DNA from: Methanothermus fervidus DSM 2088
Lineage (GTDB): Archaea; Methanobacteriota; Methanobacteria; DSM-2088; Methanothermaceae
NCBI GenBank assembly: GCA_000166095.1
Contig: CP002278.1
Coordinates: 1,200,001 to 1,232,000, forward strand
DNA length: 32,000 nt
Direction of reading: 5' to 3'
In this document: piece after piece, positions 1 through 32,000 of the stretch
Layout of the letters: each line of letters opens with the position of its first letter
How positions within the stretch are numbered: the first letter of the stretch is position 1
Notes under the pieces: model-generated
Databases searched by the model: none
Told to the model about the DNA's origin: nothing
Seen by the model: the letters and a program-made list of their open reading frames with translations, nothing else
Translations under genes and position numbers: made by a program

Positions 1-1151
1 TGTGTAATTTTAATCAAAACTTTGGCGTTAGGATCTATTTTTTTCATGTCGGCCTTTCCATTGTTTTTGACCATTGCCTTTATTTTTCCATCACATATTT
101 CAATATCTTCAATTGTTAAATCAACAATTAATGGTTTGTAATCTAAATTAACTTTATTATATGTGTAGGGGATATCTCCAATTCCATCTCCATCGCTATC
201 GTTCCCAAAATAATCTAACCAGTAATTACCTTCGTTAGTAGTGTTCCAATAGTTATTTAATAACTCACCATCTACAGCAATCGAATTATTTAAGAAATAA
301 TTTTTGTATACATAATTTTTTATTCCCTGGATGGAGAGCCCATATTCACAATTTGTAATAGTATTTAAGCAAATTATATTGTTTGTACAGCCGGTTTTGA
401 GTGATATTCCTTTATTGCACCCAGCTATATAATTATCAGAAATAGTACAGTTTCTTGCCCCTCCTGTTGCACCGAGATATATACCATTGAAGCTACATAA
501 GAGAACAACATTTTTTTGGATAATACAGTTATTAGCACAATCAAGGGCAATTCCACATTTACATGATCTAATTATATTTTCAGATATTTCACAAGAATCA
601 GTGGATCCACCTAATGTTCCTAAATGTATTCCCGCATATTTACATTTCATAATATTATTTCCAATTATCTTGTAATTTTTTGAAAATCCATAAGTAAATA
701 TTCCTCCAATGATGGTATTATTTTCTATTTTCCAATCCCTTGTGGTTCCATTGATACATATACCACTTCCTGGTTCCTCAGCAGATGTATAAATTATGTT
801 GTTCCGTATTACACAATTACTTGCATTTAACGCCATTATGGCATAAATACCATTCGTATTAATAATGAAACCTTCTATTGTTATATTATCTGTATTTATG
901 TAAATAGTGGGAATTGATGGATCCTTAGCTATTATTTTTGCTTTCCCATCGCCTTCCAATGTTATAGATTTGTTAATAACAATGTTTTCACAATATTCTC
1001 CAGGCTTAACAAAAATAATATGCCCATCTTTTGTATCATAATCATCTATTGCAGACTGAATTGACGTAAATGTTTTGTTGTTATTTAGATTTACAACTTC
1101 TGCATGAGCTATAGAAGTTCCTAAAAAACAGATTAAAGCAATAATTAACAT
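1..1151 (-). CDS. Secreted right-handed parallel beta-helix protein (NosD/CASH/PbH1-repeat type) followed by a CARDB-like domain; 3' end lies beyond the window
   Basis: Not in the supplied ORF track because it runs off the left edge. I translated the minus strand from the ATG at 1151-1149 down to position 2 and found no stop. N-terminus MLIIALICFLGTSIAHA/EVV looks like a signal peptide. It is followed by repeated short N/G/I/C-rich turns (NCVIRNNII, CEISENIIRSCKCGIAL, NCIIQKNVV, NCTISDNYIAGCNKGISL, NNIICLNTITNCEYGLSI), then NYWLDYFGNDSDGDGIGDIPY, then DLTIEDIEICDGKIKAMVKNNGKAD (CARDB-like). GGAGGTG lies 17 nt upstream of the ATG. An in-frame ATT 5 nt after the RBS would add a KKI n-region, so the exact start is uncertain. 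Confidence 0.7.
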   Translation of the reverse strand, partial: MLIIALICFLGTSIAHAEVVNLNNNKTFTSIQSAIDDYDTKDGHIIFVKPGEYCENIVINKSITLEGDGKAKIIAKDPSIPTIYINTDNITIEGFIINTNGIYAIMALNASNCVIRNNIIYTSAEEPGSGICINGTTRDWKIENNTIIGGIFTYGFSKNYKIIGNNIMKCKYAGIHLGTLGGSTDSCEISENIIRSCKCGIALDCANNCIIQKNVVLLCSFNGIYLGATGGARNCTISDNYIAGCNKGISLKTGCTNNIICLNTITNCEYGLSIQGIKNYVYKNYFLNNSIAVDGELLNNYWNTTNEGNYWLDYFGNDSDGDGIGDIPYTYNKVNLDYKPLIVDLTIEDIEICDGKIKAMVKNNGKADMKKIDPNAKVLIKIT

Positions 1152-1208
1152 TATTTTTTTAATAGTTTCACCTCCAAATAAGTTTTGTTTAAATTTATAC
1201 AAGAAAAC

Positions 1209-1216
1209 TTTATATA
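1209..1216. promoter_or_regulatory. Archaeal TATA box (TTTATATA) in the divergent intergenic region between the beta-helix gene and the CobN-like gene
   Basis: TTTATATA at 1209-1216 is preceded by a purine-rich AGAAAAC (BRE-like) and lies about 55 nt upstream of the 1271 ATG, which has a GGTGA RBS at 1262-1266. The element is near-palindromic (TATATATA). A second TATAAAT is readable on the minus strand near 1192-1200, so the 119-bp spacer probably carries both divergent promoters. Confidence 0.35.
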
Positions 1217-1270
1217 TAACTTTCTTGAGATATATTCAAATAGTTTTGAAAATAGATAAATGGTGAGAAA

Positions 1271-4200
1271 ATGAAGGCAAAATCATTTTTAATAATACTT
1301 ACATTGATTATAGCTTTCATCATTAATATTTCACCAGTTTTAGGAATAGAAGTCAAAGGATCTGTGAAGGAAATTTATAATGAAACATCGGACACATACG
1401 TAACTTTAGAAAATGCAATACCTGTCAAAGATGCTAATATAACTTTAATAAAAGACAATGTTGTCCTAAATAAAACTACAACTGATAACAATGGGAAATA
1501 TTTAATAACAGCAAATGCTACTCCGCCCTTAATACTAAAAATAGAATATTCAACATATAAACCAGCGATATTTACTGTAAATAAAGATTGTGAAATAAAT
1601 CATGTTTTTATTCCAGATATTGTAATAATAGGTTGTCCAAAACCATTTGGAGTAGAATTAAGTAAGAGATTAATGTTTTATGATCCTTGGATGCCTGGAG
1701 CTGAAAAAGATTGTTGGATTTTAGAACATGCAAATTTTGCTTTTTTATACATGCAAACACCAGGTACCGGTCAGAAAGACTTTTGGATTCAATATCTTGG
1801 TAATAGTCCTGCTAATAAAACAGGACATATAGCTGCATATGCTGGAATGGGAGAAGAAAGGTATTTCAACATAATTGGGGGTAGTAAAAATTCACTAGAA
1901 AATACATATCTTGCCAGTTATTATGTTTTGGCATCTGGAAATGCTACAAAGATTAATTATGATAGAATGGTCAAATACATAAGTTATTTATTAAATGAAA
2001 CAACTTACAATCCAATAGAGCACGATGAAGTTCCCATATTTGCTGGTGGAGGTACAGCAGGCAGTTGGGGATTATATCATCCTGATCTTGGAACAAGAAC
2101 AGTGTTAGGATATAATTTAACACAACCTAGCCCTAAACAAATAAAACAATGGATAGAGGAGAATCCTGGGTTAGCAATTTCTGGTAACTTAAAATGGCTA
2201 GCAAAATTAAATATGTATCTTGTTTCATCTGGTTTTGCAAAACTTTGTGAAGATTTTGAGAACTGGTATAATAATAATAAACCAAATCTTAAAGGGCCTT
2301 TTATAGTGGTTGTAAGTTATTGGCCAGGTGGTCAAAAAGACCCTACTATAGACATGCTGATTAGAGAATTGGAAAAAAGAGGTAGGCCTGCATTTGATTT
2401 ATATCAGATTGAAACACAGCCACCAGCTAGTAAACTACTGGAATTGATGGTTAAAGGCATTAATGGAACTGGTTTCATAAAAAGAGGAATATCTGCTGTT
2501 ATATCTTTAGTAAGCTGGTCTTTAAACTATGATAATTTACCAGAAGGTGCTGTAAAGGAATATTTAAACATGAATATTCCTATAATTAAAGGAATGGAGT
2601 TGTGGACAAATAATGGTTTAGAAAATCCATTAGGAACGCAGTTTGAATTAACATGGCAAATGGGACTACCATATCGTGAAGGTGTATTTGGTCCTACGCC
2701 AGTGAGTTATAGAGATGAAAGAAGTGGAAGATATATACCAATTGAGACTGGCATTAAGAAAATTGTTGACAATGCAATAAAATGGGCAAAACTAAGAGAA
2801 ATTCCAAATAAAGACAAAAGAATAGCTATAATTATTTACAATTATCCTCCAGGAAAAGATAATTTTGTTGCTTCTTACTTAGACGTTTTCAAAAGTATCC
2901 ATGATCTACTCACAAGACTAAAGGAACTTGGTTATAGTGTTAGTGAAATACCTACACCTGAGGAATTATACAATATAGTGGCTGAAGGTGGAAACAAAGG
3001 TACATGGGCTCAACCTGCACTTGAGAAGTATGTAGATAAAAATTGGAAAAGATTAATGGAAAATAATCAATTAATACCCTTGAATAAATATTTAGAATGG
3101 TTTAATCAATTACCAGATCCAATGAAAAGGAATATAACAGGAAAATGGGGAGAACCTCCTGGAAATATAATGACTGTCACAAGAAATGGCACTAAATACA
3201 TAGTAATTCCAGGCGTAAAACTTGGAAATATATTCATTGCAATACAACCAAGTAGAGGTTGGGAAGAAGTTAAAGATTATCATGATCCTTATTTACCACC
3301 ACATCATCAATATGTTGCATTCTACAAATGGTTGGAAGAAAACTTCGATGCAATGATACATCTTGGTACTCATGGAACATTAGAGTGGTTACCTGGAAGA
3401 ACAACAGGAGTTATAGATTCTGATTATCCATTCCAACTTACATGCTTACCAAACATTTATCCATACATAGTTTCAAATCCAGGAGAAGGTCTTGTTGCTA
3501 AAGATAGAAGTTTTGCAGTAATAATTGATCACATGACGCCTGCTATGGTAGAAAGTGGTTTATATGGAAATCTTTCTGAATTACATGATCTAATACATAG
3601 ATATAATGCAGCATTAGAAGCAGGTGCTTCACAACTATTACCAGAATTAGAAAAAGAAATAATAGAGAAGGCTGCTTCATTAGGATTCAAAAAAGAAGGT
3701 AATTTCACAGATTGGCTTAGAGAATTACATATTCAACTGCATGAAATAGAGAATGATGTTATACCTTTAGGATTACATAGTCTAGGAAAAATACTGGAAG
3801 GAGATGAACTTGTTGAAGAACTATATACAATAGCATCTTCAAGAAGCGACTTAATGGAAAATATAAAGAGAATGATGTATCCAGAAATAAAAGAGAGCTA
3901 CTACGACATAATGTATGATCCAAAATATGAAGACAAAGTCGAAAAAATTAAAGAAAAAGCGAAAGAATGGATAAGAAATATCATAAATGGCAATATACCT
4001 CCAGAAATTAAACCTGATGATTTAAAATTCATAAATGAAACTTTAACAAAAATTAGAGCCAATGAAGAATGGCAAAACCTACTAAATGCATTATCAGGTG
4101 GTTATGTACCTCCCGGACTTGCAGGAGATCCTGCAAGGAGCGATGTTTTACCAACTGGAAGAAACTTTTATCCTTATGATGTTAAAAAAATGCCAACAAA

Positions 4201-5872
4201 AGCTGCATGGGAGTCTGCAAAAAAAATTGTTGATGACATGTTAAGAAAATATTATAAAGAACATGGAAAATTCCCAGAATTAGTTGGAATGGTAATGTGG
4301 GGTACAGAATTACTAAGAACTGAAGCACTTGCAATAGCTGAATTTATGTATCTTTTAGGTGTAAAACCAGATTGGGCACCAAATGGAGACGTTAAAGGTG
4401 TAGTTTTAATGGATCCATCAGAATTTGCAATTGAAATTGATGGTAAAAAAATAATTAGGCCAAGAATAGATGTTTTTACAACTGCTGTGACATATAATCA
4501 AGCATGGATTGATCTAATGAATAAAGCTGTTGAACTAGCTAGCGAAGCTAAAGATGTTGAAAATTATGTTGCTAAACATTATAAAGAATGTAATTCTCTT
4601 GATAGAGTTTTCGGTTTAAGAGGTTATGTATTAGAAGGAACTGGTGTTTGTGATTTGGTTCCACAAACAGGAAAATGGAACACAACTAAAGAGTTGGCAG
4701 ATGTTTATCTTTCTAGAGTTTCTTATGCATGGAAATCTGTTAATGGCGTAATGCAAATGAAACAAAATAAGGACGTATTCCAATATCTATTAAAGAAAAT
4801 GGATATCGCAACACAAACAATCGATAGTACTTGGAGACTTTTTGACACAGACGACTATTATGACTGGTATGGTGGATTAATATTGGCATCAAAGACTTTA
4901 GGTGGAAATCCAGAAACAATGCTCCAAGACATTAGGAATTTAAAATTTACTCAAATAAGATCTCTAAAGGAAGAAGTAGAATTAGAAATAAGATCACAGG
5001 TGTTAAATCCAAAATACATGGAATCATTGCTTAAAACTCCTAGTGGTTGGATGGAATATGCAAAAAGATATGAATACACGGTTGGTATTCATGTAACAAC
5101 AAATTCAGTAAGCAATGAATTATGGAACAAACTAGGAGAAAACTTAATAATGAATTTAAACCCTAAAACAAATTATGAAGCATTTGCAACACAATCAATG
5201 ATTGCATGGGTCCTAGAAATGGAAAGAAGGTCATTAGCATCTCTAAGACCTGAATTAAAAGTTGCCCTTGCTAATAAATATATAACTTTAGCCGTTAAAT
5301 ATGGACCAGTATGTTGTCACCATACATGTGCAAATATAAACTTTAATCTTTGGGTAATTCAAACATCTAACTTACCTCTATCATACCTCCAAAAATTCGC
5401 AGCCGCATTTGCAGAAACTACTGGAGTTAAGTTATCAATTCCAGGAGCTCCAACAACACCACAACCTTCAGTCCCTGGAATATCAATAACAGTCCCTGGA
5501 ATTCCAACATCCATTCCAGGAGCACCATCACAACTAGGAGCTCCAACTGCATTAGGAAGAGTAGGAATTGGAACTGCAGCAACAAGGGGAGTTTCACCAG
5601 GAATTTCAGGTCCTTCAGGTAGAGTTGGCGGTGAAATTGGTACAAGAGGAGCAGCTCAAGCTGCTGGAGCTGCAAGTAAATCCTCATCAGAATCAGGTGC
5701 TACAGGTAAAGCAGGAATTACAGGTGCTGCAGCAGGAAAAGCATATGAGATTACACCAGTGTCTAAAGGAATTGGAAGTCCATCATCAGTGCCATTCGCA
5801 GGAATAATCGGAGTTATAATATTGATTGCATTAATAGCAGTAGGATATCTATTGAGAAGGCCTAAATATTAG
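1271..5872 (+). CDS. CobN/BchH-family chelatase-like protein, predicted extracellular: signal peptide + CarboxypepD_reg-like beta-sandwich + CobN core + P/G/A/S-rich linker + C-terminal TM anchor
   Basis: 1533-aa ORF. CobN-family signature stretches are present: MIHLGTHGTLEWLPGR, SDVLPTGRNFYPYD, and ALAIAEFMYLLGVKP with IRPRIDVF. The N-terminus MKAKSFLIILTLIIAFIINISPVLG/IEV has the n-h-c organisation of a signal peptide. Residues about 26-112 (TTTDNNGKYLITA...YKPAIFTV) look like a carboxypeptidase-regulatory-like domain. The C-terminus is ...SSVPFAGIIGVIILIALIAVGYLLRRPKY. Confidence 0.85.
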   Translation: MKAKSFLIILTLIIAFIINISPVLGIEVKGSVKEIYNETSDTYVTLENAIPVKDANITLIKDNVVLNKTTTDNNGKYLITANATPPLILKIEYSTYKPAIFTVNKDCEINHVFIPDIVIIGCPKPFGVELSKRLMFYDPWMPGAEKDCWILEHANFAFLYMQTPGTGQKDFWIQYLGNSPANKTGHIAAYAGMGEERYFNIIGGSKNSLENTYLASYYVLASGNATKINYDRMVKYISYLLNETTYNPIEHDEVPIFAGGGTAGSWGLYHPDLGTRTVLGYNLTQPSPKQIKQWIEENPGLAISGNLKWLAKLNMYLVSSGFAKLCEDFENWYNNNKPNLKGPFIVVVSYWPGGQKDPTIDMLIRELEKRGRPAFDLYQIETQPPASKLLELMVKGINGTGFIKRGISAVISLVSWSLNYDNLPEGAVKEYLNMNIPIIKGMELWTNNGLENPLGTQFELTWQMGLPYREGVFGPTPVSYRDERSGRYIPIETGIKKIVDNAIKWAKLREIPNKDKRIAIIIYNYPPGKDNFVASYLDVFKSIHDLLTRLKELGYSVSEIPTPEELYNIVAEGGNKGTWAQPALEKYVDKNWKRLMENNQLIPLNKYLEWFNQLPDPMKRNITGKWGEPPGNIMTVTRNGTKYIVIPGVKLGNIFIAIQPSRGWEEVKDYHDPYLPPHHQYVAFYKWLEENFDAMIHLGTHGTLEWLPGRTTGVIDSDYPFQLTCLPNIYPYIVSNPGEGLVAKDRSFAVIIDHMTPAMVESGLYGNLSELHDLIHRYNAALEAGASQLLPELEKEIIEKAASLGFKKEGNFTDWLRELHIQLHEIENDVIPLGLHSLGKILEGDELVEELYTIASSRSDLMENIKRMMYPEIKESYYDIMYDPKYEDKVEKIKEKAKEWIRNIINGNIPPEIKPDDLKFINETLTKIRANEEWQNLLNALSGGYVPPGLAGDPARSDVLPTGRNFYPYDVKKMPTKAAWESAKKIVDDMLRKYYKEHGKFPELVGMVMWGTELLRTEALAIAEFMYLLGVKPDWAPNGDVKGVVLMDPSEFAIEIDGKKIIRPRIDVFTTAVTYNQAWIDLMNKAVELASEAKDVENYVAKHYKECNSLDRVFGLRGYVLEGTGVCDLVPQTGKWNTTKELADVYLSRVSYAWKSVNGVMQMKQNKDVFQYLLKKMDIATQTIDSTWRLFDTDDYYDWYGGLILASKTLGGNPETMLQDIRNLKFTQIRSLKEEVELEIRSQVLNPKYMESLLKTPSGWMEYAKRYEYTVGIHVTTNSVSNELWNKLGENLIMNLNPKTNYEAFATQSMIAWVLEMERRSLASLRPELKVALANKYITLAVKYGPVCCHHTCANINFNLWVIQTSNLPLSYLQKFAAAFAETTGVKLSIPGAPTTPQPSVPGISITVPGIPTSIPGAPSQLGAPTALGRVGIGTAATRGVSPGISGPSGRVGGEIGTRGAAQAAGAASKSSSESGATGKAGITGAAAGKAYEITPVSKGIGSPSSVPFAGIIGVIILIALIAVGYLLRRPKY
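5430..5790 (+). repeat. Low-complexity, GC-enriched P/G/A/S/T-rich linker-coding region with imperfect short repeats (xPGxP units)
   Basis: The DNA repeats attccaggagc(t/a)cca and gtccctggaat. The protein reads IPGAPTTPQPSVPGISITVPGIPTSIPGAPSQLGAPTALG..., followed by G/A/S/T-rich sequence. Lack of stop codons here creates shadow ORFs in other frames (5427..5687 -, 5568..5807 +). Confidence 0.6.
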
Positions 5873-5901
5873 TTCATTTTTATTTTTATCTCCCTATTAA
5901 T

Positions 5902-6306
5902 TCAAAAAGTTCCAAAAATTTTGTGATAATAATTTACAGCTTTCATTGGACAGGTTATCACACAACATCCACATCCAACACATTTTTCATCGTCTATTTC
6001 AACTGTCCAGTCATCTTTTATACTTATAGCTCCAACAGGACAAATTGAAACACATGCTCCACAATCAATACACTTTTCTTTGTCTTTCCTCACAACGTCC
6101 TTTGCAATCTCAACAATTATTCCCCTATTTTTTAGGTATTCTATACTTTCCTTTTTTCTTTTACCTAATATTTCAGCTAAAATTTTACCGCCACTTGATG
6201 TAATATGGGCATGCAAAATATTAAAATCTATGTCATATTTTTTTATTGCGTCGGATATAACAGGTTTTTTTATTATTTCTTTTGAAAAATATAACCATAC
6301 TCTCAT
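5902..6306 (-). CDS. NIL domain + 2x[4Fe-4S] ferredoxin-domain protein, partner of the COG1900 homocysteine-biosynthesis enzyme (MA1822/MJ0099 type)
   Basis: The N-terminal half ([33 protein letters not shown]) is NIL-like. Two ferredoxin cysteine motifs are present: [12 protein letters not shown] and [12 protein letters not shown]. The gene lies immediately downstream of the COG1900 gene, overlapping it by 4 nt. Confidence 0.8.
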
Positions 6307-7835
6307 TTCTTTTCCCTACCAATTATACGTGATATATCTTCAGCAGTAACTATTCCTATTACTCTATTATCTTTATCGACAACTGGAAGTCCTGAAATGT
6401 TATATTTATCCATACGACGTGCAGCGACATCTATTGGCTCATTTTCTTTAGCAGTTATTACCCTTTTTGTCATGATTTCTTCTAATTTTTTAGTACCTTC
6501 AGCAACAGCATTTGCTATATCCCATGATGTAACTATTCCCCTAAGTTTATTATTTTTGTCAACTATTGGAACATGATTTATATTATTTTCCACAATTTTC
6601 TTTGCCACACTTTCCACACTTTCTGAAATACTAGCTACAATGGCAGGCTTGGTCTCAACATCTTTAACCAGTATTAATGGTTTTTTAATTTTCAGTGGTT
6701 TTAATTCCTTAGGTTTTTTAGGTAGAGGTTTTACATATTCTGACAGTGTAAATTCTCCTTTTTCTATCAATTTTTTTAATTCTTCAGCAACTTCCATCGC
6801 CATCTTATAAGATGATAAAGGTGATGTTGGTACTTCCTTATCATCTATAATTACTTTTCCAGATTTTAATTCCTCATAATTTGTTTCAGCAACTACAGGT
6901 CTATCTCTACTTGGCACGCCATAGTCAATTATCTTACACTTTATATCTTTATCACTTACTCCAGTTCTTAAGGCAATTTTTTCATTTAAGACAGGAATTG
7001 GTATTCCAACTCCTAAATAAATTGTTGGTCCATACTTATGTATAGTAGCTCCTCTTACAAACTTAGGATCCATGTCTTTCATGTCCGCTTTTAGCATTAA
7101 TGTTCCTGCAGGAGAAACTGGGATATCTTTGTGTCTTTCTACGCCAACTCTATGTTGTGTTCCCTCTCCAACAACATATCCTTGAGCACCTGCAAGAAAT
7201 ACTTTTGTTCCTATTCCTATACATTCAAAATATGGATCATTGAGCAGTGGACTTAATTCACCTGCGCTTGAGTAGGTTACATTGCCAAAATTGGGAAGTA
7301 AGGTACCCATATAGGTATATAGTGTTTCATTGCTAGAATTAGTTGCGGCAGCATAATTTTGGTAACAATTTCTTGGGTTTACCATTATTGCTTGGTTTAT
7401 TTCAGATAAAGAAATTGCAGTTTCTATTTTTTTTAATGGATAACAATCTGTTCCAAAACCTTCTGCCACAAGTTCAACTTCTTTGCCTTTTATAAGGTCC
7501 TCTATTACGTGGCCTCCACCATAATCAAATTTTTTTTCAGGATCAATATTAGGTTGTGCAGCACCTATATAAATATCTACAGCAGCTATACCAGCGTAAG
7601 CCTCTACTCCATTCAAATAAGCCCTTTTAATTTTTATTGGAGGTTCTGCATGGCCTAAATTTAAAAATGCTCCTGAAGAACACATTGCACCAAAAGTTCC
7701 AGTAGTAACTACATCAATTTCTTTAGCAGCTTTTTTTGCGCCATCATCTCTTACAATTTCAACCATTTCAGATGCTGTAACTACTACTGCATCTCCATTT
7801 TTTATTTTTTGGTTTATTTCTTCTAATGATTTCAA
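6303..7835 (-). CDS. L-aspartate-semialdehyde sulfurtransferase / homocysteine biosynthesis protein (COG1900, DUF39) with two C-terminal CBS domains (MJ0100/MA1821 type)
   Basis: 510 aa. [37 protein letters not shown] and [22 protein letters not shown] match my memory of the MJ0100 family. The C-terminal [18 protein letters not shown] and [19 protein letters not shown] form a CBS pair. Confidence 0.85.
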
Positions 7836-7855
7836 ATGTAATCCCTTCTATGTAA

Positions 7856-8506
7856 TTATCCAGAAAATAAATTTGTTACTTCTTGTATTGCATCTGATTT
7901 TGCTAAAACCAATAATCTATCGTTTTCTTTAATTTTTGTATTAGGTTGAGGAATTTTTATTTCATCGTTACTATAAATTGCAGCTATGATGTAATCTTTT
8001 GTTGGCGATAACTCCTCTACATTTTTTCCTACAACTTCTTTGTTTTTTACAACTAGTTCTAATATTTCTGCTTCACCCCTACCTAATACAATGAGATCAA
8101 CTACTTTTGGACGTGTTATATATTTTTCAAGATATCCTGCTGCACTTCTTTCAGGACTTATAACGTGATCTATACCTACATCTCGGAATGTATCTTCATT
8201 TTCTGGATTGTTTACTCGTGCAATAGTTTTTGGAACATTGTATTTTTTTGCAAGGATACATCCCATAAGATTTGCTTCATCACTACCAGTTGCTGCAACA
8301 AAAACATCAGCATTTTCAATGCCAGCACTTTCTAAAATATTTCTTTCTGTTCCTTTACCACAAATTACTGGAATGTTTAATTCAGATTCTAATTTCTTAC
8401 ATCTCTCTTTGTCTCTTTCTATAACAGTTACTTCATGTCCATCGGATGTTAAAAGGTCTGCAAGTGTTGAACCTACTCTACCTCCACCCATTATCACAAC
8501 ATACAT
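7856..8506 (-). CDS. trkA: TrkA-type K+ transport NAD-binding (RCK) protein, TrkA-N + TrkA-C domains
   Basis: 216 aa. The Rossmann motif is MYVVIMGGGRVGSTLADLL. The C-terminal half carries an RCK_C-like EAEILELVV...NDRLLVLA. Confidence 0.8.
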   Translation of the reverse strand: MYVVIMGGGRVGSTLADLLTSDGHEVTVIERDKERCKKLESELNIPVICGKGTERNILESAGIENADVFVAATGSDEANLMGCILAKKYNVPKTIARVNNPENEDTFRDVGIDHVISPERSAAGYLEKYITRPKVVDLIVLGRGEAEILELVVKNKEVVGKNVEELSPTKDYIIAAIYSNDEIKIPQPNTKIKENDRLLVLAKSDAIQEVTNLFSG

Positions 8507-8692
8507 TTTTTCACCTTTCTTTTTTACTAAAAAATCTGGTAAAATAAATTTATCAAAATGAAAAATCTTCTTTTTTAACTGTATTAGTGATTTTGAAGTG
8601 AAAAAATTATTTAAGTTTTTTCATTGAAAATAATAATTCTCTACACAAATAGACTAAAAAATCATTGACAAATAAATTACACATTGAGGGGT

Positions 8693-10057
8693 ATGATGGA
8701 CATTGGAAAATTAGAAAAATTAACTTTGGAGTTAGAGAAAAAAGTTGAATATGTTGATGTTAGTGCAACTCAAATATCTACAAATTCCATTGTTATGAAG
8801 GATGGAAACATTCAAGAAATAAAATCAGGGATTGAAAGTGGTATAAGAGTGAGAGTAATTAAAAATGGAATGTGGAAGATAGGATTTTTTAGGGGCACTG
8901 ATGATATAGATTATATGTATAAAAGAATGGTTAAGGTAGTTGGTTCAGGCAGTGTTGCATTAGCAAAATGTGATCCAATAGTCGGCAATTTTAAATCACC
9001 AATGAAAATAAATCCTTCTGATGTACCGATAGATGAAAAAAAGGAAATGGTAGTGGAAGTTGAAAAAGCTGCAAATATTAAAAAGGTTGTAAGCACCGCA
9101 GTAAATTATGTAGATGTAAATGTAAAAAATGTATTCTTAAGTTCTGAAGGTGCAAACGCTAGTAAAAATGAATCTAAAGTTGCATTATTTATCAATGCAG
9201 TTGCATCTGATGGTAAAACCTTACAATTTAGCAGTGATAGAATTGGAAATGTTGGTGGATTTGAAATTATTAAACAAGCTGATTTAGAAAAACTTGGCAG
9301 AAAAGTTGGAAAAAATGCTGTAGAGCTGTTATCTGCTGAATCACCGCCTTCAGGTAGATTTACAATTGTAACAGATTGTGAACTCACAGGAGTTTTTATA
9401 CATGAAGCTGTTGGACATGCATCAGAAGCAGACATTGTCCTTAAAAATGATTCTATTTTAAAAAACAAAATTGGGAAGAAAATAGGATCTGAATTAGTTA
9501 CAATAATTGATGATCCAACTACTAATGGATTTGGATATTATGTATATGATTCTGAAGGTGTGAAGGCATCTCCAACAACAATTATGAAAAATGGTATTTT
9601 AAAATCCTTTATAAATTCCAGAGAGACTGCTTATCAATTAAATATGAATCCTACTGGAAATGCAAGAGCAGCTTTTGGCCACGAACCTCTTGTTAGAATG
9701 AGTAATACTTATTTGAAGCCCCGAGATCAAAGCTTCGATGAATTAATTGAAGATGTTAAAGAAGGAGTATATCTAAAAGGTTCAAGAGGAGGACAAGTAG
9801 ATACTACTCGAGGTACATTCCAATTTAATGCTGAGAGATCATTTAAAATTGAAAATGGGAGGATAACTACTCCATTAAGAGATGTATCGATGTCTGGTAA
9901 TATACTAGAAGTTCTTAAAAACGTCGATGCTGTTGGCTCAGATTTTAAAATTAATGCTGGTTTTTGTGGAAAATATGGACAGACAGTAGCCGTAGGTGAT
10001 GGGGGCCCACACATAAGAATTAAAAATGTGTTGATAGGTGGAAAAAATGTTATCTGA
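8693..10057 (+). CDS. TldD/PmbA-family metalloprotease
   Basis: An HExxxH motif ([13 protein letters not shown]) sits within TldD-like sequence, with the C-terminal [19 protein letters not shown] and [15 protein letters not shown]. The track ORF starts at a TTG (8684). ATG codons at 8693 and 8696 are more likely starts; the start is uncertain. Confidence 0.8.
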
Positions 10058-10610
10058 AGAAGAAGGTGAATTTTTAATAAAATTAGCAAGAAAAAGTATA
10101 GAAGAATATGTAAAGAATGGTAAAAAAATAGATCCTCCAAAAGAACTTCCTAAATCACTAACAGAGAAGAGAGGAGTATTTGTAACATTGAAAAAAAATG
10201 GTGAGTTGAGAGGTTGTATTGGATATCCAGAGCCAATAAAACCTTTGGCAGAGGCAACAATTGATTCTGCAATATCTTCTGCGACATCTGACCCAAGATT
10301 TCCACCACTTAAGCCTGCAGAATTAAAAGAGATATCTATTGAGGTAAGTGTTTTAACAAAACCAAAACTTGTGGAAGTAGAAAATCCACAAGAATATCTC
10401 AAAAAAATAAAAATAGGTAAGGATGGTATAATTGTTGAAAAAGGCTTTAACAAGGGTTTATTACTACCACAAGTTCCAGTAGAACAGAATTGGGATGTAG
10501 AAGAATTTTTATGCAATGCATGCATGAAAGCAGGATTGCCACCTGATTGTTGGTTTGATTCTGAAACTCGGATATATAAGTTTCAAGCACAGATATTTGA
10601 GGAGAAATAA
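10038..10610 (+). CDS. AMMECR1 domain protein
   Basis: The core is [22 protein letters not shown]...DPRFPPL...LLLPQV, a classic AMMECR1 core. It overlaps the TldD stop by 20 nt. Confidence 0.85.
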
Positions 10611-10612
10611 AT

Positions 10613-11620
10613 GTGATAATACCGGACATACCTACCTACAAAGAAATTTTAGATAAAGCATTTAGTAGAGCTAGGAAATCTGGAGAAAAATTAAGGACGC
10701 TTAGAATACCAAGAAATGTGAAATATAGACGTATAGAAGAGACTAAAATTCAAACTGCATGTGATGTAATGATTTCTACCCTTAAACGTATTTTGGATAA
10801 GACACCAATAATTGATGAACTTCCAGAATTTTATCAAGATTATATTGATGTTACTGTAGGCATTGATGAATTAAAGAAATCTCTAGGTGCTATAAATCGA
10901 GCAATTAAAATAATATCACAATTAAAAAGAGAATACACAAAGCGTATAAAATTTTCAAGTCCTAAAGAAGCATATAAATTAAGAAGGGAAATATATGGGA
11001 GAATATCTTCCGTTATAAAAGAAATAAAAGATGATCTTGATTTTTTAGATTTTGCAAAAAATAGGTTAAAAAACATGCCTACTATAGATTTTGATGCAGT
11101 AACTGTTGTAATTGCAGGTTATCCAAATGTAGGTAAATCAACTTTGTTAAGAAAACTTACTGGAGCAAATCCTGAAGTTGCTGAATATCCTTTCACAACG
11201 AAAGGTATACAGATAGGGTATAGAAAAATTGGGTGGGGAAAACTACAGGTTGTGGATACTCCAGGATTGTTGGATAGACCTGTAGATAAAATGAATGAAA
11301 TAGAATTACAAGCGTTAGTAGCTCTTGAAAACCTTGCAGATCTTATGATTTTCATTTTTGATCCCTCTGAAACTTGTGGATACCCATTAGAAAAACAATT
11401 TGCATTATATAAAAATTTAAGGAAAGTTTTTAATGTTCCTATAATTTCTGTTTTTAATAAAATAGATTTGGTAGAAAATCTTAAATATTTGAAAAAATAT
11501 ATTAACAAAGTAGAAAATCCAATTTTAGTATCTGCTACAGAAGGAAAAGGACTAAAAAAATTAATAGCTAAGTTGGAGGAATTGTATGAAAGATTGGAAA
11601 GAAAAATTTGGAAAACCTGA
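10613..11620 (+). CDS. Nog1/Obg-superfamily GTPase (archaeal NOG1 homologue)
   Basis: G1 GYPNVGKSTLLRKLT, G3 DTPGLLDRP and G4 NKIDL are present, with a NOG1-type N-terminal helical region. It uses a GTG start with GAGGAG about 9 nt upstream. Confidence 0.8.
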   Translation: MIIPDIPTYKEILDKAFSRARKSGEKLRTLRIPRNVKYRRIEETKIQTACDVMISTLKRILDKTPIIDELPEFYQDYIDVTVGIDELKKSLGAINRAIKIISQLKREYTKRIKFSSPKEAYKLRREIYGRISSVIKEIKDDLDFLDFAKNRLKNMPTIDFDAVTVVIAGYPNVGKSTLLRKLTGANPEVAEYPFTTKGIQIGYRKIGWGKLQVVDTPGLLDRPVDKMNEIELQALVALENLADLMIFIFDPSETCGYPLEKQFALYKNLRKVFNVPIISVFNKIDLVENLKYLKKYINKVENPILVSATEGKGLKKLIAKLEELYERLERKIWKT

Positions 11621-11645
11621 AGAGTTCTTCAGGAGGAGAGGCTTT

Positions 11646-12062
11646 ATGATAGATAAAATGATGGAAGACATGATAAACACAATGAAAAAGATGCATGAAG
11701 AGTTTGAAAGAAGATTGTCAGAATATACAGAATTTTTACCAGCTAAACCTTCTGTTGACGTTATTGATGCTGAAGACAAGATAATAGTTAAAACTGATCT
11801 TCCTGGTGTAAAAAAGGAAGATTTAGATGTAAAGGTTTCAGAAGATACTGTAACAATTAGTGCTAATGTTAGGGAAGAATTAGAAGTTGAAAAAGGAAAC
11901 TACTTTAAAAAAGAGAGAAGATATGGAGAAGCTCACAGGGAAGTAAAATTACCAGCAAAAGTTAAACCAAAAGAAGCTAAAGCAAAATTTGAAAATGGAG
12001 TATTAACAATAGAAATTCCTAAAAAAGAAGTAAAGGAAAAAGTTAGTGTTAAAATCGAGTAA
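11646..12062 (+). CDS. Small heat shock protein, Hsp20/alpha-crystallin family
   Basis: The alpha-crystallin domain reads DVIDAEDKIIVKTDLPGVKKEDLDVKV...AKFENGVLTIEIPKK, similar to the Hsp16.5 type. I prefer the ATG at 11646 because AGGAGGAGAGG (11631-11641) sits directly upstream. The track start 11586 would overlap the GTPase gene by 35 nt. Confidence 0.85.
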   Translation: MIDKMMEDMINTMKKMHEEFERRLSEYTEFLPAKPSVDVIDAEDKIIVKTDLPGVKKEDLDVKVSEDTVTISANVREELEVEKGNYFKKERRYGEAHREVKLPAKVKPKEAKAKFENGVLTIEIPKKEVKEKVSVKIE

Positions 12063-12669
12063 CTTGCTGCATTATATACTTCATAACCTCTTTATCTTTT
12101 TTTGTTCCAACTTTTTTAACGAGTTTTTTCATTTCTTTTATACGTTCTATATACCTTTCTCTAGTCTTTTTATCAGCAATTTTAAACCTACTTGAATATA
12201 TTAAAGATTCAATTATTGCATAAGTTGCGCGATTCAATGGTTTAATGCAATTTTTCATGATAATTTCTTTAACTTTTGCATTTACTAAGTATAGAGTAGA
12301 TTTTCCCAATGAATCTTTTTTATTTATTTTTCTTGTTTTATAAACAACGTTTGTGAAAAATGCATCTGCATCTTTTAAAACGACATATCCTTTATATTTT
12401 TTAAAATAATTAAGTTTTAAATCTGTAAATGTTGACAATGCAAAAATGCATGGATCATCTAAAATGTTAACTGCAAATTTTCCTTCTCTTAATATATTAT
12501 TGAGAGTGTGTGTGCCTTCATAGAGGTATAAGGTTATTTCTTTTTCATTTCTACATAATACACCAATTGGCGCTGCATTACCACTTCCATCTTCATTTAC
12601 TGTTGTAACTATTGTTTCATAAAGTGCTCCCCGCTCCATTTTTAATTTACTTAGTCCTAAATTTTGCAT
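12049..12669 (-). CDS. DUF447-like FMN-binding split-barrel family protein (function unknown; family linked by neighbourhood to tetrahydromethanopterin biosynthesis)
   Basis: 206 aa. The N-terminal YETIVTTVNEDGSGNAAPIGV matches my memory of the DUF447 pattern. The family assignment is from memory only. Confidence 0.5.
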   Translation of the reverse strand: MQNLGLSKLKMERGALYETIVTTVNEDGSGNAAPIGVLCRNEKEITLYLYEGTHTLNNILREGKFAVNILDDPCIFALSTFTDLKLNYFKKYKGYVVLKDADAFFTNVVYKTRKINKKDSLGKSTLYLVNAKVKEIIMKNCIKPLNRATYAIIESLIYSSRFKIADKKTRERYIERIKEMKKLVKKVGTKKDKEVMKYIMQQVTRF

Positions 12670-13139
12670 TATTTAAGCACCGAACCTTTAATTACAGCAT
12701 CAATAATACAATCAAAATTTATTTCTTTATGCCAGCCAGCTTTTCTAAATACATCCATAAAACAAGCCCCTATAATTTTACCTTCCTCTGTCAAAACATT
12801 GTTTATTAACTTTTTAACTTCTTCAACATCTACACCAATTTTCGGCATTGCAAGACCGCCAAGCAACACTAAAGCATCTGCTTTTGCTTCAACCTTCTCA
12901 CCTAATTCTACGCCATAAGAAGTCAAAATTAATTTCCTTGCCTTTTTTACATCAGTATTGGGGATAAATATATTATCTTTATCCCTTAATGCATATGCAA
13001 ACAATTGTGCAAATGGTGTACAAACTCCTGGAACACCAGCATAAGCAATTTTTTTACAACCCCCCACTGCCTCTTTCAATGCATTAAGATTTCCTTTTAT
13101 GCCTTTAAATTCACTTATCTTCTTCAATTCTCTCACCAA
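12669..13139 (-). CDS. Conserved hypothetical protein (possibly DUF2124-type, archaeal/methanogen)
   Basis: A 156-aa ORF with good coding character. Its stop overlaps the next gene's start as TAATG. I see no recognisable catalytic motif. The family name is a low-confidence recollection. Confidence 0.45.
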   Translation of the reverse strand: MVRELKKISEFKGIKGNLNALKEAVGGCKKIAYAGVPGVCTPFAQLFAYALRDKDNIFIPNTDVKKARKLILTSYGVELGEKVEAKADALVLLGGLAMPKIGVDVEEVKKLINNVLTEEGKIIGACFMDVFRKAGWHKEINFDCIIDAVIKGSVLK

Positions 13140-13197
13140 AAAATATTTTTTATTATTTATAAAAAAACGGTATTGATAAATTTTAGGATTGGTTCAT

Positions 13198-13755
13198 ATG
13201 AAAGAAATTGTCATGCTTAAAAAAGCATTAAAAATATTAACATACTCTAAAGCTTTTGCTTTTCTTATACCTGAAACAGGGACAAATATTGTAATGTCAA
13301 AGAAAAATCCAAAAAATAAGGAAGATATAGCAGGGATTCCAGGAAGAATAAGAAAATTTAAGGATAAAGCTATAGTATGTGAAGATCCAAAATTTGGCGC
13401 TTCCTCACATCTCGCAAATTTGATTTTGACATTGCAAAAATACGATCCTGAAAAAAGAAGTGCTATAAACATTAAATATGATAAAAAAATTATTAAAATA
13501 GCTAAGGATATAAACTTAACAATATCAAGTTATGATAGAAGAGAGGAGCCAAAGAAAATTAAGGAAAAGGAAGGAAGTACGATATCTTGGGGTGCCAAAG
13601 CAGCTATAGACAAAATTGGCCAAATTCCAGATTTAATATATCACAAAGGAGATTGGGGAAAAGAACCAATGATAAATATTGTTGGGACTGATCCAATCAA
13701 TTTAGCTAAGTTAACAGTAAAAATTGCCAAAATTTATGTTGGTGAAAAGATATGA
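13198..13755 (+). CDS. ThiN-type thiamine-phosphate synthase family protein (COG1992-like)
   Basis: [10 protein letters not shown] and IAGIPGRI resemble the ThiN domain of archaeal ThiDN. The track ORF begins at a TTG (13189); the ATG at 13198 is more likely. Confidence 0.5.
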
Positions 13756-14759
13756 AATATAAGATGTATAATGAACTTCAAGACCAACCAAAATCTATTA
13801 TAAATACTTTAAAACATGAAAAGTCCCATATGAAGGAAATTTCTGAAAAATTTAAAGATTTTGACAAAATATATCTTGTTGGATGTGGTAGTTCCTTGTC
13901 AACTTGTTATTCTGTCAGAGATGCATTGTCAATGCTCTATGACACAAATATCGAAGTATTTACAGGATATGAGTTTTTTTATCATAAAAAAATTTCAAAT
14001 AAAAATGCAGGAGTAATTTTTACCTCACAATCTGGGGAAACTGTAGATACAATAGCTGCTCTCAGAAAATCACAAAAAATAGGAATTGAAAATGTGGTAA
14101 TAACAAACGAAAAAAATAGTACGATGGCTAAAGAGTGCAATGATGTCATATTAACAAGATGTGGTCGTGAAAGTGCAATTGTGGCAACCAAAACATATGT
14201 AACACAACTTTTCTCACTTTATTATATATTGTTTGGAATGAAAGAAAATAAAAAAATAATAAAGGAGTTAGAAGCTCTGCCAAAAATTCTTAGGAAGATT
14301 ATTGATGAGAGTGAGGAAAAAAACAAAATATTAGCTAAAAAATACAAAGATAAAGAAATATTTTATTGTATTGGCAGTGGACCAAATTATGGTCTTGCAT
14401 ATAAATTGGCAATGACTATGTTAATGGAAGGTGCCCACAAACATGCATGCCCTCTATATTCTGGTGAATTTAAACATAGCTTAGTTGAAAGAATTGAGAA
14501 TGGAATTCCAGTAATAATATTAAATGCAGATTTTCCAGGCGATAAATTAACAATTCAGGCACTGGAATTCTGTAAAAAAGTAGGTGCTGACGTATTATTA
14601 TATGATATGAAGGATTATTGCGACATAGATAAATTACTTTCGCCATTTGTTTTAGTTTGTCCTTTAGAGTGGTTTGTATATTATTTGGCACACTATAATG
14701 GTAAAGATCCAGGTAGTACGCGCCATATAGATAAAATAAGAAATAATGATGATTTATAA
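13752..14759 (+). CDS. Double-SIS-domain sugar-phosphate isomerase/aminotransferase-like protein (GlmS isomerase-domain-like, no glutaminase domain)
   Basis: [14 protein letters not shown] and [19 protein letters not shown] are SIS motifs, and a second SIS-like half follows ([22 protein letters not shown]). The start overlaps the upstream stop by 4 nt (ATGA). Confidence 0.75.
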
Positions 14760-14773
14760 GGGGATGTGGAAAT

Positions 14774-14974
14774 ATGGGTAACCTTAGGTATTTAGTTATT
14801 TTAATTCTTTTTATAGCGGTTATTGCCTTTATTTGTGGTTCAGTAGTTGGAATTGTTATCGGAATTTCTGAAAACTTCAAAAATTATGGAACCATGAAAA
14901 TAAACCAATACAATATAACATTTCCATTTCATCTAACTAAAGTTATGGAAAATTCTTTCTGCTTAGAAAAATAG
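14774..14974 (+). CDS. Small hypothetical membrane protein (66 aa, one predicted TM helix)
   Basis: YLVILILFIAVIAFICGSVVGIVIGI is a clear hydrophobic helix. GGGGATGTGG lies just upstream of the ATG. The ORF fills the only gap between the SIS gene and argJ on the same strand. I recognise no homology. Confidence 0.35.
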   Translation: MGNLRYLVILILFIAVIAFICGSVVGIVIGISENFKNYGTMKINQYNITFPFHLTKVMENSFCLEK

Positions 14975-14985
14975 GAAGGGATAAA

Positions 14986-16164
14986 TTGCAAAGGGTAAAT
15001 GGTGGAGTATGCACAGTCAAAAACATTAAAGCATCAGGATGTAAAAATGGAAAACATGGTGTTGGAATTTTATTAACAAAAAATTGTGAGGCTGCAGGGG
15101 TTTTTACAAAAAATAAAATAAAAGCAGCCCCTGTTAGATTAACAAAAAAAGTATTAAGAGATGGGAAACTTTCTGCAATAGTTGCCAATAGTGGCAATGC
15201 AAATTGTTTTACAGGTAAAAAAGGCATGGAAGATGCTATAAAAATGCAGGAAATAACTGCTGAGAAACTAAATTTAGATCCAAATGAGGTTGCAGTTGCA
15301 TCAACAGGTATAATTGGTTTAAGAATGCCAATGGAAAAAATAATTCCTCTTATAAATAAAGCATCTTTAAAATTAAATAATTCCCCAAAAGCTTCAAGAA
15401 AATTTGCAAAAGCAATAATGACAACAGATACATTTCCAAAAGAGTTCGCTGTTGAATTCAGGCTTAAAAATGGTGAAAAATGTAGAATTGGTGGAGTAGC
15501 TAAAGGTGCTGGTATGATATCTCCAAATATGGCTACTATGTTATCCTTTATAACCACAGATATAGATGCTAGCGCAGATGAATTATATGAGTCTCTAAAG
15601 ATTGCTGTAGATCGTAGTTTTAATATGGTGGTTGTTGATGGCGATCAAAGCACTAATGACATGGTATTAATTTCTTCAACTAGAGAATCTGGAGAAATTG
15701 ATGAAAAGTTTCAAACAGCTTTAAATTTTCTTTGTGAAGAGTTAGCTAAGATGATAGCAAAGGATGGAGAAGGTGCAACAAAATTCATAGAAGTTATAGT
15801 TAAAAATGCAAAATCGTCTGAAGATGCAAAGAAAATTGCCAAATCCATTGTGTCTTCTCCACTTGTTAAGACAGCTGTTTTTGGATCTGATCCAAATGTA
15901 GGTAGAATAATAGCAGCCATAGGATCAACAAATTGCGATGTTAAGGAAGAAAAAATAAATATAAGATTAAAATCTGTTACAGATGTTAACATTGTTAAAA
16001 ATGGTGAAATAATAAAAAGTAAAATACCCTATGCAAGAAAAGTAATGAATGAAAAAGAAATTAAAATTATTGTGGATTTAAAGTTTGGAAATTCCTCAGC
16101 AAAGGCATATGGTTGTGATTTAACATATGATTATGTTAAAATAAATTCAGAATACAGTACGTGA
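14986..16164 (+). CDS. argJ: Bifunctional ornithine acetyltransferase / N-acetylglutamate synthase ArgJ
   Basis: MTTDTFPKE and [23 protein letters not shown] (the autoprocessing ATML site) are present, with the C-terminal [15 protein letters not shown]. It uses a TTG start with GGAAGGGA upstream. Confidence 0.9.
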
Positions 16165-16168
16165 TAAA

Positions 16169-17050
16169 ATGGCAAAAAAAATAGAAGTTCTTATTGAAGC
16201 ATTGCCATACATCAAGAAATTTCATAAGAAAAAAATGCTAATAAAATACGGTGGACATGCAATGATAGATGAAGATATAATGAATTCAACTGCAAGAGAC
16301 ATTGTTTTACTTAAATATGTAGGAATAGAGCCTGTTGTTGTGCATGGTGGAGGTCCAGAGATATCTAGGGCTATGAAAAAAATGGGTAAAAAACCTAAAT
16401 TTATAGACGGATTACGAATCACTGATGAAGAAACAATGGATATTGTTAAAATGGTCTTGGTTGGAAAAATAAATACTGCAATAGTTGGTACTATATGTTT
16501 CCATGGAGGCAAGGCCGTAGGATTATCAGGAAAAGATGGCCAATTGTTAATTGCAAGAAAAAAAGCTCCTCAAGTAATTACAGATAAGAGTGGTAAAAAA
16601 AGAAAAATAGACCTTGGCTTAGTTGGTGAAATCGAAGAAATAAGACCATCTATAATAAATTTACTTACAGAAAATGATTATATTCCTGTTATATCCCCCG
16701 TGGGCGTAGATAGAAATGCTAACACTTTAAATTTAAATGCAGATACAGTAGCTGGTGAAATTGCAAGTAAAATAAATGCAGAAAAATTGATAATTTTAAC
16801 TGACGTGCCTGGGATATTGGAAGATCCTAAAGATCCAGAAACACTCATTAAAAAACTTACAGTAGAAGAATTACAAGAATTGATTAAAAATGGAACTATA
16901 AGAGGAGGAATGGTTCCAAAGGCGTTGACATGTATTGAAGCTTTGAATTCTGGAGTATCTTCAGCTCATATAATTGATGGACGCATTAAACATTCATTGT
17001 TGTTGGAGATATTTACTGATGAAGGAATTGGAACTATGATAGTTCCATAA
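16169..17050 (+). CDS. argB: Acetylglutamate kinase ArgB
   Basis: [19 protein letters not shown] and [13 protein letters not shown] are present. It lies directly downstream of argJ. Confidence 0.9.
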
Positions 17051-18023
17051 TTTTCTTTTTTATTTCCTCAGCCATCTCCATAGTCTTAAGATTTCCACCA
17101 AGATCAGGAGTTACCTTTCCCTCCCTAAGGACCTCAATCAAAGCATTCTCAACCAAATCACCTTCTCTCTCAAATCCAAGATGCCTCAACATCATAACTG
17201 AGGATAGGATCATTGCAGTTGGATTTGCAATCCCTTTACCTGCAATATCTGGAGCAGATCCATGTACAGGTTCGAAAAGCGAATTTTTTTCACCTATATT
17301 TGCAGATGGTGCCAATCCAAGACCACCAACTAAACCAGCAGCCTCATCAGAAAGTATGTCCCCATATAGATTTGTTGTGACCAAAACATCAAAATCTTGT
17401 GGTTTTGTTATTAGGTAGAGGGCCATTGCATCAACATAAACATCCTCAGCTTCAATCTCTGGATATCCTTCAGCAACCTCATAAAATACTTCCCTAAACA
17501 ACCCATCTGTCTTCTTAAGGACATTTGCTTTATGTACAGCAGTAACTTTTTCATTTGCAATTTTGAATGCAAACTCACAAATCCTTTCACATGCTTTCCT
17601 AGTTATAACTCTAACAGCTTCAGCTCCTTCATCTGTATATCTCTCTATTCCAGAATATAGGCACTCTGTATTCTCTCTCACTATTGTTAAGTCTATATCT
17701 TTCCTAATACATTCTATTCCAGGATAGCATTTAACTGGTCTTACATTTGCGAAGAGGTCTAGTTCTTTTCTTAAAGTTATTATTGCACTTTTTTGTCCAG
17801 GAACTGTAGTGACAGCTCCAAATAAAATAGCATCGGATTTTTTTGCCTTTTTTAAGCTTTCATCAGGTAAAGTATCTCCATATTTTTTAAAACATTCATA
17901 ACCAGCATATGCTTCTATAAATTTTATGTTGAGGTCTAGGATGGAAAGCACTGATAATGCGGCATCCATGACTTCCTTCCCTATTCCATCTCCTTTAATA
18001 ACTACAACCTTTTTCTTTCCCAT
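17034..18023 (-). CDS. Isopropylmalate/homoisocitrate dehydrogenase family enzyme (LeuB/AksF type; resembles AksF as I recall it)
   Basis: [50 protein letters not shown] and [18 protein letters not shown] are present. The track start is a TTG at 18035. The ATG at 18023 gives [15 protein letters not shown], typical of the family. It overlaps argB convergently by 17 nt. Confidence 0.8.
17051..17065 (+). terminator. Oligo-T tract immediately after the argB stop (candidate archaeal terminator)
   Basis: TAA is followed by ttttcttttttattt. The tract lies inside the last codons (Lys-rich EEIKKKI) of the convergent dehydrogenase gene. Confidence 0.3.
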
Positions 18024-18133
18024 ATTCTCAACCAAATTTTTTATTCATAACTAAATTTAAGGTCAGTTGTGAAAATAAGTATATAGTAACTTATGTGAAG
18101 TGGTAATGTAATGGATGGAAGTAGGTGAGTCAC

Positions 18134-18463
18134 ATGAAAGTTCATTTACAAATTTTTGTTGAGATAGAAAATTTGGGACGTGTAATAAATATACTTTCTA
18201 AGGAAGGAGTTACAGGATTTTATTTAATTGAATATAGGGGAGTATCTCCACAGGAATGGGAAGGTTTTACAATTCAAGAAGATCCAAAATCTGTTGTATC
18301 ATTTATTAAAGATGTTGCACAAAATGCTATACTGGTATCTTGTGTAGTTGATAAAGAAAAGGCATATGATATTAGAAAAGAAATAAACAGGAAATTAAGC
18401 GATGTAAAATATACAATAATGGAAATTCCAATAAAAAGCATTGTTGTAAATTTTGCTGATTAG
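18134..18463 (+). CDS. Small P-II-like (GlnB-fold-like) protein of unknown function
   Basis: The beta-alpha-beta pattern KVHLQIFVEIENLGRVINILSKEGVTGFYLIEYRG is followed by a loop and a second beta-alpha-beta. The assignment is by pattern only. The ATG at 18134 has GGTGA 5 nt upstream; the track used a GTG at 18125. Confidence 0.4.
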   Translation: MKVHLQIFVEIENLGRVINILSKEGVTGFYLIEYRGVSPQEWEGFTIQEDPKSVVSFIKDVAQNAILVSCVVDKEKAYDIRKEINRKLSDVKYTIMEIPIKSIVVNFAD

Positions 18464-18472
18464 GTGATAAGT

Positions 18473-19324
18473 ATGAAAGCTGTGATACCTGCGGCGGGAT
18501 TAGGTACTAGACTTTTACCAATTACTAAAGCGCAGCCAAAGGAAATGTTACCTGTTTTTGATAAACCGGCTATTCAATATGTTGTAGAGGAGGCTGTGGC
18601 AGCAGGAATTGATGATATACTTATAATAACTGGTAAAGGTAAAAGATCAATAGAAGATCATTTTGATAGATCTTTTGAATTAGAATATTTTTTAAAAAAG
18701 AATAATAAAAATGAGATGCTTAATGAAATTGAAGAAATTTCAGAATTAGCTGATATTTATTATGTAAGACAAAGAGAACAAAAAGGATTAGGGGATGCTA
18801 TATATTGTGCGCGTAAGCATGTTGATGGAGAAACATTTGCTGTATTGTTGGGAGATACAATAACATATTCTAAGACACCATGCATTAAAAAATTAATGGA
18901 GATGTATAAGATATACAAATCCAGTATTGTAGCTGTTGAAGAGGTTCCAAGAAAAAAAGTAAGTAGGTATGGAATAATAAAGGGAAAAGAATTGAAAAAA
19001 AATATTTATTTGGTTGAAGACATGGTTGAAAAACCTAAAATTGAGGAAGCACCGTCAAACCTAGCTATAATTGGTAGATATATCCTTGAACCAGAAATAT
19101 TTGATTGTATAAAAGAAACAGGTCCAGGAGTTGGTGGTGAAATACAACTAACAGATGCAATGAGATTGCTAGATAGAGTATATGCTTACAAGTTTTCTGG
19201 GAAAACATATGATATTGGAAATAAAATAGATTGGCTAAAAACTTCTATAGAATTTGCACTTAGAGAAAAAGATATTAAAGAAAAACTAAAACCTTGGCTT
19301 TCAAAAATTATTAAACAAAACTAA
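18473..19324 (+). CDS. UTP--glucose-1-phosphate uridylyltransferase (GalU-type sugar-1-phosphate nucleotidyltransferase)
   Basis: KAVIPAAGLGTRLLPITKAQPKEMLPV, RQREQKGLGDAI and VLLGD are present. The ATG at 18473 is preceded by GGTGA; the track used a GTG at 18464. Confidence 0.85.
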   Translation: MKAVIPAAGLGTRLLPITKAQPKEMLPVFDKPAIQYVVEEAVAAGIDDILIITGKGKRSIEDHFDRSFELEYFLKKNNKNEMLNEIEEISELADIYYVRQREQKGLGDAIYCARKHVDGETFAVLLGDTITYSKTPCIKKLMEMYKIYKSSIVAVEEVPRKKVSRYGIIKGKELKKNIYLVEDMVEKPKIEEAPSNLAIIGRYILEPEIFDCIKETGPGVGGEIQLTDAMRLLDRVYAYKFSGKTYDIGNKIDWLKTSIEFALREKDIKEKLKPWLSKIIKQN

Positions 19325-19330
19325 TAAAAA
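19323..19330 (-). terminator. Oligo-T tract (TTTTTATT on the minus strand) directly after the tRNA 3' end
   Basis: The plus strand reads aataaaaa at 19323-19330, giving T5 immediately after the discriminator base. It overlaps the stop codon of the GalU-like gene on the other strand. Confidence 0.4.
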
Positions 19331-19404
19331 TCCCGGCTGCCGGATTTGAACCGGCGACCCGCGGATCTACAGTCCGCCGCTCTACCAGACTGAGCTAAGC
19401 CGGG
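19331..19404 (-). tRNA. tRNA-Tyr (anticodon GTA), 74 nt, no intron, CCA not encoded
   Basis: The minus strand folds as a cloverleaf. Acceptor CCCGGCT/AGCCGGG; D arm GCTC-AGTCTGGTA-GAGC; anticodon arm GCGGA-CTGTAGA-TCCGC (anticodon GTA); variable GGGTC; T arm GCCGG-TTCAAAT-CCGGC; discriminator A. The C1:G72 pair is the archaeal tRNA-Tyr identity pair. Confidence 0.9.
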
Positions 19405-19425
19405 ATATCTTTACTCACAAGATAT

Positions 19426-19449
19426 TATAAAAAAGTTCTTATATATAAA
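19426..19449 (-). promoter_or_regulatory. Candidate TATA elements upstream of tRNA-Tyr
   Basis: The minus strand reads TTTATATAT (19441-19449) and TTTTTTATAA (19426-19435). The latter ends about 20 nt upstream of the tRNA 5' end, appropriate for an archaeal TATA box. A T6 run here could also terminate the upstream operon. Confidence 0.35.
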
Positions 19450-19458
19450 TTTTTCTGT

Positions 19459-20649
19459 TCATGTAATCAATGCATAAATCAATGACAATATTATTGCTAT
19501 AACACCTAATTCCCATCTTCCAATTTGCCATCCAATAAAAGTCATTAAAAAGACAAAAATAAAAATCAAAATTCCTTCTCCCTTCCTATTCAATGCAAAA
19601 TTTATTAAAGTTCTAGTGAAATCTGAAGGAATAAAATAAGCATAAGTACCATTTGCAAGATTAAAAACTACTGTAGAGCTTGGATGCCAAAACTTTACAT
19701 CATCAGATAAATATGCATTTTCACCAGCTTCTTTCCTAGTTTTACCTACTCCAGCCCTTATTTTAACATCGTTTACTTGACTTTCCCAAATTGCTTCTAA
19801 TATTGCTTGTAATGCTAAATCTTTTGTTGGCATACTTGCAACCAAATCATCGCCACCTTTACGATAACCTTCTATTTTTCCTTCTCGTTCTTCGATTCTT
19901 TTCTTTATTTTTTCCATCACTAAACTTAAAAAGTCTCTACCATATTTCTCAATAAATTTTGTGGAATTTATTACATCAAGAAAAAGATAATTGCCATGAG
20001 TAGAATATGTTTCACCAATTTTTGAAATTTTTGATGGAAAGAGAAGTGCAAATTCCCCACCAAATTTTGTAAAAGCCACTCCTGGTATTTCACCGACTTC
20101 ATTAGTTAACTTTATAGCTCTTTCTACAGCTGCTGCAGCGGTCATTCCTACGGCAGCCCGCACATTTAAATTTTTCTCACCACCCAATGCTATAAGCTTT
20201 ATTGCTATTTTTATTGCTTCATTTTTTGATATTAATCTTGCTAATATTTCATTAGGACCTTTTTCTACAATTTCTCCTCCTTCATTTTTGATTGTATCAA
20301 TAAATTCATTCACATCAGCTTTTTCTGGAAGTTCAACATATAGATATCTATCACTGCCAACAATTATATCACTTAAAAGTGCACGTTCATTTATATCTTT
20401 CTCAGGTTTTTTTAATTCAACAAATCTACCATTTCGAGGCAAAGCAAAATTTAGTTCTTCAACTAAACTTTCAAATATGCTATTAGAATCAATTTTTGCC
20501 TTTTTAAGTTCTATCAACATAGTTTTTGTATCGTTCATCATTTTAACATATTTTTCTTCGTCTTCTGTAGTTGGACGATAATCAGTCCCAATACTAATAA
20601 TCCTTTTTCCAATAAAAAAACTTAAAATAAAGCGTAGGATCCTACCCAT
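19459..20649 (-). CDS. Membrane-anchored protein with two tandem GGDEF/Cas10-palm-like (nucleotidyl cyclase fold) modules, the second with a GGDD motif; two C-terminal TM helices
   Basis: Residues 219-303 (GNYLFLDVINSTKFIEKYGRDF...GYRKGGDDLVASMP...VKIRAGVGKT) align by eye with the GGDEF-domain order LDIDhFKxiND..G...R.GGEEF..lmP...isiGv. Residues 100-170 (RYLYVEL...EKGPNEILARL...NVRAAVGMT) repeat the same order without the acidic motif. GGT GGC GAT GAT was verified at 19846-19857. The C-terminal GILIFIFVFLMTFIGWQIG and LGVIAIILSLIYALIT are hydrophobic helices. The CDS call is strong; the functional call is inference. Confidence 0.55.
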   Translation of the reverse strand: MGRILRFILSFFIGKRIISIGTDYRPTTEDEEKYVKMMNDTKTMLIELKKAKIDSNSIFESLVEELNFALPRNGRFVELKKPEKDINERALLSDIIVGSDRYLYVELPEKADVNEFIDTIKNEGGEIVEKGPNEILARLISKNEAIKIAIKLIALGGEKNLNVRAAVGMTAAAAVERAIKLTNEVGEIPGVAFTKFGGEFALLFPSKISKIGETYSTHGNYLFLDVINSTKFIEKYGRDFLSLVMEKIKKRIEEREGKIEGYRKGGDDLVASMPTKDLALQAILEAIWESQVNDVKIRAGVGKTRKEAGENAYLSDDVKFWHPSSTVVFNLANGTYAYFIPSDFTRTLINFALNRKGEGILIFIFVFLMTFIGWQIGRWELGVIAIILSLIYALIT

Positions 20650-21669
20650 CTACTTTTGTCCTCCTTTTTCCAATGTAACCTCAAATTCACCAGGATTTTC
20701 AAGTAATACACTAGGTCTCACAGCAACTATTGGAAATCTCCAACTACCAATTCTTGCGGCAATTGTACTTGCTATATTCCTGGAATTCCTTTTTACCAAA
20801 GCATAATCATGATTATTAACTGTTATATTGACATTGTATGGTGATTCTTCCATTACATCTTCTGAAGGCAACACATTTAATTCAAAATGGTTTTTCCGCA
20901 TGAAAATATCATTTCTAACAGCTACAAGTGGACTATATTCTAATTCTAAATTATCTCTGACAGTTACAGCTATGTTGCCAGCATATTTAACAACTTTTTT
21001 ATAATCTTGTGGATTAACAAGAACAAATATTATATAGTTTCCTTCTTCAATATTTTCAACCATCTCTAGAACATTTTTTAAGACAGGAATTTTCATGAAC
21101 ACTTCTTCAACTTTTGACTCTAATCCTTCCTCATAAACCTTAATTCTACTTATAGCTTCTTTAGCTATTGCTATGCCACTAAGCTTTTTCCCATGTCTTA
21201 CATTATAGTAATCAAAACCTTTGTCTTTAAATTTGTTTAAAGCATCTAAAGTGATTTCTTTTATTATGTCTTTGACCTTCCTTACTTTTGGAATCTTTCC
21301 AATTACTATTTTATTATTTTCAAATGTGTAGGGAACTCTTCTACTATCAATATTTTTAAATTCATCTCTAAACTCTCTAAAATTGTCATTTGACAATATT
21401 TTTGCATCTTCTTCTTCTGCCAACTTTAAAATATAATGATCTGCATTTGTACCTGCAGGTACTTCCTTAATTATCCCCTTTTTTATGTATTCCTTATATT
21501 TCTCTTCATCATCAATCTTATGTTTCAAAGAAGCGTCAGCAACGACTATCGGTTTAAAACCAAGTTTTTTTACAGCCTTTATAGCTTCGATAATTCTTTT
21601 CATTATCGCCTTATTCTGATGGTGGGCAATATTTGATGCATCTATAATCATTTTCAATGGATCACCCAT
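20650..21669 (-). CDS. Zc3h12a-like NYN/PIN-type ribonuclease domain protein with an uncharacterised ~190-aa C-terminal region
   Basis: The N-terminal region reads KMIIDASNIAH...GFKPIVVADASLKHKID...GTNADHYILKLAEEEDAKILSNDNFREF. This matches the acidic-residue pattern of the RNase_Zc3h12a/NYN fold (D at strand 1, DxxxD-like, SNDxxR). I recognise no motif in the rest. Confidence 0.65.
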   Translation of the reverse strand: MGDPLKMIIDASNIAHHQNKAIMKRIIEAIKAVKKLGFKPIVVADASLKHKIDDEEKYKEYIKKGIIKEVPAGTNADHYILKLAEEEDAKILSNDNFREFRDEFKNIDSRRVPYTFENNKIVIGKIPKVRKVKDIIKEITLDALNKFKDKGFDYYNVRHGKKLSGIAIAKEAISRIKVYEEGLESKVEEVFMKIPVLKNVLEMVENIEEGNYIIFVLVNPQDYKKVVKYAGNIAVTVRDNLELEYSPLVAVRNDIFMRKNHFELNVLPSEDVMEESPYNVNITVNNHDYALVKRNSRNIASTIAARIGSWRFPIVAVRPSVLLENPGEFEVTLEKGGQK

Positions 21670-22405
21670 TTTTTCTTTTATATTTACCTAATATTTTCAT
21701 TTTTCCTTCTACTTCACATAATTTTACTTTTATTTCTTTCTCATTCACCAAATACACATTATAACTATTTGGATTTTTTGCTCTAAGTGATGGAGATGAA
21801 ACTGTACCTGCAGTTGCAAAAACACAACCTTCTAAATTCCATGAATATGGTACATGTCTATGTCCACAAACAACAAGATCCACATCGTATTTAACTAAAG
21901 ATTCTAGAATATCACCAGCGTCAAGAAGTACATTTCTTTCTCGTCCTGTTTTTGGAACGGGGATGATATGATGATGCAAGGCTACAATTTTGAATTTATT
22001 TTTTGCTTTTTTCAATTCTTTTTCAAGCCATTTTTGCTGTTCTCTTCCTATCTTTCCACAATCTAAATCAGGTTCACTACTGTCAAGTCCAATAACAACA
22101 AACTTTTTATTCTTATTTTTAAGAACACCTGATCTTGGACCAATAACTTCTTCAAATACTTCATAACCTACGTGTCTAGCATCATGATTTCCTGGTACAG
22201 TTATAGTAGGTATAATCTCTGAAATTTCATCTAAATATTTTTTTGCTTCTATAAATTCCTGATAATAACCATTGTTTGTTATATCTCCACTTACAATAAC
22301 TACATCAGGGCGGATGTTTTTAACCTGGTTCAGAGCTTTTTTTAATAATTTTTCCTTAAATTTGAATTCACCCACATGAAAATCTGAAAGGTGGGCAATT
22401 ATCAA
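21662..22405 (-). CDS. Calcineurin-like metallophosphoesterase, CpdA/Icc-like (class III phosphodiesterase-type motif set)
   Basis: The motifs are in canonical order: HLSDFH, VVIVSGDITNNG, VPGNHD, ALHHH, VVCGHRHVP. It uses a TTG start abutting the NAC stop (TAATTG). The substrate cannot be inferred from sequence. Confidence 0.75.
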   Translation of the reverse strand: MIIAHLSDFHVGEFKFKEKLLKKALNQVKNIRPDVVIVSGDITNNGYYQEFIEAKKYLDEISEIIPTITVPGNHDARHVGYEVFEEVIGPRSGVLKNKNKKFVVIGLDSSEPDLDCGKIGREQQKWLEKELKKAKNKFKIVALHHHIIPVPKTGRERNVLLDAGDILESLVKYDVDLVVCGHRHVPYSWNLEGCVFATAGTVSSPSLRAKNPNSYNVYLVNEKEIKVKLCEVEGKMKILGKYKRKNG

Positions 22406-22747
22406 TTAACTCAGCCTCATAATTGCTTCTGCGATGTCACCATTACTTTCTTTTAAGGCTTTTTCAGCCTCATCCCTACTAACTCCTGTTTGTTCCATAA
22501 CAAGCTTAATATCTTCTTCAGGTATTTTTTCCTCAACTTTTCTTTCTTCAACTTTACCAGTCACTTGATATGTCTTTTGACCCATTAGATCCATCAAAGT
22601 TACACTGGGATTCTTTATAACAAGCTCTTTGTCATTCATTTTAATAATAACTTCATTAACACCTTTTAATTCTTCCATTTTCATTCCCATTTGCTTCATA
22701 ACTTTTTGCATACGTCTCAACTGTCTTGGATCCATACCAGGTATCAT
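22406..22747 (-). CDS. nac: Nascent polypeptide-associated complex protein (archaeal NAC alpha with C-terminal UBA domain)
   Basis: The NAC domain includes KMEELKGVNEVIIKMNDKELVIKNPSVTLMDLMGQKTYQV. The UBA-like tail is EEDIKLVMEQTGVSRDEAEKALKESNGDIAEAIMRL. Confidence 0.9.
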   Translation of the reverse strand: MIPGMDPRQLRRMQKVMKQMGMKMEELKGVNEVIIKMNDKELVIKNPSVTLMDLMGQKTYQVTGKVEERKVEEKIPEEDIKLVMEQTGVSRDEAEKALKESNGDIAEAIMRLS

Positions 22748-24708
22748 TCACTCCACTCCTTTCTATTTTTTACAGCCACTCCTCTCTCAAACTCCATCAT
22801 TTCATAGCTAGATAATACAGCTTTACCAAATGCGATTAATTCATCATCCTTATTAACAACTAAAACTTCGTCATTTGCTCTTATCTTTTTATCACAATCT
22901 ATAATAAATTTGGCAAATACATTTCTACCAGCTTTTACGAATGGTTCTGCTTCCTCATTAACAACGACTCTATTTAATGGATATTCTCTATTTTCATGTA
23001 ATTTTTTTGCTCCATCCCAAGTTAGTATTATAAACCCATCTGGTGGTCGTATAGTAGCTAAAAGAACATCGTCTTCATAAATATACCTTATTCTCCCAGT
23101 TTTTCTACTTCTCAACACTCTAATATTTCCATTAAATAAGGCTTCTCCACTTCCTTCACCAAATTGATAATCAGCCATTAATTTTACTATTTCTAGATCT
23201 TCAATTTTTGTTTCTATTTCTATATCATCTCTGTATTTATTTGATAAACCAAGATCAAATCTTTCATTTACAAGTTCATTGACAAGAACTTCTTCATATT
23301 CTTCAAACAAATCCTCAATTTTTTTAATTAAAAATTCTTTCATCTCTAAATCATAATTTTTTGGAACTTCGCATTGAGCAAGAGGATATAATTCATCTAC
23401 GCCTAGAGGAATTATACAAAATGGAACATCCACAACAAAAAATTGGGATTCTTCTATAGGTTTACTAGAATTTCCTATACGATAGAATCCTTTAATTTTC
23501 TTAGGAATATTTCTATTGTATGGTTTACCATAAGAAGGTAACAATATTGCCCTACTCCTTTTTGGTAATTGTTTAATTTTTTTAAAATGACGATATATTT
23601 CCACACGTCTTAAACTTTCAGGGCCTAAGTAAAAGAATGCTGAAGGTTTTGTTACAGGATCATATTTTTCTATAAATTTTTTATATTTAAGAAGTTCTCT
23701 ATAAGCATCTAAAAGTGTTGGATGAGATCTACATCTTTTTTCAACAAGTTCCATCAATGATCCATCATATATTGCCTGCCTAACTCTTCTCATCTCACTA
23801 AAACTTACATAAAGATTATGTTGAGATATCAATTTATATCTTTCATCTTTTTCCATTCTCCTCAATTCCTCAGGCGTATATTCTAGACATATTGGACATG
23901 TGCATGGCATTTCTTGTAAATCTTGGAGTTTATAAGTTCCATGTGGACTTAAAAATCTATCATCTTGTGCATATAACATATAAGCGGCTGAATCAAATAA
24001 ATCACAGCCCATAGCTACCATCAATGCAAATAACATTGGATGCCCAGCACCCATAAGATGTATAGGACGAGAACGTGGTAAATGTTGAACTGAAGACATG
24101 ACTATATTTACTATTGTTCTGTAATCATAAGATTCAAGTAGTGGAACAACAGCGCCTATTGGATGCACATCAAAAGAATATTTACTTAATTCCTTTGCAC
24201 AACGGGCTCTAAGGTCAGGATATGTTGATCCTTGTACTACAGCATTAAGTAGCATATCTTTCCTATAATCTAAAGATTCTATAGCTCTTTTAATTGTTAT
24301 GTCTAATTCTTCTTCTGCTCTTTTTCTACTAACATATGGTGGTGTGGGTATATCTAATGAAGTTCCAATATCTGAACCTATTTTTTCTTGGAACTCAATT
24401 ATTTCTTTATTACTAACATCAATATCTCCATATTTAGAAAGTTGGAAAGAACCTGAATCAGTCATTACAACTCCATCAAAATCTATTAATTTATGTACAC
24501 CTTTTTTAATTGCTTCTTCTCTAAGTTCTTCATCTCTGTAGATTATATATGCGTTAGTAATGACTATCTCTTTGTTAAATTTTTTTATGTCAAATTCTTG
24601 TTTTTTTGGATGAATAACTGGCATTAAGGTAGGGGTTTGAACTTTTTTATTTTTCACTGTAAATATGCCAATTCTTCCAAGTCCATCTTTTCTCTTTATT
24701 TCAAACAT
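22744..24708 (-). CDS. tgtA: Archaeosine tRNA-guanine transglycosylase (ArcTGT) with C-terminal PUA domain
   Basis: MFEIKRKDGLGRIGIFTV...VQTPTLMPVIHP, VMTDSGSFQ, the zinc site CTCPICLEY and the long C-terminal extension are typical of the archaeal enzyme (654 aa). Confidence 0.9.
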   Translation of the reverse strand: MFEIKRKDGLGRIGIFTVKNKKVQTPTLMPVIHPKKQEFDIKKFNKEIVITNAYIIYRDEELREEAIKKGVHKLIDFDGVVMTDSGSFQLSKYGDIDVSNKEIIEFQEKIGSDIGTSLDIPTPPYVSRKRAEEELDITIKRAIESLDYRKDMLLNAVVQGSTYPDLRARCAKELSKYSFDVHPIGAVVPLLESYDYRTIVNIVMSSVQHLPRSRPIHLMGAGHPMLFALMVAMGCDLFDSAAYMLYAQDDRFLSPHGTYKLQDLQEMPCTCPICLEYTPEELRRMEKDERYKLISQHNLYVSFSEMRRVRQAIYDGSLMELVEKRCRSHPTLLDAYRELLKYKKFIEKYDPVTKPSAFFYLGPESLRRVEIYRHFKKIKQLPKRSRAILLPSYGKPYNRNIPKKIKGFYRIGNSSKPIEESQFFVVDVPFCIIPLGVDELYPLAQCEVPKNYDLEMKEFLIKKIEDLFEEYEEVLVNELVNERFDLGLSNKYRDDIEIETKIEDLEIVKLMADYQFGEGSGEALFNGNIRVLRSRKTGRIRYIYEDDVLLATIRPPDGFIILTWDGAKKLHENREYPLNRVVVNEEAEPFVKAGRNVFAKFIIDCDKKIRANDEVLVVNKDDELIAFGKAVLSSYEMMEFERGVAVKNRKEWSE

Positions 24709-24719
24709 ATAAATGTCAC

Positions 24720-25853
24720 CTATTGAATGGTTTCTTTAATTTTTTTCAAGCGCTTACGCATCATCAATATTCTTTCCCTAGAATTCTTTGGACGTGGTTC
24801 ATTACAACCACAGATACATTTATCAAACTGTGGACATACAATATACTTGGCCTCATAACTATTTATCTCAATCCCAAATTTCTGTGCATTTTTAATAGCC
24901 CTTGTATTTGCCTCAGCTTTCCCTAAATACAATGGAGTTCTAGCTGAGGAGGATAAATATTCCTTATGTCTTGCCTTCTTTCTTTCAATTTTTCTTCTCT
25001 TTAAAATTTTTTCTGCAGGATCATTTAAATTTGGATCTCTAAATGGTATTCCCACATCACTTAAGGCTATCATTCTTTCATCATCAACATTAAGTTGTTT
25101 TTTTATGAGGGAAGGATTTGGGGATGCTATAGTCCCTCCACGTTTTCTACCAAATATAGGACCTTCCCCTATATAAAATCCCACTTCAATCATCCCAGAT
25201 CTTACTGGAGCAGCAGATGTATAAGTTGTTAAAATACTATTTTTATTCATAACCCTAATAACTTCATTGAAAAATTCAACAGTGTATAATTCTGGAGATC
25301 TTAAAGGACTATAAGCATCTAAAAATACCACATCATAATAATCAGATTTTAAATTTTTTATAACATCTCTTGCATCATTACAGAATACATTAATTTTTAT
25401 GTTTTTTCTCTTGTCTTTTGTTTTGTTGTCAATTTTTTTCAATACTCCCTCTTCATAAAGTTTCTTTTTATATACAGTTTTAATAAGCTTGTGAGAATCT
25501 ATGGGACTTGGTATTAACGTTGCTAACAATAATACTTCTTTTGATATTTCAATCATGTCTATTTTTAAATTATTTTTCTTTTTATGAATTAATGCAGCAG
25601 AATTATAACCCAATCCTGAACATATGTCCAAAACTTTGAGTTTTTCTTTTTTTAATACTTCAATAGGTTTAACAAATTTTTCAAATGATTCTGTAATTGC
25701 ACCATGGATTGTATGCATCGTTTCATTAAAATTAGATTTAACTGTATATGAACCATCTTTAGTCTTAATTAAATATTTCATTAATTTACCTTTGACGTTG
25801 TAACCTTCTAGATACTTCTTCAGTAATTTGGAGACTCTACTGTCTAATTTCAT
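24720..25853 (-). CDS. MnmC2/DUF752-like SAM-dependent (tRNA U34 aminomethyl-type) methyltransferase with a basic, Cys-rich C-terminal extension
   Basis: LIKTKDGSYTVKSNFNETMHTIHGAITESFEKFV resembles the start of the MnmC methyltransferase domain. VLDICSGLGYNSAALI is SAM motif I, and VFLDAYSP is present. The extension (about residues 265-377) is Lys/Arg-rich and contains CPQFDKCICGC. The specific substrate is inference. Confidence 0.6.
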   Translation of the reverse strand: MKLDSRVSKLLKKYLEGYNVKGKLMKYLIKTKDGSYTVKSNFNETMHTIHGAITESFEKFVKPIEVLKKEKLKVLDICSGLGYNSAALIHKKKNNLKIDMIEISKEVLLLATLIPSPIDSHKLIKTVYKKKLYEEGVLKKIDNKTKDKRKNIKINVFCNDARDVIKNLKSDYYDVVFLDAYSPLRSPELYTVEFFNEVIRVMNKNSILTTYTSAAPVRSGMIEVGFYIGEGPIFGRKRGGTIASPNPSLIKKQLNVDDERMIALSDVGIPFRDPNLNDPAEKILKRRKIERKKARHKEYLSSSARTPLYLGKAEANTRAIKNAQKFGIEINSYEAKYIVCPQFDKCICGCNEPRPKNSRERILMMRKRLKKIKETIQ

Positions 25854-25888
25854 ATTTGTACCATAATTTTGTTAAAATTAGAGATTAA

Positions 25889-25938
25889 TCAGTATTTCTT
25901 TTTCATCATCAAAATTCAGATAGCGAAATGTTCATCAT
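25889..25938 (-). ncRNA. Candidate archaeal C/D box sRNA (2'-O-methylation guide)
   Basis: The minus strand reads gc-ATGATGA-acatttcgctat-CTGA-attttg-ATGATGA-aaaagaaata-CTGA. This gives perfect C and C' boxes (RUGAUGA) and perfect D' and D boxes (CUGA). The D' guide is 12 nt, the loop 6 nt, the D guide 10 nt (short), and the core 50 nt. It is intergenic, 36 nt upstream of the methyltransferase start, on the same strand. Confidence 0.6.
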
Positions 25939-26003
25939 GCTATTATAGTTTATATTAGTGAATTAATAATATTTTTTCAAATAAAACTTTTTTGGGGATT
26001 ATA

Positions 26004-26699
26004 GTGATAATTTCTCATTTTTCAGTAAGTGACAAGATAACAATTTTAGTTGCTAGATGTAATTTTAAATGTAAATATTGTTTTTTCAAACCTTTTAGAG
26101 AGATAGATATAGATGTAGAAAAATTAATAAAAATCACTAAAAAATTAAGAAAGCAATTTAAATTAAATAAAATCATGATTGCAGGTGGAGAACCTACTTT
26201 GGAAAAGGACCTGCCTGAATTTGTAAAATTATTAAAAGAGAATAATTTTTATGTTATAATTTCAACTAACGGATATTATTTATGTGAAATGTTGCATAAA
26301 CTAGAGGCAGATGAAATTCATATTGATTTAAAAGCATTGGATAACAAGATTCATAAAAAGTTAACAGGCTCATCAAACAAAAAAATTTTGAAATGCATTG
26401 AATACATAGGACTAAGAAAAAATAGGCTACCTTTTAGAGTAGAAGTATGTACTGTGTATATTCCTGGAATTGTTGAAATCAATGAAATAAGAAATATAGC
26501 TAAATTTCTTAGTAAGTGGGATTTACACTATAGGATAACTGGTCATGTGCCAGTTACTTTAAATGTTCGTAGGCCTACTAGAGATGAATTATTATTTGCT
26601 AAAAAGGAAGCTTGTAAATACCTATCTAATGTTACGTCTTCACTAGATTTTAAAAGACATAAACCTTCACAAATCAAGATTAATCCTGAGGAGTTGTGA
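26004..26699 (+). CDS. Radical SAM protein (small activase/QueE-like size class)
   Basis: It carries a CX3CX2C cluster motif (ARCNFKCKYCFF), the SAM-binding IAGGEPTLEKD, and ISTNG. The track start is a TTG at 25992. The GTG at 26004 lies 6 nt after GGGG and is my preferred start; the start is uncertain. Confidence 0.75.
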   Translation: MIISHFSVSDKITILVARCNFKCKYCFFKPFREIDIDVEKLIKITKKLRKQFKLNKIMIAGGEPTLEKDLPEFVKLLKENNFYVIISTNGYYLCEMLHKLEADEIHIDLKALDNKIHKKLTGSSNKKILKCIEYIGLRKNRLPFRVEVCTVYIPGIVEINEIRNIAKFLSKWDLHYRITGHVPVTLNVRRPTRDELLFAKKEACKYLSNVTSSLDFKRHKPSQIKINPEEL

Positions 26700-26988
26700 C
26701 TCTTTCAATAATTCTTTTACCTGCCACTACTTCGTCTACACTTTGAATTGATGCACCATATTCACTTATTGCATTTGTTATTTTTTTGTAGTTTAAATCA
26801 TTTCCCTGTATTGTTACTTTTATTGTTTCTGTGTCTTTATCAACTTCCATAAGGCTTATATTTACGCCTTCTACTCCTTCAACCTTACTGAGATGTTTTG
26901 CAAAAACAGGAAGGGCTGGTTCATGGGGCTTAAGAACATCTAAAACTATCCGTATTAGACCTTTACTCACTTTCGGATTACCTCCCAT
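26680..26988 (-). CDS. DUF211 (COG1888) family archaeal protein, function unknown
   Basis: IRIVLDVLKPHEPALPVFAKHLSKVEGVEGVNISLMEVDKDTETIKVTIQG matches my recollection of DUF211. It overlaps the radical SAM gene convergently by 20 nt. Confidence 0.6.
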   Translation of the reverse strand: MGGNPKVSKGLIRIVLDVLKPHEPALPVFAKHLSKVEGVEGVNISLMEVDKDTETIKVTIQGNDLNYKKITNAISEYGASIQSVDEVVAGKRIIERVTTPQD

Positions 26989-27102
26989 AGAAGATTCTTT
27001 TTGGATATTATACTTTGTAACTATTGTCTATTATCGTTTTCCAATATATAAATATTTTTTGTTTTTAGATTTGTTAGTGAGGAAATTTATGATCTCAAAA
27101 AT

Positions 27103-27858
27103 TCAATTAATGAATTTTACATATTTAAGAAGATCAATTGCATTTTTAACCTCAGATTCTAAATTTAAAGATAGATATGCTTTTTTACCCAATGAAAAAC
27201 TTGAGGATAATATCATTTGTTTTTTGCCAATTAATTCAACCCCATTGACTGGTGTATGACCTACAACCATTGCATTACATCCAACTTTCTCTAGAAATCT
27301 ATCTATATCAGAAAGTGAGTAATCACCATATCTATTCCAAATTAATTCATATAAGATGGGATCATCATAATCTTTAACTTTCATAATATCTTCAATACTT
27401 TCTATATATCTAGAAGGACCTGCATGGGAAATAAATACTTTGTTAGAGGTCCTAACAGCTAAATGAAATTTCTTAAAAAATGTTTTAAACTCATCTAATA
27501 TTTCTTTCCATCCATCTCCAAATTTACTTTTCAATAATCTTTCAAACATTATTGTGAGATTTATACCACCTTTGTAGATGGGAATTCCTGTAATCACAGA
27601 CCATTCATGATTACCAAGTAGAAGATATATATTTTTTTCGCTCTTAAGTAAGTCTCGAACTTTGTATATAATTTCGACAGATCCATCTTCCTTTAAATCC
27701 ATTGCATGGATTAGATCACCTGTAAATACAAAATATTCGTGCTCACCACTTTCCCAAATTTTAATATATTTATTAAAATCTTTTAAATTTCCATGAATAT
27801 CAGTAACTACTAAAAGCTTACCATTATTTGATAATTCAATTAGAGGATCTTTCATCAA
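27103..27858 (-). CDS. PPP-family metallophosphatase (Ser/Thr phosphatase / ApaH-like)
   Basis: LLVVTDIHGN, FVFTGDLIH, LLLGNHEW and MVVGHTP are present in canonical order. Confidence 0.75.
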   Translation of the reverse strand: MMKDPLIELSNNGKLLVVTDIHGNLKDFNKYIKIWESGEHEYFVFTGDLIHAMDLKEDGSVEIIYKVRDLLKSEKNIYLLLGNHEWSVITGIPIYKGGINLTIMFERLLKSKFGDGWKEILDEFKTFFKKFHLAVRTSNKVFISHAGPSRYIESIEDIMKVKDYDDPILYELIWNRYGDYSLSDIDRFLEKVGCNAMVVGHTPVNGVELIGKKQMILSSSFSLGKKAYLSLNLESEVKNAIDLLKYVKFIN

Positions 27859-28243
27859 TACACCTTACTTCAGTTTTTGAAATTTCATCTAAAATTCTTA
27901 TTGATTTTGATTTAACAATCCAAGCAATAATAACGTCAAAAATTACTGGAAACCACAAAATCTTTGAAATGTTTCGCAACAATGTTTGTTTGTAAGTTAA
28001 ATCTTTTTCTTTAGATACAACCTCTAAATTTTGTAAATTTTTTCCAATAGTTTTGCCAAAATTTTTTTCAAAATATGTAAAGTATGCTAGCGTTATCGCT
28101 ATCAATACTACAATCCAATAGTTATATATGGGATAAAGTTTGGATGCTACAATCAATGGGTAAAATATTAGAGCTAGTAGCCATACTATTATTGTAACAA
28201 ATACTGCATCAATTACAAATGCAATAAATCTTTTTTTATACAT
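27836..28243 (-). CDS. RDD-family integral membrane protein
   Basis: KRFIAFVIDAVFVTIIVWLLALIF is followed by further hydrophobic helices and a distal conserved Arg/Asp pattern. It overlaps the downstream phosphatase gene by 23 nt. Confidence 0.6.
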   Translation of the reverse strand: MYKKRFIAFVIDAVFVTIIVWLLALIFYPLIVASKLYPIYNYWIVVLIAITLAYFTYFEKNFGKTIGKNLQNLEVVSKEKDLTYKQTLLRNISKILWFPVIFDVIIAWIVKSKSIRILDEISKTEVRCIDERSSN

Positions 28244-28252
28244 TTTTGAACC

Positions 28253-29266
28253 TCAACAAACTCTTGGTACTGGATCAGCAACAGGAGTTTCCAATATTCT
28301 TTTTCCACCCACAGAAGTCTTAAGTATTACATGTTTGTCGTCTGTTACTTCTCCTATTATTTCAGCGTCCTTACCATGTTTTGTTTTTTTCACAGCTTCC
28401 AAAACATCCTCTGCTAAATCTGATTCAACTCCTATAATTACTTTTCCTTCATTTGCTACTTCATATGGATCTATACCTAACATTTCTGAGGCTGCAACAA
28501 CTTCTTCTTTTATAGGTATTTTGTTTTCATATATTAACATTCCAACTCCAGATTTGGATGCCATTTCATTCAATGCATTAGCTAATCCACCACGAGTTGG
28601 ATCTTTCATGGCTTTGACTCCACCAACATTTAAAGCAGCTTCAACCACATCCCATACAGGTGCTACATCAGATTTTAAATTTGTTTCAAATCCAAATCCT
28701 TCACGATGAGCCATTATTGCCATGCCATGATCGCCAACAGTTCCACTTAATATAATCTTATCCCCTACTTCTAATCCAGAATCTGGTTTTATTTCACCAT
28801 TTTTTGCAATTCCGATGCCGGTTGTCGTTATTATTATATCATCAAATTTATTTTTCTCAATAACTTTAGTGTCTCCTGTGATTATTGAAATTCCTACTTC
28901 CTTACAAGTTTTATTCATTGATTTTATTATTCTCTTAAGGTCTTTTTTTGGAAATCCTTCAGATATAACTAGAGCACTAGCTATGGCAAGAGGTCTTGCA
29001 CCCATCACAGCAAGATCATTCACAGTACCTGAAACAGCTAATTTACCTATATCACCACCTGGAAAAAATATTGGATCTATTGTATGGCTGTCAGTAGTTA
29101 CAACTATCTCACTTTTTCCTAATGGAATAGTGGCACCATCATCTAACTCATCGAGCCCTATACCGCCATTAACATTTTTATTTTCTAAATTAGATAGTAT
29201 TATCTCAGATATCATTTTTTGCATCATTTCTCCGCCTGCGCCCTCTGATAATTTTATTTTTTCCAT
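28253..29266 (-). CDS. hypE: [NiFe]-hydrogenase maturation protein HypE (carbamoyl dehydratase)
   Basis: The fold is PurM/AIR-synthase-like (LSEGAGGEMM, LDDGA, MKDPTRGGLA). The protein ends in the diagnostic C-terminal ...DPVPRVC; the terminal Cys carries the thiocyanate. Confidence 0.85.
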   Translation of the reverse strand: MEKIKLSEGAGGEMMQKMISEIILSNLENKNVNGGIGLDELDDGATIPLGKSEIVVTTDSHTIDPIFFPGGDIGKLAVSGTVNDLAVMGARPLAIASALVISEGFPKKDLKRIIKSMNKTCKEVGISIITGDTKVIEKNKFDDIIITTTGIGIAKNGEIKPDSGLEVGDKIILSGTVGDHGMAIMAHREGFGFETNLKSDVAPVWDVVEAALNVGGVKAMKDPTRGGLANALNEMASKSGVGMLIYENKIPIKEEVVAASEMLGIDPYEVANEGKVIIGVESDLAEDVLEAVKKTKHGKDAEIIGEVTDDKHVILKTSVGGKRILETPVADPVPRVC

Positions 29267-29280
29267 TTTACATCACCATT

Positions 29281-29844
29281 TTATTGTAAATAACCTGTTA
29301 TTATGGAAATTGGATTATTAGCTAACATCATGGTTCCCCTATCTAAAATACGACCTTTGGAAATATTAACTTCGATTATCTCTGTTTTAAAGCCTAAATT
29401 TTGTAAGGTGTGCACAGCTTCAACTTTAGTCTCCAAAAGAATCGCAGTTATAACTATCCTACCATTTTCTGTAAGTTTTTTACTGCCAATATTCAAAATT
29501 TCCTGTAATTTACCTCCACTTCCGCCTACTATCATTACATCAAAATTTTTTAAATTTTTTAAGACTTCTGTTGCTTCACCATGTATTATGTTTACTCTAT
29601 CTAATAAACCTTGTTTTTTGAGGTTTTTACGAGTTAGATTTATAGCTTTAATATTTTTGTCTATGGCATCAATTCTACCAGCCTTTTTTGCTAATTCTAT
29701 GGTTATGGCCCCAGTACCACATCCAACTTCCACAACATAATCATTTTTCTTAATTCGCGCCTTACATAAAACCAAACATCTAATTTCTTCTTTTGTTGGG
29801 CCTGGTACATCCTTACTCTTCAGTATCTCTTCATCACTTATCAA
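29281..29844 (-). CDS. cbiT: Cobalt-precorrin-6B C15-methyltransferase (decarboxylating) CbiT
   Basis: [40 protein letters not shown] is the typical CbiT N-terminus plus SAM motif I. The size (187 aa) fits. Confidence 0.8.
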
Positions 29845-30400
29845 GCATTACACCTTCCCAACGTTTAAACAAATCATGTTTTATTTCCAAAATATCTAAA
29901 ATTTTCCCAACAATGAAATTGATAAGCTCATCAATGGTTTTTGGATTATGATAAAATGCTGGGGCTGCTGGAAGAATTATACCTCCTTCCTTACAAATTT
30001 TTAACATATTCTCAAGATGAACAAGTCGTAATGGTGTTTCACGAGGTACAAGAATTAGTTTACGCTTTTCTTTCAATGCTACGTCTGCGGCCCGTGTTAA
30101 TGCATTGTCTGTATATCCATGTGCAATGGCTGATAAAGTTTTCATTGTACATGGGATTATTACCATTGATTCAAATAAAAAAGATCCACTGTTTATTGGA
30201 GCTGTTAAATCTCTATATTCAAAATAATAATCACTTTTTTCTTTTAAATCATTTACAGACAATCCAAGTTCATATTTCAAAATTTTTTCTCCTATTTCAC
30301 TTACTATTAAACCTGTTTCTTTACCAACCTTATTAAGCACTTCTAAAAGTTTTACAGCATATATGACCCCACTGGCACCTGTAATACCTACAATTATCAT
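29834..30400 (-). CDS. ubiX: Flavin prenyltransferase UbiX (prFMN synthase)
   Basis: [37 protein letters not shown] and [10 protein letters not shown] are present. 188 aa. Confidence 0.85.
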
Positions 30401-30405
30401 TCAAA

Positions 30406-31572
30406 TCACTCTAAATTGAAATAATCGTTTAATTCAAATTTTTTAAATTTACTAAGCTCTTCCTTAGGAACATATAAACATATTTCTGCATGATCAAATT
30501 TGGCGTTTTCTAATGCTTTCACTAATGTAGAAACATCTGATAAATATGCTATGTTATTATACTCATCTACAACTTGTATTTTTGTTTCATCAAGACGTGG
30601 ATATTCTGGCATGCTTACTATCACATAATCTCTATTTTCAACCTTCATATCCTCTGCAATCTCTTCTTCAATTTTTCTAATCTTTCTATCATCTATTTCA
30701 AAAACCTTCTCTGGTTTTGATAAATTTGCTAATTTTATAGAAGATGCAATTTTTAAAAGATTTCTACGATCTAATCTATCTATAATATCTTTTGCTATTC
30801 CATTCTTTTGTTTTCTGCAAATTGCAACAATATCAATATCATCATACCTGTATATTTTCTTAGGATCAATAATACCATCAGATACTAACTTTTTTAAAGC
30901 TTTACCAAACATCGCATTTGCAATTCTTGTTGTATGATGTTGGTAAACAGTAGGATACATGAAATATCGTGCTAACAATGTTGATTCTGCAGCCTGAACT
31001 CCTTTTTTATCAAGAACTATATTTTTTTCAATCCTCATACTTGAAATAAGTCTTTCAATGTCAATTATTCCATATGCAACGCCCGTGTAATAGGAATCTC
31101 TAAGAAGATAATCCATTTTATCAACATCTAATTCACTGGATAGCATCTGCCCAAGAATGCCCTTACCTTTAATTACATCGGTTATTTCTTTTACTTGGAA
31201 TTTTTCACGTAAAATGTCTGCTATAACTGATTTTTTAATTACTTTCACTGTTAAATCCTCATGAGAATATCCTAATATATTTTCTGAAACATGAGAAAAT
31301 GGACCATGACCTATATCATGAAGTAAGGCAGCTATACGAACAATTTCTTTTTCTTCTTTACTTAAATTAAGACTTTCAGCTAATGAAGATGCAAGATACA
31401 AAGTTCCTATTGAATGTTCAAAACGGGAATGATTTGCTCCAGGATATACTAAGTAAGAAAAACCAAGTTGTTTCACTCTTCTAAGTCTTTGAACAGGGTA
31501 TGTATCAATTATCTTAATTTCAAAATCATCTAATTTTAAATTTCCATGGATAGAATCTCTAATAAATTTCAT
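30406..31572 (-). CDS. HD-domain phosphohydrolase (COG1078, dNTPase/SAMHD1-like family)
   Basis: DSIHGNLKL...VQRLRRVKQLG...HSRFEHSIGT...AALLHDIGHGPFSH...DVDKMDYLLRDSYYTG is present. Confidence 0.8.
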   Translation of the reverse strand: MKFIRDSIHGNLKLDDFEIKIIDTYPVQRLRRVKQLGFSYLVYPGANHSRFEHSIGTLYLASSLAESLNLSKEEKEIVRIAALLHDIGHGPFSHVSENILGYSHEDLTVKVIKKSVIADILREKFQVKEITDVIKGKGILGQMLSSELDVDKMDYLLRDSYYTGVAYGIIDIERLISSMRIEKNIVLDKKGVQAAESTLLARYFMYPTVYQHHTTRIANAMFGKALKKLVSDGIIDPKKIYRYDDIDIVAICRKQKNGIAKDIIDRLDRRNLLKIASSIKLANLSKPEKVFEIDDRKIRKIEEEIAEDMKVENRDYVIVSMPEYPRLDETKIQVVDEYNNIAYLSDVSTLVKALENAKFDHAEICLYVPKEELSKFKKFELNDYFNLE

Positions 31573-31573
31573 T

Positions 31574-31960
31574 TTATTTATATATCTCTTTTTTTGTAAG
31601 GCCTATTTTATTTTTAACGACGTCAATAAGTTCTTTGATCGCATCAAATGCTTCATACCTATGTTTGCTTGCTACAGTAGCCATAAATATACTGTCACTA
31701 ACTCTTAGTTTGCCAACATGTAATATTGCATTTATCTCTACATTATATTTTTCTTCGATTTCTTCAATGGCTTTAATCAATAATTCTTCACTTTTTTCAT
31801 TAGTTTCCACAATAAGCTCCTTAACACCATTTCCTCTAACTATTCCATCATAATAGATAAGACAGCCATATTTTTCTATATTAGGACTATTCTTAGCAAT
31901 TTTTATTAAATCATTTATAGAATAAGTATTTTTTTCAGCTTCAGAAATCTTTACAAACAT
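31574..31960 (-). CDS. moaE: Molybdopterin synthase catalytic subunit MoaE-like
   Basis: GCLIYYDGIVRG, ILHVGKLRVSDSIFMATVASKHRYEAFDA and the C-terminal KKEIY follow the MoaE pattern (hxxFxGxVR ... HRxGxL ... HRxxAF ... KKE). Confidence 0.7.
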   Translation of the reverse strand: MFVKISEAEKNTYSINDLIKIAKNSPNIEKYGCLIYYDGIVRGNGVKELIVETNEKSEELLIKAIEEIEEKYNVEINAILHVGKLRVSDSIFMATVASKHRYEAFDAIKELIDVVKNKIGLTKKEIYK

Positions 31961-31965
31961 CGCAT

Positions 31966-32000
31966 TTAGCCCCCTCTTTCTTTGATAGGTGTTTTAACCT
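31966..32000 (-). CDS. 3' end of a gene whose product ends ...VKTPIKERGG* ; possible MoaD/ThiS-type (SAMP-like) sulfur carrier
   Basis: I translated the minus strand by hand: GTT AAA ACA CCT ATC AAA GAA AGA GGG GGC TAA. The C-terminal Gly-Gly lies directly upstream of moaE, and the GAGGGGG also serves as the moaE RBS. Only 10 codons are visible, so the call is weak. Confidence 0.3.
   Translation of the reverse strand, partial: VKTPIKERGG

Follow-up and report, generated by a model that had tools for sequence, protein, structure and literature searches.

The window, a stretch of 32,000 nucleotides from the genome of Methanothermus fervidus, carries on its forward strand a large gene that is present as the initial annotation had described it, as a single open reading frame encoding 1533 amino acids (Table 1). 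The Shine-Dalgarno-like GGTGA that precedes the ATG at position 1271 supports this ATG as the true start. The archaeal TATA box further upstream is central in a near-palindrome, CAAGAAA-N14-TTTCTTG (positions 1200-1227, inverted repeat I2). No obvious counterpart of the near-palindrome was found upstream of Methanothermobacter cobN2, and therefore no regulatory claim is made for it. A scan for sigma-70 promoters and intrinsic terminators returned as many matches as shuffled sequences, and such a scan is uninformative for an archaeon.

Table 1. Features of the CobN-like gene and its upstream region, in window positions
Feature	Residues	Position	Strand	Basis
Archaeal TATA box TTTATATA		1209..1216	+	Read off sequence
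Shine-Dalgarno-like GGTGA		1262..1266	+	5 nt upstream of ATG; read off sequence
Whole ORF, exported, C-terminally anchored CobN/ChlH/HmuS-superfamily protein	1533 aa	1271..5872	+	
Putative Sec-type signal peptide	1-25	1271..1345	+	Hydropathy; alignment with orthologue signal peptides
N-terminal beta-sandwich, CnaB/carboxypeptidase-regulatory-like	26 to ~120	1346..1630	+	AlphaFold2, Foldseek, weak Pfam matches
Head and neck, chelatase domains I-II	~121-500	1631..2770	+	Foldseek of AlphaFold2 model
Chelatase body, domains III-VI, C-terminal helical extension included	~501-1384	2771..5422	+	Pfam PF02514; PDB matches
HLGTHGTLEWLPG	697-709	3359..3397	+	Invariant in 13 relatives
SNPGE; E739 = ChlH Glu-660	735-739	3473..3487	+	Invariant; 6yt0 E660D variant aligns there
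LPTGRNFYPYD, conserved superfamily domain-V motif	960-970	4148..4180	+	Sequence, alignments
DTDDYYDW, at HmuS LSLDHxxEFMGG site	1192-1199	4844..4867	+	HMMER alignment to 9d26; invariant in family
CCHHTC Cys/His cluster	1348-1353	5312..5329	+	Invariant in family; aligns with HmuS CSGFVC
Low-complexity G/A/S/P/T-rich linker	1385-1499	5423..5767	+	Composition
C-terminal TM helix F1509-L1528	1509-1528	5795..5854	+	Hydropathy; P, G, Y invariant
Basic tail RRPKY, predicted cytoplasmic		5855..5869	+	Sequence

Most of the protein is covered by the Pfam profile CobN-Mg_chel (PF02514), which matches residues 322-1322 over profile positions 50-1082 of 1090 (E = 1.8e-231). In searches against sequences of the PDB, the body matched ChlH (3e-101), CobN (4e-95), and HmuS (9e-85); HmuS is the best match for the C-terminal half, and the alignment passes through the Cys motif. 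No solved chain was matched before about residue 427 in this search. The AlphaFold2 model of residues 26-520 (pLDDT 82.5), which informs on fold only, has a CobN/ChlH-like head and neck according to Foldseek (7c6o, E = 2.9e-7; 4zhj, E = 3.5e-7), preceded by an all-beta domain from residue 26 to about residue 120 that is modeled with confidence (pLDDT >90). Foldseek relates this domain to CnaB/carboxypeptidase-regulatory-type domains of surface proteins, with matches to UafA, SdrD, teneurin, and carboxypeptidase D domain II, and the matches of Pfam CarboxypepD_reg to it are weak and under the curated cut-off. For the body model, Foldseek ranked HmuS (9d26) first (E = 2.9e-38, TM 0.54); this model is of medium quality (pLDDT 70, pTM 0.49) with low-confidence active-site loops, and it served only as the basis for ranking folds and for placing the loop of the Cys motif.

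The conserved core motifs of CobN are intact, as had been claimed initially, with HLGTHGTLEWLPGR at residues 697-710 and LPTGRNFYPYD at 960-970. The superfamily HxG(T/A)HG motif and the two domain-III glutamates are found in HLGTHGTLE (H701, E705) and SNPGE (E739). According to the HmuS paper and to alignments with ChlH and CobN, H701 is the counterpart of HmuS His-538 and E705 that of ChlH Glu-625. All three residues are invariant in the orthologues of Methanothermobacter, Methanobacterium, and Methanobrevibacter. The protein thus shares with CobN of CobNST (7c6o, 9uk9) and with ChlH/BchH (4zhj) PF02514 across the body, the fold of the head and neck, and the motifs HxGTHGxxExxPG and NPxE (with the equivalents of ChlH Glu-625 and Glu-660) and LPTGxN. 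In the CobN of aerobic cobaltochelatase and in ChlH/BchH, however, the subunit is soluble and cytoplasmic and is powered by AAA+ partners with ATP; these proteins lack a signal peptide, an anchor, and the Cys motif, and their C-terminus reads ...LLEA.RG.W...LEG.IEE.

The ends of the window protein are of a different kind. Only two hydrophobic segments were detected when the whole protein was scanned for Kyte-Doolittle hydropathy, one from residue 1 to about residue 25 and the other at about residues 1500-1531. The N-terminus consists of MKAK, SFLIILTLIIAFIINI, and SPVLG followed by IEV; it aligns with the signal peptides of orthologues, which end in SA before AEVNG, it contains no lipobox Cys, and cleavage would fall between SPVLG and I. 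The C-terminal TM helix is preceded by a conserved P1508 and has G1525-Y1526 at its end, in an anchor motif that can be written as [MV]P-x-TM-GY-x-[RK]. This P...GY pattern occurs in 81 of 95 CobN-like ORFs, compared with 1 of 91 adjoining adhesin-like ORFs. Within the last 75 residues, no NCBIfam CTERM model for an archaeosortase-type sorting signal (PGF-CTERM and relatives) matched at E ≤ 10. By the positive-inside rule, the RRPKY tail is expected to lie inside the cell, and since positive charges flank both hydrophobic ends (MKAK..., ...RRPKY), the bulk of the protein is predicted to be outside whether the signal peptide is cleaved or not. Between the body and the TM helix, the linker of 115 residues (G23, A18, S14, P13, T11) contains no sequon and differs in length between relatives; it may be long enough to span the cell wall. 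The signal peptide, beta-sandwich, linker, TM helix, and basic tail of the initial annotation were all confirmed.

The N-terminal region had also been described as dense in N-x-S/T sequons. The protein carries 16 of them, against 9.5 ± 2.8 in shuffled versions (P ~0.02), and their density of 1.04 per 100 aa compares with 0.45 per 100 aa for 13 ORFs of the window that look cytoplasmic. Half of the sequons (8/16) fall within residues 26-325 and four are borne by the beta-sandwich, where NET at N37 is shared by 8 of 13 relatives. This is a real enrichment, though a modest one, and one of the sequons listed before, NIS at N19, cannot be counted because it is inside the signal peptide. The protein is probably N-glycosylated.

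The closest relatives are Methanobacteriales proteins of the same layout, and a signal peptide and a C-terminal anchor are present in nearly all of those that are full length. Methanobacteriales account for all 76 matches of the word search and for all 80 listed of 138 GTDB loci. One of the 80 listed loci sits in a bin titled Acholeplasmatales. Peptides of the window protein gave no match in a scan of GTDB species genomes, and the protein collection has no sequence at 100% identity; only a 596-aa fragment that is 99% identical to the window protein was found, in metagenome ERZ3430508. On a tree of 145 CobN cores, anchoring is strongly clustered, with 8 changes compared with ~48 when labels are shuffled; a phylogeny of this sort had been suggested as a check, and anchored and cytoplasmic CobN-like proteins do separate on it. 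Other paralogue types, retrieved by word-index and context look-ups aimed at CobN1 of Methanothermobacter marburgensis, all appear exported, and none of them is CobN1. Within the CobN superfamily, the window protein falls in a large branch of exported, membrane-anchored members, of which HmuS is the only one characterized. The flanking charges, the recurrent layout, the clustering on the tree, and the topology of HmuS support the earlier proposal of an extracellular CobN core, which could therefore not act together with AAA+ partners in the cytoplasm. When the remaining ORFs of the 32-kb window were scanned with Pfam, neither ChlI/ChlD nor CobS/CobT was detected, in agreement with what had been noted before.

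These observations bear directly on the database name of the family. RefSeq calls the relatives “cobaltochelatase subunit CobN,” and the CobN models of Pfam and NCBIfam do match, as would be expected of a cytoplasmic subunit acting in cobalamin synthesis. The scores, however, are far under the equivalog cut-offs of NCBIfam, both for CobN (TIGR02257, 469 vs. 822; NF004645, 557 vs. 1619; NF004644, 448 vs. 1248) and for BchH/ChlH (TIGR02025, 503 vs. 829; NF009140, 489 vs. 1300). The signal peptide and the C-terminal anchor contradict the topology that the name implies, and genes for CobS/T or ChlI/D are absent from the window. Furthermore, B12 synthesis in Methanothermobacter, the best-studied relatives, follows the anaerobic route with CbiX, thus CobN is not needed for it there, and the authors of the HmuS work found archaeal “CobN” genes not to be associated with cob genes and called their function unclear. 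It is hardly credible that the database name is correct for this gene: the protein is not the cobaltochelatase of the cobalamin pathway.

HmuS is the periplasmic haem dechelatase of Bacteroidota, encoded in the hmuYRSTUV operon (PDB 9d26/9p4s; PMC12583661, PMC13227078). It is membrane-anchored, extracts iron from haem independently of ATP, and was placed in the periplasm by published topology predictions and assays (PMC12583661, PMC13227078). The role in metalloporphyrin salvage that the initial annotation mentioned as a proposal for bacterial CobN-like proteins is thereby established for HmuS. The window protein resembles it in the CobN/ChlH-superfamily body with its six-domain logic, in an N-terminal signal peptide or TM segment combined with a C-terminal TM helix that puts the enzyme outside the cytoplasmic membrane, and in the superfamily-wide His (HmuS His-538, H701 here). 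HmuS works without ATP and AAA+ partners, and none are encoded in the window either; it is also the top structural and C-terminal sequence match of the window protein. Both have a C-terminal extension with a Cys-x4-Cys element, CSGFVC in HmuS and C-CHHTC in the window protein. A Cys motif at the CCHHTC site was found in none of 58 cytoplasmic representatives but in most anchored members, and in the AlphaFold2 model it sits in a loop that connects helices of the C-terminal bundle. CCHHTC is a candidate site of metal hand-off.

There are also differences from HmuS. Its identity to the window protein is ~24%. The HmuS motif LSLDHxxEFMGG, whose His-1209 is the second metal-coordinating His, aligns with LFDTDDYYDWYGG, so that His-1209 is replaced by Asp-1195 and Glu-1212 by Asp-1198. 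Because of this replacement, membership in HmuS proper is ruled out. We also considered Asp-1195 as a mark of the exported clade and rejected it; Asp is common at this position in cytoplasmic CobN-type proteins, thus it is not diagnostic of export, yet it excludes membership in HmuS. The Met-rich insertion of domain IV is missing (at most 7 Met per 120 aa, and 38 Met in 1533 aa), and the Met-79/His-254 haem site of HmuS is not alignable; in the head and neck we found no alignable haem-ligand pair, the N-terminal 400 residues having no sequence alignment to any solved chain. Since the His-1209 motif is not conserved and no such pair could be aligned, haem dechelation specifically is not supported. 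The host is not known to require haem, so the substrate of the window protein probably differs from that of HmuS. The window protein also has an extra N-terminal beta-sandwich, the sequons, and the 115-aa linker, and HmuY/HmuR are missing in its host because there is no outer membrane.

A further likeness to HmuS emerges from the gene neighborhoods of relatives, in which genes for a permease-like protein (DUF2162), MotA/ExbB, and DUF2149 come directly after the orthologue. This order is that of hmuS-T-U-V, with hmuU being MotA/ExbB and hmuV being DUF2149; the correspondence of the permease-like HmuT to DUF2162 is putative. The triad lies directly 3′ of the orthologue, or of a tandem array containing it, in all seven Methanobacterium loci with enough flank, in six of eight further MAG loci of Methanobacteriaceae type, one of which is Methanoflexus, and in 4 of 44 Methanobrevibacter loci; over all related loci the count is 17/84. 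It also adjoins very distant exported homologues of bacteria. In the window, unlike the hmu operon, the triad is not adjacent to the gene, and neither tblastn nor Pfam scans detected DUF2162, MotA_ExbB, or DUF2149 anywhere in it; Methanothermobacter cobN2 is not adjacent to the triad either. As archaea lack both an outer membrane and TonB-dependent receptors, the current view that HmuU/V do no more than power the outer-membrane receptor HmuR cannot account for the linkage seen in them. That a CobN-like protein next to transport genes serves salvage, not biosynthesis, is also the idea behind BtuS, reportedly a “CobN-like chelatase for metalloporphyrin salvage,” a comparative-genomics prediction for Gram-negative bacteria with TonB-dependent receptors. 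Adhesin-like or beta-helix neighbors occur in 59 of 84 loci, and a NosD-like gene lies upstream in the window. Such proteins are very abundant in these genomes and do not have the CobN-type anchor; their adjacency was thus attributed to clustering of surface proteins, and a functional partnership with adhesins was rejected.

Expression data are available for the Methanothermobacter marburgensis orthologue, CobN2 (MTBMA_c09040, D9PWA1), which is 53-56% identical over the full length, has the domain order, motifs, and anchor of the window protein, and is annotated merely as “predicted cobalamin biosynthesis protein N”; its counterpart in M. thermautotrophicus, by synteny, is MTH514. The CobN2 protein was detected in published proteomes of M. 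marburgensis, and limitation of either Ni or Fe lowers it 3- to 10-fold, the opposite of the response expected of a scavenger of those metals. Under Ni limitation, in the same species, the paralogue CobN1 goes up ~300-fold, the FmdE-domain protein c10580 ~300-fold, and MotA_ExbB (c10530) ~40-fold, and DUF2162 (c10540) was seen under Ni limitation only. The genes c10530, c10540, and c10580 are in a single CobN-like/triad locus with nicotianamine-synthase-like genes, and CobN1 is outside it. Our search of the literature on DUF2162 and on nicotianamine in Methanothermobacter returned nothing usable. The response of CobN1, c10530, c10580, and c10540 could be taken to mean that the cell acquires its nickel through the window protein, which would draw Ni from chelates in the environment. 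Given that its direct orthologue CobN2 falls rather than rises under Ni limitation, we regard this as improbable.

The same behavior of CobN2, which is commoner in metal-replete than in metal-limited cells, fits a metal-consuming role, for example that of an extracellular chelatase that inserts metal into a tetrapyrrole or another macrocycle and uses the proton-motive force, through MotA/ExbB-DUF2149, instead of an AAA+ ATPase. Insertion is the classical activity of the superfamily, and the proton-channel module is genetically linked in relatives. Nevertheless, the sole characterized exported member works in reverse and without ATP, and the triad is unlinked to the gene in the window. We know of no extracellular metallated cofactor in Methanobacteriales, which also counts against insertion, and the odds of this forward direction seem to us low.

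The protein could also be a noncatalytic surface receptor or binder that captures corrinoids, other tetrapyrroles, or free Ni/Co and delivers them to a transporter with their metallation unchanged. As pointed out in the HmuS paper, class I chelatases have a head and neck similar to periplasmic binding proteins, and the Porphyromonas gingivalis study proposes, as an alternative, that HmuS shuttles haem. The HxGTHG motif is gone from at least one exported paralogue (P0328) that keeps the remainder, thus noncatalytic members exist, and CCHHTC could be a simple metal-binding site. Against this, H701, E705, E739, and the acidic domain-V motif do not vary among orthologues whose overall identity is ~38-58%, which points to selection on catalysis and not just on binding. 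A mere receptor is therefore rather unlikely in our estimation.

Because His-701, Glu-705, Glu-739, and the acidic domain-V motif are kept, we take the protein to be an active enzyme. Its best reading is a surface (de)chelatase or binder that is independent of ATP and serves to acquire metal or tetrapyrrole, and we see about an even chance for the more specific form of it, namely that a surface-exposed, tethered homologue of class I chelatases actively removes or exchanges metal without ATP and passes the product to an importer. The Sec signal peptide would export the protein, and the single C-terminal TM helix with its long flexible linker would hold it to the membrane; exported and anchored in this way, its head, neck, and body would lie beyond the cytoplasmic membrane, either within the pseudomurein wall or past it. 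The central cavity may take up a chelated metal, a metallated tetrapyrrole being the likeliest, and the enzyme would remove or exchange that metal with no need of ATP, in the manner of HmuS acting on haem. A membrane importer would next receive either the metal or the macrocycle. In relatives, the importer and energizer may be the products encoded alongside, i.e., DUF2162 (permease-like), MotA/ExbB (proton channel), and DUF2149, in the arrangement of HmuT-U-V; in M. fervidus the triad, if present at all, would act in trans. By analogy with HmuS, the gene probably helps to harvest trace metals or ring-shaped cofactors rather than to manufacture B12.

A wider and more speculative possibility, to which we give a small minority chance, is that the exported CobN-like protein and DUF2162/MotA-ExbB/DUF2149 form an ancient machine of bacteria and archaea, in which a proton-driven stator like ExbB/ExbD replaces ChlI/ChlD and powers the removal or insertion of metal outside the cell. 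The conserved C-terminal TM helix (P...GY) of the CobN-like protein would be the coupling element. If this were true, the paralogues of cytochrome-free methanogens would share out the harvest of Ni, Co, and Fe from environmental chelates, and the window protein would be the isoform for plentiful metals.

Methanogens have an unusually high demand for Ni, Co, and Fe, the uptake of which from chelated environmental pools is poorly understood, and the genomes of Methanobacteriales contain several large “CobN” genes for which their anaerobic B12 pathway offers no role. Surface tethering, placement in the exported branch of HmuS, and linkage in many relatives to an HmuTUV-like proton-channel module that responds to Ni limitation provide a testable frame for these genes. 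For the same three reasons, the name “cobaltochelatase subunit CobN” is probably wrong for the window protein and for hundreds of RefSeq entries. Finally, conserved surface proteins of the Methanobrevibacter of rumen and gut are candidate targets for anti-methanogen vaccines or inhibitors.

The CobN-like gene is one uninterrupted ORF of 1533 codons, and its product carries a full CobN/Mg-chelatase Pfam domain (residues 322-1322, E = 1.8e-231), in which both CobN motifs quoted in the initial annotation were found. Exactly two hydrophobic segments were recovered by a hydropathy scan, at residues 1 to ~25 and ~1500-1531. The first has a Sec-type n/h/c layout (MKAK / SFLIILTLIIAFIINI / SPVLG↓IEV), contains no lipobox cysteine, and aligns with the signal peptides of orthologs (...SA↓AEVNG). 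The second belongs to the final 34 residues (...SSVP-FAGIIGVIILIALIAVGYLL-RRPKY) and follows a sequon-free linker rich in G, A, S, P and T (residues 1385-1499). Positive charges at both extreme ends place the bulk of the protein outside, with or without cleavage of the signal peptide. Residues 26-520 were modeled with AlphaFold2 from nine sequences (pLDDT 82.5), and residues 26 to ~120 form a confident all-beta domain in the model, which resembles, by Foldseek, the CnaB/carboxypeptidase-regulatory-type modules found in surface proteins of bacteria and animals. The rest of the model resembles the head and neck regions of CobN (7c6o, E = 2.9e-7) and ChlH (4zhj), and sequence similarity to solved chains was not detectable in this part. 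The signal peptide, the beta-sandwich, and the C-terminal linker, TM helix and basic tail claimed in the initial annotation are confirmed by these results. Its claim of sequon richness is the only modest element: the protein has 16 N-x-S/T sequons against 9.5 ± 2.8 from shuffling (P ~0.02), and one of the five sequons listed (N19) lies inside the signal peptide. Half of the 16 fall between residues 26 and 325, sequons are ~2.3 times as dense as in 13 cytoplasmic-looking ORFs of the window, and 8 of 13 relatives keep the sequon at N37.

As had also been noted, genes for the AAA+ partners ChlI/ChlD and CobS/CobT are absent from the 32-kb window. All NCBIfam CobN/BchH equivalog scores are well under their cut-offs. 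Kaster et al. list no CobN candidates for these organisms other than cobN1-3, and they name CbiX as the cobalt chelatase in the anaerobic B12 route. The annotated role, that of a cytoplasmic cobaltochelatase, is hardly credible for a protein of this topology.

Relatives were collected by a word-index search (76 hits) and by scanning the species genomes of GTDB (138 loci, the best 80 listed), and all named relatives in these sets are Methanobacteriales, except for one locus in a bin titled Acholeplasmatales. Among the matches listed, identity to the M. fervidus protein is 53-56% in Methanothermobacter, ~49% in Methanobacterium and 35-40% in Methanobrevibacter and Methanosphaera. A 596-aa fragment encoded by a 1970-bp low-coverage metagenome contig (ENA ERZ3430508, L087) is 99% identical; beyond this fragment, identity is at most 64%, a value from the partial relative L012. 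The ortholog in Methanothermobacter marburgensis is CobN2 (ADL58499 / D9PWA1, cobN2, MTBMA_c09040), and its M. thermautotrophicus counterpart is probably MTH514, as judged by gene order beside the Hmd-paralog gene. Nearly all full-length relatives combine a signal peptide with a C-terminal anchor that follows the pattern S-rich / [MV]P / ~20 hydrophobic residues / GY / R or K; in those apparently without a signal peptide, the gene call is truncated and begins at an internal Met codon. Invariant in a 13-member alignment are H701, E705 and E739, the LPTG motif, the acidic DTDDYYDW (residues 1192-1199), CCHHTC (residues 1348-1353), which lies past the Pfam domain, and the anchor residues P1508, G1525 and Y1526. 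At the level of sequence, this establishes an exported, anchored and conserved chelatase-like protein with predicted domain-III catalytic residues intact.

Other Methanobacteriales paralog types retrieved (P0118, P0341, P0273, P0229 and others) have at least one of the two features, signal peptide or C-terminal anchor. In an exported paralog of Methanobacterium sp. MB1 (P0328, 1401 aa), annotated as "protoporphyrin IX magnesium chelatase," the HxGTHG motif is lost and reads FSIFSIVELMPG, while CCHHTC, linker and anchor are kept; it is possibly a noncatalytic binding member. The relative P0110, from an uncultured Methanobacterium, is a giant surface protein of 3293 aa whose CobN-like core spans residues 2088-3110; it has 93 sequons and ends in the same C-terminal anchor, and a CobN-like module can evidently be fused to very long N-terminal extensions.

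An exhaustive HMMER search with the core against 1.8 billion representatives returned 3732 relatives, and two architectures were distinguished in the best 150. One is cytoplasmic, lacks hydrophobic ends and has a C-terminus of the ...LLEA.RG.W...LEG.IEE type; the other combines a signal peptide or N-terminal TM helix with a C-terminal TM helix and a Cys motif before the linker. This motif (CCHHTC, CC[DE]HTC, CCDCSC or C-x4-C-x-N) occurs in most anchored proteins vs 0 of 58 cytoplasmic representatives. On a neighbor-joining tree of 145 cores, the deep branching of which is not trustworthy because it is distance-based and midpoint-rooted, anchoring changes 8 times vs ~48 times with shuffled labels, and the cytoplasmic proteins form one contiguous block. 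The solved structures are near-equidistant by sequence (ChlH 3e-101, M. tuberculosis CobN 4e-95, HmuS 9e-85). The C-terminal half matches HmuS best, the alignment running on into an extension missing from ChlH and CobN, and CCHHTC pairs with CSGFVC of HmuS. HmuS also ranked first by a small margin in Foldseek with a body model of medium quality (pLDDT 70). The Cys motif at this site goes undiscussed in the HmuS papers (PMC12583661, PMC13227078).

HmuS of Bacteroides thetaiotaomicron is membrane-bound and has an ATP-independent, NADH-dependent activity that converts heme to protoporphyrin IX and Fe(II); a single TM helix is predicted at each end, and both were removed for cryo-EM. The P. gingivalis study reports a signal peptide and helices at both the N- and C-termini of HmuS proteins, which may act in the periplasm. 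Two motifs face each other in the central cavity: HFG(T/A)HG, with the essential His-538, is superfamily-wide, whereas LSLDHxxEFMGG, with His-1209 and Glu-1212, is confined to the HmuS family. [quoted passage not shown] The M. fervidus protein retains the superfamily His (its H701) and both glutamates of ChlH. Unlike in HmuS, LSLDHxxEFMGG is replaced by LFDTDDYYDWYGG and the Met-rich insertion is absent, and no heme-ligand pair like that of HmuS could be aligned in the protein. Many cytoplasmic CobN-type proteins likewise have Asp at 1195, so this change alone is uninformative on export. The protein falls outside the HmuS family proper, but it acts in the same place and probably in the same style. 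We give about an even chance to the reading that it binds a metal-chelate at the surface and, without ATP, takes out or exchanges the metal. A role limited to binding or reception is unlikely, and forward chelation outside the cell is more doubtful still.

ORFs were called in 84 related loci and the window, clustered by BLASTP, and recurrent clusters were annotated. Only one neighbor set is conserved from genus to genus, a trio immediately downstream on the same strand: DUF2162 ("predicted transporter"), a protein of the MotA/ExbB family of proton channels, and DUF2149. Counting only loci with enough flank, it was found in 7/7 Methanobacterium loci, after tandem arrays of 2-4 CobN-like paralogs, in 6/8 other Methanobacteriaceae-type MAG loci (one being Methanoflexus), in 4/44 Methanobrevibacter loci, and in 0/2 Methanothermobacter and 0/2 Methanosphaera loci. 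Orthologs are thus genetically linked to a permease-like/proton-channel trio in several genera. The window has no trio by tblastn, and its gene is one ordinary member of the Methanobacteriales group without this linkage. The trio also adjoins very distant bacterial exported homologs, with overlapping ORFs in one case. In Bacteroidota, hmuS is followed by hmuT (a hypothetical membrane protein or permease), hmuU (MotA/TolQ/ExbB) and hmuV (DUF2149) (PMC12583661, PMC13227078), and the archaeal arrangement matches this hmuS-T-U-V order without the outer-membrane parts, with DUF2162 as the putative counterpart of HmuT. In Methanobacterium loci L007, L009, L014 and L017, one-strand arrays of 2-4 exported paralogs precede the trio, which suggests diversified substrate specificity. 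Lineage-specific neighbors are a divergent DUF1002 gene (43 Methanobrevibacter loci) and adhesin-like beta-helix/Big proteins (59/84 related loci), which lack the CobN-type C-terminal anchor.

The ortholog is present in cells, since CobN2 was detected in all conditions of the M. marburgensis nickel-limitation proteomes (PMC12350162 and source data). It falls from ~1e7 to ~1e6 or below under Ni limitation and from ~5e7 to ~6e6 under Fe limitation, with little change under H2/CO2 limitation, and its paralog CobN1 rises ~300-fold under Ni limitation (PMC12350162 source data). The "Transporter" highlighted by those authors, MTBMA_c10530, up ~40-fold under Ni limitation (PMC12350162), is a MotA/ExbB-family protein of locus L085 (CP001710). 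The order there (MTBMA_c10520-c10580 and upstream) is two nicotianamine-synthase-like genes, an FmdE-domain protein (c10580, 964 aa), a small ORF, a CobN-like gene split as c10560/c10550, DUF2162 (c10540), MotA_ExbB (c10530) and DUF2149. The c10580 protein rises ~300-fold and c10540 was detected only under Ni limitation (PMC12350162 source data), so the nickel-starvation response of a close relative includes a CobN-like/triad module. CobN2 responds in the opposite direction, and its fall weakens a specific nickel-scavenging role for the M. fervidus protein, to which we attach little probability.

Coordinates of features in the window
Feature	Position	Strand	Remarks
NosD/right-handed beta-helix gene, secreted	3-1151	-	runs off window start; divergent from CobN-like gene; signal peptide MLIIALICFLGTSIAHA↓E
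Near-palindrome CAAGAAA-N14-TTTCTTG	1200-1227		28 bp
Archaeal TATA box TTTATATA	1209-1216	+	upstream of ATG, read from sequence
Ribosome-binding site GGTGA	1262-1266	+	upstream of ATG
CobN-like gene	1271-5872	+	
CCHHTC codons	5312-5329	+	
NIL-domain ferredoxin (134 aa) and HcyBio/CBS protein (510 aa)	5902-7835	-	convergent with CobN-like gene
tRNA-Tyr gene	19330-19405	-	
396-aa ORF without Pfam match	19459-20649	-	downstream of NYN-domain RNase and metallophosphatase genes
NYN-domain RNase gene	20650-21669		
Metallophosphatase gene	21662-22405		

The TATA box of the CobN-like gene is the center of the near-palindrome, which could be a repressor operator. No upstream site shared with Methanothermobacter cobN2 was established, the palindrome there being different (TTAAAGTTAACTTTAA). 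The remaining window genes are housekeeping genes of Methanobacteriales-methanogen type (HcyBio and NIL-ferredoxin, DUF2124, DUF447, ThiN, ArgJ, archaeosine TGT and others). The NIL-ferredoxin and HcyBio/CBS pair, which we take to be methanogen homocysteine-biosynthesis genes, seems ordinary and unrelated to the CobN-like finding, and the 396-aa ORF is probably cotranscribed with the NYN-domain RNase and metallophosphatase genes. The G+C content is ~31%, and an IVYWREL-based estimate, a rough figure of ~59 °C, suggests a moderately thermophilic host.

If the protein does demetallate or exchange metals at the surface, its central cavity would bind a metal-chelate (a metallated tetrapyrrole, probably), and the metal would be removed or exchanged there with no need for ATP. 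The metal may then pass to the CCHHTC loop, which lies at the foot of the body just before the linker, and the membrane module (the triad where present) would take up the product and may provide proton-motive energy. The linker, at 115 residues, could allow the body to extend through the pseudomurein wall.

Class I chelatase homologs that are membrane-anchored and extracytoplasmic are already known from the HmuS work of 2024-2026, and archaeal homologs have been noted in print only as unexplained, the B. thetaiotaomicron authors describing many of them, of unclear function and without association with cob genes (PMC12583661). What is new is the explicit Methanobacteriales architecture (beta-sandwich, sequons, wall-length linker, conserved anchor and Cys/His motif), the failure of these proteins to match the HmuS-specific motif, the HmuTUV-like linkage in organisms without an outer membrane, and the tie of such a module to a published nickel-limitation response. 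The annotation of methanogen "CobN" genes likely needs correction, and the main value of these results is a testable hypothesis for genes that have long been unexplained.

Follow-up and report, generated by a model that had tools for sequence, protein, structure and literature searches.

A conserved gene pair of pseudomurein-walled methanogens joins a class III cyclase-like membrane protein to the partner domain of an NYN ribonuclease

Cyclic AMP has been measured in Methanothermobacter, and no archaeal enzymes that make, degrade or sense it have been characterised (PMC10249747). Galperin's 2005 census described the archaeal AC3-like ORFs as highly diverged and "probably inactive", and annotations of a protein of Methanopyrus (M. 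kandleri) have long called it a diverged class 3 adenylate cyclase. The closest published description of the genes analyzed here is that of Lupo et al. (mSystems 2025, PMC11915815), whose pangenome analysis reported a pseudomurein-specific "cluster D" made up of orthologous groups OG0001213 (NYN) and OG0001214 ("nucleotide cyclase"). Those groups contain WP_088335152.1 and WP_088335150.1, which are the Methanopyrus proteins P0304 and P0248 recovered in our analysis. In that paper the cyclase label comes solely from the Methanopyrus protein, and internal duplications, the identity of the partner domain, catalytic conservation and the phosphoesterase neighbor do not appear. The initial annotation of our locus had regarded its composition as uncharacterised, which holds for function, as none is given there, and not for the pair itself, which that paper already describes.

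Our analysis covered a 32,000-nt stretch of Methanothermus fervidus DSM 2088 (contig CP002278.1, positions 1,200,001 to 1,232,000; hereafter the window, in whose numbering all coordinates are given). Three consecutive minus-strand genes encode a metallophosphoesterase (247 aa, TTG start; 22405..21662), an NYN RNase with an unassigned C-terminal domain (339 aa; 21669..20650) and a membrane-anchored tandem cyclase-like protein (396 aa; 20649..19459). ORF calls and direct reading of the sequence reproduced these genes and both of their junctions exactly as first annotated: the NYN start overlaps the phosphoesterase TGA by 8 nt (ATGGGTGA at 21669..21662), and the NYN stop directly abuts the ATG of the 396-aa gene (TAGATG at 20652..20647), which is preceded by a GGAGG Shine-Dalgarno sequence (20664..20660). 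An alternative NYN start at Met7 (21651) might replace the overlap with an 11-nt gap. This tight joining is not special within the window, because the three genes belong to a packed run of six (MnmC2-like methyltransferase, TgtA, NAC, phosphoesterase, NYN and 396-aa protein) and because 12 of the 22 same-strand neighbor pairs abut or overlap, and 15 of 22 lie no more than 4 nt apart. Within the run, the methyltransferase gene lies 11 nt upstream, the TgtA and NAC genes share an ATGA overlap, and the NAC TAA is followed directly by the phosphoesterase TTG.

A palm or cyclase fold had been proposed for the 396-aa protein, and both structural and profile comparisons support it. Its AF2 model (pLDDT 85) matched class III cyclases in a Foldseek search of the PDB at 9e-6 to 1e-3 with probability ~1.0 (AC9 C1-C2, sAC, Ma1120 and Rv1900c); global TM-scores were low (0.22-0.26), so the likeness of its two-half arrangement to the catalytic head-to-tail dimer is only putative. 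The chain, for which we found ~500 homologues of ~400 aa each, all from Methanobacteriales, begins with a conserved alpha/beta region (aa 16-97; 20359..20604, minus strand, as for all features below) that has many invariant columns, forms beta-alpha repeats in the AF2 model and is related to neither palm half by hhalign. There follow a degenerate N-terminal palm/cyclase-homology half (aa 98-205; 20035..20358) and a catalytic-type C-terminal half (aa 218-342; 19624..19998), which hhalign relates to each other with a probability of 97.5% and E of 8.6e-12 (96% and 1.5e-9 in a repeat run). Against PDB sequences, the profile of the C-terminal half retrieved class III cyclases only (Rv1900c at 5.8e-5, Ma1120 at 2e-3 to 5e-3), and the degenerate half alone retrieved no match. 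In the profile alignment, D225 (codon 19977..19975) and D267, within the GGDD motif (aa 265-268; 19857..19846), fall on the two metal-binding Asp of class III cyclases, and R/K263 falls on the purine-specifying Lys/Asn342 position; the degenerate half carries E106 in place of D225 and T133-E134 in place of D267-D268. The protein ends in a transmembrane hairpin assigned from hydrophobicity and AF2 (aa ~356-395; 19465..19584), where its sole two hydrophobic windows lie (aa ~356-396) and AF2 places helices at 356-376 and 380-395; one to two TM segments had been predicted for orthologues (PMC11915815). As judged from sequence and predicted structure, the 396-aa protein is an internally duplicated, class III cyclase-like protein with a degenerate N-terminal and a catalytic-type C-terminal half.

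With the class III cyclases compared (Rv1900c, Ma1120, mammalian AC C1-C2 and sAC) it shares the palm fold, significant profile similarity, both metal-binding Asp, the basic purine-specifying residue and membrane attachment, and, as in mammalian AC and sAC, two cyclase halves lie in one chain with one of them degenerate. It differs in the small size of its halves (~110-125 aa), in its extra conserved N-terminal region, in a membrane anchor that is a short C-terminal hairpin and no 6-TM bundle, and in its confinement to two archaeal orders. The minimal cyclase half (~125 aa) also lacks the dimerisation arm, because of which neither the second specificity residue nor the Asn/Arg transition-state pair of class III cyclases can be mapped. 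Since the basic residue and the metal Asp lie in the same half, a homodimer of C-terminal halves fits as well as an intramolecular site.

The missing arm, the verdict of Galperin's census and the fact that no curated Pfam or NCBIfam cyclase model was reached would all suit a dead relic or pseudo-enzyme, whose adjacency to the NYN gene would carry no signaling meaning. We consider this improbable given the conservation of the catalytic-type half: D225, GGDD (including the acidic pair that the initial annotation had singled out), K276, R298, R305 and E310 are fixed in 80/80 loci, all of which carry R or K at position 263. The Methanopyrus homologue, at 32% identity, keeps D225, S229, GGDD, K276, R305 and E310, with K at position 298. 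Invariance of catalytic positions among the 80 loci, at an overall identity of ~50%, argues against dead enzymes, and the degenerate N-terminal half offers an example, within the same protein, of catalytic positions that have been relaxed.

The NYN protein likewise proved to be as first described, with a Zc3h12a-like PIN ribonuclease domain (aa 7-130; 21280..21651) that matches PF11977 at 2.4e-23 (83 bits, cutoff 23), a match found in all 313 of its homologues (~340 aa). The AF2 model of this domain (pLDDT ~90) finds ZC3H12B/C, MCPIP1 and KHNYN by Foldseek at E 1e-7 and TM 0.6-0.7. Among loci covering each position, D10, N13, D45, S93, N94, D95 and D102 never vary, D77 is conserved in 73 of 74, and position 99 holds E in 71 and D in 4, from which we take the domain to be a genuine NYN domain with its catalytic residues kept. 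Zc3h12a/Regnase-1 and KHNYN, which are 26-31% identical to it, share its NYN/PIN-like fold and its catalytic motifs, but in place of their CCCH zinc finger or KH domain the archaeal protein has a new, duplicated C-terminal domain. A motif comparison with MCPIP1 suggests that the archaeal protein has Ala where the eukaryotic "DD" pair has its first Asp.

This C-terminal domain (aa 131-339; 20653..21279), referred to below as the partner domain, gave no repeatable match to Pfam or PDB sequences and contains no recognisable nucleotide-binding fold, and its AF2 pLDDT is below 50. It contains two repeat units related by hhalign over 52 columns (probability 96%, E 3.2e-9, 31% identity): unit 1 (aa 211-267; 20869..21039), with motifs AGNIAVTV and PLVAVRND, and unit 2 (aa 278-334; 20668..20838), with motifs SRNIASTIAAR and FPIVAVRPS. 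A profile search with the domain returned 283 proteins, and the 120 matches listed were all Methanobacteriales NYN proteins.

Co-localisation of the three genes in related genomes, which the initial annotation had put forward as a check, was observed for the NYN and cyclase-like genes, which adjoin in 78 of 80 Methanobacteriaceae loci with a median gap of 6 nt; in one Methanobrevibacter MAG no NYN gene lies upstream of the cyclase gene. It did not extend to Methanopyrus, the only place outside Methanobacteriales where an exhaustive HMM search found the cyclase-like family. There the cyclase gene abuts that of a 238-aa protein directly upstream, the other flanking genes differ, and neither an NYN domain in the partner nor a phosphoesterase gene nearby was found. 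The 238-aa protein matches only the C-terminal domain of the NYN protein (31% identity, E 2e-31), so the conserved pair consists of the cyclase and the partner domain, two families with the same narrow phyletic range (for the partner domain, among the matches listed). The pair belongs to the core genome of methanogens with pseudomurein walls, the Methanobacteriales and Methanopyrales. The three genes are not a discrete module: within the family the six-gene block is syntenic as a whole, in 55-71 of the 80 loci, and in Methanopyrus nothing but the palm protein and the C-terminal domain of the NYN protein remains together.

Such packing and synteny could instead reflect an RNA-maturation operon, in which the NYN RNase serves tRNA/rRNA processing or decay and is co-expressed with TgtA, the MnmC2-like methyltransferase and NAC. 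The phosphoesterase would then act on RNA ends or in general housekeeping, and the palm would be unrelated or an RNA-linked nucleotidyltransferase. Relatives of the NYN domain include protein-only RNase P (PRORP appears among the Foldseek matches, and 5 of 21 members match Pfam PRORP weakly), and the second gene downstream of the Methanopyrus cyclase encodes an RNA ligase. We find this reading unlikely: gene order shared within one family mostly reflects common descent and is a poor guide to function, and in Methanopyrus the pair is separated from TgtA, NAC and the phosphoesterase, and the cyclase's partner has no nuclease domain. In Methanobrevibacter, moreover, gaps of 0.3-2.7 kb break the six-gene block and spare the NYN-cyclase junction.

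More weight goes to a stable membrane complex that uses no diffusible messenger, in which the C-terminal domain would bind the cyclase-like protein as a regulatory or docking subunit and tether the NYN RNase to the membrane; we rate this, too, as somewhat unlikely. In both orders the two genes abut or overlap, which suggests that their products are made in stoichiometric amounts; the partner domain has no match among known ligand-binding folds, and the extra N-terminal region of the cyclase-like protein is strongly conserved. A partner without an effector domain in Methanopyrus would also be odd for a pure sensor-effector design. Docking might occur, for instance, through that conserved N-terminal region, and the palm might be an NTP-binding sensor, or a nucleotidyltransferase with the partner or RNA as its substrate. 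However, invariance of both metal Asp and of GGDD points to catalysis beyond mere binding.

The phosphoesterase belongs, as initially annotated, to the Icc/CpdA/Rv0805/GpdQ branch of metallophosphoesterases, judging from PDB relatives and NCBIfam models. It matches Pfam Metallophos at 5e-23, its best solved relatives are GpdQ (1.6e-11) and Rv0805 (4e-7), and the five metallophosphoesterase motifs (DxH, GD, GNHD, H and GHxH) are all present and invariant among loci covering each position. The cyclic-nucleotide phosphodiesterases Rv0805 and CpdA are among its closest characterised relatives, but it scores 59.6 bits, far below the NCBIfam CpdA equivalog cutoff of 225, and the CpdA and SpdA models match it only in part. 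Its gene precedes NYN in 71 of the 80 loci, with gaps of up to 579 nt in Methanobrevibacter. By homology it is a possible signal degrader whose membership of the system is uncertain.

The initial annotation had likened the locus to type III CRISPR, CBASS and mCpol-type signaling. A GGDD motif on a beta-hairpin and minimal size (the mCpol model has 118 positions) are common to the mCpol/Cas10 palm and the 396-aa protein, and in both settings the neighboring gene may encode an effector under the control of a signal (for Panoptes and mCpol, see PMC12657218 and PMC12657230). The closest relatives of our palm are nevertheless class III cyclases: the Foldseek match to Csm1 was weaker than those to cyclases, the 396-aa protein scored 13.5 bits on the NCBIfam mCpol model (cutoff 40), which picked up just 1 of 27 members, and the CARF, 2TM or HEPN partner and the defence island of those systems are lacking here. 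A GGDEF or Pycsar identity was rejected by membership testing. Pycsar resembles the locus in placing a class III-type cyclase beside a putative effector; it differs in that our cyclase has no PADLOC match at all, Pycsar and CBASS cyclase models included, the partner has no cNMP-binding (CAP-type) domain, and the locus is core housekeeping.

Antiviral abortive infection along the lines of type III CRISPR, CBASS, Pycsar or Panoptes, with a signal raised by the cyclase on infection, killing by the RNase and resetting by the phosphoesterase, would share with this locus a logic in which a nucleotide synthase is combined with a phosphodiesterase and with a nuclease that carries an extra domain. It could also appeal to the Cas10-like GGDD and to weak generic matches of the phosphoesterase to defence-associated phosphoesterase models. 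We judge it very improbable. A relative of the 396-aa protein is encoded in 243 of the scanned GTDB species genomes, and in the 80 loci examined its gene occupies a constant place in the chromosome, with housekeeping genes around it. Neither the cyclase nor the partner domain has a homologue in 50,697 phage records, nor does the cyclase have one in 72,556 plasmid records, and the window holds no cas, CARF, SAVED or HEPN genes, as had been noted. The genes are core and vertically inherited in a housekeeping context, not a defence island, and the CRISPR/CBASS analogy fits them poorly.

Our preferred reading, a tentative one drawn from sequence and structure comparisons, sees in these genes a cyclic-nucleotide pathway gating an RNase. 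The 396-aa protein would sit at the cytoplasmic membrane face through its C-terminal hairpin, its soluble part forming a duplicated minimal class III cyclase-type palm of which only the C-terminal copy keeps both metal Asp, and would make a cyclic nucleotide from an NTP, for which ATP is the most plausible candidate. The partner domain, with two ~57-aa units in ~200 aa, would be the receptor for this nucleotide or would dock on the cyclase, and would thereby switch the fused NYN endoribonuclease. The outcome would be a control of RNA stability, in housekeeping or under stress, and not a suicide response to viruses. The Icc/CpdA-type phosphoesterase just upstream might clear the signal, a link drawn from synteny in one family. 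It is the abutting Methanopyrus genes, without NYN, that single out the C-terminal domain as the partner of the cyclase. Counting against the receptor role, a stable protein complex explains the adjacency equally well, and the Methanobrevibacter MAG without an upstream NYN gene and the lack of a phosphoesterase gene near the Methanopyrus pair count against the pathway as a whole. If the pathway exists as proposed, this conserved pair could provide a first handle on archaeal cyclic-nucleotide signaling.

We re-read the three open reading frames (ORFs) and both of their junctions from the sequence, and found them as the initial annotation had described: a phosphoesterase of 247 aa (22405..21662), a NYN protein of 339 aa (21669..20650) and a 396-aa protein (20649..19459, hereafter the cyclase), all on the minus strand. 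The first two genes meet at ATGGGTGA (21669..21662) and the last two at TAGATG (20652..20647), with a GGAGG ribosome-binding site 10 nt ahead of the cyclase start. Upstream of this trio, the stop of a NAC gene directly adjoins the phosphoesterase start, the genes for TgtA (archaeosine tRNA-guanine transglycosylase) and NAC overlap by ATGA, and a gene for an MnmC2-like tRNA methyltransferase ends 11 nt ahead of TgtA. With junctions this tight, six genes are packed together, the latter three (22406-25853, minus strand) belonging to the same spacer-less run as the trio. Of the 22 same-strand neighbour pairs in the window, 12 lack a spacer, and the spacer-less joining of the trio is nothing special there. 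Beyond the cyclase gene, after a 53-nt spacer (19406-19458) that contains a TATA-like TTTATATATA and a T-run, comes a tRNA-Tyr (GTA) gene in the same orientation (19330-19405, minus); we rejected this gene as a part of the unit, since no tRNA occupies the equivalent position in 22 other loci, which indicates that synteny breaks at the tRNA in the window's lineage. Some 5 kb away on the upstream side of the cluster we also observed a second calcineurin-like metallophosphoesterase ORF of 251 aa (27103-27858, minus strand), which Pfam assigns to Metallophos at 1e-17.

Comparison with 80 related loci from GTDB genomes revealed that the order methyltransferase-TgtA-NAC-phosphoesterase-NYN-cyclase recurs in Methanobacteriaceae, the NYN gene being found in 78/80 loci, the phosphoesterase in 71/80, NAC in 68/80, TgtA in 66/80 and the methyltransferase in 55/80. 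All loci that miss a gene are truncated, save one from Methanobrevibacter sp. MAG Zx50_bin4 (L080, 4697-7194), in which the 6 kb ahead of the cyclase gene contain no NYN gene; a small GTPase-like ORF of 204 aa and another ORF of 125 aa stand there in its place. Across the related loci the gap between the NYN and cyclase genes has a median of 6 nt and never exceeds 200 nt, and that between the phosphoesterase and NYN genes has a median of -6 nt, exceeds 100 nt in eight loci and reaches 579 nt in Methanobrevibacter. Because this gene order is synteny inherited in one family, it has by itself little bearing on function.

Comparison with Methanopyrus was more informative about which genes belong together. 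There, the product of the gene abutting the cyclase homologue on its upstream side is 238 aa long and can be aligned with aa 133-331 of the window's NYN protein (31% identity, E 2e-31), a stretch lying within the C-terminal part (aa 131-339) that we call the partner domain. The 238-aa protein has no NYN domain, no metallophosphoesterase occurs within 8 kb of the pair, and the other surrounding genes differ (aspartate kinase, ThiC, RNA ligase). The pairing thus persists without NYN and with changed flanks, indicating that the evolutionarily stable pair is the cyclase plus the partner domain, and the RNase is a Methanobacteriales addition to the latter. The trio is consequently not the discrete unit initially proposed, being part of a six-gene run in the window and the 80 loci, of which Methanopyrus keeps only the cyclase and partner domain; the expectation that the three genes stay co-localised in related genomes holds in most of the Methanobacteriaceae loci and fails in Methanopyrus. 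These observations also bear on an RNA-maturation operon to which the cyclase would be linked only incidentally, a reading that fits the tRNA-modifying neighbours in the window and fits poorly with a pair kept among other genes in Methanopyrus, and which we regard as distinctly unlikely. In Methanopyrus sp. KOL6 (locus L081, 9356-11732), ThiC follows downstream of the cyclase homologue with a 4-nt overlap, and an RNA ligase (PF09414) lies two genes away downstream of the Methanopyrus homologue; its proximity may be coincidence or may hint at an RNA-related role.

The cyclase belongs to a family of narrow phyletic range. We recovered about 500 homologues, each of ~400 aa, from Methanobacteriales and annotated as hypothetical, and found the gene in 243 GTDB species genomes. 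Searched exhaustively by HMM, 1.84 billion cluster representatives yielded one 50% cluster, many fragments and a single distant full-length relative of 452 aa, which is the Methanopyrus protein, and nothing beyond Methanobacteriales, fragments or chimeric calls, and Methanopyrus; for the M. kandleri protein the existing annotation reads "Predicted diverged member of adenylate cyclase 3 family". The best match to the window's own cyclase (window G+C, 31%) in a set of 185,579 species genomes has 55% identity, with a 99% match found in Logan read assemblies only; the species itself thus seems to be missing from that set, and together with the G+C this suggests a deep Methanobacteriales lineage that has escaped sampling. 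Three metagenomic proteins (P0271, P0258 and P0281) join pieces of the cyclase family to unrelated sequence, as where a vWA-like N-terminus leads into the last beta-strands and TM hairpin of the family; these are probably assembly chimeras or pseudogenes, and could be real domain recombinants.

The initial annotation had placed a palm or cyclase fold in this protein, and structural comparison bore this out. The AF2 model (pLDDT 85, pTM 0.75) contains the beta-alpha-beta-beta-alpha-beta palm, and in a Foldseek search of the PDB the top matches were class III adenylyl cyclases (probability 0.98-1.00, E 9e-6 to 1e-3), beginning with the AC9 C1-C2 domain (8.7e-6) and followed by sAC, OaPAC, Ma1120 and Rv1900c, with further matches to GTP cyclohydrolase III (4e-4) and Csm1 (6e-4). 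Per-domain TM scores relative to the target were 0.5-0.57 against class III cyclases. In such enzymes a head-to-tail dimer of two cyclase domains forms the active site; the cyclase has two homologous halves in a single chain, and its global TM score of only 0.22 against C1-C2 and sAC is too low to establish how the halves are placed relative to each other. A single-sequence phmmer search of the 396-aa protein against the PDB gave spurious haemagglutinin HA2 matches only. A family profile of the C-terminal part (aa 213-350, Methanopyrus sequence included), searched against 177,635 PDB sequences, matched class III cyclases only (Rv1900c, 5.8e-5; Ma1120, 2e-3 to 5e-3).

Within this alignment both metal-binding Asp residues of class III cyclases (beta1 and the beta2-beta3 hairpin) are present: D225 aligns with the first metal-binding Asp, in FTDIVGST of Rv1900c, and D267 with its "GD" Asp, and the two are invariant in 80/80 loci and kept in Methanopyrus. 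The GGDD motif noticed at the outset (G265, G266, D267, D268) retains its acidic pair in all 80 loci, and D225, GGDD, K276, R298, R305 and E310 remain invariant across these loci at ~50% identity. Position 263 (R in 77 loci, K in 3) aligns with the purine-specifying Lys/Asn342 position, one of the substrate-specifying pair (Lys/Asp for ATP); the dimerisation arm, where the other residue of that pair and the Asn/Arg transition-state pair would lie, is either missing or has diverged beyond alignment. The protein is internally duplicated, with aa ~98-205 homologous to aa ~218-342 (hhalign 97.5%, E 8.6e-12; reproduced in a repeat). The N-terminal copy has E106 in place of D225 and T-E in place of D267-D268, so only the C-terminal copy looks catalytic; mammalian adenylyl cyclases likewise combine one degenerate and one catalytic half. 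A 2005 census (Galperin) labelled archaeal AC3-like ORFs "probably inactive", and an unalignable arm could be taken to mean that the cyclase is an inactive relic; the residue conservation across 80 loci speaks against that label, and we consider such a relic very unlikely.

Family assignment was less direct. The whole cyclase matched nothing in Pfam at E <=0.1, nor did 13 isolated C-terminal halves at E <=10, and the protein falls below the Guanylate_cyc (PF00211) threshold, reaching significance only through the family profile against PDB sequences (5.8e-5). It had no Pfam match to GGDEF (PF00990), and no GGDEF structure appeared among the profile's PDB matches. The GGDD motif of the mCpol/Cas10 palm also occurs in the cyclase; its hairpin lines up with "AGDG" in class III cyclases, and the motif alone therefore cannot tell the families apart. 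An mCpol model (NF033576) scored 13.5 bits (E 0.087) against a cutoff of 40 bits and matched 1/27 family members, which we take as chance. By profile and model comparison the protein resembles class III cyclases and is their remote homologue, yet it does not reach the curated thresholds for membership, and it belongs neither to mCpol/Cas10 or GGDEF nor to the known defence systems.

The initial annotation had likened the locus to type III CRISPR, CBASS and mCpol-type systems, an analogy that the genomic setting makes unlikely. The window is housekeeping throughout, encoding CobN, homocysteine synthesis, TldD/PmbA, a NOG1-type GTPase, ArgJ and ArgB, together with an isocitrate/isopropylmalate-type dehydrogenase, a GalU-like enzyme, and radical SAM, AIR-synthase-like and HD proteins. 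It contains no cas, CARF, SAVED or HEPN genes, and cas genes and CARF, HEPN or 2TM effectors are missing from it and from the related loci alike. Models of defence proteins, as for CBASS, Pycsar, type III CRISPR or Panoptes, did not recognise the locus: PADLOC assigned the cyclase to 0 families and gave the NYN protein and phosphoesterase weak generic matches only. The genes hold a fixed syntenic position among housekeeping genes in the 80 loci examined, a distribution that is not patchy, mobile or island-like; a phage collection held no relatives of the cyclase or partner domain, and a plasmid collection none of the cyclase. A defence role for the locus is unlikely, and antiviral signalling in particular, for which the shared GGDD motif might be cited, strikes us as exceedingly improbable.

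Two further regions of the cyclase concern how it may act. Its sole hydrophobic segments lie at aa ~356-396, and few stretches of the protein are as strongly conserved as an alpha/beta N-terminal region (aa 16-97; 20359-20604, minus strand) in which many residues are invariant. We found no match for this region, including to both palm halves, and consider it a candidate docking or regulatory module. Such features, with the lasting pairing to the partner domain, would also suit a membrane complex of cyclase and partner that works free of any messenger; given the invariant metal-binding residues, we hold this to be unlikely.

The NYN ribonuclease domain is real, as had been proposed from the sequence. 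Pfam assigns aa 7-130 to the Zc3h12a-like NYN family (PF11977, 2.4e-23; 83 bits against a cutoff of 23), which is matched by 21/21 homologues, and Foldseek retrieved ZC3H12B/C, MCPIP1 and KHNYN at E ~1e-7 with 26-31% identity. The predicted catalytic residues are kept: D10, N13, D45, S93, N94, D95 and D102 do not vary among the loci, position 77 is D in 73/74 of them, and position 99 holds E in 71 loci and D in another 4. We take the catalytic residues to correspond to MCPIP1 D141, N144, D226, S242, D244 and D248.

Pfam leaves aa 131-339 without assignment, and the AF2 model of the NYN protein is confident for aa 1-130 only, the pLDDT <50 of the partner domain making Foldseek matches beyond the NYN domain meaningless. 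The partner domain gave no repeatable Pfam or PDB sequence match; DUF2286 (E 0.0046) was rejected for want of recurrence in 21 other members, and a third palm copy was rejected both here and in the cyclase N-terminal region, neither being homologous to the palm. The domain contains a duplicated unit of ~57 aa (aa 211-267 vs. aa 278-334; hhalign 96%, E 3.2e-9, 31% identity), and its profile retrieved 283 proteins, of which 120/120 listed are Methanobacteriales NYN proteins.

The phosphoesterase is a clear metallophosphoesterase (Pfam Metallophos, 5e-23) in which the five motifs DxH (D8-x-H10), GD (G40-D41), GNHD/E (G72-N73-H74-D75), H (H144) and GHxH (G181-H182-x-H184) are present and invariant. 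Its nearest solved relatives are GpdQ and Rv0805. It scored 59.6 bits on the CpdA equivalog PRK11148, against a cutoff of 225, and partially matched an SpdA model far below cutoff, and is a superfamily relative only. What links it to the pair is adjacency in Methanobacteriaceae, and it is missing from the Methanopyrus locus; moreover, neither "Phosphoesterase" nor "Metallophos" turns up in the searched parts of the supplementary tables of a survey of pseudomurein-specific genes (PMC11915815). A role as signal degrader is functionally plausible, and draws no support from comparative evidence.

That survey (Lupo et al., mSystems 2025), a search for genes specific to pseudomurein-containing archaea, lists as "cluster D" OG0001213 (Zc3h12a-like NYN) and OG0001214 ("Nucleotide cyclase", >1 TM), the latter label coming, as its tables give it, from the Methanopyrus protein alone. 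Its tables hold Methanopyrus accessions identical to those recovered here, so the pair is already in the literature, though uncharacterised. The initial view that no known system has this composition stands for function, and not for the pair itself. What is new is the partner domain; the layout of cyclase plus effector is of a known kind.

What the analysis shows is homology, internal duplication, conserved residues, a phyletic range and gene adjacency, and all activities are inferred. We favour, tentatively and as something short of probable, a reading in which a signal passes from the cyclase through the partner domain to the NYN RNase. The membrane-anchored tandem cyclase would make a cyclic nucleotide, and the new duplicated partner domain would sense it, or dock on the cyclase, and so control the fused RNase; the phosphoesterase might reset the signal, and the whole would be a housekeeping pathway found in pseudomurein methanogens alone. 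Detection of cAMP in archaea goes back decades, and a 2023 review (PMC10249747) notes that it was found in Methanothermobacter thermautotrophicus, that no archaeal protein that makes, degrades or senses/binds cAMP has been characterised, and that enzymes annotated as archaeal "class IV cyclases" proved to be triphosphatases. Against this background the locus might represent the first cyclic-nucleotide pathway from archaea whose three parts can all be identified—a class III-derived synthase, a hitherto undescribed duplicated receptor domain gating a NYN RNase, and an Icc-type phosphodiesterase—in pseudomurein methanogens only, a bolder claim that we consider rather doubtful. If it were true, the synthase would account for the cAMP measured in Methanothermobacter in 1986, and the pathway might couple membrane or cell-envelope state to RNA turnover. 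Should the enzyme prove inactive, or the pair no more than a structural complex, the gain would be a modest one in annotation.

The locus nevertheless offers testable candidates for a synthase and, possibly, for a receptor-effector and a degrader, and with them an entry into an open question in archaeal signalling, in a lineage that includes the mass-culturable M. thermautotrophicus and for which methanogen genetic tools are in development. The partner domain, if it binds a nucleotide, would be a sensor or adaptor of a new kind. Finally, being restricted to the two pseudomurein orders, the pair might be linked to envelope physiology, and such a link would bear on methane-mitigation targets in rumen Methanobrevibacter.

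Follow-up and report, generated by a model that had tools for sequence, protein, structure and literature searches.

A tandem-palm membrane protein conserved in pseudomurein-walled methanogens is a candidate single-chain nucleotide cyclase

We analyzed a 32,000-nucleotide window of the Methanothermus fervidus DSM 2088 genome (contig CP002278.1, positions 1,200,001 to 1,232,000; coordinates below are those of the window). The gene at 19459..20649 (minus strand, as are all features described here) encodes a 396-aa protein with two homologous palm modules in tandem and a C-terminal hairpin of two transmembrane (TM) helices. The internal duplication, fold class, conserved acidic residues, membrane anchor, fixed gene pairing, and lineage restriction of this protein are established. 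We give roughly even chances to the reading that it is a membrane-tethered, single-chain, pseudo-heterodimeric nucleotide cyclase. From the same evidence, we infer a catalytic activity and the nature of its product, a receptor role for the X domain encoded upstream, and a phosphodiesterase role for a nearby metallophosphoesterase.

The gene, taken from the list of open reading frames, corresponds to OG0001214 in the pangenomic study of pseudomurein by Lupo et al. (mSystems 2025, PMC11915815), where it forms “cluster D” together with the NYN gene OG0001213. The pair was reported to be syntenic and specific to pseudomurein-containing archaea, and one to two TM segments were predicted in orthologues of the cyclase-like protein. 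The label “nucleotide cyclase” came from matches of the Methanopyrus member alone to Gene3D 3.30.70.1230 and SSF55073; cluster D was listed without analysis and set aside, and was judged unrelated to pseudomurein (PMC11915815). That study does not cover the internal duplication, the pattern of catalytic residues, the identity of X as the partner domain that is truly conserved, or the link to the metallophosphoesterase. A literature search by locus tag and accession of the gene found nothing. We collected 498 homologues of the protein, all from Methanobacteriales and all annotated as hypothetical protein with no Pfam domain. Single-sequence searches of Pfam, NCBIfam, and PDB returned noise only, apart from a weak match to mCpol (minimal CRISPR polymerase); hemagglutinin HA2 matches in these searches were a coiled-coil chance effect. 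Matches to TIGR01123 (ilvE) at residues 193–261 in 10 of 31 members, at 14–18 bits against a cutoff of 250, were likewise judged to be chance.

The tandem palm modules arose by internal duplication. The preliminary description of this DNA had quoted six motifs as evidence of two repeated segments; all six lie at the residues that it gave, and the repeat is real. The homologous modules comprise residues ∼100–203 and ∼219–339. Smith–Waterman alignment of residues 61–200 against residues 201–345 scored 58 compared with 29.1 ± 4.9 for shuffled sequences (z = 5.8), a score reached by 0 of 2000 shuffles, and BLASTP of the two segments against each other gave E = 1e-5. Comparing sub-alignments of 31 homologues with hhalign, we obtained probabilities of 96.4–96.5% for module 1 against module 2, with E = 1.3e-9 over 79 columns and E = 8.5e-10 over 109 columns. 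As negative controls, the N-terminal 98 residues and the domains of the partner protein gave E = 0.1–0.6 against either module. An AlphaFold2 (AF2) model of the 396-aa protein (pLDDT 85.6, pTM 0.75) agrees with the duplication, showing the same β-α-β-β-α-β-α-β-β topology at residues 102–203 and 220–339 with near-identical element lengths.

Both modules contain, in the AF2 topology, the RRM-like β-α-β-β-α-β core of the palm superfamily, and the predicted fold belongs to the nucleotide-cyclase/GGDEF/Cas10 palm superfamily. Foldseek matched the model to many cyclase domains with a probability of 1.00 and a TM-score of ∼0.5 per target. The leading matches were class III cyclase domains (E = 1e-5 to 1e-4), among them AC9 and soluble AC, both with tandem domains. 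Structures of Cas10, mCpol, and GGDEF were all missing from the best 50 matches against PDB, which consisted of class III cyclases and GTP cyclohydrolase III. Module 2 matched Ma1120 and Rv1900c (TM-score ∼0.5 normalized to the target). These two also came up when the family profile was searched against all PDB sequences at E ≤ 10, which returned class III cyclase domains only (Rv1900c at E = 0.012). The Rv1900c match spans residues 219–314 and aligns D225 and D267 with the pair of metal-binding Asp residues and R/K263 with the base-specifying Lys position. PADLOC gave recurrent weak matches to PycC, the Pycsar cyclase (best 4e-4); the LipJ and PycC model matches were below threshold. PF00211 had no match in the 31 members at E ≤ 10, and no Pfam or NCBIfam model reached threshold for the family. 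By sequence and structure, the protein comes nearest to class III cyclase domains and to Pycsar cyclases, every one of these matches being weak.

In the model, two domains lie in one chain, but the tandem-domain structures AC9, soluble AC, and GTP cyclohydrolase III each superpose on one domain only (TM-score ∼0.2 and rmsd 15–20 Å), and the modeled inter-domain geometry therefore does not appear to reproduce the known head-to-tail cyclase dimer. Within module 2, the strand at residues 297–302 runs directly into the helix at residues 305–317, with no equivalent of Asn-x-x-x-Arg. Such a direct passage from strand β4 to a helix is the topology of GGDEF, Cas10, and GTP cyclohydrolase III, whereas class III cyclases have a β-hairpin dimerization arm after strand 4 and carry the transition-state Asn and Arg on the next helix. 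Since module 2 has neither this arm nor the Asn/Arg helix, it offers no obvious counterparts to the transition-state residues of class III.

Module 2 (residues 219–339, 19633..19995) is putatively catalytic, as indicated by its profile match, its Foldseek matches, and its invariant residues. The candidate strand-1 metal-binding Asp is D225 (codon at 19975..19977, coordinates verified) in the motif NYLF-x-D-x-x-D-S-T-x-F; it aligns with the Asp of FTDIVGST in Rv1900c, and the counterpart of the “GD” Asp in class III cyclases is D267. D267 belongs to the GGDD sequence (G265, G266, D267, and D268) of the β2-β3 hairpin, which reading and translating the sequence confirmed at 19846..19857 on the minus strand. 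The preliminary description had left room for GGDD being replaced by non-acidic residues in orthologues; in our alignment, both GGDD and D225 are kept in 120/120 full-length homologues, and the distant Methanopyrus member retains both as well. This invariance, extending across the split between Methanobacteriales and Methanopyrus, argues for retained catalysis. A third motif, R298-x-G-x-G-x-x-R-x-E-A-x-E310 (19720..19758), leads from strand β4 straight into helix α3. It occurs in 118/120 homologues, aligns with V-R-I-G-I-H of Rv1900c, and is mirrored in module 1 by R-A-A-V-G-M-T-x-A-A-x-x-E-R.

Module 1 (residues 100–203, 20041..20352) is partly degenerate, as seen from the hhalign comparison with module 2, the AF2 topology, and conservation. 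Its counterparts of G266 and D267 vary, whereas D268 corresponds to an invariant Glu (E134), and D225 corresponds to Glu (E106) in Methanobacteriales and to Thr in Methanopyrus. The acidic residues expected on strand 1 and in the β2-β3 hairpin are thus fully present in module 2 and partly present in module 1. The earlier view of module 1 as degenerate holds insofar as only module 2 has the full acidic set; the degeneracy is not total, because E134 is invariant and E106 is kept in Methanobacteriales. Module 1 also has an invariant set of its own: R101, E129, S141, K142, G168, T170, E176, R177, K195, and E199.

The palm modules are flanked on both sides. The N-terminal region (residues 1–96, 20362..20649), delimited by AF2 secondary structure and conservation, is modeled as a short amphipathic helix (residues 2–13) followed by a strongly conserved β-α-β-α-β-α domain; G21, T22, E31, Y34, V35, N39, T41, and T43 are invariant, and hhalign found no similarity between this region and either palm module. 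A PADLOC match to CARF3 at residues 27–118 occurred in only 1 of 31 members and was judged to be chance. At the other end lies the TM hairpin (TM1 at residues 356–376 and TM2 at residues 380–395, 19465..19584). The C-terminal two-TM anchor that had been proposed from the sequence was borne out: Kyte–Doolittle windows exceed 1.6 only at residues 356–396, the AF2 helices coincide with TM1 and TM2, and the C-terminus is hydrophobic in 31/31 aligned members. Two positive residues, R354 and K355, directly precede TM1, and the loop outside is only 3–4 residues long. In the predicted topology, the layout of this hairpin and its short outer loop make the palm modules cytoplasmic and leave no extracellular sensor domain.

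The most constant neighbor of the gene encodes a two-domain protein with an N-terminal NYN ribonuclease domain of the Zc3h12a-like type (residues 1–130, 21280..21669; Pfam PF11977, E = 2.4e-23) and a C-terminal domain that we call X (residues 131–339, 20653..21279). An X-domain gene lies immediately upstream of the tandem-palm gene in 79/79 loci. The NYN domain, whose PDB matches are ZC3H12A/C and KHNYN (around 4e-5), is present in 78/79 loci and absent from Methanopyrus, where the 238-aa product of the upstream gene matches partner residues 133–331 (E = 3e-29). X had no match in Pfam or PDB. In the AF2 model of the partner, the NYN domain is confident, and pLDDT is below 50 for residues 161–339. 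We considered X as a third palm copy and rejected it (hhalign E = 0.3–0.6 against both modules). At the gene junction (20638..20670), the tandem-palm ATG follows directly on the TAG of the partner, and GGAGG stands upstream, an arrangement that indicates translational coupling; in other genera, the two genes abut or overlap by 8 nt.

Further upstream, a gene at 21662..22405 encodes a calcineurin-like metallophosphoesterase (Pfam Metallophos, E = 5e-23) of the GpdQ/Rv0805/CpdA-like branch. Its PDB matches are GpdQ (1.6e-11) and Rv0805/Icc (4e-7), and its match to the NCBIfam CpdA model (3.4e-16) is sub-threshold; it is most closely related to class III cNMP phosphodiesterases and GpdQ. It is found upstream in 73/74 loci and is absent at the Methanopyrus locus. 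In Methanobacteriales, this enzyme may act as the phosphodiesterase that belongs to the tandem-palm module.

The tandem-palm gene is a vertically inherited core gene of Methanobacteriales and Methanopyrus. We found it in 207 species-level Methanobacteriales genomes and Methanopyrus, as a chromosomal core gene in a fixed operon, a distribution that coincides exactly with the two orders having pseudomurein walls. When 1.84 billion representative proteins were searched exhaustively by HMM, only fragments of the family itself and the Methanopyrus member were recovered; two repeat-protein matches (P0173 and P0175, E ∼1e-4) are probably spurious. No phage or plasmid copies were found. The lack of CRISPR context stated earlier was upheld: the window has no arrays and no cas genes, the neighbors are housekeeping genes, and no cas genes or CRISPR arrays occur at 84 related loci. 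These neighbors serve RNA and translation (NYN RNase, NAC, and arcTGT). The framing as an odd, defense-type module did not survive the finding of an order-wide core gene in a fixed operon that phages and plasmids do not carry, and the tandem-palm gene is not a defense gene.

On our preferred reading, module 2 would form a two-metal catalytic center from D225 on strand 1 and D267/D268 of the GGDD hairpin and would activate a 3′-OH for attack on the α-phosphate of an NTP. Module 1, which no longer has the whole acidic triad but is equally constrained, would complete a composite pocket for substrate or acceptor by contributing its other half, the part played by C2 toward C1 in mammalian adenylyl cyclases and by Palm1 toward Palm2 in Cas10. 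The TM hairpin would hold the enzyme at the cytoplasmic face of the membrane and possibly dimerize it. The product would be either a cyclic mononucleotide or a short oligonucleotide, cyclic or linear, that the X domain in the coupled upstream protein would sense, with the NYN ribonuclease as output in Methanobacteriales; the CpdA/Rv0805-like metallophosphoesterase would be the candidate enzyme for degrading this product. Several points tell against this reading. The cyclase matches are weak with no model at threshold, the modeled inter-domain geometry and the passage from strand β4 to a helix appear unlike those of class III cyclases, and both the metallophosphoesterase and the NYN domain are missing at the Methanopyrus locus. 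In addition, tandem-palm proteins need not be cyclases, as the hydrolase GTP cyclohydrolase III shows. A bolder proposal is that the three adjacent genes make up a lineage-defining second-messenger module of pseudomurein-walled methanogens, in which a single-chain palm cyclase with a composite pocket would work at the membrane, X would be a new receptor fold gating the NYN ribonuclease, and the CpdA-like enzyme would clear the signal, perhaps a cyclic nucleotide or oligonucleotide of a non-canonical kind. We regard this proposal as speculative and rather doubtful.

Part of the same evidence could be read as pointing to a cell-envelope enzyme, namely a membrane-associated nucleotidyl-transferase or hydrolase of pseudomurein or envelope-precursor metabolism and not a signaling cyclase. 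Such an enzyme would make or process nucleotide-activated intermediates, for example, the UDP-linked amino-acid or peptide precursors proposed for pseudomurein, and, more unusual still, the tandem palm may itself make such nucleotide-activated amino-acid or peptide precursors of pseudomurein. A membrane anchor with a cytoplasmic, putatively catalytic part would suit this role, and GTP cyclohydrolase III (Foldseek E = 8e-4) offers a structural precedent for non-cyclase tandem-palm chemistry, although profile similarity to it is lacking (E = 0.096). The family is also confined to the two pseudomurein-walled orders and was recovered by a pseudomurein-specific screen, but this phyletic pattern is weak alone, since the same screen also yields mcr genes, which are clearly not wall related (PMC11915815). 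Moreover, neither pseudomurein cluster A nor cluster B ever contains the gene, cluster D was considered unrelated by those who ran the screen (PMC11915815), and the neighbors of the gene are the NYN RNase, NAC, and arcTGT genes. We hold an envelope function to be unlikely. The palms might alternatively be non-catalytic, both serving, like degenerate GGDEF domains, as nucleotide-binding receptors or scaffolds, and would then anchor the NYN-X protein at the membrane. Despite its clear degeneracy, module 1 is highly conserved, translational coupling suggests a stoichiometric complex, and the searches placed the protein in no enzymatic family. Invariance of D225 and GGDD in 120/120 homologues and across the deepest split is, however, the pattern of a retained active site, and degenerate receptor palms usually lose such residues, so that we rate this possibility as quite improbable.

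The pairing with an NYN RNase in 78/79 loci, in a cluster with arcTGT and NAC, raises the further prospect of an RNA-directed enzyme: a Thg1-like or template-independent nucleotidyl transferase, or an RNA 3′-end cyclase/ligase-like enzyme, acting with NYN in membrane-proximal RNA processing or repair. The RRM-type palm is indeed common to Thg1 and polymerases (PMC2904730). In Methanopyrus, however, the partner has no NYN domain, and hence the RNase is not the conserved core; no Thg1 or polymerase match in sequence or structure rose above noise, and the AF2 model has no equivalent of fingers or thumb. Such an enzyme seems to us a poor prospect. Least convincing is a Cas10/mCpol-type minimal CRISPR polymerase with its own fused membrane anchor, making antiviral cyclic oligoadenylate or c-di-AMP, which we think very improbable. 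The preliminary description had leaned this way, calling the protein a Cas10-like core closest in spirit to mCpol. GGDD in the second of two palms is the Cas10 layout, and the helix after strand β4 resembles GGDEF, Cas10, and mCpol and not class III. The mCpol model of NCBIfam (NF033576) did match residues 246–308 (E = 0.087), but it did so in 1 of 31 members and at 13.5 bits against a cutoff of 40; the Pfam mCpol model PF18182 matched no family member. Neither the search of PDB sequences at E ≤ 10 nor the best 50 Foldseek matches contained a Cas10 or mCpol chain, the matches to defense models were weak PycC matches only, and the gene is an order-wide core gene in a fixed housekeeping operon and not part of a variable island. 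Membrane effectors are used by mCpol systems, in which a stand-alone, oligomerizing single palm of ∼14 kDa is encoded in a two-gene operon with a 2TM-β or CARF-TM effector (PMC12657218, PMC12657230). The tandem-palm gene has no CARF, SAVED, or 2TM-β partner and no phage or plasmid copies.

Nucleotide second-messenger signaling in methanogens is almost unexplored, and a conserved cyclase-like protein is a concrete, testable entry point. The range of the family includes Methanobrevibacter smithii and rumen methanogens, and its lineage restriction makes it a candidate specific target for methane mitigation or anti-archaeal work. If true, the three-gene module would couple the state of the envelope or membrane to RNA turnover. 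The protein also offers an independent case of the arrangement of one active plus one degenerate palm known from Cas10 and mammalian cyclases, and the internal duplication that produced it can still be recognized in the sequence.

Among known systems, class III cyclases share with the tandem-palm protein the F-x-D-(I/V)-x-x-S-T strand 1, the G-D hairpin Asp, the R-x-G-(I/V)-(G/H) strand 4, and two homologous palm domains of which one site is active and one degenerate; membrane anchoring is common among them too. The analogy to the pseudo-heterodimeric C1/C2 cyclases is a fair one as an analogy. Here, however, it is the first module that is degenerate, whereas in mammalian AC the Asp pair belongs to C1, and the hairpin reads GGDD here but G-D-x in class III. 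The analogy to Cas10, with a degenerate Palm1 and GGDD in Palm2, is valid for the architecture only: Cas10 has an HD domain, a D2/D4 domain, a zinc finger, and a CRISPR locus, all absent from the tandem-palm protein and its locus. The passage from strand 4 to a helix is common to Cas10, mCpol, and the tandem-palm protein. Likeness to mCpol and to OptS of Panoptes extends to a small palm with an acidic hairpin, signaling nucleotides, and, in Panoptes, association with a membrane protein, but at 396 aa, the tandem-palm protein has two palms, an N-terminal extra domain, its own TM hairpin, and an NYN-X partner. GGDEF diguanylate cyclases were rejected, as GGDD is followed by L/F-I/V and PF00990 had no match in the 31 members. 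GTP cyclohydrolase III (ArfA, MJ0145; PF05165, “GGDN”) is likewise an archaeal single-chain tandem of two palm modules, with a GGD(N/D) hairpin and a K/R-A-G-I-G strand in the second, and a local motif alignment with it was obtained. It has neither a TM anchor nor the N-terminal extra domain, however, and its first module keeps the strand-1 Asp. Identity with GTP cyclohydrolase III was rejected at the level of sequence (hhalign against a 23-sequence alignment, E = 0.096 over 12 columns; no PF05165 match), and Methanobacteriales carry a separate, bona fide GTP cyclohydrolase III of ∼250 aa. In functional terms, CdaA-CdaR-GlmM of Firmicutes provides an analogy: the DAC-domain catalytic fold of CdaA is unrelated to the palm, but there too wall-bearing organisms keep the genes for a TM-anchored second-messenger synthase and its regulatory partner together in a fixed core operon.

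We found the tandem-palm protein (396 aa) in the ORF list at 19459..20649 on the minus strand, and its translation contains every motif quoted in the preliminary description, with the GGDD codons at 19846-19857 (-) as claimed. The internal duplication proposed there is real. Alignment of one half of the residues with the other gave a Smith-Waterman score of 58, which none of 2000 shuffles reached (shuffle mean 29 ± 5, z = 5.8). We also compared two module subalignments of 31 homologues (alignment A1) by hhalign, which matched module 1 to module 2 with a probability of 96.4-96.5% (E = 1.3e-9 for a 79-column alignment and 8.5e-10 for one of 109 columns). Nine negative controls, in which the N-terminal 98 residues and the neighbor's NYN and X domains were each compared with the palm modules, gave E = 0.1-0.6. 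In an AlphaFold2 model based on A1 (pLDDT 85.6, pTM 0.75), residues 102-203 and 220-339 both have the order b1-a1-b2-b3-a2-b4-a3-b5-b6, with nearly equal element lengths; the sole exception is a1, which is longer in the second copy and corresponds to the single long hhalign gap. Strongly hydrophobic windows are confined to residues 356-396, where the model places two helices (356-376 and 380-395) with three or four residues between them, in line with the proposed C-terminal 2-TM anchor. Every aligned A1 member carries a C-terminal hydrophobic tail, and one to two TM segments were predicted in five orthologues by Lupo et al. (PMC11915815). Because the protein lacks a signal peptide and has basic residues ahead of TM1, its soluble part is predicted to be cytoplasmic, with no outside-exposed segment able to serve as a sensor.

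The acidic residues assigned to module 2 are retained across orthologues: the GGDD and the strand-1 Asp (N-Y-L-F-x-D) are each present in 120/120 full-length homologues, and the strand-4/helix motif R-x-G-x-G-x-x-R-x-E-A-x-E is present in 118. One deeply divergent member, from Methanopyrus sp. KOL6 (P0128, E = 1.4e-34), keeps all three. The description of module 1 as a degenerate palm holds in part. The positions aligned with G266 and D267 are freely variable (e.g., KSST, QSST, and ESRS), but the counterpart of D268 is always Glu (E134), Methanopyrus included, and that of D225 is Glu (E106) in all Methanobacteriales and Thr in Methanopyrus. A further invariant set is peculiar to module 1 (R101, E129, S141-K142, G168, T170, E176-R177, K195, and E199). 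Module 1 is thus strongly constrained, as would be expected of a half-site with a substrate-binding or regulatory role and not of a relic in decay.

A word-indexed search returned 498 homologues; each is ~400 aa long, comes from Methanobacteriales, and bears the name "hypothetical." When 1.84 billion cluster representatives were scanned exhaustively with an HMM, the Methanopyrus member was the only sequence recovered other than fragments of the family itself, and phage and plasmid collections contained no tandem-palm copies. With one genome per GTDB species, 207 genomes contained relatives, and these genomes are essentially all Methanobacteriales. Outside the window, the closest sequence shares 55% identity with the window's tandem-palm protein, if a single Logan-assembly sequence at 99% is set aside; window-encoded proteins are ~50-62% identical to their best reference-genome homologues, with 99% matches in Logan assemblies only, values that suggest a divergent lineage near Methanobacteriales not covered by the reference genomes. 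Two loci (L034 and L036) carry the full NYN/tandem-palm block on MAGs labeled Bipolaricaulota and Methanomicrobiales, labels that probably reflect bin contamination with Methanobacteriales contigs and not true outside occurrences. Three metagenomic "proteins" (P0137, P0152, and P0161) join tandem-palm fragments to unrelated sequence, such as a vWA-like N terminus to the last 65 residues, and are likely chimeric products of assembly or gene calling, not true fusions of domains.

Neighbors were located by tblastn in 84 loci. A homologue of the X domain, the C-terminal ~210 residues of the 339-aa NYN protein, is encoded directly upstream on the same strand in 79/79 loci with enough sequence. The NYN domain is present in 78/79 loci, the metallophosphoesterase in 73/74, and NAC in 71/72, with Methanopyrus the single exception for all three. 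Its upstream gene encodes 238 aa that lack an NYN domain and match residues 133-331 of the window's NYN protein (E = 3e-29). Since X is found in all 79 loci and NYN is missing in Methanopyrus, the conserved functional pair is the X domain and the tandem-palm protein, with NYN a Methanobacteriales addition. The partner's TAG stop directly abuts the tandem-palm ATG in the window, with GGAGG upstream, and the two genes abut or overlap by 8 nt in other genera; this arrangement points to translational coupling. Neither Pfam nor the PDB contains a relative of the X domain, which AlphaFold2 models at a pLDDT below 50; we rejected it as a third palm copy, its hhalign comparison with the palm modules not being significant. 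The metallophosphoesterase (21662..22405, -) has as its nearest solved structures GpdQ (1.6e-11) and the class III cyclic-nucleotide phosphodiesterase Rv0805/Icc (4e-7), with subthreshold matches to CpdA (3.4e-16) and SpdA. Its strongest NCBIfam match, far below cut-off, is an "anti-phage phosphoesterase" model (DS9_1, 1.8e-22), and PADLOC matches it to PDC-S10 and PDC-S60; all three probably reflect generic metallophosphoesterase similarity.

Downstream of the tandem-palm gene, 53 nt away and on its strand, is a tRNA-Tyr (GTA) gene (19330-19405, -) whose 3′ end is overlapped by a terminator-like hairpin. In place of this tRNA gene, Methanothermobacter and Methanobrevibacter have a small ORF of 76-122 aa, without annotation, and argJ. 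The argJ-argB genes of Methanothermobacter come after the tandem-palm gene and share its strand; in the window (14986-17050, +; compared with 7556-9643 of locus L001), they lie ~2.4 kb away on the opposite strand, separated from it by dehydrogenase, PII-like, and NTP-transferase genes, a local rearrangement relative to known Methanobacteriales. The PII homologue (112 aa; 18125-18463, +; Pfam Nit_Regul_Hom, E = 4.7e-47) directly abuts the nucleotidyl-transferase gene (18464-19324), stop and start adjacent, which suggests a coupled pair. The window is AT-rich (G+C ~31%) and is a housekeeping part of a methanogen chromosome, encoding CobN, a homocysteine-synthesis enzyme, TldD, NOG1 GTPase, ArgJ, ArgB, arcTGT, and NAC. 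We looked in it for CRISPR arrays, cas genes, and a defense-island signature and found none, in agreement with the absence of CRISPR context remarked on earlier.

Pseudomurein walls are found in two orders, Methanobacteriales and Methanopyrales. Exactly this pair was recovered, as "cluster D," by a study that screened pangenomes for pseudomurein-specific genes (Lupo et al., mSystems 2025; PMC11915815); the cluster comprises OG0001213 (Zc3h12a-like NYN) and OG0001214 ("Nucleotide cyclase," more than one TM). The supplement to that study traces the cyclase label to Gene3D 3.30.70.1230 and SSF55073 matches in the Methanopyrus member alone and gives no domain annotation for the OG0001213 protein of Methanopyrus; the origin of the label and the lack of NYN in Methanopyrus agree with our results. 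We found no literature on the family or pair beyond this study. Because it lists cluster D, the family's existence, superfamily fold, and gene pairing are already on record; the duplication within the protein, its active-plus-degenerate pattern, the partner domain that is truly conserved, and the phosphodiesterase-like neighbor appear to be undescribed so far.

Pfam yields no match for any A1 member (n = 31). A search of all PDB sequences with the A1 profile (E <= 10) recovered class III cyclase domains only, Rv1900c (E = 0.012) and then Ma1120; D225 and D267 align with the two metal-binding Asp residues of Rv1900c and R/K263 with the base-specifying Lys position. Foldseek against the PDB likewise placed class III cyclases at the top (E = 1e-5 to 1e-4, TM about 0.5 per target), including the tandem-domain AC9 and soluble AC, with GTP cyclohydrolase III (2qv6) next (8e-4). 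PADLOC gave recurrent weak Pycsar-cyclase matches (best 4e-4), and a viral structure library gave weak guanylate-cyclase and GGDEF matches only. The proposed affinity to mCpol was not borne out: the NCBIfam mCpol model matches the window's protein alone among the 31 members, its 13.5 bits (E = 0.087) falling short of the 40-bit cut-off, and the Foldseek PDB top 50 contains no Cas10, mCpol, or GGDEF chain. The preliminary interpretation holds for the architecture (two palm modules and a 2-TM anchor) but is mistaken on the Cas10/mCpol affiliation and the biological setting. Only one tandem-palm protein with a GGDN hairpin is known from archaea, GTP cyclohydrolase III. We compared a purpose-built profile of 23 of its sequences with A1 and rejected this identity at the sequence level (E = 0.096, 12 columns around the hairpin, not significant); Methanobacteriales possess a separate, ordinary GTP cyclohydrolase III. 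Many Methanobrevibacter-type GTP cyclohydrolases III (P0326, P0334, P0341, and others) carry a precomputed second Pfam match, PF18182, beside PF05165; if PF18182 is the mCpol model, as we take it to be, this enzyme is nearer mCpol than the tandem-palm family is.

From the observed fold, residues, anchor, and gene linkage, we infer an activity, a product, and a receptor. The best-supported reading, a putative assignment that could go either way, is that the tandem-palm protein is a membrane-tethered, single-chain, pseudo-heterodimeric nucleotide cyclase. Module 2 would carry a two-metal center and module 1 would complete the substrate pocket; the product would be sensed by the X domain of the cotranslated partner, the NYN RNase would be the output in Methanobacteriales, and the neighboring CpdA-like phosphoesterase would remove the signal. 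Against a cyclase, every family match is weak, the modeled interdomain geometry fails to superpose on known cyclase dimers, no obvious counterparts of the class III transition-state residues are present, and GTP cyclohydrolase III is a precedent for tandem palms as hydrolases. Mainly the phyletic pattern speaks for an envelope or pseudomurein-precursor enzyme, which we consider unlikely. It is quite improbable that the protein modifies RNA ends together with NYN, and equally so that it is a noncatalytic scaffold or receptor, a role at odds with its invariant acidic residues. The earlier defense reading based on Cas10/mCpol is very doubtful, given that every membership test and the core-genome context count against it.

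The profile and structure searches reject membership in mCpol, Cas10, GGDEF, class III (as Pfam defines it), and GTP cyclohydrolase III. In GGDEF, Cas10, mCpol, and GTP cyclohydrolase III, strand 4 runs into a helix, whereas class III domains insert a dimerization-arm hairpin ahead of the helix bearing the transition-state Asn and Arg. Strand 4 of the tandem-palm protein passes straight into the helix in the AlphaFold2 model, without the arm hairpin of class III cyclases, and simple class III membership is, therefore, disfavored. A new archaeal signaling module is plausible, yet the gene pair is in print and the fold class is familiar, a cyclase-like palm enzyme in a tandem, membrane-anchored, and lineage-restricted form. 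We conclude that it is an isolated branch of the nucleotide-cyclase/GGDEF/Cas10 palm superfamily, to which the class III and Pycsar cyclases are marginally nearest.

Follow-up and report, generated by a model that had tools for sequence, protein, structure and literature searches.

A 50-nt element in the genome of Methanothermus fervidus DSM 2088 is, with high probability, a functional gene for an archaeal box C/D small RNA (sRNA) that carries a D′ guide for nucleotide C2040 of the 23S ribosomal RNA. The element lies within a 138-nt divergent intergenic region of the window, by which we mean the whole 32,000-nt stretch of DNA analysed here (contig CP002278.1, positions 1,200,001–1,232,000), and its C/D motif is read directly from the sequence of the minus strand, running from 25938 to 25889 (Table 1). 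The M. fervidus genome is a single contig of 1,243,342 bp with 31.6% GC and two rRNA operons, and its rRNAs are 62–64% GC; the genome paper lists only 50 RNA genes, with no C/D sRNAs annotated (PMC3035299).

The four consensus boxes, the 12-nt D′ guide and the 50-nt core that had been described in the original prediction are all exact in the sequence, and the box order C–D′–C′–D and core length fit the size of the class (about 50–60 nt). [quoted passage not shown] The register of C′ is ambiguous because of the tandem sequence GAUGAUGA: an alternative UGAUGA at 25911–25906 gives a D spacer of 13 nt and a linker of 3–4 nt. Spacers of the class typically have roughly 12 nt; the D′ spacer has exactly this length, the D spacer has 10 nt in one C′ register and 13 nt in the other, a departure that is a point against a functional reading, and the sibling sRNAs of this genome have spacers of 9 to 13 nt. 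The terminal stem consists of three weak pairs that are thermodynamically negligible on their own, which counts against a functional reading; its offset is the same as that of the GGC/GCC stem in 23 homologues, and the Rfam snoPyro_CD alignment pairs the identical bases. The element has no intrinsic RNA fold (z = 0.59), as expected for the C/D class.

Table 1 Features of the sRNA locus and its neighbourhood (window coordinates)
Feature	Position	Strand	Remarks
tgtA, archaeosine tRNA-guanine transglycosylase, 654 aa	22744–24708	−	TIGR00432
MnmC2-like SAM methyltransferase, 377 aa	24720–25853	−	PF05430 at 1.4e-29
Terminal stem, 3′ half (UUA)	25888–25886	−	Partner UAG, 25942–25940
Box D (CUGA)	25892–25889	−	Read directly
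D spacer AAAAGAAAUA, 10 nt	25902–25893	−	A-rich
Box C′ (AUGAUGA)	25909–25903	−	Read directly
D′–C′ linker (AUUUUG)	25915–25910	−	Read directly
Box D′ (CUGA)	25919–25916	−	Read directly
D′ guide ACAUUUCGCUAU, 12 nt	25931–25920	−	Pairs with 23S 2036–2047; N+5 base C2040
Box C (AUGAUGA)	25938–25932	−	Read directly
Terminal stem, 5′ half (UAG)	25942–25940	−	Partner UUA, 25888–25886; 3 bp
Candidate TATA/BRE AAAAGUUUUAUUUG	25991–25978	−	Predicted; top 0.3% of genome background
Radical-SAM protein, 235 aa, divergent gene	25992–26699	+	Reaches no NCBIfam cut-off

The D′ guide forms a contiguous duplex with positions 2036–2046 of both 23S rRNA copies (GUAGCGAAAUG), comprising 10 Watson–Crick pairs and one G·U pair. 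Counted from box D′, guide positions 2–11 are Watson–Crick paired, position 1 is the G·U pair and position 12 an A·C mismatch. Under the N+5 rule, the nucleotide opposite guide position 5 is methylated; here the predicted site is C2040, which lies inside the duplex. The original prediction had foreseen the target and the G·U pair and had estimated about nine Watson–Crick pairs; the actual pairing is better, and exceeds the complementarity of at least 9 bp to a stable RNA that it had set as a minimum. The 23S target that it had given (GAAAUUCC) is the E. coli form, and M. fervidus 23S rRNA instead reads GUAGCGAAAUGC, which pairs better with the guide. The base named for methylation was also the right one, namely the C of GUAG-C-GAAAU, which had been written as AUAG-C-GAAAU.

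Alignment with the E. coli 23S gene equates C2040 with E. coli C1934, and the numbering was validated by the E. coli sites U1911, U1915, U1917, U1939, C1962, G2251 and U2552, all of which fall on the expected bases. The segment carrying C2040 lies between the hairpins of helix 69 and helix 71, both visible in the alignment, so that the earlier placement near helix 70/71 had the right segment and needed only this refinement. In archaeal 23S rRNA, conserved sites of predicted methylation are reported to cluster in helices 68–71, at the subunit interface, making this region a hotspot (PMC4644070; PMC7994747). When the guide was shuffled, 3 of 300 versions equalled its score (p ~0.01), so the guide match taken alone is modestly significant. 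Judged by its pairing, the D′ arm should very likely direct 2′-O-methylation of 23S C2040 (E. coli C1934). Within the duplex, 23S position 2046 (genome position 24719) is a G in M. fervidus; its E. coli equivalent is U1940, and a U occupies this position in E. coli, in three Methanocaldococcus genomes and in a Thermococcus metagenome-assembled genome (MAG).

In an AT-rich genome, boxes as short as UGAUGA and CUGA might have come together by chance in AT-rich intergenic DNA, a reading to which we assign a negligible probability. A strict four-box regular expression matched 15 times in the 1.24-Mb genome and not once in any of 10 Markov-2 random genomes, which effectively refutes it; against it, too, stand the covariation of guide and target and the first rank of the locus in a genome search with an independently built model, both set out below. 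The functional reading is joined by a sibling family in the same genome. A genome scan with the Rfam model RF00095 gave 16 sub-threshold matches, the best at 39.4 and the studied locus at rank 10, and added four loci that the strict expression had missed; the C/D sRNA genes of M. fervidus, the studied locus among them, number about 17–20. Most siblings have a match of 9.5–12 bp to 16S rRNA, 23S rRNA or a tRNA in at least one arm. The genome also encodes the core proteins fibrillarin (PF01269), Nop5 (PF01798) and two L7Ae-family members (PF01248 twice), all above cut-off.

At Rfam gathering thresholds, tRNA is the only family found in the window, and no C/D family is reached for any M. fervidus sRNA; since all the C/D sRNAs of this genome fall short, these thresholds are uninformative here. 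Below them, the top matches of the element are archaeal C/D families: RF01122 (sR39), at 22.6 bits against a gathering score of 50 and with the 5′ half alone aligning, and RF00095 (snoPyro_CD), at 22.7 bits against 45. An Rfam scan had been proposed as a check on the original prediction; in its outcome, archaeal C/D families stand on top, and the missed gathering scores count against the functional reading. The assignment to C/D box sRNAs itself is borne out by these families and by the siblings in the genome.

Several siblings are of interest in their own right. The D′ guide of the sRNA at 1111359–1111410 (−) is directed to a site 14 nt away from C2040, namely 23S C2026 (E. coli C1920, in the 3′ strand of helix 69), and its D arm is a 9-nt AT-rich sequence without a target. 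Two candidates, at 875190–875243 (−) and 90664–90721 (−), carry Shine–Dalgarno-like D guides (AAAGGAGGUGAA and AGGAGGUGAAAU, respectively). The first of these forms 10 Watson–Crick pairs, through guide positions 2–11, with the 3′ end of 16S rRNA (AUCACCUCCUUA) and would place a 2′-O-methyl group on a C within the anti-Shine–Dalgarno sequence; the second has a mismatch adjoining box D. At 226489–226594 (−) two sRNAs abut with a 1-nt overlap, the CUGA of box D running into the next AUGAUGA, and at 556374–556456 (+) three guide modules have boxes in common. These tandem C/D units suggest polycistronic sRNA transcripts.

Comparison across genomes gave further evidence on the D′ guide. A permissive Rfam scan showed the consensus D′ guide of sR39 to be nearly identical to that of the element. 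An exact scan for the module of C box, guide and D′ box (TGAnGAnnATTTCGCTAnCTGA, with guide position 11 a free N in the search pattern), covering one genome per species across 185,579 species, returned 35 matches, of which Thermococci and Methanocaldococcaceae account for about 30. Downstream, the archaeal copies have a full half of C′ box, 12-nt guide and D box, together with a GGC/GCC terminal stem; the bacterial matches lack such a half. A covariance model (R1), for which 23 distinct archaeal copies but not the M. fervidus locus were used, placed the studied locus first in a genome search (28 bits, E ~1e-4); the runner-up took its score from boxes and stem alone and has unrelated guides.

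Guide positions 2–11 are invariant in this family apart from the A-to-C difference between the relatives and M. fervidus at position 11, and positions 1 and 12 vary. The confinement of variation to positions 1 and 12 agrees with the reported 10-nt substrate limit of archaeal C/D RNPs, the two halves of which are reported to be functionally independent (PMC7229835). At position 11, all 23 relatives have A, and the relatives' 23S rRNAs that were sampled (six Methanocaldococcus copies and one Thermococcus MAG) have U opposite (GAAAUUCC); in M. fervidus a guide C stands opposite a G of the 23S rRNA (GAAAUGCC). Given an A:U pair in the relatives and a C:G pair here, the guide has followed its target, a pattern that points to selection for the pairing, and we regard this covariation as the strongest point among the comparative evidence.

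Closer to M. fervidus, whose GTDB order holds its genome alone, a search of 200 Methanobacteria genomes with two mismatches allowed gave 5 matches, nothing real among them, as against 4 in a reversed-pattern control. A metagenome scan with the exact 22-mer gave zero matches. Both negative outcomes count against the functional reading, as does the lack of synteny described below. The conservation looked for at the outset is thus present in about 30 genomes of Thermococci and Methanocaldococcaceae and does not rise above the control in the 200 Methanobacteria. None of the five flanking proteins occurs at any of the 35 guide-carrying loci. Because synteny is lacking and most of the identity falls within the constrained parts, descent from an sR39-like gene and convergence on one site cannot be separated. 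Neither the guide string nor the target string occurs in the supplement to Dennis et al. 2015, where species abbreviations such as Mka and Iho denote organisms outside Thermococcus and Methanocaldococcus. One Thermococcus MAG has two sRNAs (L020:6641–6662 (−) and L039:7769–7790 (−)) with the same D′ guide to 23S C1934 and different D guides (GAGCCCUGCCGUUG and GUACCCUCGCAA), which would reflect either redundancy or the shuffling of guides between sRNA genes.

The D arm presents a different picture. That this short A-rich guide may be non-functional had been suspected from the start, and the target search agrees: its best match to rRNA or tRNA is 6 bp, and rRNAs, tRNAs, neighbouring genes and GC-rich regions yielded no target, with the 5S, SRP and RNase P RNAs covered through the GC-rich filter alone. 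Its 138 perfect sites genome-wide, none of them in a GC-rich context, compare with 23–124 for shuffled guides. In the relatives the corresponding guide is a 12-nt CUACCCUCGCA or CUACUCCCGCA, with the pattern CUAC(C/U)C(U/C)CGCA, and the Methanocaldococcus form makes 11 Watson–Crick pairs with positions 565–575 of the 16S rRNA of M. fervidus, the molecule on which the match was assessed. No second M. fervidus sRNA with this 16S guide was found in a C/D context. The D arm is probably a decayed remnant of a 16S-directed guide, kept as a spacer between the k-turn modules.

Such decay may have gone further, leaving the whole locus a silent or decaying relic of a dual-guide sRNA that has lost its function and persists only because the loss is recent. 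The drift of the D arm to a genome-like AT composition and 10 nt, the missing 16S-directed guide, the weak terminal stem and the failure to find an orthologue in the class (200 Methanobacteria genomes) would all suit this reading, but we consider it unlikely: the four boxes have all stayed perfect in a genome of 31.6% GC, guide positions 2–11 are all Watson–Crick paired, and the guide has followed a U-to-G change in its target, implying selection after divergence. A layout with a single good arm is, moreover, not peculiar to this locus, since 4 of the 15 regular-expression loci, the studied one included, have one good guide and, in the other arm, an AT-rich sequence without a target (among them the two loci with the shortest D spacers, of 9 and 10 nt), and activity in vitro is reported for half-mer C/D RNAs (PMC7229835). 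We therefore continue to favour a functional sRNA with one working guide.

The element was originally placed 36 nt upstream of a methyltransferase–tgtA operon on the same strand; the order and the shared strand stand, that strand is the minus strand, and 35 nt separate box D from the ATG at 25853. The MnmC2-like protein scores 84.6 bits against the NCBIfam model tRNA_MNMC2, under its cut-off of 136, and tgtA reaches 630.6 bits against the TIGR00432 cut-off of 350 and has TGT, C2 and PUA domains. On the other side, the element starts 53 nt from the annotated start of the divergent radical-SAM gene. The best matches of that protein (MoaA, NrdG and W-cofactor maturase-like) are all far under threshold, and its start may instead be the GTG at 26004, which has GGGGAU ahead of it.

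We scanned the minus strand from 26010 to 25840 with a TATA weight matrix derived from 12 M. fervidus tRNA promoters; a scan for sigma-70 promoters and terminators was set aside as not applicable to archaea. Top-1% scores were confined to two overlapping positions of one TATA-like site, against an expectation of about 0.3–0.5 false positives: the better of the two, the candidate TATA/BRE, lies some 49 nt upstream of box C, and the same matrix found zero top-1% sites between the sRNA and the ATG. A plus-strand TATA-like box at 25949–25956 suits the radical-SAM gene. From this arrangement it is plausible that the sRNA is co-transcribed with the MnmC2-like/tgtA operon, and the placement of the TATA site fits, weakly, processing of the sRNA from the operon's 5′ leader. 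Among the siblings, no TATA at a fixed distance was evident, and 10 of 17 loci lie at most 70 nt upstream of a same-strand ORF. At a genome coding density of 93.6% (PMC3035299), such closeness to genes is expected.

The position of the element could also mean that it acts mainly in cis, as a k-turn in the 5′ leader through which L7Ae binding would control the MnmC2-like/tgtA genes, its likeness to an rRNA guide being secondary. Its location on the strand of the operon, 35 nt before the ATG, and the upstream placement of the sole top-1% TATA-like site are compatible with this; an L7Ae RIP-seq study proposes translational regulation by L7Ae in archaea (PMC5539422), and reporter expression fell where an sRNA gene overlapped the 5′ end of an adjacent ORF (PMC7994747). 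We nevertheless hold it to be very improbable, because the guide is kept across orders in unrelated gene contexts and covaries with the 23S rRNA, both of which rRNA targeting explains and the operon does not, and because the closeness to a gene is what the coding density predicts and more than half of the siblings show. A dual role, in which a guide released from the MnmC2-like/tgtA leader would be combined with an effect of L7Ae, Nop5 and fibrillarin assembly on the survival or translation of the mRNA, strikes us as quite improbable too; if true, it would couple the supply of an rRNA-methylation RNP to the expression of tRNA-modification (archaeosine) enzymes in a hyperthermophile.

For the preferred reading, an rRNA-methylation guide, we envisage the following course. 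Transcription would probably begin at a promoter upstream of box C, possibly yielding the same primary transcript as the MnmC2-like/tgtA genes, which would be trimmed to the protein-protected core. By analogy with the family, the resulting RNA of about 55 nt would first take up L7Ae, both at the C/D k-turn and at the C′/D′ k-loop, and then a Nop5 dimer and two fibrillarins. Guide positions 2–11 would pair with 23S rRNA positions 2037–2046, and fibrillarin would methylate the 2′-OH of C2040, in a single-stranded part of domain IV between the helix 69 and helix 71 hairpins; the D arm would serve as a structural spacer without a target.

The finding leaves current understanding unchanged, and its value is mainly one of annotation: a hyperthermophile genome without listed C/D sRNAs gains a well-supported guide for rRNA methylation. 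As far as guides and targets can indicate, three orders of hyperthermophilic Euryarchaeota probably share 2′-O-methylation of the cytidine equivalent to E. coli C1934. The locus also offers clean natural cases of two kinds: a guide that has followed a base change in the rRNA that it targets, and a dual guide with one arm decaying and the other kept.

Set beside sR39 and the sRNAs of Thermococci and Methanocaldococcaceae, the element has the same box order, and its D′ guide core AUUUCGCUA stands in the same register before CUGA; shared core and shared register specify the same target nucleotide, E. coli C1934. The sR39-like D′ guide AAUUUCGCUA aimed at 23S C1934 recurs here with a compensating A-to-C change at position 11, opposite the G of M. 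fervidus 23S rRNA, and the Methanocaldococcus homologues have an AU-rich D′–C′ linker of similar length to that of the element. The differences lie in the D arm, a 12-nt GC-rich guide in the relatives and a 10-nt A-rich spacer without a target here; in the terminal stem, GGC/GCC in the relatives and UAG/UUA here; and in the gene neighbourhood, where the relatives' loci and the element have nothing in common. By guide and target the element is kin to the sR39-like sRNAs, and by the gathering threshold of RF01122 it is outside that family. Against RF00095 it aligns over its full length (model positions 1–58), with the four boxes and the terminal stem aligned, and the threshold of that family appears to have been set for the GC-rich sequences of Pyrococcus. 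A parallel is offered by single-guide or half-mer C/D RNAs, in that one guide works and the other k-turn module serves assembly alone; in the element, both k-turn modules are intact and canonical, as is typical of archaea. With every sequence feature of a guide present in its D′ half, the element is best read as an unannotated addition to the known class of archaeal C/D guide RNAs.
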